IMG/VR virus record: IMGVR_UViG_3300027753_000020
Coordinates: 1 to 53,104 of that record
Length of the DNA stretch: 53,104 nucleotides
Strand: one strand, 5' to 3'
Origin: a virus
Taxonomy: Duplodnaviria; Caudoviricetes
The notes beneath the pieces are model-generated. The model saw only the letters and a list, made by a program, of their open reading frames with translations. It had not been told where the DNA came from and ran no database searches. A program made the translations under genes and the position numbers. This document shows positions 1 to 53,104 of this stretch, one piece after another. Every line of letters begins with the position of its first letter. Within the stretch, counting starts at the first letter, position 1.

Positions 1-1
1 A

Positions 2-295
2 AGTGATTTTTATCATAGTGTAGTAACGTATGATGGCAATAGAGTAAGAGCATATGTTAATGGTAGATTGCGTCAAACAGATAGTAATTATAATAACGGT
101 ACATTGCAGGATCAGCCTAGCAACTACCCAAAAATAAATGGACGTGATAATCCAAGAACAACGGCTACATCAACAGGAAGTCATGATGTTGCATACTTTG
201 CTGTGTATGATAGACCGTTAGATGATATGGAAGTCCTTCATAATTACCAAGCATGCGCTGAAAGATTTGAACTTCCATACAACCCGTATAATTAG
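2..295 (+). CDS. 5'-truncated LamG/concanavalin A-like domain virion protein (C-terminal part)
   Basis: Frame is open from the window start: SDFYHSVVTYDGNRVRAYVNG...AVYDRPLDDMEV matches the LamG_3 pattern (H-x-x-x-TYDG...YVNG...YDR-x-L). Confidence 0.7.
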   Translation, partial: SDFYHSVVTYDGNRVRAYVNGRLRQTDSNYNNGTLQDQPSNYPKINGRDNPRTTATSTGSHDVAYFAVYDRPLDDMEVLHNYQACAERFELPYNPYN

Positions 296-306
296 GAAAA
301 GAATAA

Positions 307-2265
307 ATGGCAATACTTAAAAGCACAATAATAGACGATATAGGGTACCTATCATTACCTGTGGGCACAGAAGCTCAAAGACTTGCAACAGCTGCAGGTA
401 CACTAGTTTATTTTACTAGTTTAGGCGGAACATCATGGACAGTGCCAAGTGGTGTTGACAGTATTGAAATATTAGTAGTTGGAGGCGGCGGAGGCGGCGG
501 CTCTGACATGGGCGGCGGCGGCGGAGCTGGCGGCGTTATATATGACGGCAATTATCCAACAGTACCAGGACAAAGTATTTCACTTTCAATTGGCGGTGGT
601 GGTGTAGGCGCATCAGCAGGTGTAGGACAAGCAAGAGGTAGTAACGGCGGTGACACTACATTTGGAACTATCACAGCACATGGTGGCGGTGGTGGTGCAA
701 GTGCTCACGATAGATCAACTTCACCAGCAGGTGATGGAGCATCAGGCGGCGGAGCTGCAGGTGGTGCTGTTCCTCCGAGTGGTGGTGCAAACGGTACTAT
801 TAACGATAACGGACTTATTGGTAACGGCGGCTATGGCGGCGGTGCAAGAGGTAGATCAATATATCCAGACGAAGGACATGATGGCTCGTGGGGTTCAGGT
901 TATTGGTATCCAGGCGGCGGCGGTGGTGCCGGCGAACCAGGGTTTTCTTATCCAAGACCACATGGCGGCAAAGGTGCAGAAATTAAAATCACTGGAGAAA
1001 CTATTTTCTTTGGTGGAGGCGGAGGTGGCTCAGGCTACTCAAACATCGGCGGCGATGGCGGCCTAGGTGGCGGAGGTGGCGGTGCAGTTGGAACAACATT
1101 CGGCGGCGTAGGATACAATAACGGAGCCAATGGATCGGGCGGTGGCACAAGTACTTGGGCAAATACACCAGGCGGTAATGCTGGCGCAAACAGTGGTGGC
1201 GGAGGTGGTGGCGGAGCTCACTATAACTCTAACAACTACGGCGGTAACGGCGGGTCGGGTATTATTATTTTAAAATACAACACAACTAACCCAACAGAAG
1301 AAACAGCACAAGGTGCATTAAGAATAAACAGCAGCACTGGCGAACCAGAATTTTATAGTTCAACAGCAGAATGGCAAAGTTTAGCAATACCGTTTAAAGA
1401 AAGATCGCACATTACAACTAACTACATGTTGGGCGGATACAAAAGTTCAAGTGCATGGAACAACGTTAATAGATGTGCTATATCAACAGACACAACAGTT
1501 AATTTAGGCGATAATTCATTAGAACGTTCATTTAACTATCAGTCAGGTGCATGTAGTAAAAACGTAGCATGGGTATTTGGTGCAGGTAACGGACACGCTG
1601 TAACATCAAATTATGTTATAGGATTTAACATGCGTACTGATCAACAGTACACTGGTACATTTGATAGAAACCTAAGTGGCGGCAAATTGCAAGACGGTAC
1701 TGTGTGGAAAGAACATTATATGGCATGGACGTCTGGAAGTGCAGAACTTGACAGATATAACATGCTTACTGAAACACAATCAACTGTAGGCATTGGTGCT
1801 CCTGGCGGATCTACTTCGCAAGCATGGGGTATGAGTTGGGAAAATGAAGGAATGTTTACTAGAAATAACGATGGTACATTGTTTGATTTTACTACTGAAA
1901 CATATGGTACATGGAGTGGAACTTATCCAAGTAATCATCACCAACAAAAATCAATGAATAGTAAACTTAACTATTGCTGGGCAGGTAACGAAGGTGGGTA
2001 TGCAAGTGGAGCAAACTTCCGTAGAACTAACTGGACTACTAGGTCAACAGCAAGCACTTACGCTAAACCAGTAAACGGTGGTGAAGAAAACTTTACAATG
2101 GGTCAAGACCATGCTTACCAGCTAGGTTGCTTTAATGGTGCTCAAAATAATTTAAGTTTCCGTTGGAACTATTATACAGAGTCAGGCTTCCAAGGCGGAA
2201 CATCTATGGAGCCAAAAGGAAAAGCAGGATCAAGTTCGGGATTAGGAGCATGGAGAGATAACTAA
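307..2265 (+). CDS. Glycine-rich domain virion/fibre-associated protein with C-terminal putative beta-propeller
   Basis: 652 aa. WTVPSGV..IEILVVGGGGGG...GGSGIIILKY is the typical phage glycine-rich domain. The C-terminal ~300 aa have kelch-like repeats and are paralogous to the next ORF. Confidence 0.7.
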   Translation: MAILKSTIIDDIGYLSLPVGTEAQRLATAAGTLVYFTSLGGTSWTVPSGVDSIEILVVGGGGGGGSDMGGGGGAGGVIYDGNYPTVPGQSISLSIGGGGVGASAGVGQARGSNGGDTTFGTITAHGGGGGASAHDRSTSPAGDGASGGGAAGGAVPPSGGANGTINDNGLIGNGGYGGGARGRSIYPDEGHDGSWGSGYWYPGGGGGAGEPGFSYPRPHGGKGAEIKITGETIFFGGGGGGSGYSNIGGDGGLGGGGGGAVGTTFGGVGYNNGANGSGGGTSTWANTPGGNAGANSGGGGGGGAHYNSNNYGGNGGSGIIILKYNTTNPTEETAQGALRINSSTGEPEFYSSTAEWQSLAIPFKERSHITTNYMLGGYKSSSAWNNVNRCAISTDTTVNLGDNSLERSFNYQSGACSKNVAWVFGAGNGHAVTSNYVIGFNMRTDQQYTGTFDRNLSGGKLQDGTVWKEHYMAWTSGSAELDRYNMLTETQSTVGIGAPGGSTSQAWGMSWENEGMFTRNNDGTLFDFTTETYGTWSGTYPSNHHQQKSMNSKLNYCWAGNEGGYASGANFRRTNWTTRSTASTYAKPVNGGEENFTMGQDHAYQLGCFNGAQNNLSFRWNYYTESGFQGGTSMEPKGKAGSSSGLGAWRDN

Positions 2266-3296
2266 TGGCTACATTTAAAAATACAAATATTGACGATACT
2301 GGGCACTTAACACTGCCAGGAACTGGTGACGGCGATGCACCGCAGAACGGAGATATACGTTATAATGGTAACTTTGGCAGAGTAGAAGTATATCATGACA
2401 AAGACGGTGCGCAATGGACTAACATGGCTATACCTTTCCTTACTAGACAAATTTTAACAGTAGGATATATACACGGCGGCTATGCAGCTAGTGTTGTTTG
2501 GGATGAAACGAATAAAACATTATTTGCTACAGACACAACACTTGATCTAGCTGGCAAACAAGAAAAAGGCCACAACTACAAAGACAGTATGCACAACAGA
2601 GATTTGTGTTGGACTGTAGGTGGTGCTGCTAATGCTCACTGTGCAAGTTCAAACGGTATTACTTGTTACAATCACAGAACAGAAAATAACTTAACAAGTG
2701 GATACACTAGAACACACACTTGGAGTACCAACAACATTGGTATTATCCAGCAAGGATTAGAAACAGCATGGATAACAGGTGGCGGTAGTAGTCAAATTAG
2801 ACGTTTTAATATGATTACACAAACACTTGGCGCACAACAAGGTAATTCAAATACATCAGGAGGTATTTGGGGCTTACAACACGAAAATTACGGTATTTGG
2901 TGTACTAATAACCAAGGCTTTAAATGGGCATCTGAACAACCTTATACACGTTCAGCAACAGCACCACAAGGTGATAAACACCAACATTGTTTAATGTTCA
3001 AACATGCTAACATGGTAGGCGGACGTGAAGGCAACCCAAGTTCAAACTGGAGAGAAACAAACTTTTATAGTGATACAACGCAAGACGTTATTGGTTCAAA
3101 AGGTTACTATGGCGGCGAAGAAAATATGCTCGCAGGTCAGGATTGGGGCTATGCTGTAGGTTGGTATCAAGGGTCACACGTTGTAAGTAGTGCAAAGTTT
3201 GTATATGCAACAAGATCAAGTGCCACTGGTGGCGCAAGTCTTAATGCTAAAGGAGTTAATGGTCAAAGTTCAGCAACGATGAGCTGGAGAGATTAA
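2265..3296 (+). CDS. Virion-associated protein, paralog of the upstream ORF without the Gly-rich insert
   Basis: 343 aa, TAATG coupling. Shares N-terminus (MATFKNTNIDDTGHLTLP vs MAILKSTIIDDIGYLSLP), AIPF, GGEEN..GQD..Y and a C-terminal WRD. Confidence 0.7.
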   Translation: MATFKNTNIDDTGHLTLPGTGDGDAPQNGDIRYNGNFGRVEVYHDKDGAQWTNMAIPFLTRQILTVGYIHGGYAASVVWDETNKTLFATDTTLDLAGKQEKGHNYKDSMHNRDLCWTVGGAANAHCASSNGITCYNHRTENNLTSGYTRTHTWSTNNIGIIQQGLETAWITGGGSSQIRRFNMITQTLGAQQGNSNTSGGIWGLQHENYGIWCTNNQGFKWASEQPYTRSATAPQGDKHQHCLMFKHANMVGGREGNPSSNWRETNFYSDTTQDVIGSKGYYGGEENMLAGQDWGYAVGWYQGSHVVSSAKFVYATRSSATGGASLNAKGVNGQSSATMSWRD

Positions 3297-3337
3297 CTTG
3301 GTAAATATATACGTATATAACAACCAAGGAGTTTAAT

Positions 3338-4207
3338 ATGACACAAGACGTACAAAATATTGACCGTAGAAAACAGTACATGTCTGATCACAGATATCAC
3401 AGTAAAGTTAATACTGATGTGTCTATGTTAGGTGATACTGAAAAAGATGCAATCAGTTACGCAATTAATAAAGAATGGACTAATCCAAAGTTCAAGTTGA
3501 GATGGTTTGTAGGTCAAGCTCAAATCACACCTTATAGTAAATTAAGACAGTATTTGCTTGAAATCAAATCTAAAGAAGAATCAATTGAAAACATTGAGTA
3601 TGAAATTGCAAAATATGATGTAGAAGTTAGACGTTTTAAGCGTATGGCTGAAGAAGCGCATGATGAATTAGATAGAGAACTAGCTTCAGTAGAATCATGG
3701 AATGCTGAACGTAATCACATTATGTCAAAACGTAGACTACAAGATTGGTATTTAGAAAGACAACACTTGCTTGATCTATTGCAAGAGTTTATTGAAAGCG
3801 ATGAAGCACAATTACCAGATGGTAGCGGCCGCACATATATGGACATTCTAAATACAGACGAAGAAGATATTTACGAAGCAGACTATTGGACCAACAGACT
3901 TGCAAAGCAAGCTGCAACTGATATGATCTTTTATGGTCGTATAGGTACGGGTAATATGGATGCTATTTTAAGTGTAGGTTCAGAACAACAAGCTGAGATA
4001 TTAGCACTGACAATGAATTATAGTACACAATTACAAAGTTATAATTTACAGTTACAATCAGCAGCTGAAGAAAATTTAAAACTAAACGGCAAGGTAGATC
4101 AACACAAAGATCTTTTAGCACCTACTGATAAATACAGTAAGATAGAACAACCGACATCAACAAATGGAGGCCCTGAGGAGACAATAAATGACGTATATAA
4201 TGTTTGA
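3338..4207 (+). CDS. Conserved coiled-coil phage protein, function unknown
   Basis: 289 aa, helical and E/K/Q-rich. AAGGAG SD and GTAAATA late-type motif upstream. Confidence 0.6.
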   Translation: MTQDVQNIDRRKQYMSDHRYHSKVNTDVSMLGDTEKDAISYAINKEWTNPKFKLRWFVGQAQITPYSKLRQYLLEIKSKEESIENIEYEIAKYDVEVRRFKRMAEEAHDELDRELASVESWNAERNHIMSKRRLQDWYLERQHLLDLLQEFIESDEAQLPDGSGRTYMDILNTDEEDIYEADYWTNRLAKQAATDMIFYGRIGTGNMDAILSVGSEQQAEILALTMNYSTQLQSYNLQLQSAAEENLKLNGKVDQHKDLLAPTDKYSKIEQPTSTNGGPEETINDVYNV

Positions 4208-4721
4208 AACAGTAGCAGGCAATGATCCTAGACTTGTACCAGAGATAGAAATGATAGGCAATGACTGGCACTTTACTTTTGCTAGAGTTACAGGCACTCC
4301 TGTAATTGATTGGTTAAACCCTACAACAATTACAAAAGAAATGTTTGATGCAAGAAACTTTACTAACGCACTTGAGGGTGAAGTTGGTATTATGAGATCA
4401 GTAACTGACCCTGCAGACATTATACAGCCAACAAGTTTTGGTGATAACGATTATGAAAAAGTTGCATACAGACTTAATTCAATTGATGAATCAAACACTG
4501 TAGCATTGTTAAAAGCTCAAATGTTAAATTGGGCAGAAAATAACTTTGATGATGATTCAGGTCGTATCCAAATTAGAGCGCAAGTTCCGGGGCTAAGAAC
4601 ATTAAAAGAAACACAAATGTATATGGCTACGTATTTTGAATGGGAGTGTGCATACACACATCAACAAGATAAAGCGCCTCAATTTGAGACTAAGAAATTT
4701 TCTCAAACATTATACGATTAA
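4188..4721 (+). CDS. Hypothetical protein
   Basis: 177 aa, GAGGAG SD upstream, GATAAATA at 4127-4134. Confidence 0.6.
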   Translation: MTYIMFETVAGNDPRLVPEIEMIGNDWHFTFARVTGTPVIDWLNPTTITKEMFDARNFTNALEGEVGIMRSVTDPADIIQPTSFGDNDYEKVAYRLNSIDESNTVALLKAQMLNWAENNFDDDSGRIQIRAQVPGLRTLKETQMYMATYFEWECAYTHQQDKAPQFETKKFSQTLYD

Positions 4722-4725
4722 TCAC

Positions 4726-4754
4726 TTTACTTTTTAATTAAAAGGTGCTATACT
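4726..4754 (+). promoter_or_regulatory. Sigma70-type promoter with extended -10
   Basis: TTTACT (4726-4731), 17 nt spacer, TGcTATACT (-10 at 4749-4754), upstream of the U32 gene. Confidence 0.5.
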
Positions 4755-4780
4755 AAGTATAAAGTATAGTGCCTTTTTTT
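4740..4780 (+). terminator. Rho-independent terminator
   Basis: GGTGCTATACT / AGTATAGTGCC stem (two G-U pairs) followed by T7. Confidence 0.55.
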
Positions 4781-4794
4781 ACGGAAAGAAATAG

Positions 4795-6510
4795 ATGAGA
4801 AAAATTTTTAGTATACCTCTAAATCCTAAGTTATCAAATGAACAGTATGTTGAGTTTGTTAATTTTATTGGTGAATACAAAGATCACATTAAAGATGTGT
4901 ATTTTACATGCAGGATTGCTCCATTTGCACAAGATGCTATGGGCGATATTTTTGTACAAGATGATGATTATCAACTTGCTATAGAACAAGCACTGTTTGT
5001 ACAAAAACAAACAGGTGTTCCAGTAAGTGCTACATTTAATAATATTCAGGTTCCTCCTAGTCAAAAAAATCTAGATACTTTTATAAAGAGCTTTAAACCT
5101 GTTTACGATGCAGGAGTGCGTGTTGCTACTATACCGCATACACATTGGATGGCAACAGGACAAATACAAAAAGCATTTCCTGAATTATACATAAAAAATA
5201 CTATATTACGAGATGTAAGAATAGCATCAGAAATTGTAAGTTTAGCAAATTACGGGTTTGACTATATAAACCTTGATAGAGATCTTATGCGTGATAGAGA
5301 TACGCTATTACGTCTTAAAGAAGCAAAGGTGTGGATTAAAGAAAACTACGGCAAGGACATACACTACAGTCTTTTAGCAAATGAAGGTTGTAAAGGTAGT
5401 TGTCCAATGATGGTCGAGCATTTCGAATACAATAATACTAGAGCAGGACAAGAAGCACAATATTTTAATAATCCTATTAGTAGAGTAAGTTGTCCTAAAT
5501 GGGACGTTGACGATCCTAGTATACATTTAAAGACAGCTAATATAACTCCATGGAGAGAAGATTGGGAAGAATACCTTGATGAATTAGGTATTGATGTATT
5601 TAAAATGCACGGACGCGAAGCGGTTAGTAGACTATACGAAACTATGGATATTGTAAAACGCTGGGCAAATGGCGAAGCATTACTGTATGATAACTTTGAA
5701 CAATATTTAGAAAGCACAAACTTAAAAGATAAGCCCATTGATGCATGGCGTAAAAAAATTAAAAACTGTAAGTTTGATTGTTGGGAATGTCATTTTTGTG
5801 ATGATATTTACAAGATTAAATCTAAAATTGAACATACTGATAAAGTTAAACATGTAGCAGAGAGCATACTAATAAGTGGTGTACCAACAGTAAACACTCG
5901 TATACCTGGGCTTACAAGTCCGCGAGTTCAAACAGTATTAAATCATATTGCAAGTGGTTCTACACATTACATGGAAGTAGGCGTAGCACAAGGAGCAACG
6001 TTCTGTGGTGCAATTAAAGACAACAATTTAAATGCTGTAGCAATTGACAACTGGCAGGAAAACATACAACCTGCTGATCCAAATGCACCTAAGTTACCGC
6101 ATAATGAAAAACAAAACTTTTTAAATAATTTAGAATCTTATAAGCAGGATAATACTGTTGATGTAATTGATAATGATTTATTTGAAGCTGATGTATCACA
6201 GTACAACGGTAAAATAGACATGTTCTTTTATGACGGGCCTCATGATGCAACAAGTACAGAACAAGCCGTACTACATTATAAAGATGTATTTGCACAAGAA
6301 GCTGTATTAATATTTGATGATGCAAATTGGCAAGGAGTTGTCGAAGGCGCACGTAACGGAATAAACAAAGCAGGATTTGAAGTTGCATATGAAAAAATGC
6401 TGTTATGTGATGTAGAAGATTTAGAAAGTTGGTGGAATGGATTGTACATAGTTGTACTTTCTAAACCTAAAGAAGAATTAATATCAATTGAGGAAATAAC
6501 AGAATGGTAA
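4795..6510 (+). CDS. U32-family (peptidase U32-like Fe-S) domain fused to class I SAM methyltransferase (Methyltransf_24-like)
   Basis: N-terminal part: INLDRDL, LANEGCKGSCP, SRVSC, GIDVFKMHGRE, CKFDCWECHFC. C-terminal part: MEVGVAQGATF, FFYDGPH, LIFDDANW. Confidence 0.7.
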   Translation: MRKIFSIPLNPKLSNEQYVEFVNFIGEYKDHIKDVYFTCRIAPFAQDAMGDIFVQDDDYQLAIEQALFVQKQTGVPVSATFNNIQVPPSQKNLDTFIKSFKPVYDAGVRVATIPHTHWMATGQIQKAFPELYIKNTILRDVRIASEIVSLANYGFDYINLDRDLMRDRDTLLRLKEAKVWIKENYGKDIHYSLLANEGCKGSCPMMVEHFEYNNTRAGQEAQYFNNPISRVSCPKWDVDDPSIHLKTANITPWREDWEEYLDELGIDVFKMHGREAVSRLYETMDIVKRWANGEALLYDNFEQYLESTNLKDKPIDAWRKKIKNCKFDCWECHFCDDIYKIKSKIEHTDKVKHVAESILISGVPTVNTRIPGLTSPRVQTVLNHIASGSTHYMEVGVAQGATFCGAIKDNNLNAVAIDNWQENIQPADPNAPKLPHNEKQNFLNNLESYKQDNTVDVIDNDLFEADVSQYNGKIDMFFYDGPHDATSTEQAVLHYKDVFAQEAVLIFDDANWQGVVEGARNGINKAGFEVAYEKMLLCDVEDLESWWNGLYIVVLSKPKEELISIEEITEW

Positions 6511-8012
6511 AAAAGATAGTAATATTTGGCGGTGGAACTAGTGGCTGGCTAACAGCGGCATACCTAACTAATAACTTAATTGATCCTGTTGAAATACAAC
6601 TAATTGAAGATGCATCAAAAGGACCAATTGGAGTTGGAGAAGGCACACAGCCTCTCACAGCCTCTTTTTTATATAAATGTGGAATAGAAGCAAAAGACTG
6701 GATGAAACCTAGTAATGCTTCATTTAAGTATGGGGTAGAATTAACAGGCTGGAACGATGAGCCGTATTTTGTAGATAATGATGTTGTTGACAATGTTCTG
6801 CCTGCGCCGCATTTACCCGTAAGTAAATATTTTGTAGACAAGCCTTACAGTGAATTTGCAAAATGGCACCCAGCATATAGACTAGCAAAAAATAATACAG
6901 CAACTAAGATTGATGACGAAACTGATATTAATTTCAATGTAGGCCTTGATAGTTACGGTGCTGTACATTTTAGTGCTTATGATATCATTGCTACTATTAA
7001 AGACTTAATACTACACAAAATTAATTATGTTAATACTAAAATTACACAAATAGGCAGTGACGTAAATGGTATTACAAAATTAATTGACGAAAACAATAAC
7101 GAGTATACCGGTGATTTGTATATTGATTGTAGTGGATTTCAATCCTTGCTATTAGGAAAAACATTAAAAGAACCTTTTATAAGTTATGACAAATGGTTAA
7201 TAAATGATAGTGCTGTTGCAATGCCAACACAATATACTAATCCTGAAGAAGAATGTTTTCCATATACAAAAGCAACTACAATGAAAGCAGGTTGGCGTTG
7301 GACTATTCCTACATACCATCGTGTTGGCAATGGATATGTATATAGTAGTAAACATATAACTCCAGAGCAAGCAGAAGCAGAGCTACGTGAAGCCATTGGA
7401 GAATATGATGCTCCTGCTAATCATTTAAAAATGCGTATAGGATCACATCAAAATATTGCTGTAAAAAATGTTATTGCTGTTGGACTAAGCGCAGGATTTG
7501 TCGAACCGTTAGAAGCAACAGGCATTACATTTACAACAGCATTAGTTAGTTCTTTTACTGACTTAATGAATCGTTCACGTAATGACTGGTCTGAACAACC
7601 GCAAGCAATGCTAAATCGAGGCTTCTATGAAATGAATATAGAAATCTTAACATTTATATTTGCACATTATTACTTCAGTAATAGAAATGATACTCCGTAT
7701 TGGCAAGAGATAAGATCACAAAGTTTAAATGACTTACCTGATGATGCACAAATGATGATGAGTCAATATTATCCTAACATACCAGAATTTGTATTTTTTA
7801 GTCCTGGTAGTATGTTTAGTAGTGTACAATGGTGGTCAATGTTGCATGCCGGCGGAGCATATCCAAATGCAAAATCTACTCTTACTGATAAACAAAAAGA
7901 CTATGTAGAACACTTTATGAAAGTACAGGATTTACGTGTTGAAAGTTCAAAAGAATTATTTGGCAATCATTATAAATTTTTAGATAAGTGGTACAGTGAA
8001 TGGAAAGAGTAA
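6504..8012 (+). CDS. Flavin-dependent tryptophan halogenase family protein (PrnA/RebH-like)
   Basis: GGGTSGW (GxGxxG), IGVGEGT, ASFKYG (catalytic Lys position), YIDCSGF, GWRWTIP (WxWxIP), GFVEPLEATG. Confidence 0.9.
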   Translation: MVKKIVIFGGGTSGWLTAAYLTNNLIDPVEIQLIEDASKGPIGVGEGTQPLTASFLYKCGIEAKDWMKPSNASFKYGVELTGWNDEPYFVDNDVVDNVLPAPHLPVSKYFVDKPYSEFAKWHPAYRLAKNNTATKIDDETDINFNVGLDSYGAVHFSAYDIIATIKDLILHKINYVNTKITQIGSDVNGITKLIDENNNEYTGDLYIDCSGFQSLLLGKTLKEPFISYDKWLINDSAVAMPTQYTNPEEECFPYTKATTMKAGWRWTIPTYHRVGNGYVYSSKHITPEQAEAELREAIGEYDAPANHLKMRIGSHQNIAVKNVIAVGLSAGFVEPLEATGITFTTALVSSFTDLMNRSRNDWSEQPQAMLNRGFYEMNIEILTFIFAHYYFSNRNDTPYWQEIRSQSLNDLPDDAQMMMSQYYPNIPEFVFFSPGSMFSSVQWWSMLHAGGAYPNAKSTLTDKQKDYVEHFMKVQDLRVESSKELFGNHYKFLDKWYSEWKE

Positions 8013-8575
8013 ACCTTTTCCGCTCTGACTTCTTTGTAGGCAGAGTAGGCAATGAAAATCAGATAGCTGATCTTAATAAACAGATGTTAGTATCACAAGA
8101 GTCTAATGCTGGTGCAATTGCTAATAGCAACGACGGATGTTGGCGAAGTACAGTTAAGTATGACAACATAGATTGGCTTTTAGATGGAGTTAAGATATTA
8201 ACAGAGAATGCAATAGACTACTATTCATCTTTAGATTCAACGTTTAAGAACCATATAACTAAGAATCATATTAGTATTGACTACTGGTCAAACATTAATA
8301 AACCTGCAAGTAGAAATGTGTTGCATAGTCATGTAGCAGATACTTTTGCCGCTGTTTATTATGTACAAGGTTCTAAGACAGGTCCTTTAAAATTTATAAA
8401 TCCTGCAAATGTACTAAATGATTGCAATTCAGTAAGTCCGTTTGTACGTGAAGTATTAGTTCATCCACATGATGGAGAATTAATATTATGGCCTGCATGG
8501 GTTCCTCATGAAGTCGAAGTAAATAAATCAAACAGAGATAGAATGAATATAGCATTTACAATACAGGTATCTTGA
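8000..8575 (+). CDS. 2OG-Fe(II) oxygenase (TIGR02466-like)
   Basis: WSNIN...HSH...AAVYYV...ILWPAWVPHEV...RMNIAF. Confidence 0.8.
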   Translation: MERVNLFRSDFFVGRVGNENQIADLNKQMLVSQESNAGAIANSNDGCWRSTVKYDNIDWLLDGVKILTENAIDYYSSLDSTFKNHITKNHISIDYWSNINKPASRNVLHSHVADTFAAVYYVQGSKTGPLKFINPANVLNDCNSVSPFVREVLVHPHDGELILWPAWVPHEVEVNKSNRDRMNIAFTIQVS

Positions 8576-9315
8576 TGTTTAAAAAGCAAGAAAAAATAGA
8601 ATTTTTTAGTAAGATTGACGGGGTAGCAGACGCTTACCCTATTATTCCTGCTAATAAATTTAGGCCAAAATGGATGTCTCGTTGTAAACAAAATTACATT
8701 GATAATAAAGATAGAAACTTGCCAAGTCATTTATATCAATGCCCGGGCATATTTGATCTATACAATTATGGATTTATATTACCTTTATGGCACGATGTAA
8801 TAATTAAGACACAAGGCGGACAGCCAGGATTTCAATATGTTAATCCAAGCGAAACATTATCTAAATTACTTGAAGGTGATCCTGTTACTAGTCAACCACC
8901 AGATATATCTAGATGGTTACCAAAAAGACCTCATAGCATTGAAGCTATAGTAAAATTTAATACTCCGTGGCATGTAGTTACTCCTAAGAATGTTAAATTG
9001 TTAATTACACCAATTGCATATCCGGATACTTTTGAATTCGAATCTTCTATAGGCGTACTTGATCCTGCAATTAATACAGAATTAAATATACAAGGATTTT
9101 GGAATGTTCCAAATGGTGAACGGAAGTTATCGGCAGGAACTCCAATAGCACATATTATACCGTTGACAGAGCAAAAGTATGATCATATAATAAGAGAAAT
9201 GACTCAAGAAGATTGGAAGTTTTTTAAAAAACGTTTGTTCTGGGGAACACATTCTTTTAAACATAAAAAGTCTTTAATGAAAGACATGTATAAAAAGCAT
9301 TTTAGGAGAGAATAA
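8575..9315 (+). CDS. Conserved CPG/GTP-motif protein (possibly dUTPase-like beta fold), paralog 1
   Basis: QCPGI...GFILPLW...KFNTPW...G.LD...AGTPIAHIIP. ATG at 8575 overlaps the upstream TGA. Confidence 0.55.
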   Translation: MFKKQEKIEFFSKIDGVADAYPIIPANKFRPKWMSRCKQNYIDNKDRNLPSHLYQCPGIFDLYNYGFILPLWHDVIIKTQGGQPGFQYVNPSETLSKLLEGDPVTSQPPDISRWLPKRPHSIEAIVKFNTPWHVVTPKNVKLLITPIAYPDTFEFESSIGVLDPAINTELNIQGFWNVPNGERKLSAGTPIAHIIPLTEQKYDHIIREMTQEDWKFFKKRLFWGTHSFKHKKSLMKDMYKKHFRRE

Positions 9316-9728
9316 TGCCGTTAACAGAAACTAATACAAATGAATTTGTAACTTACACTCAAAAACTAAGAGAAGCTAAAGACCAATATACAGAACGTAA
9401 AGTACAAAAAGATAGAATAAAACATGTAGGTTGGTTTAATGCTGTATTATCACAAAAAGATATAGTGCTAACATATAAAGAAGATGGCAAGTCTATACAA
9501 GTTATTGCATCAAAGAATGGCAATGGTGTTGGCCCGTTACCTCAGCCACCTATTACAATAGAAAATGTATTAGGCGAAGATCGAGAAGAAGTACATCATA
9601 TTGTGTTTTATACATCACCGCAAGGAGATACTAAAGTTGTACATATAGACGATGTTGAATGTTGGGTAATCACTAACACAATGATGAATCAAATAGACAA
9701 AATTTATAAAAGGTCAATAAATGTTTAA
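9315..9728 (+). CDS. Hypothetical protein
   Basis: 137 aa, AGGAGA SD, TAATG coupling. Confidence 0.55.
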   Translation: MPLTETNTNEFVTYTQKLREAKDQYTERKVQKDRIKHVGWFNAVLSQKDIVLTYKEDGKSIQVIASKNGNGVGPLPQPPITIENVLGEDREEVHHIVFYTSPQGDTKVVHIDDVECWVITNTMMNQIDKIYKRSINV

Positions 9729-10485
9729 TTGGTTTAAGAAAAAACCTAAAGTAGAATTTGTCTGTTTATTTCCAGAAATAAAAGAAGTGATGCCTGTTGT
9801 TCCAGCAAGTAAAATAAAGTTTAAATGGGTAAAGACAGCAATAGACGACTGGAAGAAAACACAACAAGAAATGAAAGATACTCCTGTTAAGTTAACACAT
9901 TTTGCTAGATGCCCTGGCATGCACAAAATTATGCGTGAAGGTTGGATATTACGTAGCTGGTGTGACTTTACAGTTAAAACTGACGGTGACGGAAAGACAT
10001 TTCAATGGGGGTCTCCAGTTTCTCAAAAAAGTATGGATGCAGATCATATTTGGAAATGGGATTATTTGTCGCATCATGCAGAATCTATATTTGGTCAAAC
10101 AGATAAAAGAAACACCCTAGATACTGTTCTTAAAGTGCAAACGCCTTGGATTGTATATGTTCCAAAAGGGTATTACTTATTATGCATGCCTTGTCCTTAC
10201 CCAGACAATCATAGCTTTACAGCAGCAACTGGATTCATAGATGGTGACGAAGGACCAAATTTTTTAAATGTACAGTTATACTGGCATGAGTTAGATGGTA
10301 TAACAAAAATTCCTGCAGGTACTCCTCTAGCACAATATATGCTTGTTAAAAAAGATAGCATTGAAGGCGATGTAAGAAGCGTAACAGACAAAGATATAAA
10401 AAATCTACGTTTAAGATCAACTATATTAGACAATCGTTTTATTGTAGATTATAAACCGTTAAAGGAAGTAAAGTGGCATGAGTAG
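9721..10485 (+). CDS. Conserved CPG/GTP-motif protein, paralog 2
   Basis: RCPGM...GWILRSW...KVQTPW...PYPD...G.ID...AGTPLAQY, colinear with 8575-9315. Confidence 0.55.
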   Translation: MFNWFKKKPKVEFVCLFPEIKEVMPVVPASKIKFKWVKTAIDDWKKTQQEMKDTPVKLTHFARCPGMHKIMREGWILRSWCDFTVKTDGDGKTFQWGSPVSQKSMDADHIWKWDYLSHHAESIFGQTDKRNTLDTVLKVQTPWIVYVPKGYYLLCMPCPYPDNHSFTAATGFIDGDEGPNFLNVQLYWHELDGITKIPAGTPLAQYMLVKKDSIEGDVRSVTDKDIKNLRLRSTILDNRFIVDYKPLKEVKWHE

Positions 10486-10702
10486 TTTTCATAAAGTTGA
10501 AATTTGTACTATGATGGATCGAGACAATAAGATAGGAAATGATGCACACGCTAATTGGCTGCGCTGGTCAGTACAACACAGACGTATGGCAAATTTTAGA
10601 ATACAACTTAGTCACTGTAAGACATATGTAACTATGAGTGACGGCGAAGCCTTTGAGTATTTTAAAAGACATTGGACATATTACAACCGAATCTTATATT
10701 AA
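10478..10702 (+). CDS. Small hypothetical protein
   Basis: 74 aa, overlaps the previous stop and fills the gap to the next promoter. Confidence 0.45.
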   Translation: MSSFHKVEICTMMDRDNKIGNDAHANWLRWSVQHRRMANFRIQLSHCKTYVTMSDGEAFEYFKRHWTYYNRILY

Positions 10703-10708
10703 CATACA

Positions 10709-10716
10709 GATAAATA
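10709..10716 (+). promoter_or_regulatory. T4-like late promoter motif
   Basis: GATAAATA upstream of the fibre operon; the motif recurs before structural genes. Confidence 0.6.
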
Positions 10717-10741
10717 CTACTGTACAGATTAGGACTTTAAT

Positions 10742-12229
10742 ATGGCATCAAATACAGCACCAGTAGTAGACAGAATACGAATTATACCTAGACCCGATGA
10801 CTTTCTTGACAGAAACGTTGGTTCTAGTGGCGAAGTCTTTTACGATAAGCAAGCAAACACTCTAAGATTATACAGCGGTAAACAAGCAGGTGGGTTTTCA
10901 TTACTAACAGCAGGAAACTTATCGCAACAACTTGCAGATGCCGGCGTTGCACTACTTGAAAAAACTGTTACTGTAGGCGTTGATACTGAAAACGGTCAAG
11001 CATCTGGTGTATTTTATATTGACGGAGTAGAAAAACCTCAACTAGAGTTTGTTAGAGGTTATACATATCTATTTGATCAGTCAGATGAAACAAACAACTC
11101 ATTTGCTAATCTATGGCATCCTTTAATGTTTGCTACTACTCCAAATGGAGACTTAATAGAGGGCGGCGCACATTACAATCCAGGTATAGTTTATTTACTA
11201 GACGACGATCCTGTATCAATGAGATACTATACAGATAATTTTCAATCTGCTACAACAAAAAAAGTTTTATTTACAGTCAAAAGTAGCGCACCAGACACAT
11301 TATACTACTGGTGTCATTTCCATACAAATCAAGGTAATGAGATTACTGTTTCTGATCCAGGTACTGGTACTGGTACCGGCGGTGGAGCAAGTGTAGAAGT
11401 ATCAGACACAGCACCAACAGCACCAACACAAGGTACTATATGGTTTGATAGTAGTAACGGTAAAATATTTGTTTACGTTACAGACGAAGATAGTAGTCAA
11501 TGGGTACAACCTACAGTACCTTTACCGCCAGTTAACACATTTAAAAACATTAGTGTTACCGGTGGATCAACACTAGTAGCAAGTGGTAATGCAGATACAG
11601 TAAATTTTGCACCAGGATCAAATATAACATTAAGTGTTAATCCTGCTACAAATACAATCACAATAAACAGTTCAGGCGGCGGTGGATCATCATATGACCA
11701 AAACTTAAATACTACAGATGATGTTACGTTTGATGATATTACAGCAACAGGAATATTAACAGCGTCTAGTATAAATGCTGCAGCAATACAAAATACAGGT
11801 GTAGGTAATCCTACTTTTACAAGTGCAAGTACTATTGACTTTATTGCACCAGATGGTATACGATTAGAAAACGTATTAAAAACTAACGAAGTTTTAACTA
11901 ATATAGCAGGAGCAACGGGAACAGTTACATTTAATTATAGTGCTGGGCCAATATTTAATGTTACAACACCAGCGGCAAACTGGACAGCAGATATAACAAA
12001 TGTTCCAACCACAGACAACAGAGCAACAAACACAGCAATTATTATTACACAAGGAACAACACCATATGTGCCTACTGTAATACAAATAGCAGGAGTAACG
12101 CAAACCATAAATTGGATAGATAACGTTGCACCATCCGGCAATGCAAACAAGACCGATGTAATAACTTTATCCATGCTACGTGTAGGAGGTTCTTGGAACG
12201 TTTTAGGTAGTTACGTAAATTATGGATAA
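10742..12229 (+). CDS. Virion fibre/appendage protein with cupredoxin-like module
   Basis: N-terminal GEVFYD...LRLYSG...GG anchor, RGYTYLFDQSD..N..HPL...APDTLYYWCHFH, VSDTAPTAPTQGTIWFD fibre linker, T/N-rich shaft. Confidence 0.7.
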   Translation: MASNTAPVVDRIRIIPRPDDFLDRNVGSSGEVFYDKQANTLRLYSGKQAGGFSLLTAGNLSQQLADAGVALLEKTVTVGVDTENGQASGVFYIDGVEKPQLEFVRGYTYLFDQSDETNNSFANLWHPLMFATTPNGDLIEGGAHYNPGIVYLLDDDPVSMRYYTDNFQSATTKKVLFTVKSSAPDTLYYWCHFHTNQGNEITVSDPGTGTGTGGGASVEVSDTAPTAPTQGTIWFDSSNGKIFVYVTDEDSSQWVQPTVPLPPVNTFKNISVTGGSTLVASGNADTVNFAPGSNITLSVNPATNTITINSSGGGGSSYDQNLNTTDDVTFDDITATGILTASSINAAAIQNTGVGNPTFTSASTIDFIAPDGIRLENVLKTNEVLTNIAGATGTVTFNYSAGPIFNVTTPAANWTADITNVPTTDNRATNTAIIITQGTTPYVPTVIQIAGVTQTINWIDNVAPSGNANKTDVITLSMLRVGGSWNVLGSYVNYG

Positions 12230-12234
12230 TAGTT

Positions 12235-13512
12235 ATGCCAAGATATAGTTCAGCAAGTTCCCTACAATATTTTCAGCCTATACTTAAACCTTTTAAATTA
12301 TTAAAATATTTAGAAAATCCAAACGAAGAAGGCATTGCACAATCAGATGCATTTGGTACTACTGTTGCAATAGGACCTAATCATATTGCTGTAGGAGCAC
12401 CTGGCGAACAAGGCACATCAGGAGTACCATCACAAGGTATTGTTTACATTTACACTTCTACAGGTACATATCTAAGAACAATAGTAAATCCAAATCCAGT
12501 AGCACCTATAAATGCAGGTGACGGAGATTTGTTTGGCACAAGTGTTGCTGTTAATACAGGATACGTTATTGTAGGAGCACCGGGCGAAAATGATGCTACT
12601 GATAATAACGGTAAAGCATACGTATTTGATATAACTGACGGAAGTTTAGTATATACGTTTAATGATCCAAATCCTAATACAACAGAAATTAATGCAAATG
12701 GTGATGCATTTGGTAGTACTGTTGCACTTACTGAAGACTATGCAAGTGTTTGTGCATATAGAGAAAACGCTGTAGGGCTAGGCGACGATACAGGTTGGAC
12801 ATACATCTTTGATTTATCAAACGGAAACTTAGATCACTCTATTGAAAATCCAAACTTAGATGGTGAAGATGAATATCCAGGTGACCAAATTGGTGAAAGG
12901 ATTAATACACTTGCTATTACTGATACATGGACAATGATAGGCAACTGGAGAGAAAATGAACCGGGTGCATTAGGACAAGGTGATAGTGGTGCATTCTTCC
13001 TATTTAATAACTCTACAGGTGCTGCTGATCAATCAATTTATAATCCAAAAGATGATGCACTTGACGGGGATGATAGATTTGCTTATGCTGTAGACTTAAA
13101 TGAAAATTATGCTGTAGTAGGTTGCCCTGGCGAGGACAGTGAAGCTACAAACAGTGGCAGAGTATATGTATATAATCCAACAAACGGAAGTTTAGTATCT
13201 ACAATACAAAATCCTAATACATACGGTACCGCAAATAATGATAGGTTTGGTGAATCTATTGCACTAACAGATAATTATCTTGCTGTAGGAGCGTTAGAAG
13301 AAGATGACGATAATGGTACAGCAAGTGGCGTTATACATATTTTTAGTACAACGGACTGGAGTTACCTAACTACTATAACTAATCCAAATAAATATACTAC
13401 TAGCACTAGTGATAGATTTGGCTATACTATAAGAGCAACTAATGATTATCTAGTAACAGGTGTTCCTGCTGAAAATCAAGGTAGTGGTGCTGTTTATATT
13501 TTTAAGGCGTAA
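12235..13512 (+). CDS. FG-GAP/integrin-alpha-like beta-propeller repeat protein
   Basis: About 7 repeats of NP...DxFGxxVA....VGAPGE...G.VY(I/V)(Y/F). Confidence 0.85.
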   Translation: MPRYSSASSLQYFQPILKPFKLLKYLENPNEEGIAQSDAFGTTVAIGPNHIAVGAPGEQGTSGVPSQGIVYIYTSTGTYLRTIVNPNPVAPINAGDGDLFGTSVAVNTGYVIVGAPGENDATDNNGKAYVFDITDGSLVYTFNDPNPNTTEINANGDAFGSTVALTEDYASVCAYRENAVGLGDDTGWTYIFDLSNGNLDHSIENPNLDGEDEYPGDQIGERINTLAITDTWTMIGNWRENEPGALGQGDSGAFFLFNNSTGAADQSIYNPKDDALDGDDRFAYAVDLNENYAVVGCPGEDSEATNSGRVYVYNPTNGSLVSTIQNPNTYGTANNDRFGESIALTDNYLAVGALEEDDDNGTASGVIHIFSTTDWSYLTTITNPNKYTTSTSDRFGYTIRATNDYLVTGVPAENQGSGAVYIFKA

Positions 13513-13515
13513 TAC

Positions 13516-15084
13516 ATGGAAAAAGAATACATTGTAGTAGTACATAGAGGAATCGACTTAGAGGCATTTGATGCAGAATTATCTGCAAGTTCAGGTGCTG
13601 GACCAATACCAAATAGAAGTGTAGATGTAGCAAATCCAAGAGCTGGTTCAAAACGTATGACACACTGGATGCTTACTGAAGAAGAAGCATCAACATTACA
13701 AAATGACGAAAGAGTATTATCTGTAGAGATACCGCCAGAACAACGAGACGATATTCAACTAATAAAAAATGCATCGCAAACTGGTGTATTTTATAGAACA
13801 ATATCAGGAGCAGCACTAACAACACCAAGTTATGTAAATTGGGGACTAAGACGTTGTATAGAAGAAACAAATGTTTATGCCAGCAATAATACTGTTGCAG
13901 GTGACTACGACTATGCGTTAGACGGAACAGGCGTAGACGTAGTAATACAAGACAGCGGCATTGATCCTAATCATCCTGAGTGGGAAGATAAAGATGGTGT
14001 TAGTAGATTACAACAAATTGACTGGTATACAGAAAGCGGACTATCTGGAGTACAAAGCACAAACTATTATAGAGATGCTGATGGCCACGGAACACATTGC
14101 GCAGGTATAGCGGCAGGTAAAACATACGGTTGGGCAAAAGGCGCACACATTTATTCTCAAAAGTTAGCAGGCCTAGAAACATTGTCAGGAAGTGACGGTA
14201 CTGGTACTTCAATTAGTGATGCGTTTGATGCTATACGATTATGGCACAATGCTAAGACTAACAGCCGTCCTACAGTAGTTAATATGAGTTGGGGCTACGG
14301 ATCAGATCAAACTACTGATCCAATAAGTGGCACCTATAGAGGTGCGGCATGGACATACGGAGTTGACTACACTGATAGAGGCGGACTATGGGCCGCAACT
14401 GGAGTTAGTAGATTGTTTTTTGGTAACAATAGAGTACCAGTAAGAGTGCCATCAGTAGATGCAGAAATAGAAGATATGATAGATGACGGCATACATGTAT
14501 GCATTGCCGCAGGAAACAATAGATATAAAGCAGACTTACCAACAGGACTTGACTTTGATAATGAAGTAGTGTTTAGTGGCGGGACGTACCAATATCATCG
14601 AGGTAGTTCTCCATTTAGTAATGAAGCATTTATGGTGGGTAATATAGATGCACAAGTTAATAGTGGTGTTGATAGAATAGCAGGAAGTTCAACAAGAGGT
14701 CCTGCTATAAACATATACGCACCCGGCGACAACATAATGAGTACGTCTAGCATTGCAGCAGACGCTGTATATTCATTGCTAGACTATCCTGGTAACAGTA
14801 CATATAAAATTATGAGTATTGGCGGCACATCAATGGCATCGCCACAAGTAGCAGGAGTTTGTGCTTTACATTTACAAGTACAACCTGACTTAACACCAGG
14901 ACAGTTAAAAGATAAAGTTATTAGTGATGCTAAAGAGGTAATAAGTACTACGGGTTCTGATACTGATTATGATGATTACATTAATAGTTTATTAGGTGGT
15001 CCAAACAAAATGTTATACAGTAGATACGGATCAGCAAACACCTGGGCTATTACAGGAACGATAAATATTAGTGGAGGCTTATAA
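13516..15084 (+). CDS. S8 subtilisin-like serine protease with N-terminal propeptide
   Basis: Catalytic triad motifs VIQDSGI, DGHGTHCAG and GGTSMASPQVAG, oxyanion AAGN, and an EYIV...L..D.RVLSVE I9-like prodomain. Confidence 0.92.
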   Translation: MEKEYIVVVHRGIDLEAFDAELSASSGAGPIPNRSVDVANPRAGSKRMTHWMLTEEEASTLQNDERVLSVEIPPEQRDDIQLIKNASQTGVFYRTISGAALTTPSYVNWGLRRCIEETNVYASNNTVAGDYDYALDGTGVDVVIQDSGIDPNHPEWEDKDGVSRLQQIDWYTESGLSGVQSTNYYRDADGHGTHCAGIAAGKTYGWAKGAHIYSQKLAGLETLSGSDGTGTSISDAFDAIRLWHNAKTNSRPTVVNMSWGYGSDQTTDPISGTYRGAAWTYGVDYTDRGGLWAATGVSRLFFGNNRVPVRVPSVDAEIEDMIDDGIHVCIAAGNNRYKADLPTGLDFDNEVVFSGGTYQYHRGSSPFSNEAFMVGNIDAQVNSGVDRIAGSSTRGPAINIYAPGDNIMSTSSIAADAVYSLLDYPGNSTYKIMSIGGTSMASPQVAGVCALHLQVQPDLTPGQLKDKVISDAKEVISTTGSDTDYDDYINSLLGGPNKMLYSRYGSANTWAITGTINISGGL

Positions 15085-16664
15085 TGGCACTTAATTTTCC
15101 TAGCGCACCTAGCGCAGATGAAACATTTACAGACGGTACAACTACATGGATATGGGACGGCGTTTCTTGGAATGTAGTTTCCGGTGGCGGTATATCTGCC
15201 GAACAGCCTGATGCATTTAAGACGTTTACAGCAGACACTGGTACTACTACAGCAGATAACGAAAATGACTCATTTGCTATTAGCGGTGGTACTAGTATTG
15301 AAACAACAATAAGCGGCGATGAAGTAACAATAGACTTTAATGGCTCTGTTGGTGATCCTGATCAAAATATCTTTTCTCAAATTGATGCAGATGCAGGATC
15401 AATATCGGCCTCTACAACAAGTAGTATATTAACTGTTGAAGGTGGAACTAACGTAACAACACAGATTGTAGGTAACACACTTACAATTAATGGTTCAACA
15501 CCTACACTAAGCATAAATGATTTAACAGACGTAGATACTACAAATACAACACCTGTTGCAGGTAATGTGTTAAAATGGGACGGTGCAAAATGGTCACCAG
15601 GACTTGATGCAACAACAGGCGGAGGCGGCACTGATGCTGACACATTAGACGGTCAAGATAGTACATATTTTTTAAATTATAATAACTTACAAAATACACC
15701 AACTGTGCCAGCAGATGTAAGCGACTTAACTGACACTACATCTTTATTATTCAGCGGAGCATTTGCAGACTTAACTACTAAACCAACTACTATAGCAGGT
15801 TACGGTATTACTGATGCATTTGACGGATCATTTTTAAACTTATCAAATGTACCTACTACAATATCAGGTTACGGTATTACTGATGCTGTTGTGGACTTTG
15901 CAGACTTAGGCACAACTCCAACTACTATATCAGGATACGGAATAACAGATGCACTTAGTACAAGTTCTAATTTATCAGCATTAGCAGACGTAGATACTAC
16001 AGCACCAGCCACAGGTCAAGCACTTGTATGGGACGGCGACTCGTGGGGTCCAGACACAGTAAGTGGTGGCGGCGGCGATCCAGATCAGAATGTGTTTACA
16101 ACAATATTTGGTGATGCTGGATCATTAGTAGCGACTACTACAACATCATCTTTTACAGTACAAGGTGGTACAAATATTAATACTACAGTAGCAGGTAATA
16201 ATGTACGTGTTGATTTTTCAGGAGCATTAGGTGTTGACAAGTATGACGATTTAGAAGAAGTTGTACGTACTGGTAGAACAATTGACAAAAGTTATACATC
16301 AGCTTTTGCAATGATTAGAATGAATAATGCAGGTAACTCTGCTTATACTGTTGATAGTCACGGATATAGTGGAAATAATCCTACGTTGTATGCAATTGGC
16401 GGAATGACTATTGCATTTGATTTAGATCAAATAGGCGGACATCCATTTGAAATACAAGACGGTACAGGTACAGCATATAATACTGGCCTAATACATGTAG
16501 ATATTATTGGTAATGTTTCAACTGGTACAAACGCACAGGGTAAAGATGGCGGAACATTGTATTGGGAAGTGCCAGAGACTATCTCAGGTGGTTACAGATA
16601 TCAGTGTACATTACACCCTGCAATGGTAGGTGCTATAACTATTAAACGTATATCACTACTTTAA
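15084..16664 (+). CDS. Tail fibre-like protein with repeats and C-terminal cupredoxin-like domain
   Basis: MALNFPSAP...WIWDGVSW N-terminus, L.DVDT..P..G.VL.WDG repeats, PTTIxGYGITDA repeats, GHPFEI...YRYQCTLHPAMVG. Confidence 0.75.
   Translation: MALNFPSAPSADETFTDGTTTWIWDGVSWNVVSGGGISAEQPDAFKTFTADTGTTTADNENDSFAISGGTSIETTISGDEVTIDFNGSVGDPDQNIFSQIDADAGSISASTTSSILTVEGGTNVTTQIVGNTLTINGSTPTLSINDLTDVDTTNTTPVAGNVLKWDGAKWSPGLDATTGGGGTDADTLDGQDSTYFLNYNNLQNTPTVPADVSDLTDTTSLLFSGAFADLTTKPTTIAGYGITDAFDGSFLNLSNVPTTISGYGITDAVVDFADLGTTPTTISGYGITDALSTSSNLSALADVDTTAPATGQALVWDGDSWGPDTVSGGGGDPDQNVFTTIFGDAGSLVATTTTSSFTVQGGTNINTTVAGNNVRVDFSGALGVDKYDDLEEVVRTGRTIDKSYTSAFAMIRMNNAGNSAYTVDSHGYSGNNPTLYAIGGMTIAFDLDQIGGHPFEIQDGTGTAYNTGLIHVDIIGNVSTGTNAQGKDGGTLYWEVPETISGGYRYQCTLHPAMVGAITIKRISLL
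15762..15953 (+). repeat. Three tandem ~22-aa fibre repeats (FxxLxxxPTTIxGYGITDA)
   Basis: FADLTTKPTTIAGYGITDA / FLNLSNVPTTISGYGITDA / FADLGTTPTTISGYGITDA. Confidence 0.85.
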
Positions 16665-16919
16665 TTGCTTTAAAATTGATTCAATTTTATCTTTAGTAAT
16701 AAGCAGATTATGCTTAATATCAATTAACTGTCTTGGCTTAATATAACCACCACTTCCGCTTTGATGTCCTACATCAATTTCATCACTAAGTGATTTAAAT
16801 GTATTGACATATCCTATTAATTTATCTTTTAATTTGCCTTCGTCTAAACTATCACATGCGGCTTTATACCTAGTAATATCTTTAATCCATTTTTCAGACT
16901 TTGTTAATAGTGGAAACAT
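16656..16919 (-). CDS. Hypothetical protein
   Basis: 87 aa, last gene of the minus-strand block, AGGA upstream. Confidence 0.55.
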   Translation of the reverse strand: MFPLLTKSEKWIKDITRYKAACDSLDEGKLKDKLIGYVNTFKSLSDEIDVGHQSGSGGYIKPRQLIDIKHNLLITKDKIESILKQLK

Positions 16920-16923
16920 TTTT

Positions 16924-17280
16924 CTATCCTATGTTATTTGAAGGTAATACTATAAAAGTATCTTTTTCAAAATCACCATTACTAGATTCTGTTATAGAAC
17001 TGTCAGCTACTATTGCTTCTAAACAACACGGCATTAATGGTAATACATGATGTGTTTGACCTTCACCTAACACAGTTTCAAATAATTTTCCTGTGTCTGT
17101 ATCTATCCATCTTAACTTAAAATTACCTGTGTTTACAAACCATGTTTTTTCTTTTTTAACATTAAAAAAGAAATCTGTTCTACTACCAGCACCAGTAAAT
17201 GCTAATATTTTTGTGCAATAATCATTGGTCCTAGCAATAGTTAATTCGTGTCCCCAAGTTTGTTTTGTTACGTCACTCAT
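16924..17280 (-). CDS. Cupin-fold protein (degenerate metal site)
   Basis: WGHE...CTKIL...KEKTWFV..G...LGEGQTHHV.P...L.A...I.E.S cupin pattern. Confidence 0.6.
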   Translation of the reverse strand: MSDVTKQTWGHELTIARTNDYCTKILAFTGAGSRTDFFFNVKKEKTWFVNTGNFKLRWIDTDTGKLFETVLGEGQTHHVLPLMPCCLEAIVADSSITESSNGDFEKDTFIVLPSNNIG

Positions 17281-17713
17281 TTTCGTTAATTACCTTTAGT
17301 ACTTCAATTATTGTTTTTAACTTATTTTGTATTGTTTTATTTTGTAGTGTATTTCTTAAACCGTGATGTAATGGCTTTGGCCATTGTCCCGTAGTAACCC
17401 ATGCATAGCCATCGTGTTCGTGATTAAGTGTTGGAATAAATTCATTTTCTACTACAATTAAATATGTATGAAAGGAAAAGTAATTATCATTGCTAACAAA
17501 ACTTTCTAATGGAAGAACTTTAGTATAATCTACGTTGCCTATTTCTTCTAGAACTTCTCTTTTAAGTCCTTCCCAAGGAGTTTCGGCATTTTCGTTTGTG
17601 CCACCAACAAGGCCCCAAGAAACATTAGACTTGTTTCCTGTCCTATGTAAAAATAAAAATCTTTCTGTGGCTAAGGAGTAGAATAATGCTCCACTACAAA
17701 CAATCTCTTTCAT
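17273..17713 (-). CDS. NUDIX hydrolase
   Basis: Nudix box GTNENAETPWEGLKREVLEEIG, plus LNHEHDGYAW. Confidence 0.9.
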   Translation of the reverse strand: MKEIVCSGALFYSLATERFLFLHRTGNKSNVSWGLVGGTNENAETPWEGLKREVLEEIGNVDYTKVLPLESFVSNDNYFSFHTYLIVVENEFIPTLNHEHDGYAWVTTGQWPKPLHHGLRNTLQNKTIQNKLKTIIEVLKVINENE

Positions 17714-17721
17714 ACTAATAA

Positions 17722-19254
17722 TTATGCATCAAGTAGTATGGTCCAGGTCGCTCCTGAGTATTCTCCTTCGTAACTTTTAATCCAGTATTCGCCATTCCAT
17801 TTATATTGGATACCGGTATTTAAGTTGCTGGTATATGTTGCTGGTGATCCTGTACTGCCATCATCGGCACCGCTTGCATCAAATACAATGTGCCAATTTG
17901 CTCCGTCCCATTCTATAATATCACTTTCGCCTGCAATAAAGTCTGTTCCGTTTGTATTTTTCCAAGCATCTGGACCATCATCGTTTGTAGCGTTACCTAT
18001 TTCAGATAAAATAAGCAAACGTAAGCCTGATTGTTTTACAGTATCAGGGTTAAATCTTAACGGATCGACAATATAGTCTATTGTTGTAAAGCTATTAGTA
18101 CTTCTTGCAGGACCTGAAATAACAGTATCATCCGGTAATGTATCACTATCAAAGTTAATAACTATTTTAGTATCGTCTAATGGATTAATAGTAAATGTAC
18201 CAGTAATATAATTATCACTATCTGATGCCTTTAATAGTATTCTACTAACGTCAGATTGGTACGTGCCTGGATATGCTTGTATTAGCTCGTTCCAACTAAC
18301 TTCGCCAACTTTGTTTCTCCATACTAATTTTGCTACATCGTCTTGTACACTGATGCCATAATTTTGATATGTGCTACTAACACTAGTTTTATCAAACAAT
18401 CTCTTTGTATTAAAGTCCATTTGGCCATCGCCAACATTTGGAAATTCACCGTCATCGACTGTTTGTGTACTTCCGTCAGCCTCGCTATCGTCTGATAAAG
18501 GACCTGTGTTTACTCTAGTTACAAATGTTGGTTCTGTGCCATCTATTTGTCCTGCTATAGTAGCACCTAAGTTAATGTCGCCATTTTGCTCGTTAAATAT
18601 GTTAGATATAATACTTGTTGTTACACCTAAGCGTTTAACTTTAGCAGGAGGTGTTAAGTATATAGGCGTACTAAATTGTAAACTAGCAACATCTATTTCA
18701 CTATCTACACCAACTGGAATTGATCTAGAACTAAATGTAATGCCTTCCATATTTACAACAGTTAAACTAGTCCAGTCTAAGTAATTGTCTGTAGTTTGTA
18801 TTTCGAAACTAGGATTAAACAGTACTAATATTTGTTCTATTATTTGTAATTTTTGTTCAGCATTACTAGCCCAAATATCAGCTGTTACTTTAAGTGTATA
18901 TGGTGCAGGCATATAACGCTCTACAGTGTAGTTTTTACCTTGTGTATTAAGATACTCGCCCGTAGCACTATCGTATGTGCGTTCACGTACATGTCTTTTG
19001 CTTATTAAACTAGAATCAGCTGTTCTATCTCTGTCCATTTCTAAGCCAGTTACATATACAGCCATTCGCGGCGCCGTTGGTATTTTATTTTCAGAATTAT
19101 CTCTTAGTATATTAGCAACTTGACGAGTTAAATCGCCATACATAACAGGAACTTGTTTTTCATTTCCATGCCCGTCTTGCACTTGGAAATTACTTAACAT
19201 TCTTATAAGTTGAGTAATATACCTTCTAATTTGTGCATCATAAAAAAATTGCAT
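17722..19254 (-). CDS. gp15: Tail sheath stabilizer / tail terminator (T4 gp15-like) with C-terminal extension
   Basis: FFYDAQIRRY...VPVMYG...PRMA...PAPYTL...QIIEQILVLFNP, next to the neck genes. Confidence 0.75.
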   Translation of the reverse strand: MQFFYDAQIRRYITQLIRMLSNFQVQDGHGNEKQVPVMYGDLTRQVANILRDNSENKIPTAPRMAVYVTGLEMDRDRTADSSLISKRHVRERTYDSATGEYLNTQGKNYTVERYMPAPYTLKVTADIWASNAEQKLQIIEQILVLFNPSFEIQTTDNYLDWTSLTVVNMEGITFSSRSIPVGVDSEIDVASLQFSTPIYLTPPAKVKRLGVTTSIISNIFNEQNGDINLGATIAGQIDGTEPTFVTRVNTGPLSDDSEADGSTQTVDDGEFPNVGDGQMDFNTKRLFDKTSVSSTYQNYGISVQDDVAKLVWRNKVGEVSWNELIQAYPGTYQSDVSRILLKASDSDNYITGTFTINPLDDTKIVINFDSDTLPDDTVISGPARSTNSFTTIDYIVDPLRFNPDTVKQSGLRLLILSEIGNATNDDGPDAWKNTNGTDFIAGESDIIEWDGANWHIVFDASGADDGSTGSPATYTSNLNTGIQYKWNGEYWIKSYEGEYSGATWTILLDA

Positions 19255-20477
19255 TATACATCATCCGCTTTAGGTCTAAGTGCTTTACTTAGAGCTTGTC
19301 TTTCTGAAACAGTTTCGTCACCAATAACATCAGTATTTGTATTATTAATAAATGTTCCAATTTGTGTTTTTCTATCGTTAGTATTAGTCATTGTCATTCT
19401 AACATTGTCTTGCATTTTAATCCATCTAGTGCCATCATATTTAAATAGTCTATTTGGTAAAAAGTCTGTACGTAAAAAATAGTCGCCAGCTTCATTTATT
19501 GCTGGGAAACTAGTACCACTACCAAATGCTGCACCGTTAGGTGGTTGACCATCTTCAATTAAGTAACCTGCGTAACCTGTTCTGCCAGGCGCACTAGCAC
19601 TTGGATCAGCTACAGTATCTACTATTGCTCTTCCTGAGTCATCAGTGTCAAGTGTGTAATAGTGTCCTATGTCGTATCCTGACTTAGGCGCATCTGCTTC
19701 AGCTTCTGTAAGCACAGCATCGTTTATAGCTTTTTCATTTTCGTATGTGCTTAGTAAATCTCTTAAGGTGTTGTCACTATACGTAGACCAATTAAAAACG
19801 TCTGTAGGTGTGTTACCTTGCGTCTGTGACGTTGCTTCATATAACTTACCTTTATACTTTACAACTTGACCAATTTCGTATGTAGTTCCTATAACATAGT
19901 CTCCCATAAAGATATCTTCATCTTCTGGTGTTTCTAATATATCTGCAAATTCTTGACTATCAACAATTTGCTTTAATTTAATTCTATATAAATGCGGATA
20001 CCAAGTAGGACTAAATCCTTCTGCCGCCCTGTTTACATCTTCTACTACATAGTATCTTTTTAAACTAGTAGCAAAATCGTTTTCTGCATACTCGTCTTTT
20101 AAGTGTGGTAGCTCTATAACATCTCCACTCATTATTTTTCTACCAAGTGCTTTAACACTTGTAGTAATGTGTATGGTCATAAACAATGTGTCATTGGTTA
20201 AAAACAAACCAAATTGGCTTAGATCAAAATCAATGTCTTGTACATTGTATATGCCTCTAATTGTATAGATGTCTGAATCGTATTTTCTGTCTCTATTTTC
20301 TAAAAACAGAATATCTTGAATCTGAGTGTTATCTTTAACAACGTCACCATCGTCAGTACCTACATATTTGTGAATATTCACATCAGTACCGCCAATAGTA
20401 AACATTTCATAGATACGGTTATCCATGAATTTGTAATCGTTGCCTCTTTCGGGTTTATATAAACTAAGTCTTGGCAT
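19254..20477 (-). CDS. gp14: Neck / head-closure protein (T4 gp14-like)
   Basis: Likely start MPRLSL at 20477. DILFLENRDRKY, LSQFGLFL..D, GDVIELPH. Lies between the gp15- and gp13-like genes. Confidence 0.65.
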   Translation of the reverse strand: MPRLSLYKPERGNDYKFMDNRIYEMFTIGGTDVNIHKYVGTDDGDVVKDNTQIQDILFLENRDRKYDSDIYTIRGIYNVQDIDFDLSQFGLFLTNDTLFMTIHITTSVKALGRKIMSGDVIELPHLKDEYAENDFATSLKRYYVVEDVNRAAEGFSPTWYPHLYRIKLKQIVDSQEFADILETPEDEDIFMGDYVIGTTYEIGQVVKYKGKLYEATSQTQGNTPTDVFNWSTYSDNTLRDLLSTYENEKAINDAVLTEAEADAPKSGYDIGHYYTLDTDDSGRAIVDTVADPSASAPGRTGYAGYLIEDGQPPNGAAFGSGTSFPAINEAGDYFLRTDFLPNRLFKYDGTRWIKMQDNVRMTMTNTNDRKTQIGTFINNTNTDVIGDETVSERQALSKALRPKADDV

Positions 20478-20482
20478 ATGTA

Positions 20483-20503
20483 TATTTATCGTAACGATAA
20501 ATA
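20483..20503. promoter_or_regulatory. Back-to-back divergent late promoters forming a palindrome
   Basis: TATTTATCGT-A-ACGATAAATA: perfect 10-bp arms, each strand reading GATAAATA towards gp14 or gp13. Confidence 0.7.
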
Positions 20504-20522
20504 CTATTGGAGAACAAGACAT

Positions 20523-21287
20523 ATGACAACAGCTATAACTACACAAAGACAAGAAATTTTCGACTACGTTAACGCATTTTTAGGCGGAGGTATGGTTGAT
20601 GTTGAACTTGATCCAATACATTACGAATCCGCTTTAACAAAAGCCCTAACAAAGTATAGACAAAGAACAGATCATGCTGTAGAAGAATCGTACTTGTTTT
20701 TAACTTTAGTTGAAGATCAAAACGAATACATACTACCAAGTGAAGTTATTGAAGTACGTAAATTGTATAGACGTTCAGTTGGTTCGCGTAGTGGCAATGG
20801 CGGCGGTAGTTCAATGTTTGAGCCATTTAACTTAGCATTTACAAATACATACTTACTAAGTGGATCAACACAAATGGGCGGACTTGCTACATATGACATG
20901 TTTGCTGGATATCAAGAACTAGTAGGGCGTATGTTTGGTAGCTTTATTGAATTCAAATGGAACTCTCCGACTAAGAAACTTACAATACTACAACGCCCAC
21001 GTGCTGATGAAGAAGTATTAATTTATGCATATAACTTTAGACCTGATAATCAGTTATTTGAAGATTATCTTGCTAAACAGTGGATTAAAGATTATACACT
21101 TGCAGCTTGTAAATATATGCTAGGCGAAGCACGTAGTAAATTTGCAACGGTTGCAGGACCACAAGGCGGCACCAGCTTAAATGGTGATGCACTTAAAGCA
21201 GAAGCACAACAAGAAATGGATAAGTTAGAGCAAGACTTATCACTACAAGCAGCTGGCGGTGTCGGCTACGGATTCTTAATAGGCTAA
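20523..21287 (+). CDS. gp13: Neck protein (T4 gp13-like)
   Basis: Likely start MTTAIT at 20523 (GGAGA SD). LGGGMVDVEL, WIKDYTLA..K..LGEARSKF, GPQGGTSLNGDAL. Confidence 0.8.
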   Translation: MTTAITTQRQEIFDYVNAFLGGGMVDVELDPIHYESALTKALTKYRQRTDHAVEESYLFLTLVEDQNEYILPSEVIEVRKLYRRSVGSRSGNGGGSSMFEPFNLAFTNTYLLSGSTQMGGLATYDMFAGYQELVGRMFGSFIEFKWNSPTKKLTILQRPRADEEVLIYAYNFRPDNQLFEDYLAKQWIKDYTLAACKYMLGEARSKFATVAGPQGGTSLNGDALKAEAQQEMDKLEQDLSLQAAGGVGYGFLIG

Positions 21288-21352
21288 AATACCCCAACGT
21301 TAGCGCCAACATCTTAAATCCTTGTAAATACATATGTAACAAGGAGAAGCCG

Positions 21353-21550
21353 ATGTGTTCACCCGAAGTGCGTAAAGAAGCCAATCGAATGAATTGGATG
21401 ATAAAAGGTCAACTTATTGATCCTATTGAAAGTGACAGCTCAGTCGAACAAATATACAATTCATACTTTAAGAGACTTTGGGGAAATAATGAGAATTATA
21501 TCCATGAAGTTGGGTTTGAAGAAGCATATCAAAAAACACTTGACAAGTAA
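21353..21550 (+). CDS. Small hypothetical protein
   Basis: 65 aa with AAGGAG SD and GTAAATA (21324-21330). Confidence 0.5.
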   Translation: MCSPEVRKEANRMNWMIKGQLIDPIESDSSVEQIYNSYFKRLWGNNENYIHEVGFEEAYQKTLDK

Positions 21551-21568
21551 CAATAATTATTATATACT
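21540..21568 (+). promoter_or_regulatory. Sigma70-type early promoter
   Basis: TTGACA-17 nt-TATACT, preceded by AAAAACAC. Confidence 0.75.
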
Positions 21569-21594
21569 ATATAGATAATATAGGAGTATAAATT

Positions 21595-22155
21595 TTGTTG
21601 CCAAAGTTATTAATTGTCGGGCATGGCCGTCATGGTAAAGACACTGTGTGTGAATTATTAGAATCATATGGGTATACATTCCAATCATCAAGCAAATTTT
21701 GTTCAGAACTTTTTATCTTTAATGATCTAAAAGACCAGTACGGTTATGCTGACGAAGAAGAGTGTTATGCAGATAGGCACAATCATCGTACTGAATGGTA
21801 CAATATGATACATGATTACTGTAGTGACGATTTAGCAAAACTAGGACGTAACTTATTTGCAGAACATGATATCTATTGTGGCTTGCGTAACAAGCGTGAA
21901 TTCTTTGCAATGCAAAATGAAGAAATATTTGATCATACTATTTGGGTAGATAGAGGCGATCATTTGCCTACTGAAGACCCTAGTTCAATGAGCATTGAAC
22001 AATGGATGTGTGATTATACTATTGATAATAATGGCGACCTACAACGGCTAAAACGTAATGTTGATATTTTAATCAAAACTATTTTTAAAAATCGGGGACT
22101 AGATCTCCCTGCTTCCAGCGGCTACCTTCTTTCTGAAGCGTTCGTTGACAGTTAG
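21595..22155 (+). CDS. Deoxynucleoside monophosphate kinase (T4 gp1-like)
   Basis: P-loop GHGRHGKDT, GLR..RE, IWVDR, DYTIDNNG. Confidence 0.75.
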   Translation: MLPKLLIVGHGRHGKDTVCELLESYGYTFQSSSKFCSELFIFNDLKDQYGYADEEECYADRHNHRTEWYNMIHDYCSDDLAKLGRNLFAEHDIYCGLRNKREFFAMQNEEIFDHTIWVDRGDHLPTEDPSSMSIEQWMCDYTIDNNGDLQRLKRNVDILIKTIFKNRGLDLPASSGYLLSEAFVDS

Positions 22156-22426
22156 CACATATAGTTTTTAAATTAGTCGGTAAACAATTATCTAAGCGTC
22201 CGTCTATATGATATACATTAAATTGTTCGTGATGCTTTGATTTAAAACCACACTTCTCGCATTCATTCTTTTTAACATATCCGTACTTTGCCCATCTTGG
22301 CCTTCCACGTTCACTGCCTCCATACCTAGCACAACTCTCACACATACTTCTATAATATGCTTTATTGTGTTTATAATAATTTATAGCACACGGCTTTTTA
22401 CTACAGTTTTTACATAAAGGTCTCAT
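22085..22426 (-). CDS. HNH-like zinc-binding protein / endonuclease
   Basis: Four CxxC pairs; HIDGRLDN...NLKTICANCQ. Confidence 0.7.
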   Translation of the reverse strand: MRPLCKNCSKKPCAINYYKHNKAYYRSMCESCARYGGSERGRPRWAKYGYVKKNECEKCGFKSKHHEQFNVYHIDGRLDNCLPTNLKTICANCQRTLQKEGSRWKQGDLVPDF

Positions 22427-22533
22427 ACTATTATTTAGTTGCCCTTTTCGGTCCCTTTTAATAGGGGTTTTCCGCAGGTAATTTTCTATTTTATGCTAAA
22501 TAATAATAACAACTACTCAACAGGAGAAAAAAA

Positions 22534-25500
22534 ATGGCATTATCATCACCAGGTGTTGAAGTTAAGGTAATTGACGAAAGTTTTTATACCCCAGCTGAAC
22601 CAGGCACCGTACCAATGATTTTTGTTGCTTCCGCCGAAAACAAAACTAACGGAAGTGGCACAGGGACAGCGGCAGGGACGCTGAAAGCAAACGCAGGTAA
22701 ACCTTACTTGCTTACATCACAAAGGGAACTAGCTGAAACATTTGGCGACCCAGTATTTTATACAGATTCAAATAACAACCCAGTACACGGCGGAGAGCTA
22801 AACGAATACGGTTTACAAGCTGCTTACTCGTTACTAGGTGTTAGCAATAGAGTTTATGTAACTCGCGCAGATATTGACTTAGGTGTATTAACACCAACAG
22901 CAGACGAACCAAAAGATGCTCCAGCAGATGGAACTAACTGGTTTGATACTAATGATAGTTCATATGGTATTTTTGAGTGGAACAGCTCACCAAAGAACGT
23001 CACTGGTGGACAGTCATTTAGCGTAAGAACTCCAATTGTTATTACAGATACAACAAAATTAGATGGTAACGGCGATCCTAAAGAGTCAGTTGGTAACATA
23101 GGTGATTATGCAGTTAAAGCAACAACAGATGTACTAAGAGTATATTACAGAAACTATACAGGTAGTTGGGTAAAAGTTGGTTCGACAGCATGGATTAATT
23201 CACATGCAGTTACAGCTGGTACAGTTTCTAATCCTACATTAGGAGCAGCAACAAACTTAACTATTACTGTAGGCTCTGGTTCAGCAATTACAGTAGCAGA
23301 GGGTAGTAACTTAGCAGATACAGTTTCAACAGCAAACGCAGATGCAAGTTTCCAATCAGCAGGCATTAGATTTGCAGCAATTGATGGAAAATTCCATGTA
23401 TTTAATGACGCATCAGAAGATGAAAGAATTACTATTGCTGACACAGACGGCTTACTTGCTAAATTAGGCTTAACAGCTGGAACTTATGATGCAGCAAAAA
23501 CACAAATTAGTGCTCATACAAGTGTACCTGAATTTAAGTCAGGCGATACTACTCCACGTCCAACAGGAAGTGTTTGGTTAAAAACTACTGAACCAAATCA
23601 AGGTGCTAACTGGAAGTACAAGCGTTACAATAGTAACACAGCATTATTTGACACTGTAACAGCACCAATTTACGGTTCTGCAGCAGCGTCTTTATATTGG
23701 TTAGACAGAAGCGGCGGCGGTGTTAACTTACCAGCAGGAACTACTTTTGTAAAATCAAACGCAGAAGATAGTGCGTCAGCTGAAGGTGCATTTACAATCT
23801 TTAGTCGTGCTAACACAGGCGCAACTACTATTACTGGTAGTGCTATTACAGGAAGTACATTTAGTGCGCAACCATATGCATTTAATATTGCAGAAACTGA
23901 CGCAGGTAAAACAGCGTTACAAAGTTCTGTAACAATTAGCTTTACAGCAACAGGTGCTGTAGGCGATGCAGACTTAATGGCAGGTGCTATTAACAGTTCA
24001 GCATTAGAAAATGTTCAAGCTGAAGTATCAGCAGACAACAAATTAGTTGTTAAGCATACACAAGGTGGAGACTTTACTATTGTAGACACAGACGGCGGCT
24101 TTGCAGCAGCTGGCTTTGTAGCATTTGTAGTTGGTAATCCAAGTACAACAACTAACTTGTACAGCAGAAATAGTGTACTTACAGCAAGTAACTGGAAGAA
24201 AGCAATATTCACAGCAAGTGATGAAGCTCCAGGAGCATTAGCTGCACAAGGCGCACTTTGGTACAACAGTGTTGTAGACGAAGTTGACATGTTAATCCAC
24301 AATGGTACTACATGGGTAGGCTATCAGAACTTTAGTTCAGACTATGGCGATACTAACCCAACTGGTCCTATGGTTTCAGCAACAGAGCCAACACAGCAAA
24401 CAGATGCAACAGCATTAGTTGATGGTGACCTTTGGATTAGCACAGCAGATTTAGAAAACTATCCATTAGTTTATAGATACGACGGTGTTAACTTATCATG
24501 GGCATTACTAGATACAGCAGACCAAACAACTGAAAATGGTGTACTATTTGCAGACGCACGTTACAACACAGCAGGCGCAAATGGCGACGAAGCTGGTAGT
24601 ATTGTTGACTTATTAACAAACAACTACTTAGACCCAGATGCTCCAGATCCAGCACTATATCCAAAAGGTATGTTGTTATGGAACTTACGTAGAAGCGGAT
24701 TTAACGTTAAGCGTTTTGAGCGTAACTATGTAGACATTAACGGCACTAACGGCAGATTCAATAATGACGAATCAATGGCTGGTTACTATCCACACAGATG
24801 GGTAACTGAGTCAGGCAACCAAGCTGATGGTTCAGGTAGCTTTGGACGTAAAGCACAGCGTAAAGTTGTAGTACAAGCGTTACAAGCAATGGTTAACAGT
24901 AACGATGACATTAGAGATGATGAGTCTAGATTGTTCAACGTTATGGCAACACCAGCGTATCCAGAACTAATTGGCGAAATGGTTAGCTTAAACTACGATC
25001 GTGGACTAAGTGCATTTATTGTAGGCGATAGTCCAATGCGTTTAACACCAGATGCAACTTCATTAAATGAATGGGGCACTAACGTTAAACTAGCTGTTGA
25101 AGATAACGATGACGGTTTAGTTAGCAGAGACGAGTACATGGGTGTTTACTACCCAAGTGGCTTTACAAGTGATAACGCAGGTAACAACGTAGTTGTTCCA
25201 GCTTCACACATGGCACTACGTACTATTGCATTAAGTGATCAAGTTAGCTTTCCATGGTTTGCACCAGCAGGTACAAGACGTGGTGGCGTAACTAACGCAA
25301 CAGCAGCAGGTTACATTAGTAGCGAAGGCGAATTTGTAAGTGTAGCACTTAACGAAGGTCAACGTGATACACTTTACAGTAATGCTGTTAATCCAATTAC
25401 ATTCTTAAGCGGAAGTGGATTAGTAGTATTTGGACAGAAAACAAGAGCAAGAAATGCAAGTGCATTAGATAGAATTAATGTTGCACGTTTGGTTATCTAC

Positions 25501-25785
25501 TTACGTAGTCAACTAGGCAAACTTGCAAAACCATACTTGTTTGAACCAAACGACAAAATAACAAGAGATGAAATTAAAGGTGCAGCAGAAAGTCTAATGC
25601 TAGAATTAGTTGGACAAAGAGCACTTTATGATTTCCTAGTTGTATGTGATGAAAGTAACAACACACCAAGTAGAATAGATCGTAATGAACTATATCTTGA
25701 TATTGCAATAGAACCAGTCAAGGCTGTGGAATTCATCTTTATTCCATTAAGACTTAAGAACACAGGAGAAATTGCAGGACTTTAA
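22534..25785 (+). CDS. gp18: Contractile tail sheath protein (T4 gp18-like), enlarged
   Basis: SPGVEVKVIDES, FPWFAPAGTRRG, RDTLYSNAVNPI, FGQKT, LDRINVARL, FEPND, VVCDESNNTP, IEPVKAVEFI. Confidence 0.95.
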   Translation: MALSSPGVEVKVIDESFYTPAEPGTVPMIFVASAENKTNGSGTGTAAGTLKANAGKPYLLTSQRELAETFGDPVFYTDSNNNPVHGGELNEYGLQAAYSLLGVSNRVYVTRADIDLGVLTPTADEPKDAPADGTNWFDTNDSSYGIFEWNSSPKNVTGGQSFSVRTPIVITDTTKLDGNGDPKESVGNIGDYAVKATTDVLRVYYRNYTGSWVKVGSTAWINSHAVTAGTVSNPTLGAATNLTITVGSGSAITVAEGSNLADTVSTANADASFQSAGIRFAAIDGKFHVFNDASEDERITIADTDGLLAKLGLTAGTYDAAKTQISAHTSVPEFKSGDTTPRPTGSVWLKTTEPNQGANWKYKRYNSNTALFDTVTAPIYGSAAASLYWLDRSGGGVNLPAGTTFVKSNAEDSASAEGAFTIFSRANTGATTITGSAITGSTFSAQPYAFNIAETDAGKTALQSSVTISFTATGAVGDADLMAGAINSSALENVQAEVSADNKLVVKHTQGGDFTIVDTDGGFAAAGFVAFVVGNPSTTTNLYSRNSVLTASNWKKAIFTASDEAPGALAAQGALWYNSVVDEVDMLIHNGTTWVGYQNFSSDYGDTNPTGPMVSATEPTQQTDATALVDGDLWISTADLENYPLVYRYDGVNLSWALLDTADQTTENGVLFADARYNTAGANGDEAGSIVDLLTNNYLDPDAPDPALYPKGMLLWNLRRSGFNVKRFERNYVDINGTNGRFNNDESMAGYYPHRWVTESGNQADGSGSFGRKAQRKVVVQALQAMVNSNDDIRDDESRLFNVMATPAYPELIGEMVSLNYDRGLSAFIVGDSPMRLTPDATSLNEWGTNVKLAVEDNDDGLVSRDEYMGVYYPSGFTSDNAGNNVVVPASHMALRTIALSDQVSFPWFAPAGTRRGGVTNATAAGYISSEGEFVSVALNEGQRDTLYSNAVNPITFLSGSGLVVFGQKTRARNASALDRINVARLVIYLRSQLGKLAKPYLFEPNDKITRDEIKGAAESLMLELVGQRALYDFLVVCDESNNTPSRIDRNELYLDIAIEPVKAVEFIFIPLRLKNTGEIAGL

Positions 25786-25796
25786 TTAAGTGAAAA

Positions 25797-25816
25797 GGCC
25801 CCTGAAATATGGGGCC
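25797..25816 (+). other. GC-rich hairpin between sheath and tube genes
   Basis: GGCCCC-TGAAATAT-GGGGCC with no strong U-tract, followed by GATAAATA (25825-25832). Confidence 0.5.
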
Positions 25817-25853
25817 GACACTTTGATAAATACTAGCAACAGGAGAAATATAA

Positions 25854-26480
25854 ATGGCAATCTCGACATTATCAAAAATTACAGTACCGTTAGCGAGCGA
25901 CACAAGCGCAAGCAATCAGGGACTTTTGATGCCGAAACTACAATATCGCTTTAGAGTGACATTGGAAAATTTTGGTGTTACAAACGCAACGACAGAACTT
26001 ACAAAACAAGTTATGGACGTTACAAGACCAAACATAACTTTTGAAGAAATTACACTAGATGTATATAACTCAAGAAGTTACTTAGCTGGTAAGCATACAT
26101 GGGAACCAATTACATTGAATGTACGTGATGACGTAAGCAACAATGTACAGAAACAGGTAGGCGAACAGTTACAGAAACAATTTGACTTCTTTGAACAGTC
26201 AAGTGCAGCTAGTGGAATAGACTACAAATTCTTAACACGTATTGAAGTGTTAGATGGTGGTAACGGAGCAAACGAAGTTGGAGTATTAGAAACTTTTGAA
26301 CTTTACGGTTGTTTCCTAACTAACGCTAACTACAACACATTGAACTATGCAACAAGTGATGCAGCTACTATTGCACTATCAATTAGATATGATAACGCAA
26401 TCCAAACTCCAGTAGGACAAGGTATTGGCACATCAATTGGCAGAACAGTTAACTCACTCGTAACAGGTGGCGGCGTATAA
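25854..26480 (+). CDS. gp19: Tail tube protein (T4 gp19-like)
   Basis: PKLQYRFRV, YLAGKHTWEPITL, LYGCF...LNY, directly after the sheath. Confidence 0.85.
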   Translation: MAISTLSKITVPLASDTSASNQGLLMPKLQYRFRVTLENFGVTNATTELTKQVMDVTRPNITFEEITLDVYNSRSYLAGKHTWEPITLNVRDDVSNNVQKQVGEQLQKQFDFFEQSSAASGIDYKFLTRIEVLDGGNGANEVGVLETFELYGCFLTNANYNTLNYATSDAATIALSIRYDNAIQTPVGQGIGTSIGRTVNSLVTGGGV

Positions 26481-26511
26481 TATACGTTAACTAGATTGCC
26501 CTTAGAGTCGG

Positions 26512-26544
26512 AAAAAAGGAAGTCATTAGGCTTCCTTTTTTTTT
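26512..26544 (+). terminator. Rho-independent terminator, probably bidirectional
   Basis: A6-GGAAGTC-ATTA-GGCTTCC-T9. Confidence 0.85.
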
Positions 26545-26579
26545 ATGTACGTACTTAATCTTTTCGGATAAATATTAGT

Positions 26580-27740
26580 ATGGCAAATAAGTTAAACGGA
26601 TTCTTAGACAACTTCTTAAGTGGAGTATTAAACCCAAAAGGTAGTATGGGTGATTTTCAACATGCTTCTAGATTGTATGTTGACAACGCATTTAGGCTTG
26701 CACCTAAATCAAAATTTCTTTATTTTGTAAACTTTAATTTTTACAAAGATGACAAACACGATGTATTAGCAGGATTTCCTACTTTACAAAATAGACACAG
26801 AGCTGAGCTTAACATGCTTGTTAAGAATGTAGATTTACCTCAGTATAGATCTTCAGTTGAAACTAAAAATGCATACAATCGTAAAAAGAATGTTCAAACA
26901 CGTATAGATTATACACCAGTTTCTCTTACTATGCATGATGATAATCAAGGGCTAACAACAGCATTAATGGAAGCCTACTATAAGTATTATTATAGAGATT
27001 CAAACATATCTGACATAACAGCAAGTTTCGATCCTCGCTCAAATTATAAAGAAGCAAATGGTAGAACATATCGATTTGGTTTAGACAACGATAAACTAGT
27101 TCCATTTTTTAAGAATATAAAATTATATCAATTTGCTAGACACGAGTACACTGAGTATACTCTTGTTAACCCTATTATAGAATCTTGGGGCCATGACACA
27201 ATGGATCAATCAGATGGCTCAGGCATAGCAGAAAATAAAATGACAATTAACTACGAATCTGTACTATATAGTAGAGGTGCTGTAGGAGAAGATAGTCCTG
27301 CAACATTTGCAACAGATCACTATGATGTTACACCAAGTCCATTAGGTGTAGGCGGTGGCGGAATAAGTAGTCTATTTGGAGGCGGTGGAGTATTGGACGG
27401 TGCATCAAGTGTACTTGGCGATATTACTAGCGGTAACTTTGGATTAGGCACAATCATTAAAGGTGTTAATACTGTTAAAAATGCAAAGAATTTAAGTAAA
27501 GATAGTCTTAAAGCAGAAGGACTTAGTATTTTAACAGGTGCTATTGTAAATGCAGGTAAAAAAGGACCTGGCGGATTACCAGGCATACTAGTACCTAAAA
27601 CAAACGGTACCGGCGGAAGCGATACAAACACAACAGCAACAACAGATAGTAGTACTAATAATTCATCAGCATCAGCAGCTAAAGTAGCATCAGCACAAGC
27701 AGCAAATAATTTACCAGTAACAGTAGGAGACGGCGGATAA
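26580..27740 (+). CDS. Tail tube-like baseplate/tube initiator protein (gp48/gp54-like)
   Basis: LVKNVDLP...NAYNRK...YTPVSLTMHDD...YTLVNP.I..W.H...MTINYE tube-fold pattern, with a low-complexity C-terminus. Confidence 0.55.
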   Translation: MANKLNGFLDNFLSGVLNPKGSMGDFQHASRLYVDNAFRLAPKSKFLYFVNFNFYKDDKHDVLAGFPTLQNRHRAELNMLVKNVDLPQYRSSVETKNAYNRKKNVQTRIDYTPVSLTMHDDNQGLTTALMEAYYKYYYRDSNISDITASFDPRSNYKEANGRTYRFGLDNDKLVPFFKNIKLYQFARHEYTEYTLVNPIIESWGHDTMDQSDGSGIAENKMTINYESVLYSRGAVGEDSPATFATDHYDVTPSPLGVGGGGISSLFGGGGVLDGASSVLGDITSGNFGLGTIIKGVNTVKNAKNLSKDSLKAEGLSILTGAIVNAGKKGPGGLPGILVPKTNGTGGSDTNTTATTDSSTNNSSASAAKVASAQAANNLPVTVGDGG

Positions 27741-28120
27741 TGTCACAAGGAAACTTACCACAACGAGGTTATAATTCAAGCGATGAACCAGTAAGAGAAT
27801 TGTTTGATGCTTATTATCAACAAAAATTAGAATTTCCAAGTAATGACGTAGATGCTGTATTAGCATACTTTGATAAAAGAGGATTCGAAGATAGAGCTAG
27901 TGCTAGTATTGCGAGTACATTGTTACAACAAGCAAAGATAGACGGAGTACCTGTTTTTAAATTACTTGATACACTAAAAGGCCTAAACGAGTCACAACTT
28001 AGTGCATTAGTTGCAGAAATTTTAAACTATACTAGAGGCAAAACTAGTAGCTTAGGTTTTCAAGTACCATCAGAAACTAATATTGTAGAGTCTAGAAATA
28101 TAGAAGTCTTTGAGGACTAA
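27740..28120 (+). CDS. Hypothetical structural-region protein
   Basis: 126 aa, TAATG coupling. Confidence 0.55.
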   Translation: MSQGNLPQRGYNSSDEPVRELFDAYYQQKLEFPSNDVDAVLAYFDKRGFEDRASASIASTLLQQAKIDGVPVFKLLDTLKGLNESQLSALVAEILNYTRGKTSSLGFQVPSETNIVESRNIEVFED

Positions 28121-28122
28121 AC

Positions 28123-28560
28123 ATGCCTAAGTTCGCACAGGGCAAATTCAATGTAAAAAATCCTGACAAATATGTTGGAAACAAAATGCCAACATACAGA
28201 TCAAGTTGGGAATTTGCTTTTATGAGATTTTGTGACGAACATACAAGTGTTGCACAGTGGGCAAGTGAAGCAATTAAAATTCCATACAGACATCCTTTTA
28301 CAGGAAAGCATACAGTGTATGTACCAGACTTTTTTATAGTGTATGTTGATAAAAAAGGCAAACAAAAAGTTGAATTAATAGAAGTAAAGCCTGCTAGTCA
28401 ATCCTTCCATGAAAGAGTAGGTAAATCAAAACAAAATCAATCAGCTTGGGTAGTTAATCAAGCTAAATGGTCAGCAGCTAGTGCATGGTGTAAACAAAAA
28501 GGAATCTTTTTTAGGATTGTAACCGAAGATGATATTTTCCACCAAGGCAAAAGAAGATAA
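28123..28560 (+). CDS. gp4: Head completion nuclease (T4 gp4-like, TnsA-type fold)
   Basis: KNPDKYVG, YRSSWE, WASE.I.IPY, YVPDF, IEVKP, NQAKW.AA. Confidence 0.9.
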   Translation: MPKFAQGKFNVKNPDKYVGNKMPTYRSSWEFAFMRFCDEHTSVAQWASEAIKIPYRHPFTGKHTVYVPDFFIVYVDKKGKQKVELIEVKPASQSFHERVGKSKQNQSAWVVNQAKWSAASAWCKQKGIFFRIVTEDDIFHQGKRR

Positions 28561-28588
28561 ATAATACTAGTAGTTAATAGGGAATACT

Positions 28589-29077
28589 ATGACTAAGAAA
28601 TTAGAAGAAATGCTAGATTTACCAGAATCTAAAGAAATTATAAAAGAGGCAAAAGCTAAGCCAGAGCCTATAGTGCAACATAAAGAATCGTTGCGAGATA
28701 TTGCAGAGTTTGACAAAATAAGTTCTGCATTACCAGCCGTTAAAGGCTTAGGCCAAATGGCAGATACTGAGCTTAATGATATTGCTGATCGTGCATTAAC
28801 AGCATACGAAGATCTAATGGATCTAGGAATGAATGTCGAAGCAAGATATTCAGGTCGTGTATTTGAAGTTGCAGGCGGTATGTTAAAAACAGGCCTAGAT
28901 GCTAAAGTTGCTAAGTTAGATAAAAAACTAAAAATGATTGACTTACAACTTAAAAAAGAGAAAATGGACAAGGATGGAGGCATCGGAGACGGCGATATGG
29001 TCAACGGTGAAGGCTATGTTGTAACAGATCGCAACAGTCTTTTAGAGAAGTTAAAAAACGTCCAATCAGATAAATAA
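28589..29077 (+). CDS. Putative terminase small subunit
   Basis: Helical; R.FEVA...LK and a C-terminal VTDRNSLL resemble T4-like gp16; lies upstream of the large subunit. Confidence 0.45.
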   Translation: MTKKLEEMLDLPESKEIIKEAKAKPEPIVQHKESLRDIAEFDKISSALPAVKGLGQMADTELNDIADRALTAYEDLMDLGMNVEARYSGRVFEVAGGMLKTGLDAKVAKLDKKLKMIDLQLKKEKMDKDGGIGDGDMVNGEGYVVTDRNSLLEKLKNVQSDK

Positions 29078-29097
29078 TATATATAGGAATTAATACA

Positions 29098-29649
29098 ATG
29101 ACGTTTGAAAAATTTTTAACAGAAGCAAAGAAGGTATATCCTTTTAAAATTGGTATAGCAGGTGTGCTTCCAGAAAAATGTGAAGACATGTTAAAAACAT
29201 GTTTAGAAAAGTATGGAGTTAATAATATAACTTCAGGCAAGAAAACACCAATTCAAGAACGTCCATTAGATTTTCCACAATTACAAAATATGGAAGTAAC
29301 ATATTTTGAAACAGAACTTAATTATCCTACAACATCACAAGTACTACAAGAGTACTTAGGTCAGTGTTGCGGTATTGATCAATCTTACATTGTTGTTAGA
29401 AACCCAATGGAGCCACAAGAGCAATACCAAGAAGAAACACAAGACGGTGAATATGTTGCAAAACTAACTACACCAGAACTAGAAAGTATTGACGGTCAAG
29501 GCGAAGTTGCAGGCAACAGAGTAATGGATTTATTAAAAGAATTAGAAACAGCTCGTAAAGAGCGTGGGTTCGACACTGTCGACGGACCAGTTGGTGAATC
29601 AAGTGATATCGACGATAGTGAAAACACAAAAAGCGCAATAGGGAGCTAA
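29098..29649 (+). CDS. Putative internal head protein
   Basis: N-terminus MTFEKFLTEA resembles the T4 capsid-targeting sequence; GATAAATA at 29069-29076. Confidence 0.45.
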   Translation: MTFEKFLTEAKKVYPFKIGIAGVLPEKCEDMLKTCLEKYGVNNITSGKKTPIQERPLDFPQLQNMEVTYFETELNYPTTSQVLQEYLGQCCGIDQSYIVVRNPMEPQEQYQEETQDGEYVAKLTTPELESIDGQGEVAGNRVMDLLKELETARKERGFDTVDGPVGESSDIDDSENTKSAIGS

Positions 29650-29652
29650 ATT

Positions 29653-30444
29653 ATGAATATGAAAGATATGATTCAGCGTATGACTGATATCGAAGCGAAC
29701 AAACAACAATTAAACGAAGCTGAGATGCCACCAATGGGTGCAGCACCAGCTATGGATCAAGGCAATCCAGTAACAGTAAGTGTGTCAATGAATGCAAGTG
29801 GTAAAGAGCATGTAGCAGATTTACTAGACATGATGAAGAACGCAGGATTAGGCGGAGCAGAACCAGTAACAGCTAAAACACTTTCGCCACGTTTAGATAT
29901 GGAACGTTTAGCAGGTATTGTAGATGATCCAGAGATTCCAGGTAAAGACGAAGTACCAGGTGACGAAGATACAACAGATAGTAGTTGTAATGATGACATT
30001 GATACAGATGTTGAAGATGTAGATATGGACGAATGGGCAAACTCACCAGAAGGTTCAGAAGGCGATCCAGAACATAGAGATCACCACTATATGACTAAAG
30101 ATTTAAGTGGCGGAATTAATCGTAAAAAGAAACAATTCAAAGCTGCACAGCCAGGCGATAATGCAATGGCAATGGAAGGTATTAAAGAGCATCTTTATAA
30201 CTTACTAGCTGAAAAGAAAGGCAAGCCAGACTTTTTAGATCTAGATAAAGACGGCGACAAGAAAGAGCCAATGAAAAAAGCTGCTAAAGACGCAGGCAAA
30301 GGCAAAGGTAGCAAACCTAAAAAAGGTCAAGTACCTCCACAGTTCCAAAAAGAAGCAATGGAAGAGAAAAAAGAGAAGTGTCCAGAATGCGGCAAAAAAG
30401 GTAAAGTTAAATTGATGGCTTGTGCCAGCTGCGGCTGTAAATAA
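29653..30444 (+). CDS. Acidic/basic low-complexity putative head protein with C-terminal Zn ribbon
   Basis: LNE/LAE motifs, PDFLDLDKDGDKKE, CPEC...CASCGC. Confidence 0.5.
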   Translation: MNMKDMIQRMTDIEANKQQLNEAEMPPMGAAPAMDQGNPVTVSVSMNASGKEHVADLLDMMKNAGLGGAEPVTAKTLSPRLDMERLAGIVDDPEIPGKDEVPGDEDTTDSSCNDDIDTDVEDVDMDEWANSPEGSEGDPEHRDHHYMTKDLSGGINRKKKQFKAAQPGDNAMAMEGIKEHLYNLLAEKKGKPDFLDLDKDGDKKEPMKKAAKDAGKGKGSKPKKGQVPPQFQKEAMEEKKEKCPECGKKGKVKLMACASCGCK

Positions 30445-30475
30445 GTAATAAAAAGACTACTAGCTCTCACAACTC

Positions 30476-30503
30476 AAATAGCACCTCCGGGTGCTATTTT
30501 TTT
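30476..30503 (+). terminator. Rho-independent terminator
   Basis: AAATAGCACC-TCCG-GGTGCTATTT followed by a T-run. Confidence 0.8.
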
Positions 30504-30517
30504 CACTAAATATTAAT

Positions 30518-32098
30518 ATGGCACAATCACTCGATGGCGTCTTAATCAAAAAGGCGAATAGACAAGAAAAATTTACAGAAGCGCAAATGGAGGATTTGCT
30601 AAAATGTATGGATCCTGATGAAGGGTACTTGCACTTTGCAAAACACTTTGCTTTTATACAACATCCTGTAAGGGGTAAGTTGTTGTTTGATCCTTACGAG
30701 TATCAGTTAAGACTGATGCACAGTTATCATAACTATCGTTTTAATATTAATATGATGCCAAGACAAACAGGTAAAACTACATGTGCTAGTATATACCTAG
30801 CATGGTATGCAATGTTTAAACCGGATCAAACTATTCTTGTTGCAGCACACAAGTACACAGGCGCCCAAGAGATTATGTCACGTATAAGATTTGTTTACGA
30901 AACTTGTCCTGATCATATTAGAGCAGGAGTTGTAAGTTATAATAAACAATCGATTGAGTTTGAAAACGGTTCTCGTATTGTAGCACAAACTACAACAGGC
31001 AATACAGGACGTGGTATGTCCATATCATTACTATACTGTGACGAGTTTGCATTTGTGCAACCTAACATCGCAGAAGAGTTTTGGACATCAATATCTCCTA
31101 CACTAGCAACAGGTGGTCGTGCTATTATTACTAGTACGCCTAATAGTGATGAAGATACATTTGCTACTATTTGGAAACAAGCAGAAGAGAAGTTTGACGC
31201 ACACGGCAATGAAACAAAACTAGGGTCAAATGGCTTTCATAGTTTTGTTGCACAATGGGAAGAACATCCTGATCGTGATGATGAATGGAAGGTAGCAGAA
31301 ATAGGTCGCATTGGAGAAGAGAAATTTAGGCGTGAATACGGCTGTGAATTCTTAGTATTTGATGAAACACTTATTAACTCAATTAAACTTGCGGCCATGG
31401 AAGGCAAAGCGCCTACACTTAACATGGGGCAAACTAGGTGGTATAAGAAACCATCAAGTCAGTACACTTATGCTGTAGCATTAGATCCATCAATGGGTAC
31501 TGGCGGAGATCATGCCGCTATACAAGTATTTGAATTACCTAGTTATGAACAAGTAGCTGAATGGCAACATAACCAAACAGCAATACCTGGACAAATACGT
31601 GTGTTAGCAGATATTTGTAGATACTTAGAACAAGAAACTAAGAATTCAAACGGCATATACTGGAGTGTAGAAAATAATGGCATCGGCGAAGCAGCACTAA
31701 TCGTTATAAACGATTTCGGGGAAGAGAATATACCAGGCCTATTTGTGTCTGAACCAATTCGAAAAGGACATGTGCGAAAGTTCCGTAAAGGCTTTAATAC
31801 TACACACGGTACAAAGATTACAGCCTGTAGTCGACTAAAGACTATGATTGAAAACGATAAAATGATTGTACGTAGCAAACCCTTATTATCAGAACTAAAG
31901 GGGTTTGTTGCTACAGGCTCTAGTTATCAAGCAAAGTCAGGAATGACAGATGACTTAGTAAGTGCAACACTACTTGCTATTAGAATGATGACAGTACTCA
32001 AAGATTGGGATCCTAGGATCTACAATTCCTTTAACCAAGCAGAAGATGATGGCGATTATGAACCACCAATGCCAATCTTCGTTAGTAGCAACTATTGA
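30518..32098 (+). CDS. gp17: Terminase large subunit (T4 gp17-like)
   Basis: Start MAQSL at 30518. Walker A PRQTGKTT, Walker B LLYCDE, IITSTPN, nuclease ALDPS, DDLV. Confidence 0.95.
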   Translation: MAQSLDGVLIKKANRQEKFTEAQMEDLLKCMDPDEGYLHFAKHFAFIQHPVRGKLLFDPYEYQLRLMHSYHNYRFNINMMPRQTGKTTCASIYLAWYAMFKPDQTILVAAHKYTGAQEIMSRIRFVYETCPDHIRAGVVSYNKQSIEFENGSRIVAQTTTGNTGRGMSISLLYCDEFAFVQPNIAEEFWTSISPTLATGGRAIITSTPNSDEDTFATIWKQAEEKFDAHGNETKLGSNGFHSFVAQWEEHPDRDDEWKVAEIGRIGEEKFRREYGCEFLVFDETLINSIKLAAMEGKAPTLNMGQTRWYKKPSSQYTYAVALDPSMGTGGDHAAIQVFELPSYEQVAEWQHNQTAIPGQIRVLADICRYLEQETKNSNGIYWSVENNGIGEAALIVINDFGEENIPGLFVSEPIRKGHVRKFRKGFNTTHGTKITACSRLKTMIENDKMIVRSKPLLSELKGFVATGSSYQAKSGMTDDLVSATLLAIRMMTVLKDWDPRIYNSFNQAEDDGDYEPPMPIFVSSNY

Positions 32099-32108
32099 TA
32101 AATACATT

Positions 32109-34037
32109 ATGCAGAATATAGAAATTATAGCAGACGAATTGTTTTCAAAAATCAGAGGTAGATTCCCTGGTGTTACAATTGGCGACCAAGAAGGCAATGT
32201 AACAAGTGAGCCTAAACAAGCAAGGTTCTTTGAATTTCCTTTTAGGGAAGCAGAAGCAGACGTTGGCAAAGTTAGTATATCATTATCGGATGAAGATGGT
32301 GTAGTAGTAATGCACAATAAAGACGTTGCAGAAAATAACGTTAGTAAAAGTACATGGTACGATTTCTTAAAAGAATTAAGGCAGTTTAGTAAAAAACGTT
32401 TATTAAACTTTACAACTAGAGACATAACAAAGTCTAACTTAGAAAAAAGAGACTATAAATATCTTGCACAGCGATCCGGAGATAGCAACATGACAGAATC
32501 AAAATTATATGGCACATCTAAAATAAGTTACCAAGATGTTGGAGAAGCCAGACTAATTATCAAGCACAATGAAAGCATTGATCAAACTTCACCTACAGGG
32601 CGTAATAGAAGTATTGGTAAAATATATATAGAATCAGCACAAGGTGAACGTTTTATGTATCCGTTCAAACACCTAGGCGGTGCAAGAGCAATGGCAAGAC
32701 ACGTTGCTGAAGGCGGCAATGCATATGATGAATTTGGTAAACATATTACAAGTTTAAGTGAAGAATTAGCAAAACTTAGAAAGTTCAAAAATTACATGGG
32801 TCGCTCTAGTGTAATGGCAGAAAGTCTAAGTGAGTATATGGACGTTGTTAAAGACCGTGTTGCGTCAGTTAAGAAAACAATTGAATCATTGCAAAAGCCA
32901 AAGTTTTATGCAGAAGCATTTGAAGCATTTGCTCCGGTTGTAATGGAAGATGTACCAGCAGACGTTGCTGAAAATTGGATTGACCAATTAACTATTAGAC
33001 AGTTTAATGAAGAACTGTCAGATGTATTTCCATACATTTACAAACTAGTAAGTGAAGCAAGTAAAGCAGAGGATATTAATCCAGACGATTTAAACGAATT
33101 CCTTCCAGCTGTTGCTGGAATAGCAGGTAGAGCTGTTGCTGGCGCTGCTGTTGATAAACTTACCGCAAATAAAAAGAATAAAAAAAGTAAAATTAAAGAC
33201 AAACATTTAAGCAAAGAAGAAATGGAAATTGAATCAGCGTTTGAAGAAATGATGGGCCAGTTTGCTGAAGGTGAAATGAAGTGGAAGCAAACTAGTATGT
33301 CACCAGAAGAAGCTGTAGCAAAGTACGGCAAAGAACACGTAAAAGTTAAAAAAGGCGGACTACGCAACGGTGACGATATGGTATCAGTACATGTTGCAGA
33401 TGAAAGTTTTGACCCGCAGTCAGAGCCAAGTGACCGAGATTTAGCTGTAGAAGAAATGATGGATGCATACGAAAAAGGTGGCGAAAAAGCTCTAGCAGCT
33501 TATATGCATATTAGCGAAGAAGAACTTGATCAAGATATTAACGAATGGTGTGCAGAACACGGCAAGCATCCAGACGATGATAGAGATGAAGCAATTGAAG
33601 GTGTTGTTGAAGAGTTAGCTGATATGACAGAGTTTGACTCTCCTGCTGATTTTGCAGCTGATGTTGCAGCTGATAACGCAGCAGAAGGCAATGCATACGC
33701 ACACGCTGTAAAGAAAGCCAAAATGAATGGCAAGAAAAAAGGCGACAAAGTAGACGGTCCAGACGGTGATGAGATTACACTTGAAAAGGACGAAAAGACC
33801 CCATTAGGCGAGTTCATACTAAGTTACTTTGATAGAGAAAACGGATCATTTCCAAAGGGCGAAACAGCCGTACTAACTATGATCGAAAAAGACTACGGTG
33901 AAGAGTATATTACTCCAGCTAAACAGTTTATTGAAAGAATTAACCAAACATTTGAAGAGTACCAAATGCGTGAGCAACCACAGCAAATGGAAAATCCAGA
34001 GTTTGAAAGAATACGTGAGTTAGCTGGTTTAAGATAA
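32109..34037 (+). CDS. Large acidic conserved phage protein (putative prohead core/internal protein)
   Basis: Start MQNIE at 32109 after GATAAATA. Modular acidic C-terminal half ending RIRELAGLR. Confidence 0.55.
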   Translation: MQNIEIIADELFSKIRGRFPGVTIGDQEGNVTSEPKQARFFEFPFREAEADVGKVSISLSDEDGVVVMHNKDVAENNVSKSTWYDFLKELRQFSKKRLLNFTTRDITKSNLEKRDYKYLAQRSGDSNMTESKLYGTSKISYQDVGEARLIIKHNESIDQTSPTGRNRSIGKIYIESAQGERFMYPFKHLGGARAMARHVAEGGNAYDEFGKHITSLSEELAKLRKFKNYMGRSSVMAESLSEYMDVVKDRVASVKKTIESLQKPKFYAEAFEAFAPVVMEDVPADVAENWIDQLTIRQFNEELSDVFPYIYKLVSEASKAEDINPDDLNEFLPAVAGIAGRAVAGAAVDKLTANKKNKKSKIKDKHLSKEEMEIESAFEEMMGQFAEGEMKWKQTSMSPEEAVAKYGKEHVKVKKGGLRNGDDMVSVHVADESFDPQSEPSDRDLAVEEMMDAYEKGGEKALAAYMHISEEELDQDINEWCAEHGKHPDDDRDEAIEGVVEELADMTEFDSPADFAADVAADNAAEGNAYAHAVKKAKMNGKKKGDKVDGPDGDEITLEKDEKTPLGEFILSYFDRENGSFPKGETAVLTMIEKDYGEEYITPAKQFIERINQTFEEYQMREQPQQMENPEFERIRELAGLR

Positions 34038-34084
34038 TTAGCTAACCGCTTATAAGTTTTTATGTATTTTCTTTAAAAAAACAC

Positions 34085-34113
34085 TTGACTTTGTTTGTAA
34101 AACAGTATATAAT
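34085..34113 (+). promoter_or_regulatory. Sigma70-type early promoter for the gp32-uvsX operon
   Basis: TTGACT-17 nt-TATAAT, preceded by an A-tract and CAC. Confidence 0.8.
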
Positions 34114-34198
34114 AAAGACTGTGCTACAAACTAATAGGCACAAAACGTAGCAATGTAGCTACAACGCAAAACATAGGCACTTATAGGAGGCATTAACT

Positions 34199-35191
34199 AT
34201 GGCATCATTAGCAGAAATCCGAGCAAAGCTCAAAGAACAAGAAACCCGCTCATCGGGCGGTGGACAAAACCAAGGTCCAAACCCAATTTACCCATTTTGG
34301 AATATGAAAGAAGGCGAGAGTTCAACTCTACGTTTCCTTCCAGACGGTAACGCAGATAACACTTTTTTCTGGGCAGAACGTTTGATGATCAAACTTCCGT
34401 TCGCAGGTGTTAAAGGCGAAACTGATAGTCGTCCAGTACAAGTACAAATTCCTTGTATGGAAATGTATGGTGAAACATGTAACATCTTAAATGAAGTACG
34501 TGGTTGGTTTAAAGATTCAAGTCTAGAAGACATGGGTCGTAAGTATTGGAAAAAGCGTTCATACGTATTCCAAGGCTTTGTAACTGATAATCCAATTGCA
34601 GACGATCAGTCACCTGAGAACCCAATACGTAGGTTCATTATTGGTCCACAAATTTTCCAGATTATTAAGCAGGCGCTTATGGATCCAGATATGGAAGAAT
34701 TGCCGACTGATTACACAGCAGGTGTAGACTTCCGTCTTAACAAAACATCTAAAGGTGGGTATGCAGACTACTCAACATCATCCTGGGCACGTAGAGAGCG
34801 TCCATTAGATGATAGCGAAATGAATGCTGTTAATACGCACAGTTTGTTTAACTTATCAGACTTCTTACCCAAGAAGCCAGATGAAACGGCTGTAAAAGTG
34901 ATGCAAGAAATGTTTGAAGCATCAGTAGATGGTGAAGCATATGACGCAGAACGTTGGAGTAATTACTTCCGTCCTGCAGGTATGCAAGCACGTACAGGTG
35001 ATCCACAAGTAGCTGCAAGTGCAAACGCAACAGCAACTTCACGTTCATCAGCACCTGCAACACCTGCTCCTGTAGCAGAAGCAGCGCCAGCACCAGTGGC
35101 TGAACCAGTAGCTCCAGCAGCTGAAGCGGCTCCTGCACCCGAAGGTAATGCAAGTGACATTCTAGCAATGATTAGAAGTCGTCAACAGTAA
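34199..35191 (+). CDS. gp32: Single-stranded DNA-binding protein (T4 gp32-like)
   Basis: LRFLPD, PC.E..GE.C.I, YWKKRSY, GVDF.L.K..KGGYADYS.S.W, Ala/Pro-rich tail. Confidence 0.85.
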   Translation: MASLAEIRAKLKEQETRSSGGGQNQGPNPIYPFWNMKEGESSTLRFLPDGNADNTFFWAERLMIKLPFAGVKGETDSRPVQVQIPCMEMYGETCNILNEVRGWFKDSSLEDMGRKYWKKRSYVFQGFVTDNPIADDQSPENPIRRFIIGPQIFQIIKQALMDPDMEELPTDYTAGVDFRLNKTSKGGYADYSTSSWARRERPLDDSEMNAVNTHSLFNLSDFLPKKPDETAVKVMQEMFEASVDGEAYDAERWSNYFRPAGMQARTGDPQVAASANATATSRSSAPATPAPVAEAAPAPVAEPVAPAAEAAPAPEGNASDILAMIRSRQQ

Positions 35192-35204
35192 TAATAACAT
35201 TATA

Positions 35205-35274
35205 GCTTCTACTAACTAACCCGGTAACAGAGATTCAAGGTTTACCTGTCAACGTTCCAAACGTTAGTAGAAGC
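35205..35274 (+). other. Long stem-loop between gp32 and uvsX
   Basis: GCTTCTACTAAC (35205-35216) is the exact reverse complement of GTTAGTAGAAGC (35263-35274); inner GGTAA/TTACC stem. Confidence 0.6.
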
Positions 35275-35296
35275 AACTTTTTATACAGGAGAAGAA

Positions 35297-36382
35297 ATGG
35301 CTAAATCATTCGATGTAAGTAAATTTAGGAAAGACTTAACAAAGTCAATCCAAGGTATGAGCTCAGGTTTTAATGATCCTACAGATTGGATTAGTACTGG
35401 TTCGTACGCACTAAACTATCTTATTAGTGGAGACTTTGACAAAGGTGTACCACTAGGAAAGGTAACAGTGTTTGCAGGAGAGTCTGGCGCAGGCAAAAGT
35501 TATTTTGCGGCAGGTAATATTGTAAGACACGCACAAGAACAAGGCATTTATGTAGTCTTAATTGATACAGAAAATGCACTTGATCAAGCATGGCTAGAAG
35601 CACTAGGAGTCGACTGTGACGAATCGAAGCTTCTAAAATTAAGTATGAGTATGATCGATGACGTTGCTAAAACTATTAGTACGTTTATGATTGATTACAA
35701 AGCAATGGATGAGGAAGATCGTCCTAAAGTATTATTTGTAATTGACTCACTTGGCATGCTATTAACACCAACTGATGTTGATCAGTTTAACAAGGGTGAC
35801 ATGAAAGGTGATATGGGTCGTAAGCCTAAAGCACTAACTTCATTAGTCCGTAATACTGTTAACATGATTGGTGCCCACAACGTAGGCTTAGTTTGTACTA
35901 ATCACACTTATGCGTCACAGGATATGTTTGATCCAGACGATAAAATAAGTGGTGGACAGGGCTTTATATACGCTTCTAGTATTGTTGTAGCAATGAAGAA
36001 GATGAAGCTCAAAGAAGATGCAGACGGTAATAAGATCAGTCAAGTCATGGGTATCCGTGCTGGCTGTAAGGTAATGAAAACACGTTACGCAAAACCGTTT
36101 GAAGGTGTACAGGTTAAGATTCCATACGAAACTGGCATGAACCCATACAGTGGTATTGTTGAACTTTTCGAAGCAAAAGGTGTTATTGAAAAGCAAGGCA
36201 ACAGATTGAAATATATCACTTCTGATGGCACTGAAATGTTAGAGTACCGCAAGGCTTGGACAGGTGAGAAGCTAGACATTGTTATGGCTGATTATGTGAT
36301 AAAAGAGCAATCCGTGGTAAATACCTCTGAAGCAGAACTAGAACTAGAAGAAACACTAGAAGAAACTGTTACAGAGGAGTAA
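35297..36382 (+). CDS. uvsX: RecA-like recombinase UvsX
   Basis: ISTGSYALN, GESGAGKS, IDTENA, VIDSLG, NHTY, SGG.G. Confidence 0.95.
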   Translation: MAKSFDVSKFRKDLTKSIQGMSSGFNDPTDWISTGSYALNYLISGDFDKGVPLGKVTVFAGESGAGKSYFAAGNIVRHAQEQGIYVVLIDTENALDQAWLEALGVDCDESKLLKLSMSMIDDVAKTISTFMIDYKAMDEEDRPKVLFVIDSLGMLLTPTDVDQFNKGDMKGDMGRKPKALTSLVRNTVNMIGAHNVGLVCTNHTYASQDMFDPDDKISGGQGFIYASSIVVAMKKMKLKEDADGNKISQVMGIRAGCKVMKTRYAKPFEGVQVKIPYETGMNPYSGIVELFEAKGVIEKQGNRLKYITSDGTEMLEYRKAWTGEKLDIVMADYVIKEQSVVNTSEAELELEETLEETVTEE

Positions 36383-36384
36383 TT

Positions 36385-36615
36385 ATGGATCAGGCGGTAG
36401 ACGTTTGGAATTTGTTCAAAGAGTATGTGGACAAGAAACAAGTTGAATTAGTTGCTGAGAAGTTTGTTGATTTATTAGCTGATCACGGAGTCGATGATCA
36501 GCAAATGAAAGAACTTCTGGGCAATGATAATCACCTAGATGAAGCAATATCTTATTATCTAGATGAAGACAACGAAGAAACATACGATGACGAAGACAAC
36601 GAGTGGAGTGAGTAA
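36385..36615 (+). CDS. Small acidic hypothetical protein
   Basis: 76 aa, GAGGAG SD, D/E-rich tail. Confidence 0.6.
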   Translation: MDQAVDVWNLFKEYVDKKQVELVAEKFVDLLADHGVDDQQMKELLGNDNHLDEAISYYLDEDNEETYDDEDNEWSE

Positions 36616-37070
36616 TGGGTTGGTATAGTGAAGTAAGTCGTGACGTAGGTAAAATACCTGCTGCTGTTGCGTTTTTTGAAAACGAACTTCTTGATGCAAA
36701 GAAAGAAGTTAAGTTGGTAGGTAACGTAGAACGGGCTGCTGCATCTATGCCAGGCATTGTAGAGCATCGCTTTAATCAACTACAAGAGATTGAAGCGGTG
36801 CTACACTACTTAAATATTGAGTTACGCAGGTTGCGTAGCTCATACTTTAAGAAATATTTAGAAAATTATCAACGAGCTTTGTCAAGCCGTGACGTTGAAA
36901 AATACGTAGACGGTGAGGCAGACGTTGTTGACTACGAAAAGATTATTAATGAATTTGCATTGTTACGTAATAAATGGTTAGGTGTACTTAAAGCACTTGA
37001 TCAAAAGCAATGGCAAATTACAAACGTTGTTAAACTTAGAGTTGCTGGGATGGAAGATGCCTGCCTTTAA
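36615..37070 (+). CDS. uvsY: Recombination mediator UvsY-like
   Basis: Helical 151 aa, DVEKYVDGEAD...KALDQKQWQITNVVKLR, downstream of uvsX. Confidence 0.75.
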   Translation: MGWYSEVSRDVGKIPAAVAFFENELLDAKKEVKLVGNVERAAASMPGIVEHRFNQLQEIEAVLHYLNIELRRLRSSYFKKYLENYQRALSSRDVEKYVDGEADVVDYEKIINEFALLRNKWLGVLKALDQKQWQITNVVKLRVAGMEDACL

Positions 37071-37728
37071 AAAAGATGATGACAAATTAATTTACGAATT
37101 TATTAAAGACACAGCACCTAAAGACATGTTTATGTTAGACGTAGGTGCAAGAACAGGCAAATGGTGTAAGACGTTTGTTACTGAATTTCCGGAAGCAACA
37201 TTTCATTGTTTTGAGGCTTTACCAGAACAATACGAAAAATGCAAAAATAGATTTAGAAAAAACAATAATGTTACAATACATAATTTTGTTATCAGCAATA
37301 ACTGTAATGAAACAACTTTCTATAAAGACAAGGACAGACTAGGCTGGAGTGGGCTACAAAAACACTCCTATATGGAGAACTTTGAAGAGTTAACATTACC
37401 TAGTAAAACATTAGATAGTTTCCAATTAACACCTTACTTTGTTAAATTAGATGTAGAAGGCGCAGAGCTACTAGCACTACAAGGCGCATCATTTACATTA
37501 AAAACAGCAAAAGTAATTTACTTTGAATGCAACGAAATACATACAAAAGAGTATAACTATACTAATGATCAACTGTATAATCAATTACGTAACTACGGTT
37601 TTACAGTACATGACAAACATCTAAATGAACTAACATTAGATGAATTTGTGTATCGTACAGCTGATGCTAGGCGTTACGAAAACCCAAAGGGGTATGAATC
37701 TAATTTTGTAGCAGTTAAGAATGTATGA
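37057..37728 (+). CDS. FkbM-family methyltransferase
   Basis: Start MPAFKK at 37057. LDVGARTG, HCFEA, KTLDS, VKLDVEGAEL.AL.GA. Confidence 0.9.
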   Translation: MPAFKKDDDKLIYEFIKDTAPKDMFMLDVGARTGKWCKTFVTEFPEATFHCFEALPEQYEKCKNRFRKNNNVTIHNFVISNNCNETTFYKDKDRLGWSGLQKHSYMENFEELTLPSKTLDSFQLTPYFVKLDVEGAELLALQGASFTLKTAKVIYFECNEIHTKEYNYTNDQLYNQLRNYGFTVHDKHLNELTLDEFVYRTADARRYENPKGYESNFVAVKNV

Positions 37729-38176
37729 TCTTAAACATAGATGGAATCTGAGAACAAAACAAGTTGCAGATTTAATCTTGCCCAACAGCACAATATTAGA
37801 CATAGGATGTGCTGACAAAGATTTTTTAAATTTTTACAAAGCTAAAGATTATCTAGGTATAGATAAAACTGACAAAGCTGATATACAATTAGATCTTGAT
37901 CAAGACATTTATGTACCTTACAAAAACTATGATTATTGTTTGATACTGGGAGTTTTAGAGTACTTAGATTATCCTGATAAAATTGTTAATTTTTACAAAA
38001 AGTATGCAGACACTACAATAATTTTATTCTCAAATAAGAAGTCAAAAAAAGCTCTCTGGAAAAACTTTTTTTCAAAAGAACAAAAAATAGAATTAATAAA
38101 AACTCATTTTACTGAATATGAAGTAATAGAAAGTCCTGGATTCGTAATCTTTAAATGCAATAAACTACGTACATAA
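37721..38176 (+). CDS. Class I SAM methyltransferase
   Basis: ILDIGCA, YLGID, LGVLEYL. Confidence 0.75.
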   Translation: MYDLKHRWNLRTKQVADLILPNSTILDIGCADKDFLNFYKAKDYLGIDKTDKADIQLDLDQDIYVPYKNYDYCLILGVLEYLDYPDKIVNFYKKYADTTIILFSNKKSKKALWKNFFSKEQKIELIKTHFTEYEVIESPGFVIFKCNKLRT

Positions 38177-38184
38177 ATATCTAT

Positions 38185-38967
38185 ATGGAACGTATTGTAT
38201 TAGTCACAGGTGGATTTGACCCACTACACTCGGGGCACATAGCCTACTTTAAAGCAGCAAAAAAACTCGGTACTAAACTAATTGTTGGTATTAATTCAGA
38301 CGAATGGCTTGCTAGAAAAAAGGGTAAACACTTTATGCCCTTCCATGAAAGATGTTCTATTGTAGAAGAACTATCTGTTGTTGATCAAGTTATAGGATTC
38401 AACGATGACGATGATAGTGCATGTAATGCAATTTTTCAAGCACTTAGTACACATGGAAATATCAAATTAATCTTTGCTAACGGCGGAGATAGAACCAACA
38501 CAACAACACCCGAATATGCTACATATGGTGATATGCCTAATGTAGAATTTGTATTTGGCGTTGGTGGAGAAGATAAAAAGAACAGTTCATCTTGGATACT
38601 AGAAGAATGGAAGGCTCCTAAGACTGTAAGAGAATGGGGCTGGTATAGAGTACTTGATGATCAACCTGAACAAGGATACAAAGTAAAAGAACTTGTAATA
38701 CTACCAGGCAAGCGTCTAAGCGATCAAAGACACAAGTACAGATCAGAGATGTGGTATGTAACACAAGGTCAAGTAAGCATGGCTATTCAAATAGAAGAGA
38801 GTGGCGAACCGCAACAAGGATTTGAATTACCTGCACTAACTAATGGTTATAATATTGGATCAAATATATGGCACAAAGCCATGAATAATCAAGATGTTCC
38901 TGCACACGTAATAGAAGTACAATATGGCGAAAAGTGTATTGAAGAAGATATAGAAAGAAGAGATTAA
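38185..38967 (+). CDS. Cytidylyl/nucleotidyltransferase (TagD/RfaE-II-like) fused to a cupin (type II mannose-6-P isomerase-like)
   Basis: TGGFDPLHSGH (HxGH), VGINSD, FANGGDR, KKNSSS; then REWGWY...LSDQRHKYRSE.W...WH...IEVQYG...EEDIER. Confidence 0.85.
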   Translation: MERIVLVTGGFDPLHSGHIAYFKAAKKLGTKLIVGINSDEWLARKKGKHFMPFHERCSIVEELSVVDQVIGFNDDDDSACNAIFQALSTHGNIKLIFANGGDRTNTTTPEYATYGDMPNVEFVFGVGGEDKKNSSSWILEEWKAPKTVREWGWYRVLDDQPEQGYKVKELVILPGKRLSDQRHKYRSEMWYVTQGQVSMAIQIEESGEPQQGFELPALTNGYNIGSNIWHKAMNNQDVPAHVIEVQYGEKCIEEDIERRD

Positions 38968-39638
38968 TGAAAGTATTCATAGGCTACGACCCAAGAGAAG
39001 ATATGGCTTACCAAGTGTGTAAGCATAGCATATTGAAGCATCAACCTAATGCAGATGTACGTCCACTAGTACAAAAAGAATTAAGACAAGCAGGATGGTA
39101 CAAGCGTCCTGAAGATAAACTTGCAAGTACAGAGTTTACGTTTACACGTTTCTTAATACCAGAGCTTACTAACTTCAGAGGCTGGGCTGTGTTTATGGAC
39201 TGTGATATGATTCTTACAACAGACATTGCTGAACTGTTTGCACAAGCAGATGACAAGTATGCTGTAATGTGTGTACAACATGATTACACACCTAAAGAAG
39301 GTATTAAGATGGATGGACAAAAGCAAACTATCTATCCACGCAAGAATTGGTCAAGTGTTGTGTTATGGAACTGTGGCCACCCTAGTAATAGAGTCGTTGA
39401 CCAAGATATGGTAAACGAAAAAGAACTTAATGGCGCATACTTTCATAGATTTAGTTGGTTACTAGATGACGAAATAGGCGAACTAGATCATACATGGAAT
39501 TACTTAGTAGGTGTGTATGATGATATTGAAACCCCAAATTTAATTCATTATACTGAAGGCGGTCCTTGGTTTGAAAACTATAGGGACTGTGAATTTAATG
39601 AATTATGGAAACAAGAACTTTATGATATGTTTAAGTAA
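38967..39638 (+). CDS. GT-A fold glycosyltransferase (GT8-like)
   Basis: VFIGYDPRE, STEFTFTRF, FMDCDM (DxD), RKNWSS, WNYL, HYTEGGPW. Confidence 0.85.
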   Translation: MKVFIGYDPREDMAYQVCKHSILKHQPNADVRPLVQKELRQAGWYKRPEDKLASTEFTFTRFLIPELTNFRGWAVFMDCDMILTTDIAELFAQADDKYAVMCVQHDYTPKEGIKMDGQKQTIYPRKNWSSVVLWNCGHPSNRVVDQDMVNEKELNGAYFHRFSWLLDDEIGELDHTWNYLVGVYDDIETPNLIHYTEGGPWFENYRDCEFNELWKQELYDMFK

Positions 39639-40413
39639 AAATCTTACTGACGAATATATAAACATGTATGCTAAAGGTGCAAACTTGCCTATACATAATT
39701 ATGACTTTGAACATGAAAATAAAAAAGCACCAATACTAATACGTAGCCTAGCAAAACGTAAACTCATATGGAAATGTTTAGAAAATAAAAGAGACTTTTA
39801 TTATATGGACAGCGGCTATGTAGGAAATTATAAAGGTCCAGTAAATCCAATGGGATGGAAACTATATCATCGCATAGTTAAAAACGATCTACAACATAAC
39901 GAAATAATTGAACGTCCTAGTGATAGATGGGAACAACTAGGAATAAAAATTGAGAAACGAAAGAAGCACGGCGAAAATATTTTACTTGTTATGCCTAGTG
40001 AGAAGCCTTGCAAGTATTACGGTATAGACGCAGAAAAATGGAAACAAGAAACAATAGAACAAATTAAGATGCATACAGATCGTCCTATTGTTGTTAGAGA
40101 AAAACAACCAAGACATGTACGTTTGCAAAATACAATATATCAAGAATTAGATAATGCATATGCATTAGTAACTTATCAGAGTATAGCGGCTGTAGAAAGT
40201 GTGTTGTATGGTGTACCAGCTTTTACACTTGCACCAACAGCTGCTGATCCGGTTGCTAATAAGTATCTATACAATCTAGAAAAACCCGAGCGGTACGACA
40301 AAGACTATATCTATAGTTGGGCATGCCACCTAGCATATGGACAGTTTCATATTAATGAAATGAAAAACGGAACAGCTCATAAATTTATAATGGAGGAACT
40401 TTATGGCAGTTAA
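39622..40413 (+). CDS. KpsS/KpsC-like (capsule synthesis) glycosyltransferase, divergent
   Basis: YYMDSGY, TDRPIVVREK, ALVTYQSIAAVESVLYGVP, WACHLAYGQF...E...G. Confidence 0.6.
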   Translation: MICLSKNLTDEYINMYAKGANLPIHNYDFEHENKKAPILIRSLAKRKLIWKCLENKRDFYYMDSGYVGNYKGPVNPMGWKLYHRIVKNDLQHNEIIERPSDRWEQLGIKIEKRKKHGENILLVMPSEKPCKYYGIDAEKWKQETIEQIKMHTDRPIVVREKQPRHVRLQNTIYQELDNAYALVTYQSIAAVESVLYGVPAFTLAPTAADPVANKYLYNLEKPERYDKDYIYSWACHLAYGQFHINEMKNGTAHKFIMEELYGS

Positions 40414-41320
40414 GTACGTAGTAGTTCATAGAACTGATAAAAATAATATCGGTGATATGTCAAGTAATCCCTTGCAGTATTATCTACCAGCAAGTGATTA
40501 TCAAGTAGTAGATGTATTAGATATCGGAGCATCAAATTATCCTAGCGATGTGCCTTTAATTGCAGGAGGCGGTGGCTTAATAGGAAATCAATTTTTAGGA
40601 AATGATTTACAATATGCTCTTAACAACAGTGACCAAAACGCATTGATGACATTGTGGAAAGAGTCGTGGTCAGTAGTAAATCATAATAACATAGATGCAC
40701 GTGATGAATTTTTACGTAAACTACAACCGCTGATAAAAGAATACATAGATAAAATAGACAACACTACAGCACCACGTATTGTATGGGGTGCTGGACACAA
40801 CGAAGATACTAACAAAAGAGTGAAGCGACCTCAATGGCCAGATTGGTTAACTAATTTTGATCTAATAGGCGTAAGAGATTACGGACAGCCTTTTGAATGG
40901 GTGCCATGTGCAAGTTGTTTAGACACAGCATTTGATAAAAATTATAGAATTAAAAATGATATAATTTGGTACGAACACAAAAAGCAATTAATAAAATCTA
41001 CACATTTTGGAAGTAAACCTATTCCTAGATATATTAATAGTGGTGCTAATATGGAGCAGACTATTGAATTATTAGGTAGTGCAAATACTATTATTACTAA
41101 CAGTTACCACGGTGCATACTGGGGTACGTTACTAGGTAAAAAAGTTATTGTAGCAGGTCCTTGGAGTAGTAAATTCCATACACTCAAGCATAGAGTAACA
41201 TTTATTAATCCTCAAGATAATTATGAATACTTGTTAGACGGTATAGAAACTCATCCTGAAGCATTACAAGAATGTAGAGATGCAAATAATAATCATTGGC
41301 AAAAGATACAACAATTATGA
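40403..41320 (+). CDS. Polysaccharide pyruvyl transferase-like protein
   Basis: NIGD, IAGGGGL, WGAG, IGVRD, VPCAS, ITNSYHG. Confidence 0.7.
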   Translation: MAVKYVVVHRTDKNNIGDMSSNPLQYYLPASDYQVVDVLDIGASNYPSDVPLIAGGGGLIGNQFLGNDLQYALNNSDQNALMTLWKESWSVVNHNNIDARDEFLRKLQPLIKEYIDKIDNTTAPRIVWGAGHNEDTNKRVKRPQWPDWLTNFDLIGVRDYGQPFEWVPCASCLDTAFDKNYRIKNDIIWYEHKKQLIKSTHFGSKPIPRYINSGANMEQTIELLGSANTIITNSYHGAYWGTLLGKKVIVAGPWSSKFHTLKHRVTFINPQDNYEYLLDGIETHPEALQECRDANNNHWQKIQQL

Positions 41321-42231
41321 AAACTGTAGTAGGATATGCATCAGGGATACCAAACCCACATAAAAATAAACATAAAGTTGATATTTTAAAACGTTACATT
41401 GACGGCGTACAAAAGCACGGCGACAAAGGCATTTTACATTATGGTAATAACATTATTGACAGTGATGTAAATTTAATTCAAGGCTGGGTTCATGCAGGTT
41501 CTGCAGCTAGTCCGCACTTAGTAGTGAGAAGACGTGCCCATGAGATTAATGTTAGTAAAGGTAAACATTCGTTTATTGCTGACAGTAATCTTTTTAATTA
41601 TGCTGTAGGCAAAATGCATAATATGCAATATTTAAGATATAGTATGGACGGAGTATTTCCTACAACAGGAAATTATTTTAGTGATACTGTCAATCCAAAA
41701 AGGTGGAAACAAATACAAAAACATCTTGGCATTACAATGAAAGATTGGCGCCCACAAGGTGTACATGTATTAATATGCACACAACGTAATGGTGGCTGGA
41801 GCATGGGCGGACTTGATGTTGTACATTGGTTAAAGAAAACAATTAAAGAAGTTAGAAAGCATACTGACAGGCCAATTATAGTACGTGGACATCCAGGCGA
41901 CAAGCATGCACCTAAATATCTTAAAAACAAAGATTGGCAAGTAAGTACGTCACCATCTATTATTGATGATCTAAGAAATGCACATTGTTCTATTACGTAT
42001 AATAGTAGTCCTAGTGTTGCAAGTGCTATAGAAGGTATTCCAACATTTGTTACAGATCCTAATCCGCAAATAAGTCAAGCACATGCTGTTGCTAATACTG
42101 ACCTTTCGTTAATTGAAACTCCACTAATGCTTGAAAGAACAGAATGGGTGCAAAAGTTAGCAATGTGTCATTGGAACTTTGACGAATTAAGCTCAGGCGA
42201 AGCATGGGCTCACATGAGAGATTACGTATGA
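41317..42231 (+). CDS. KpsS/KpsC-like glycosyltransferase
   Basis: VLICTQ, TDRPIIVRGHPGD, ITYNSSPSVASAIEGIP. Confidence 0.65.
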   Translation: MKTVVGYASGIPNPHKNKHKVDILKRYIDGVQKHGDKGILHYGNNIIDSDVNLIQGWVHAGSAASPHLVVRRRAHEINVSKGKHSFIADSNLFNYAVGKMHNMQYLRYSMDGVFPTTGNYFSDTVNPKRWKQIQKHLGITMKDWRPQGVHVLICTQRNGGWSMGGLDVVHWLKKTIKEVRKHTDRPIIVRGHPGDKHAPKYLKNKDWQVSTSPSIIDDLRNAHCSITYNSSPSVASAIEGIPTFVTDPNPQISQAHAVANTDLSLIETPLMLERTEWVQKLAMCHWNFDELSSGEAWAHMRDYV

Positions 42232-43178
42232 TAAAAATGATAGGCTTTCCGCCTCCAGCCTCTAAACCTTATTTCCATTGGGCAAAAGGTATGGAAAAAG
42301 TAGGCGACCAATATATAGTAAGTGATGACTTAGATAGTAACATTGTACGTGATGCTGATGCTTACTATCAAACTAATGAACTAAAGCCTAAGTTTTTACA
42401 TGGCGGCAGAGCCGAATGGCATGGCAAGTATTTGTTACATATTCAACAAGCAAACAAGCCATATATTGTTAGTGAAAGCGAACCCTTTCGCGAATGTCCA
42501 GGATGGTTAAGATTTGGATGGAATAGTTATAGATGGTCCGATGCCAATTGGAATAATGAAAATGTAGGTCCTGAACGCTGGGATCGTTTTGAAAGTATGA
42601 CTGGCATTAAATTTAAGGACTGGCACAGTCCAGGAGACCATATTCTTATTATGGGCCAAAAAGAAGGCGACAGTAGTTTAGTAAATGTGTACAAAGCAGG
42701 CTATGCTAGTATATACGACTACATTGCAGACCAATGTAAAATAATTAGGCAATACACAGATCGTCCTATTGTTATACGTCCACATCCTCGAAACTTAGAC
42801 AGAGGCGCAAAAATAGTAACACGCTTGTTAAAAGAATTAAAACTTACTAATATATCAATGAGTAAAAATCTTACACGAGGCGGATCACAAGGCGGCGAAG
42901 GATTAGATAAAGATTTAAAAAATGCATATTGTGTAGTTACATATAATAGTTTAAGTGGTGTAGAAGCTGTAGTAAGAGGCATACCAGTGTTTGCACTAGA
43001 CGGTGGAAGCATGGCATATCCAGTAGCACATACAGATCTTTCAAAGATTGAAAACTTAAACTATGATATTGATTTACAAGAATGGAAAAATAAAATTGCT
43101 TACTCTATGTGGAATAAGCAAGATGTGCAAACTGGCGAATGTTGGTCACATTTAAAACAAGTATATTTTAAGGATTAA
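42228..43178 (+). CDS. KpsS/KpsC-like (GT107-type) glycosyltransferase
   Basis: ILIMGQKEGDSS (QxxxD), TDRPIVIRPHP, VVTYNSLSGVEAVVRGIPV. Confidence 0.7.
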   Translation: MIKMIGFPPPASKPYFHWAKGMEKVGDQYIVSDDLDSNIVRDADAYYQTNELKPKFLHGGRAEWHGKYLLHIQQANKPYIVSESEPFRECPGWLRFGWNSYRWSDANWNNENVGPERWDRFESMTGIKFKDWHSPGDHILIMGQKEGDSSLVNVYKAGYASIYDYIADQCKIIRQYTDRPIVIRPHPRNLDRGAKIVTRLLKELKLTNISMSKNLTRGGSQGGEGLDKDLKNAYCVVTYNSLSGVEAVVRGIPVFALDGGSMAYPVAHTDLSKIENLNYDIDLQEWKNKIAYSMWNKQDVQTGECWSHLKQVYFKD

Positions 43179-43180
43179 AA

Positions 43181-43864
43181 ATGTTAAGAAAAGTTTTTAC
43201 TACACTAACTAAACGGTGTGATAAATTTGAACACTACTTTCCGTTGTATGAAAAACACTTTGAAAAGTATATAGGTAAAAGCCCTCGCATACTTGAAATA
43301 GGTGTACGCGGAGGAGGTAGTTTACAAATGTGGCAAAAGTATTTTGGCGAAGGCACATACGTACATGGAGTAGACATAGATAAGAAATGTCAAGCACATG
43401 AAGATCCTGATAACAATATACATGTAACTATTGGTGACGGAACTGATCCTGTATTTTGGGAAAGAGAATTTAAACAAAAAAATATTAGAGATTTTGATAT
43501 TATTATTGATGACGGTAGTCACGAAAGTCCAGATCAAATTGTAACTTTAAAACTTACATACCAATTACTAAAACATGTAGGTATATATTGGTGCGAAGAT
43601 ACACATACTAGTTACTATCCAAATAGACCCGATGGCGGCTATGGTAATCCAAAAAGTTTTACAAGTTATGTTAAGAATGTAGTAGACGTACTAAGTCATC
43701 ATCATACTAGTCACGCAATTGGATTCGGACCATTTGACGGTCCGCATGTTCCTAAAAAGTTAGTAAAACCATTTGATGAAATACAAGGCGTTTCGTTTTA
43801 CGATAGTGTTATTGTAATTGATAAAGGACCCAGACTACATTTTAAACGGATAGTAAAGAAATGA
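43181..43864 (+). CDS. Class I SAM O-methyltransferase (sugar O-methyltransferase-like)
   Basis: HYF..YE.HF, ILEIGVRGGGSL.MW..YF, GVDID, FDIIIDDGSH, EDTHTSY. Confidence 0.85.
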   Translation: MLRKVFTTLTKRCDKFEHYFPLYEKHFEKYIGKSPRILEIGVRGGGSLQMWQKYFGEGTYVHGVDIDKKCQAHEDPDNNIHVTIGDGTDPVFWEREFKQKNIRDFDIIIDDGSHESPDQIVTLKLTYQLLKHVGIYWCEDTHTSYYPNRPDGGYGNPKSFTSYVKNVVDVLSHHHTSHAIGFGPFDGPHVPKKLVKPFDEIQGVSFYDSVIVIDKGPRLHFKRIVKK

Positions 43865-45087
43865 ATTCATGGGATGTCTTTGATACATTAATTGCTAGAC
43901 TACATTACCATCCTACTTCTATTTTTGACGAAGTTGGCAAACGTATTGGTGATGCTAGTTTTAAGGACAGACGTATTGCAGCATGGAAGCAAGTTAAAAA
44001 AACTTGTGTAGATAAAACCTATAATGACATATACGACATCCTTGTAGACGATGATCCACAGGTAGAGCTTGACGTAGAGTTTGAACATAACTTTCCTATA
44101 CATGAAAATTTAATGAAGGTTAAAGACGGAGATCTATTGATAAGTGACATGTACTTGCCAGCAGAGTTTATCATGAAAATGTTACGCAATGCTGGATTAA
44201 CAGTAGATGTTAAGATAGTTGTTACAGCAGACGGAAAGAAAAAAGGCTGGGTATGGGAATCAATTAACGAGAACTATGTTATAGATAATCATTACGGCGA
44301 CAATGAAAAAAGTGATGTTGCATCTGCTAAGAAGCATGGCATTAATGGTGTACTGTATACTGGATACAAACTTAATAATATTGAAAACTTTGTTTACAAA
44401 TATGACAGACATTTAGCATTATGGATGCGTTGTACAAGATTGCTATGCCCATTTAATGACGACACACATATTAAGTTTTGGAATGATCAAGCTAATATTA
44501 ACATGCCTGTACTAGCACTAGCAACATTAGAATTACCAGATACTCCAATAGCATTTACATATAGAGATTGTTATAACTGGCAAAAAATTTATGAAACAAT
44601 GACTGGCAAGACAGGATATAGATTAGACGTATCACGTAAAATGTATCTTGATCCTAATGAACATTTTAAAAAGTACATGTCTTTTGTAAAGGAAAACAAT
44701 GCTACTATTGTAGACTTACAAGGTAAAGGACGTAGTATACAAAGTTTCTATAACGGCAATCCGCCTAGTACATTATACATAGGAGGTAGACCTCCACCAT
44801 ACGTAAAACGATTAGTTGACTATCAAACTAAAAGTATGGAGAAACATAATTGTTTTGAAGAAGGTCCGATTATAGAGTATAATGAACATGGTCCTGTTAG
44901 GGGAGTAAATGATCATCCTCAAGATGTAGCAGATATACATAAAAAAGCAGGACAAGCTGCTGTTAGATATATTAAAAATTTTACATTTAAAAATAATCTA
45001 TCGTTGCTAACCGAACTAGTAAAATTATACGATACAAAAAACTTTACCAATAAAAATGTTAAATGGGCAAAATACAATAATGGATAA
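43861..45087 (+). CDS. HAD-superfamily hydrolase of the polysaccharide-locus type
   Basis: SWDVFDTLI.R, LISDMYL, HYGDNEKSDV..A...GI. Confidence 0.75.
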   Translation: MNSWDVFDTLIARLHYHPTSIFDEVGKRIGDASFKDRRIAAWKQVKKTCVDKTYNDIYDILVDDDPQVELDVEFEHNFPIHENLMKVKDGDLLISDMYLPAEFIMKMLRNAGLTVDVKIVVTADGKKKGWVWESINENYVIDNHYGDNEKSDVASAKKHGINGVLYTGYKLNNIENFVYKYDRHLALWMRCTRLLCPFNDDTHIKFWNDQANINMPVLALATLELPDTPIAFTYRDCYNWQKIYETMTGKTGYRLDVSRKMYLDPNEHFKKYMSFVKENNATIVDLQGKGRSIQSFYNGNPPSTLYIGGRPPPYVKRLVDYQTKSMEKHNCFEEGPIIEYNEHGPVRGVNDHPQDVADIHKKAGQAAVRYIKNFTFKNNLSLLTELVKLYDTKNFTNKNVKWAKYNNG

Positions 45088-45592
45088 CATTACTAGACAT
45101 AGAATCGATAGAAACTTTTGGAATGACGAAAGGGAATGTTATCGACGACTAGCCGACTGTACACATGTTCCTAATCTTGTTGCTTCTAATACATCAGACT
45201 TAACTATAACAACCGAGTATGCCGGTGTAAGTTTATTCATACTTACAGCGGTTCAAAAAAAGACAAACATTAAAATTAATAAGCCAGTAAGTCAAATAGT
45301 AAAATTTATTGATGCTTGTAAAGAACAAAACATTGTGCATTTAGATTGTCATCCTGGTAATGTATTATTACTAAACGGTAAACTTTCAATAATAGATTTT
45401 GAAAAAGTTGCAATAGATGGTAAAACACGCAATACTAAAATGAACAAAAAATATAATAAGTTTATGGCCAAGGGAGGCTGGGACTGGATACTAAATAGAT
45501 ATACAAAGTACTTTGAAAACTTCGATAACTATATTTGGTTCAACGAAGAAATATTACAAAAAGGAATTAGAAAATATGGCCAAGCACTATAG
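45080..45592 (+). CDS. Protein-kinase-like small kinase (Kdo/WaaP/RIO-like)
   Basis: E...Y..L...VP.L, TEYAG, IVHLDCHPGNVLL, IIDFE. Confidence 0.7.
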   Translation: MDNITRHRIDRNFWNDERECYRRLADCTHVPNLVASNTSDLTITTEYAGVSLFILTAVQKKTNIKINKPVSQIVKFIDACKEQNIVHLDCHPGNVLLLNGKLSIIDFEKVAIDGKTRNTKMNKKYNKFMAKGGWDWILNRYTKYFENFDNYIWFNEEILQKGIRKYGQAL

Positions 45593-46118
45593 TAAGTTTA
45601 CAAACAATTATACAAAAATTTATTACAAAAATAAACTTATATCAGATGGCTCACGTGATCCACTTGAAAGAATAAATGCTATGCCTATAGACTTTAGAGA
45701 TAAAACTTTGTTAGACTTAGGATGTAATTGCGGCGGAACAATGTTTGCTGTTGCAGATAAGATTAAACAAGGATGGGGCTGTGATATTAATCCTGATGCA
45801 ATTAGTTTTGCAAACAACTTAGCATTAGAAAATAATATTGATAATGTTTCTTTTGGTGTTGCTGATCTTAACAACTGGCAGGATGCTAACCTTCCTAAAA
45901 CAGATATACTATTTGCTCTAGCAATTGCAAAATGGGTTCCTACTTGGAAAGAAATAATTACACATCTTGATCCTAAAGTATGTGTGTTTGAAGCACACGG
46001 CAAAGGAAGTATGGTACCTGACCAAGTTGCTTGGTTAACAAATCATTTTAAGAATGTAGAAGTAATACTTGATGGTTACGAAGCAGGCAAACGCAGACTT
46101 TATCTTTGTGTCCAGTAA
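45576..46118 (+). CDS. Class I SAM methyltransferase
   Basis: KTLLDLGCNCGG, GCDIN. Confidence 0.8.
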   Translation: MAKHYSKFTNNYTKIYYKNKLISDGSRDPLERINAMPIDFRDKTLLDLGCNCGGTMFAVADKIKQGWGCDINPDAISFANNLALENNIDNVSFGVADLNNWQDANLPKTDILFALAIAKWVPTWKEIITHLDPKVCVFEAHGKGSMVPDQVAWLTNHFKNVEVILDGYEAGKRRLYLCVQ

Positions 46119-46942
46119 CTTTCTTTTCTATTAACCATTATATCTGAACGTTTACTTTTACCAGCAGTCTTACGATCACCTTTCATATGATCCATCCACT
46201 TACCTAGTTCAGTATTAATTAACGGATGTCCGCCACCACCTGACTTTGCTTCACGCAAATACATTTGGGCACTGTAGTCATGACTAGGAAACTCTTTATA
46301 CTTGTTAAGTATTTCTCCAAAGATGTAACTGTCATGCCATTCTGCTAATTTAAACATTCCATTTTCAGCATCTTCATACATTGCTTCAAAGTCTTTAAGG
46401 AATTCGTGTGCAACTGGATGATTAAGATTAAGACCGTAAAAGCCGCACTCGGGCCATGTCTGTGATCCTTTACCTCTGCCTACATATGTAATGTAGTCGT
46501 GTTGAGGTAGTAAGTTATTAAATTCTTTGTGCTTCCACGGACTATGAATAAATGTATCAGCGTCCATCCACACTACCCAATCCTTACCATATTGGCATGC
46601 ATCAAATACAGCATACACTTTATTAGCAAAGCGTATGGCGTCCCATTTAAATTCTTTTTGCCAATCTTTACGCCCGTGTCTTGCAGGATGATTTGCAATA
46701 TTACCATTAGCATGCGGAACATCTTTCCAACGCTCTTTAAATGCATTTAGTTTAGGTAATGTTTCCTTTGCATCTAATATTGTAATTTGATCCGTGTTAG
46801 GATTCCTTGGACTACAGTCTTCTGCATACACAACTAATTTAACTTTGCTTTCAACGTTTTCTGCAAAGCTATCTATAAATCGTTGTCCGTATAAACTAAG
46901 TCCGGGTTGATGAAATGTGGTTACCACAGTTATTGATGACAT
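46100..46942 (-). CDS. GT-A fold glycosyltransferase
   Basis: Start MSSITVVTTF at 46942 (GAGGA SD). RFANKVYA, WMDADT (DxD), ECGF, EWHDS, DHMKG.RK. Confidence 0.7.
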   Translation of the reverse strand: MSSITVVTTFHQPGLSLYGQRFIDSFAENVESKVKLVVYAEDCSPRNPNTDQITILDAKETLPKLNAFKERWKDVPHANGNIANHPARHGRKDWQKEFKWDAIRFANKVYAVFDACQYGKDWVVWMDADTFIHSPWKHKEFNNLLPQHDYITYVGRGKGSQTWPECGFYGLNLNHPVAHEFLKDFEAMYEDAENGMFKLAEWHDSYIFGEILNKYKEFPSHDYSAQMYLREAKSGGGGHPLINTELGKWMDHMKGDRKTAGKSKRSDIMVNRKESYWTQR

Positions 46943-46954
46943 GGTGTTCCTCTT

Positions 46955-46982
46955 GTTAAATATGTATATGGAAGTATTTAAC
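46955..46982. promoter_or_regulatory. Face-to-face late promoter pair for divergent glycosyltransferase genes
   Basis: GTTAAATA on + (46955-46962) and GTTAAATA on - (46982-46975). Confidence 0.55.
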
Positions 46983-46984
46983 CA

Positions 46985-47857
46985 ATGATTTTCTGCCTGT
47001 ATACTGATCATGGCGCACTAAACAGTCAACCTGTTTTTCATGCATTTGCAAAGAGTGCTGTTGATGCCGGGCATACTGTAATTTACAATGAGCCATATAG
47101 AGTCGGCGACCATTATAGTAATTATGATATTGCTGTTATATGGAGTGTACTATGGCATGGCAGAATGGTAAAGAATAAAACAGTATGGGAACAAAATCGT
47201 TTACATAATAGACCAGTAATTGTTTTAGAAGTAGGCGCACTTAATAGAGGCACTATGTGGAAGGTAGGACTTAACGGCATCAATAGAGATGCATACTTTG
47301 CACCAAAGAACAACAATGACGAACGTGCTAAAATGTTAGGGTTAAAAATGCAACCATGGACACACAATGAAGACGGGCACATTGTAATTTGTTTGCAACA
47401 TAACAAAAGTCAGCAGTGGGCAAATATGCCTCCACAAGACAAGTGGTTGGATAAGACACTATCGACTATACGAAAACGTACTGATAGAACTATAATAATT
47501 AGACCGCACCCACGTTGCCCAATACCTCCATTTGCTGACAAATACAAAAACATACAAGTACACCAGCCAGTAAAAAATACTGCCACTTATGACGATTATC
47601 AATTTGATATGTCAGATGCATATGCTGTTGTAAGTTGGAGTTCTAACCCTGCTATACAAGCAATACTACAAGGAGTACCGGCCTTTGTTGGACCAAGTAG
47701 TTTAGCGTATGATGTAGCACAACACAATGTTAAAGAAATTAACAATCCGATAAGACCTGACAGAACGCAATGGCTAAATGACCTTGCACATGTTGAATAC
47801 AGTACGCATGAAATAGCTGCAGGATACCCATTAAAACACTTGACATCGCAACTGTAA
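46985..47857 (+). CDS. KpsS/KpsC-like glycosyltransferase
   Basis: VLEVG, VICLQ, TDRTIIIRPHP, VVSWSSNPAIQAILQGVP, WLNDLA..EY...EI..G. Confidence 0.65.
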   Translation: MIFCLYTDHGALNSQPVFHAFAKSAVDAGHTVIYNEPYRVGDHYSNYDIAVIWSVLWHGRMVKNKTVWEQNRLHNRPVIVLEVGALNRGTMWKVGLNGINRDAYFAPKNNNDERAKMLGLKMQPWTHNEDGHIVICLQHNKSQQWANMPPQDKWLDKTLSTIRKRTDRTIIIRPHPRCPIPPFADKYKNIQVHQPVKNTATYDDYQFDMSDAYAVVSWSSNPAIQAILQGVPAFVGPSSLAYDVAQHNVKEINNPIRPDRTQWLNDLAHVEYSTHEIAAGYPLKHLTSQL

Positions 47858-47868
47858 TCAGTTATACT
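47840..47868 (+). promoter_or_regulatory. Sigma70-type early promoter
   Basis: AAAACAC-TTGACA-17 nt-TATACT. Confidence 0.75.
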
Positions 47869-47899
47869 AGTTAGTATATTACAGCAGGAGAACCTACGT

Positions 47900-49150
47900 T
47901 TGCAACATACAATTGAAGATTGTTTGGAAATTGTAGCAGGCTTACAAGCCGATAACAATTTTAAACTTGATAGATTAGATGGATCAATAACCCTTAGTAT
48001 TGCTAAACAAGTATTCAGAGGCATCTCTCTTAGTGACAAACAATACGAACTAATGAAACTAAAACTAGTAAAGTATAGTGATCAATTTCAAGAGCTTAAT
48101 ATAGATATTCATGATGCTGTAACACGCACCAAGATGCCTTTACGTTCTATTGACAGAACTAAGTTTATTAAAATAGTTGATATAGAAGAAGTACTAGAAG
48201 GACAAACTGTAACTACATTTGGTAGAAGAAAAACAGAACTATCTAATTTGCCTTGGATTGCTATACGTTTTCCTTTCTCTAAGAAATTAATTTGTAAATT
48301 AGATCAACTTGAGAAATCAGCTACTACGTATGTACATAAAAAAGGAACACATACACATTATTATGCACTTACAGAACAAGTTGCATACGAATGTGTAAAC
48401 CAATTTAGTGTTAATAATTTTGAAATTGATCCTGAAATAATTGAGTTACATAAAGAAATAAGCACTTGGAACAAAGAAGATTATGTTCCAGGAATTTATA
48501 ATAACAAAATTAAAAACTTACCACAACATGTAATTGACGGAATGGTAAAAGAACTTGGCGAGCCGTGCATAGAAAATATGCACTTGTATCATGATAAGAA
48601 GTTTATGTACGGACTTGAAGAAGTCAGCGGCGGAGCCTTTCATTGTAGTCCATTATCGAAAACTATTGCAGAACGAACTCAAAATTACATGCACATATCT
48701 TCAAAGGAACAACAGTTACAAGAAGTATTTAAATCAATAGCCGAGTTAAATCGTTACCCAATTAATATTTTAGTTGACCACGAATCAGCATTTGATATAC
48801 TAACACAAACACATCAAATTGTACGTAATTATATTCCTGAAGATCAAATAAGTGTATTGTACAGAATGGATAATCATACTGACACTGAAGGATATAACAA
48901 GTACATTAAAATATATAAACTTAATACTCCGGTTGACAAACACACAAAAATAGTGTATACTCTAAAGAGTAAGTTAAATAAACCCTTATTAAAAAGCGAC
49001 TGTAATCCTATTACATGTCTCTCTTTTTCTAGTAATAGATATCCTTATAGTGCATCAACTGCTCTTGAGAATATGGATTTATTAATTGAATACTGCGAAG
49101 ATGCACCTCTTTTTAGAGACTGGAGAACAAAATTTAATGGCCTCATGTAG
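47900..49150 (+). CDS. Conserved hypothetical protein upstream of uvsW
   Basis: 416 aa, TTG start with CAGGAG SD and its own promoter. Confidence 0.6.
   Translation: MQHTIEDCLEIVAGLQADNNFKLDRLDGSITLSIAKQVFRGISLSDKQYELMKLKLVKYSDQFQELNIDIHDAVTRTKMPLRSIDRTKFIKIVDIEEVLEGQTVTTFGRRKTELSNLPWIAIRFPFSKKLICKLDQLEKSATTYVHKKGTHTHYYALTEQVAYECVNQFSVNNFEIDPEIIELHKEISTWNKEDYVPGIYNNKIKNLPQHVIDGMVKELGEPCIENMHLYHDKKFMYGLEEVSGGAFHCSPLSKTIAERTQNYMHISSKEQQLQEVFKSIAELNRYPINILVDHESAFDILTQTHQIVRNYIPEDQISVLYRMDNHTDTEGYNKYIKIYKLNTPVDKHTKIVYTLKSKLNKPLLKSDCNPITCLSFSSNRYPYSASTALENMDLLIEYCEDAPLFRDWRTKFNGLM
48933..48961 (+). promoter_or_regulatory. Internal sigma70-type promoter upstream of uvsW
   Basis: TTGACA-17 nt-TATACT inside the upstream CDS. 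Confidence 0.6.
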
Positions 49151-50600
49151 ACTAATAATTGAAGACGAAGTAAACATTAAACTAGAAGGACTAGAGGTTG
49201 ATGTACGGAGAAAGCTCGCGAATGCTCTTAAGTTTGAGGTGCCATATGCAAAGTATATGCCCCAATATAAACTTGGTCGATGGGACGGCAAAGTTGCTTT
49301 CTTTGGCATTGGCGGCACTGGTTACGTTAATCATCTTGATGTTGTTAGCGAAGTACTACAAAAAAACAATGTCGAAATAGTTGATATTGAAGACAGACGC
49401 AATCCTGTAAAATTAGACTTTCCACAAATTACAGAACGTTACTGGGCAGACCAAGGTGTATGTTGGCCCAAAGGACATCCGGTGGAAGGCGAAGAAATTA
49501 TTCTACGTGACTATCAAGTAGAAGCAATTAATAACTTTTTAAAACACCCACAAAGTTTACAACAGATTGCGACAGGCGCAGGTAAAACAATTACTACAGC
49601 AACCCTGTCGCACATAAGTGAGCCATACGGACGTAGTCTTATTATTGTTCCTAACAAATCGTTAGTGACGCAAACAGAGGAAGACTATATTAACTGTGGC
49701 TTAGACGCTGGGGTGTACTTCGGCGACAGGAAAGAGTTAGGTAAGACTCACACTATATGCACTTGGCAGAGTTTGAATATTCTAGACAAGAAGCATAAGG
49801 ACGGAACAGCGGTGTTATCACTTGCAGAGTTCTTAGAAGGTGTAAGCACTATTATTGTCGACGAAGTACACCAAGCAAAAGCAGAAGTACTTAAAAATTT
49901 ACTTACACGTAATTTAAAAAATGCTCCAATACGTTGGGGCCTAACAGGCACAATACCTAAAGAAAAGTTTGAGTTTGAAAGCATACATGCAAGTCTAGGA
50001 CCTGTAATTGGAAATATTACAGCAAAAGAATTACAAGACAAAGGTGTATTATCTTCATGTCATGTTAACGTTTGTCAATTAATTGATACTGTTGCACATA
50101 GAGATTATCAAAGCGAACTTAAATATCTAACGTCAAACGAAGCAAGACTACAGTATGTTGCTAAGATGATGAATAAGATTTCGGAAACAGGCAACACACT
50201 AATACTAGTAGATAGAATTAGCGCAGGCAAATTATTAGAAGAACTAATACCTAACAGCACGTTTGTAAGCGGCGCTGTAAAAGTTAAAGACAGGAAAGAA
50301 ACTTACGATACAATTAAGGAAGGCAATAATGAAGTTATTATTGCAACTTATGGTGTAGCGGCTGTCGGACTTAACATTCCTAGAATCTTTAATCTTGTCC
50401 TTATTGAACCTGGCAAGAGTTTTGTTAGGGTAATACAGAGTATAGGCAGAGGCGTAAGAAAGGCAAAGGACAAGGACTTTGTACAAATTTGGGATATCAC
50501 TTCAACGTGCAAATTTGCAAAGAGACATTTAACACAACGCAAAAAATTCTATAAGGAAGCACAATATCCGTTCACTATAGAAAAAATTGATTGGAATTAA
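49137..50600 (+). CDS. uvsW: SF2 DNA helicase UvsW
   Basis: Start MASCR at 49137. WDGK, LRDYQ, ATGAGKT, DEVH, GLTGT, IQSIGRG.R. Confidence 0.92.
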   Translation: MASCRLIIEDEVNIKLEGLEVDVRRKLANALKFEVPYAKYMPQYKLGRWDGKVAFFGIGGTGYVNHLDVVSEVLQKNNVEIVDIEDRRNPVKLDFPQITERYWADQGVCWPKGHPVEGEEIILRDYQVEAINNFLKHPQSLQQIATGAGKTITTATLSHISEPYGRSLIIVPNKSLVTQTEEDYINCGLDAGVYFGDRKELGKTHTICTWQSLNILDKKHKDGTAVLSLAEFLEGVSTIIVDEVHQAKAEVLKNLLTRNLKNAPIRWGLTGTIPKEKFEFESIHASLGPVIGNITAKELQDKGVLSSCHVNVCQLIDTVAHRDYQSELKYLTSNEARLQYVAKMMNKISETGNTLILVDRISAGKLLEELIPNSTFVSGAVKVKDRKETYDTIKEGNNEVIIATYGVAAVGLNIPRIFNLVLIEPGKSFVRVIQSIGRGVRKAKDKDFVQIWDITSTCKFAKRHLTQRKKFYKEAQYPFTIEKIDWN

Positions 50601-50603
50601 TAT

Positions 50604-51110
50604 ATGAGAATACTTACACTTGAAAACAAATGTTTTCATCTTGATAAACTACCAGAAGAAATAGACGAAGACATACGTTTTAGTGTGCTTGATAATTCAG
50701 ATCCAAAGGAACCAGACTTCTTTTTTATTCCTTTGATCTTTTTAGAATCATTTAGCGCACCCGCTATGGTCCTTAATATAAATGGACACGAAATTACAAT
50801 GCCAGTAGATTGGCATATTGCTGTGGGCGACTCCGAAGCCGGCATGGACTTAGAAGTCCTGCCATTAACTAGTTTAAATGACAGAGGCTTTGAAGCATGG
50901 ATATTTAATCCGTTAACAGGGTTTAAATCAGACTACGGAAAGATAGAAATTGTTAATTTTTATAATGATGTAAAATGGTATTTTCCTAAAATGAAAAACG
51001 GACAACTATTAAGTATGCCGCTTACAGACGGCGACCAGCCAGAATGTGTATTTGTCGCTAAAGACATTACACGCCAAAGTGAAGTAATAGAATACGCATC
51101 ACTTATATAA
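50604..51110 (+). CDS. Conserved hypothetical protein (possible degenerate Hint-like beta fold)
   Basis: 168 aa beta-rich ORF directly after uvsW. Confidence 0.55.
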   Translation: MRILTLENKCFHLDKLPEEIDEDIRFSVLDNSDPKEPDFFFIPLIFLESFSAPAMVLNINGHEITMPVDWHIAVGDSEAGMDLEVLPLTSLNDRGFEAWIFNPLTGFKSDYGKIEIVNFYNDVKWYFPKMKNGQLLSMPLTDGDQPECVFVAKDITRQSEVIEYASLI

Positions 51111-51121
51111 AGGAGAGTACA

Positions 51122-51478
51122 ATGGGAATTAAAGCAGGAAAAGTTTGGGGCAATACAGAATTAGTACATGCTAACGGTGTACTAGAATTTCACCGTATTG
51201 AATTTAACAAAGGATTTAAATGCTCTGAACACGAACATGAATTTAAATGGAATGGCTTTTTTGTAGAGTCAGGAAAAATGATTGTACGTGTTTGGCAAGA
51301 TGATCAAGATGGTCTAGTTGATGAAACTATTTTAGAAGCTGGCGACTTTACACAAGTAAAGCCTGGCAAGATACATCAGTTTGAAGGACTAGAAGATGGT
51401 GTAGCGTTTGAGCTTTATTGGGCTGAATTTAATCACAACGATATTGTTAGACGTACTGTAGGATCGTCAGTGAAATAG
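51122..51478 (+). CDS. Cupin-domain protein
   Basis: KVWG, CSEHEH..K.N.F.V.SG, GDFTQVKPG..HQF. Confidence 0.8.
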   Translation: MGIKAGKVWGNTELVHANGVLEFHRIEFNKGFKCSEHEHEFKWNGFFVESGKMIVRVWQDDQDGLVDETILEAGDFTQVKPGKIHQFEGLEDGVAFELYWAEFNHNDIVRRTVGSSVK

Positions 51479-51479
51479 A

Positions 51480-52007
51480 ATGTATTCATTGAAGTATATA
51501 GAAGAACTTCGTGTTATACATGCTGATAGAAGTCGAACAAAAGGCTTTGGTGGTAAAACTAAGAACCTTGGTAAGTTCCATAAGTATGTCGAACAATGGC
51601 AACCTTTAACGCTACTAGATTACGGTTGCGGCAAAGGTGGTATTCTATCTGACTTAGAGTCAAGGTATCGACACATCAACTGCACAGGATACGACCCTGC
51701 TGTAATGATGTTTGCTAACGAACCCCAGCAAGTTGAATGTGTCTTTAGTAATGATGTGCTAGAACACATTGAGCCAGAGTATCTAAACCAAGTACTTACA
51801 CATATAGATACGTTAAGTACAAAGTACATATGGTTACGCATAGACACTAAACCTGCACGTAAAAGATTAAGTGATGGAAGAAATGCACACTTAATACTAG
51901 AAGATCAGGCATGGTGGACAAACCAAATCAGTACACACATAAAGGGTATTATAGTTTACAATAATTTAAATAATAAAGGAAAACTAGATGTTGCAATCGA
52001 AAGATAA
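51480..52007 (+). CDS. Class I SAM methyltransferase
   Basis: LLDYGCGKG, GYDPA, DVLEHI, DGRNAHL. Confidence 0.85.
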   Translation: MYSLKYIEELRVIHADRSRTKGFGGKTKNLGKFHKYVEQWQPLTLLDYGCGKGGILSDLESRYRHINCTGYDPAVMMFANEPQQVECVFSNDVLEHIEPEYLNQVLTHIDTLSTKYIWLRIDTKPARKRLSDGRNAHLILEDQAWWTNQISTHIKGIIVYNNLNNKGKLDVAIER

Positions 52008-52008
52008 A

Positions 52009-52263
52009 ATGATTCCAGGCGAAGCACTAATATACGAAAGAGCGGACGGAGTTGTATATGCAAGATATAGAGATGCTCCACATAATAAAATGCCTCGCTG
52101 GATTATAGGTGGCGACCCGGCAGGCGTTGCTAGAGCACAAGGTGATCTATTAAGTTATGCCGAATGGCAAGAACTGTGTGAGCTGTCGTTGAACTATCCA
52201 ACTTTAAAGAAGTTATTGGACCAAGTAGTAACAACATACTATACTGTTAAGGATGCACAATGA
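52009..52263 (+). CDS. Small conserved hypothetical protein
   Basis: PGEALIYERADGVVYAR; the start is uncertain (51988 or 52009). Confidence 0.5.
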   Translation: MIPGEALIYERADGVVYARYRDAPHNKMPRWIIGGDPAGVARAQGDLLSYAEWQELCELSLNYPTLKKLLDQVVTTYYTVKDAQ

Positions 52264-52853
52264 TATATCACGAAGCATGTGTAAGTAAGATGACACTGAT
52301 ACAATTAGAACGTAGTAGTAAACTGTTATCAGACTTAGTATCAGATAGATTTGATGAGTTTTATAAAACCTTTCCTAAGGGCTATATGAATTTTGCAGAA
52401 GGTAGTCGTAGTACAGAGTTGTATGAAGCATACAATGTGTTCCTAAGTCATTACGCAGGTTTCTCTGATTTATATCGATCTATTGTGCCTACAATTAAAT
52501 CAAAGATACCAAACTGGCAACAATACGCAATAGCAGGTTGGGTGAATGTTTATAACAAAGGCGGCTACTTAAACTGGCATAAACACGGTCCTGAGAATCA
52601 AGTACATGACGGAAGGTGGCATGGGTATGTTTGCGTAAATGCAGAACCTAGTCAAACAATGTATAGAGATAAAGATGAAGTTATTAAAACAATTGATAAC
52701 CAAGATGGTTATATAACACTCAGTCCGGCAGGACTATATCATCGTGTTAGCGAGTGGGAAAAGGATACGCCTCGTGTAACCATAGCGTTTGATATTATTA
52801 AACGTGAGCAAATAGATCCTTTATTATTAAACAGATGGATACCAATAATATGA
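52260..52853 (+). CDS. 2OG-Fe(II) oxygenase-like protein
   Basis: GWVNV...LNWHKH...HGYV...HRV...RVTIAFD. Confidence 0.7.
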   Translation: MIYHEACVSKMTLIQLERSSKLLSDLVSDRFDEFYKTFPKGYMNFAEGSRSTELYEAYNVFLSHYAGFSDLYRSIVPTIKSKIPNWQQYAIAGWVNVYNKGGYLNWHKHGPENQVHDGRWHGYVCVNAEPSQTMYRDKDEVIKTIDNQDGYITLSPAGLYHRVSEWEKDTPRVTIAFDIIKREQIDPLLLNRWIPII

Positions 52854-53104
52854 GAATAATTGCAGGTCCGTGTCAGCACGAATCATTACCACAAAGTTTA
52901 GAGATTGCACGAGAGTGTAAACGTGTATGTGACAAGCATGGTATTGAATACATATTCAAAGCAAGTTACGACAAAGCTAATCGATCAAGCGAAAGTGGTA
53001 TTCGTGGCCTAGGATTAGAAACAACGCTACTAGACTTCCTTGCACTTAAAGTAGAATTAGGTGTAAAGACATTAACTGATGTGCATGACTATGTGCAAGT
53101 TAAT
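52850..53104 (+). CDS. kdsA: KDO8P synthase (3-deoxy-D-manno-octulosonate 8-phosphate synthase), 3'-truncated; absent from the ORF track
   Basis: Hand translation from ATG 52850: MRIIAGPCQHESL...YIFKASYDKANRSSESGIRGLGLE...TLTDVHD. KANRS is the KDO8PS signature (DAHP synthases have KPRT/S). Confidence 0.9.
   Translation, partial: MRIIAGPCQHESLPQSLEIARECKRVCDKHGIEYIFKASYDKANRSSESGIRGLGLETTLLDFLALKVELGVKTLTDVHDYVQVN

Follow-up and report, generated by a model that had tools for sequence, protein, structure and literature searches.

A phage fusion gene joining a divergent U32-superfamily domain to an O-methyltransferase-type domain beside a conserved partner gene

Gene content around X

The window analysed here is the whole 53,104-nt stretch of a Caudoviricetes record (IMG/VR IMGVR_UViG_3300027753_000020), in which the gene under study, X, is surrounded by the genes and features listed in Table 1. 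X is a full-length member of phrog_1458, the whole profile being matched at an E value of 1.2e-168 in the PHROG search, and it also falls in T4-GC 354 of the cyanomyoviruses, a label taken from the annotations of P-HM2 and P-SSM4. The groupings to which X belongs (phrog_1458, phrog_36869 and T4-GC 354) are annotated just as "unknown function" or "hypothetical protein".

Table 1 Genes, domains, motifs and other features at the X locus
Feature	Position (nt)	Strand	Description
Two phrog_1417 genes	307..3296	+	652 aa (with additional fibre-like matches) and 343 aa
Partner gene C (phrog_1409, T4-GC 353)	3338..4207	+	289 aa; helical; conserved W..R...Q...G....GN (alignment A6)
ORF D	4188..4721	+	177 aa; between partner and X; closer relatives only
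Hairpin	4740..4781	+	15 bp, then U run; between D stop and X start; resembles an intrinsic terminator
Fusion gene X	4795..6510	+	571 aa; single ATG-started ORF (ORF list)
N-domain (aa 1-367)	4795..5895	+	Predicted divergent U32-superfamily domain (AF2 model, VIA, hhalign)
NEGCKGSCP (aa 196-204)	5380..5406	+	E197, C199, C203; directly after the seventh barrel strand
SRVSC (aa 229-233)	5479..5493	+	C233, then invariant W236
FKMHGRE (aa 269-275)	5599..5619	+	K270, G273, R274; on the eighth barrel strand
CKFDCWECHFC (aa 325-335)	5767..5799	+	CX3CX2CX2C motif; no counterpart in U32 proteins
C-domain (aa 368-571)	5896..6510	+	Class I SAM methyltransferase (Pfam, conserved residues, fold matches)
Trp-halogenase-family gene	6504..8012	+	Pfam; downstream of X; in 52/80 loci
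2OG-Fe(II) oxygenase gene	8000..8575	+	Pfam; overlaps the halogenase gene; in 61/80 loci

Of 80 viral loci, 74 contain the partner gene C together with X, and in P-HM2, P-SSM4 and RP12 it lies directly upstream of the X-family gene, the RP12 form of X being methyltransferase-less. Because the 80 loci are those most closely related to the query, the neighbour counts given here are not independent. The preliminary description of X did not mention this constant upstream gene. No functional family was found for the partner in Pfam or PHROG, and the ESM Atlas offered no useful clue. Complex prediction for the N-domain and the partner returned a score of 0.00 in two runs without controls, which says nothing either way on binding. 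Partners of the closer clade have a conserved C-terminal [DNE][VIL]Y[NSR] tail, which is missing in P-HM2 and P-SSM4, in RP12 and in several of the viral clades with X. The C-terminal tyrosine was considered as a universal substrate and rejected, as distant clades do not have it.

ORF D was detected by tblastn in 40 of the 80 loci and matched nothing in Pfam or PHROG. The hairpin that follows it has a folding energy of -17.9 kcal/mol (z -5.36), and none of 200 shuffled sequences folded as well, suggesting that X and its partner may lack a common transcript. Further upstream, the phrog_1417 genes show a relationship to the "sericin-like" protein of cyanophages (T4-GC 351) and occur in 70 and 67 of the 80 loci; BLAST found no phrog_1417 gene at the RP12 locus. 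The halogenase and 2OG-oxygenase genes are missing at the corresponding position in P-HM2 and P-SSM4, and RP12 carries a DUF401/CitMHS permease gene after its X-family gene. No tRNA genes were found within the 53-kb window. Bacterial relatives adjoin B12-radical-SAM-PqqD genes in two of three Dehalogenimonas loci, and relatives are found next to radical-SAM and reductive-dehalogenase genes. Across 24 bacterial and archaeal loci, hmmsearch detected no partner-like or methyltransferase-like neighbour, so these contexts do not directly inform the phage module.

The two domains of X

The four N-terminal motifs and the Methyltransf_24 domain quoted in the preliminary description were all located within the single 571-aa frame of X. 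In an alignment of 65 relatives of the N-domain, which are 22-47% identical to the window protein, C325, C329, C332 and C335 are invariant (65/65), and at least 90% of the sequences retain E197, C199, C203, E208, H209, C233, D267, K270, G273 and R274. This conservation places the quoted motifs above chance.

The AF2 model of the N-domain (pLDDT 91.8) is an eight-stranded TIM barrel (approximately aa 1-300) with a Cys-rich helical tail behind it. Among 48,161 chains searched with VIA, the best match was 5d88, the U32 protein Mk0906 (Z 16.6, rmsd 3.2, 227 of 247 residues), whose 227 aligned residues fall on model residues 1-280; the second-best chain, MTHFR, reached Z 13.1, that is, 3.5 lower. 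Foldseek also ranked 5d88 first for the N-domain (E 5.9e-7). With the full-length model, Foldseek gave mixed two-domain matches (PKM2, PRMT5) at rmsd >20 Å, which were not interpreted. At the profile level, hhalign matched the 65-sequence family to a 15-sequence U32 profile at 96.5% (E 8.6e-10, 149 columns), and the bacterial subfamily alone reached 95.6% over 218 columns, extending to CxRW and KxxGR. The family scored 49.5% against the four E. coli U32 paralogues only, and 0.24% and 0.14% against two other TIM-barrel families used as controls, each of which was just a two-sequence profile. The nearest named ESM Atlas clusters were "Peptidase U32 (Fragment)" (score 0.97) and others with PF01136 in 20% of their members.

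No Pfam family, Peptidase_U32 included, matched aa 1-367 even at E <= 10, and PF01136 (cut-off 22.4 bits) matched nothing anywhere in the whole record, one of the 65 relatives (E 0.033) and none of the proteins of a Dehalogenimonas genome holding three family copies. NCBIfam returned no match to the N-domain at E <= 0.1, and phmmer against PDB sequences gave nothing significant at E <= 10. When the family profile was searched against PDB, the best matches were de novo TIM barrels (E 0.24), and single UbiU or UbiV sequences aligned with the family at <1% in hhalign. The four-sequence E. coli U32 profile itself found no PDB chain at E <= 0.001. On the model and the profile comparisons, the N-domain is best described as a remote and very divergent U32-superfamily TIM barrel. 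The preliminary description had called it a U32-family domain; the model has the barrel and the kinship holds at the superfamily level, but membership of PF01136 does not.

The motif of U32 hydroxylases is described as four conserved cysteines, CX6CX15CX3/4C, and conserved cysteines bind [4Fe-4S] in UbiU/UbiV (PMC6747719). The X family does not have this spacing and shows CX3CX29C together with CX3CX2CX2C. In hhalign, U32 cluster cysteines 1 and 2 (C170 and C177 of TrhP) are aligned with C199 and C203, and cysteine 4 ("CRW"; C197 of TrhP) is no more than one residue away from C233, while cysteine 3 has no counterpart in the X family. KxxGR in FKMHGRE aligns with U32 "KIEGR" when the bacterial subfamily is used. 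Judged from these alignments, C199, C203 and C233 occupy the predicted position of the U32 [4Fe-4S] cluster, and C325-C335 appears to be an acquired second, invariant four-cysteine site that may bind metal. The extra cluster pointed out in the preliminary description is fixed in the aligned relatives, and the overall cysteine pattern is unlike that of the U32 family to which the domain had been assigned there. CX3CX2C is also the canonical radical-SAM spacing. It is found at C325-C332, but after the barrel and with a fourth cysteine, and X has no Pfam match to Radical_SAM (PF04055). No radical-SAM chain was among the 50 best fold matches of the N-domain, an absence that alone does not exclude the fold.

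The methyltransferase domain is complete, as had been proposed. Methyltransf_24 (PF13578) matched aa 394-509 (nt 5974-6321) with an E value of 1.5e-11 and 45.5 bits (cut-off 26.3) and was the sole Pfam family for the C-domain, Methyltransf_3 not being among the matches of X. In the SAM-binding motif, at least 90% of 40 sequences retain E394, G396, G400 and D418, and the acidic motifs D480-G-P-H483 and D508-D-A-N-W512 are also conserved. The best 14 VIA rows were all O-methyltransferases (Rv0187, MeT1, SafC, TomG and COMTs; Z 16.2-17.5), the first other row being at Z 15.8; the margin over tRNA methyltransferases is small (Z 17.5 vs 15.7 for the tRNA m1A58 methyltransferase). The sole near-significant PDB sequence match was 3ntv, a CCoAOMT-like protein of S. 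aureus (E 0.026). An Asp/Asp/Asn metal-binding triad is the signature of cation-dependent O-methyltransferases, and in the marginal 3ntv alignment D480 and D509 fall on the two Asp ligands, with Asn511 one residue out of register. Several relatives are named "predicted O-methyltransferase YrrM" by JGI. By its modelled fold, the C-domain appears closest to cation-dependent O-methyltransferases of the COMT / CCoAOMT / TrmR type.

There is next to no chance that X is an assembly or gene-calling artefact joining two separate genes, a danger that the preliminary description had named beforehand, and this origin was rejected. At least 80% of X is covered in one piece, as one frame, by 121 of 126 matching cultured-phage records, and two independent viral contigs (L046 and L049) are 99% identical. 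Single contigs of two DNA runs from different studies span the whole gene, including the domain junction; they differ from it at 2 and 3 letters, and the source sample may be either of these runs. RNA-library contigs from two studies cover parts of X at >=99% identity; they were not counted as proof of transcription because DNA is possible in such libraries. In total, 1989 protein clusters match X at E <= 1e-3, PF13578 is present in 116 of 120 clusters among the matches listed, and at least 575 viral contigs encode a relative (575 of 600 candidate stretches). The family is abundant in marine phages and present in many cultured, growable cyanomyoviruses. Stand-alone forms of the N-domain are common as well; RP12, a Ralstonia phage, keeps the partner and the N-domain with the methyltransferase absent, and in the representatives P0125 and P0127 the C-terminal regions do not align with the methyltransferase, P0127 having no Pfam family, which indicates that the N-domain pairs with other modules. 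The preliminary description knew of no characterised protein of this architecture; our literature search found no paper describing such a fusion, and the locus tags and "T4-GC 354" were likewise without a match.

Proposed activity and competing readings

Since a relative of U32 hydroxylases is fused to an O-methyltransferase-type domain and accompanied by a helper gene, X probably adds a methoxy group. By analogy and from the sequence comparisons, hydroxylation followed by methylation, carried out by X as a two-domain tailoring enzyme, is our best reading. The N-domain, acting together with the co-inherited helical partner, would hydroxylate an aromatic or heteroaromatic C-H without O2, like TrhP, RlhA and UbiU/UbiV, and the fused C-domain would then methylate the new hydroxyl, giving a net conversion of C-H to C-OCH3. 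The common stand-alone N-domains and the RP12 form suggest hydroxylation as the core activity. Rather than tRNA, the likelier substrate would be a peptide, a protein or a small aromatic compound that arises during infection, a leaning based on the halogenase and 2OG-oxygenase genes after X, the RP12 permease, the B12-radical-SAM-PqqD neighbours in Dehalogenimonas and the absence from the family of the C-terminal extensions of TrhP and RlhA. Against this leaning, TrhP with TrmR, the precedent nearest in function, has tRNA as its substrate. Several further points count against hydroxylation-methylation itself, namely the lack of a Pfam U32 match, the U32 cysteine motif that is not kept, the shallow O-methyltransferase margin and the marginal alignment of two of the three COMT-type metal ligands. 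The hairpin before X and the relatedness of the 80 loci also count against the proposal. In full, with the partner and a non-tRNA substrate, it is put forward tentatively, as a plausible account that we would not yet call probable.

The tRNA precedent also underlies a rival explanation. In the B. subtilis yrrM-yrrN-yrrO operon, U32 proteins and a COMT-like methyltransferase, YrrM, together lead to mo5U, YrrM converting ho5U34 to mo5U34 (PMC6599085). X would then be a phage TrhP/TrmR pathway, hydroxylating and then methylating a pyrimidine C5 in tRNA (U34) or rRNA to give 5-methoxyuridine or 5-methoxycytidine and retuning decoding during infection. The same pair of domains, the YrrM name of several relatives and the 3ntv match are consistent with this, and the methyltransferase-less RP12 form would suit a host that completes the modification. 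However, the missing C-terminal extensions, a partner protein without a counterpart in the tRNA pathway, the window without a tRNA gene, the usual company of halogenases, oxygenases and fibre-like genes, and the non-translation contexts of bacterial relatives make it distinctly improbable. A U32 scaffold with other chemistry, either redox or radical through the CX3CX2C site or a metal-stabilised binding module, with the methyltransferase acting on a hydroxyl or another atom that the N-domain did not create, is rather unlikely in our estimation. The radical-SAM spacing, the P0125 and P0127 regions that are not methyltransferases and the radical-SAM and reductive-dehalogenase neighbours of relatives speak for it, as does a cysteine pattern unlike every described U32 motif (PMC6747719). 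Arguing the other way are the missing Radical_SAM match in Pfam, the 50 best fold matches without a radical-SAM chain, the position of CX3CX2CX2C after the barrel rather than after the first strand, and the four cysteines, which would leave no open iron for SAM. Conservation within the family is also among the highest at the residues that align with the U32 cluster site.

It is also conceivable that X modifies a virion protein, either the upstream fibre- or propeller-like proteins or the partner itself, for instance by turning an aromatic side chain into a methoxy derivative. X lies behind the phrog_1417 and fibre-like genes in most of the viral loci and behind T4-GC 351-353 in cyanophages, and the partner tail with its tyrosine is conserved in the closer clade. 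The best fold matches of the methyltransferase domain include SafC and TomG, enzymes with DOPA-like catechols as substrates. We regard modification of a virion protein as highly unlikely, because BLAST found no phrog_1417 gene at the RP12 locus, P-HM2, P-SSM4, RP12 and several clades with X do not have the tyrosine tail, and synteny alone may account for a constant position in a T4-like structural module.

Returning to hydroxylation followed by methylation, its boldest form would make X and the helical partner an oxygen-independent "methoxylase" with which marine phages methoxylate a macromolecule of the virion or the infected cell (a protein aromatic residue or a pyrimidine C5 in nucleic acid). 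This is unlikely as it stands. If true, this class of phage-encoded modification would be new, and no U32-type enzyme before X would have had a non-U32 partner and a second metal site. X physically joins a presumed hydroxylase to the enzyme for which the hydroxylated product would be the substrate, and a stable methoxy group is searchable by mass spectrometry, which would make the product easier to find. X could also reveal a role for an oxygen-independent hydroxylase in viruses of oxygen-producing hosts, and the altered cysteines and the partner gene offer starting points for testing the way in which clusters are used by U32 enzymes.

Comparison with known U32 systems

To our knowledge, the substrate has been established for only three U32 hydroxylase systems, and how these enzymes work is still under study. 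The closest structure to the N-domain, Mk0906 (PDB 5d88), is a solved U32 catalytic domain, which shares 10% sequence identity with X and was not matched by sequence in the PDB searches; it has no counterpart for the Cys-rich tail of X (aa 300-345) or for the methyltransferase domain. RlhA (YdcP), which makes ho5C2501 in 23S rRNA (PMC5727448), is a U32 family member and part of the profile that matched the X family. In contrast to X, it has 653-667 aa with long C-terminal extensions, an rRNA substrate and no fused methyltransferase.

UbiU/UbiV, together with UbiT, carry out O2-independent hydroxylation in ubiquinone synthesis, with prephenate as the oxygen donor of this type of hydroxylation (PMC10990095). 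They resemble X in having a U32-superfamily barrel, and their clusters are bound by cysteines with a second protein involved (PMC6747719). The partner of X is neither a U32 paralogue nor a member of a known family, and the cysteine motif of X is unlike theirs.

The nearest precedents in function are TrhP (YegQ) of E. coli and TrhP1/TrhP2 (YrrO/YrrN) with TrmR (YrrM) of B. subtilis, which convert tRNA U34 to ho5U34 and then to mo5U34. Isoelectric point was discarded as a test for RNA binding in this comparison, since the TrhP of E. coli is acidic too (pI 5.8, vs 5.75 for the N-domain). Profile homology to the X family runs over TrhP residues 25-178 and includes the first two cluster cysteines. 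In contrast to TrhP, X has no TrhP C-terminal domain, no Pfam U32 match and no third U32 cysteine, but has the added CX3CX2CX2C site, and it is accompanied, by synteny, by a helical partner for which the tRNA pathway has no counterpart. Both systems combine a U32-type domain with a COMT-like O-methyltransferase, used for hydroxylation and then methylation in the bacterial pathway as described in PMC6599085 and predicted to work in the same order in X, where the two domains are carried on one chain.

Architecture and spread of the fusion gene

The fusion gene X encodes an N-terminal domain (N-domain, aa 1-367) and a C-terminal domain (C-domain, aa 368-571), and the four motifs and the methyltransferase domain quoted in the preliminary description were all located in its single reading frame. 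An NCBIfam search of X gave zero matches. Against PHROGs, full-length X matched phrog_1458 (E 1.2e-168), and residues 1-347 matched phrog_36869; both groups are annotated as unknown function.

Features of X and its neighbours; occurrence was scored by tblastn over 80 viral loci, which are the query's closest relatives and hence non-independent samples
Feature	Position	Strand	Observation
X	4795..6510	+	single ATG-started ORF, 571 aa
NEGCKGSCP	X aa 196-204		motif in ORF translation
SRVSC	X aa 229-233		motif in ORF translation
FKMHGRE	X aa 269-275		motif in ORF translation
CKFDCWECHFC	X aa 325-335		motif in ORF translation
Methyltransf_24	X aa 394-509		sole Pfam family in X, E 1.5e-11
phrog_1417 gene	307..2265		70/80 loci
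phrog_1417 gene	2265..3296		67/80 loci
C (partner gene)	3338..4207	+	74/80 loci
D (ORF)	4188..4721	+	40/80 loci
Halogenase	3' of X		52/80 loci
2OG oxygenase	3' of X		61/80 loci

By tblastn, X matched 126 cultured-phage records, with at least 80% of the protein covered in 121 of them and identity below 60% in all 126. Apart from three Ralstonia records, all of these are myoviruses of Synechococcus or Prochlorococcus; the P-HM2 and P-SSM4 orthologues are annotated as hypothetical protein T4-GC 354 (T4-GCs are defined in Sullivan et al. 2010, PMC3037559). In a large protein collection, 1989 X-related clusters were found at E <= 1e-3; among the best 120 of these, PF13578 was present in 116 and PF01136 in none. 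At least 575 viral contigs encode an X relative (575 confirmed from 600 candidate stretches). In addition, two DNA runs, each from a different study and either one possibly the source sample, yielded contigs that cover window positions 3300-8100 (2 differences) and 3473-7805 (3 differences). These data indicate that the fusion is real and widespread, and not an assembly artefact.

The window is rated 15% complete by CheckV, and its genes include those for myovirus sheath, tube and baseplate proteins, terminase, UvsX-like protein and helicase. Its terminase (30491-32098) is nearest to those of PA5oct-like jumbo Pseudomonas phages (53%), and therefore the window probably derives from an uncultured marine jumbo myovirus rather than a classical cyanophage, with a parent genome probably of at least about 300 kb. 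The T4 late-promoter word TATAAATA was observed once across the window against about 8.6 expected.

Relationship of the two domains to known proteins

In the C-domain, the SAM motif E394, G396 and G400, together with D418, D480-G-P-H483 and D508-D-A-N-W512, is kept in >=90% of 40 aligned full-length proteins. The sole near-significant PDB sequence match of its profile was 3ntv, a S. aureus CCoAOMT-like protein (E 0.026). When the C-domain was compared on the full-length model (pLDDT 84.4, pTM 0.63), the best 14 structural rows were exclusively O-methyltransferases (Z 16.2-17.5), including Rv0187, MeT1, SafC, TomG and bacterial COMTs, so the domain resembles a cation-dependent O-methyltransferase, with a modest margin: the top row outside this group scored 15.8 and a tRNA m1A58 methyltransferase 15.7.

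Routine sequence searches assign the N-domain to no described family. Pfam yielded no hit up to E <= 10 and PDB no sequence match, either to the single sequence or to a 65-sequence profile, and only 1/65 relatives touched Peptidase_U32 (E 0.033). Searching 1.84 billion representatives with aa 1-367 (E <= 1e-3) yielded 287 relatives, many of them stand-alone proteins of 320-380 aa; others form a subfamily of 400-460 aa, and a few are extended at the N terminus. Two 50%-cluster representatives, P0125 and P0127, join the N-domain to C-terminal regions unalignable with the methyltransferase; P0127 had no Pfam match. In the 65-sequence alignment, C325, C329, C332 and C335 are invariant, and E197, C199, C203, E208, H209, C233, D267, K270, G273 and R274 are retained in >=90%; pattern scanning gave ExCx3Cx4[ED]H and Cx3Cx2Cx2C as signatures of the family.

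An AlphaFold2 model built from this alignment (pLDDT 91.8, pTM 0.89) is confident and shows an alpha/beta barrel of eight strands with a Cys-rich, helical tail C-terminal to it. In an exhaustive structural comparison with 48,161 chains, the top match was the U32 peptidase Mk0906 (5d88; Z 16.6, rmsd 3.2, 227/247 residues), followed by an MTHFR (Z 13.1), and 5d88 was also the top Foldseek match by a narrow margin; the predicted structure agrees with the U32-family assignment of the preliminary description. The deeper the U32 profile, the stronger the profile-profile signal: <1% against a single UbiU or UbiV sequence, 49.5% against four E. coli paralogues and 96.5% (E 8.6e-10, 149 columns) for the family against 15 U32 proteins, taken from E. 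coli and four further genomes. On its own, the bacterial 400-460-aa subfamily reached 95.6% over 218 columns against the U32 profile, and two unrelated TIM-barrel control families, as two-sequence profiles unmatched to it in depth, gave 0.24% and 0.14%. In the ESM Atlas, the named clusters closest to the N-domain were 'Peptidase U32 (Fragment)', at a score of 0.97, together with clusters that have PF01136 in 20% of their members.

In the profile-profile alignments, C199 corresponds to TrhP C170 and C203 to TrhP C177, the C-x-[KR]-W of SRVSCPKW lies at most one residue off the U32 'CRW' (TrhP C197), and KxxGR corresponds to U32 'KIEGR' (shown for the bacterial subfamily). In the consulted part of PMC6747719, the UbiU [4Fe-4S] ligands are C169, C176, C193 and C232, and CX6CX15CX3/4C is common to most U32 families. 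By this mapping, therefore, three of the four ligands have counterparts in the N-domain family, at altered spacing, and the third cysteine has none; the family also has the invariant four-cysteine site, which is absent from U32 proteins. The cysteines of the tail may belong to the first site, making it complete, or constitute a separate one. Fold, profile-profile comparison and language-model features together identify the N-domain as a divergent member of the U32 superfamily that lies outside the Pfam Peptidase_U32 family. The earlier reading of X as a U32-family domain fused to a methyltransferase thus holds for the fusion and for homology at superfamily level, but not for membership at Pfam level.

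Gene neighbourhood and cellular relatives

Upstream of X lie the two phrog_1417 genes, C (289 aa, phrog_1409) and D (177 aa) in this order; from 6504 on, mutually overlapping genes encode a Trp-halogenase-family protein, a 2OG-Fe(II) oxygenase and a pair of phrog_7084 paralogues. C is missing from six loci, each with <2.3 kb of sequence upstream, and in three of the 80 it is downstream on the opposite strand. Of more weight than these counts, a C homologue is directly 5' of X in three distant phages, namely P-HM2 (T4-GC 353), P-SSM4 and the Ralstonia jumbo phage RP12. The RP12 form of X is a 346-aa protein consisting of the N-domain only, and the next gene encodes a DUF401/CitMHS-type permease. 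Since RP12 keeps C beside a methyltransferase-less X, C goes with the U32-like domain rather than with the methyltransferase. The three RP12 genes (4335-7056) are in overlapping or abutting frames.

The C protein is helical and acidic and matched no known family. In the closer clade a variable acidic linker leads to a conserved C-terminal [DNE][VIL]Y[NSR] tail, and in other clades the protein ends in ...[ED][DN]I or ...IQNS; the P-HM2, P-SSM4 and RP12 proteins have none of these endings. The 73-base gap between D and X contains a strong 15-bp hairpin with a U run behind it (4740-4781; free energy -17.9 kcal/mol, z -5.36). This element resembles an intrinsic terminator, although it is spanned by one RNA-library contig (4677-4822). 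The phrog_7084 genes (8572-9315 and 9721-10485), 3' of the halogenase and oxygenase genes and annotated as unknown function, accompany X in 56/80 and 54/80 loci and may represent the 'dUTPase-fold protein with a conserved cysteine' of the Syn9 cluster. The consulted part of Iyer et al. 2010 (PMC2938197) covers the Syn9 dioxygenase and halogenase cluster and makes no mention of the X protein.

Scanning one genome per cellular species with the 400-460-aa subfamily gave 24 loci, three of them in one complete Dehalogenimonas chromosome and the others in MAGs of Dehalococcoidales, Phycisphaerae and deltaproteobacteria and in several possibly viral MAG contigs. Their neighbours vary, including reductive dehalogenases, URO-D-like genes, two-component regulators and B12-binding radical-SAM-PqqD fusions; a C-like or methyltransferase-like neighbour was found at 0/24. 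The three stand-alone copies in the small Dehalogenimonas genome (CP139473.1), in which the Pfam Peptidase_U32 model found nothing, each adjoin reductive-dehalogenase genes, and two of them lie beside PqqD-fused B12-binding radical-SAM proteins (714-715 aa). An Arcobacteraceae MAG contig carries tandem N-domain-family genes (95-1714 and 1726-3387), recalling the paired U32 paralogues UbiU/UbiV and TrhP1/TrhP2. Occurrence in strict anaerobes fits oxygen-independent chemistry and is silent on the substrate.

Proposed reaction and comparison with known U32 systems

In the consulted parts of PMC6599085, PMC5727448, PMC10990095 and PMC6747719, every characterised U32 system performs O2-free hydroxylation of an aromatic or heteroaromatic carbon. 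It is possible, though somewhat less likely than the two-step reaction described next, that the U32 scaffold of X has been turned to a different chemistry, a reading favoured by the altered cysteine set of the N-domain. Under the preferred reading of X as a hydroxylase-methyltransferase, the U32-like barrel would convert C-H to C-OH and the COMT-like domain C-OH to C-OCH3; the ancestral core activity would be hydroxylation, because the N-domain and its partner also occur without the methyltransferase.

A substrate other than tRNA is weakly suggested by the dependence of X on a partner protein, the absence from its family of the extensions found in TrhP and RlhA, the adjoining tailoring-enzyme and permease genes and the contexts of the bacterial relatives. 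However, the closest known precedent is a tRNA pathway: according to the consulted part of PMC6599085, B. subtilis yrrN and yrrO, both U32 genes, share one operon with COMT-like yrrM, which converts ho5U34 to mo5U34. X would most simply be read, by analogy, as a one-chain version of the two-step logic of this operon. A full-text literature search, including locus tags, returned no description of a U32-methyltransferase fusion in phage or cyanophage.
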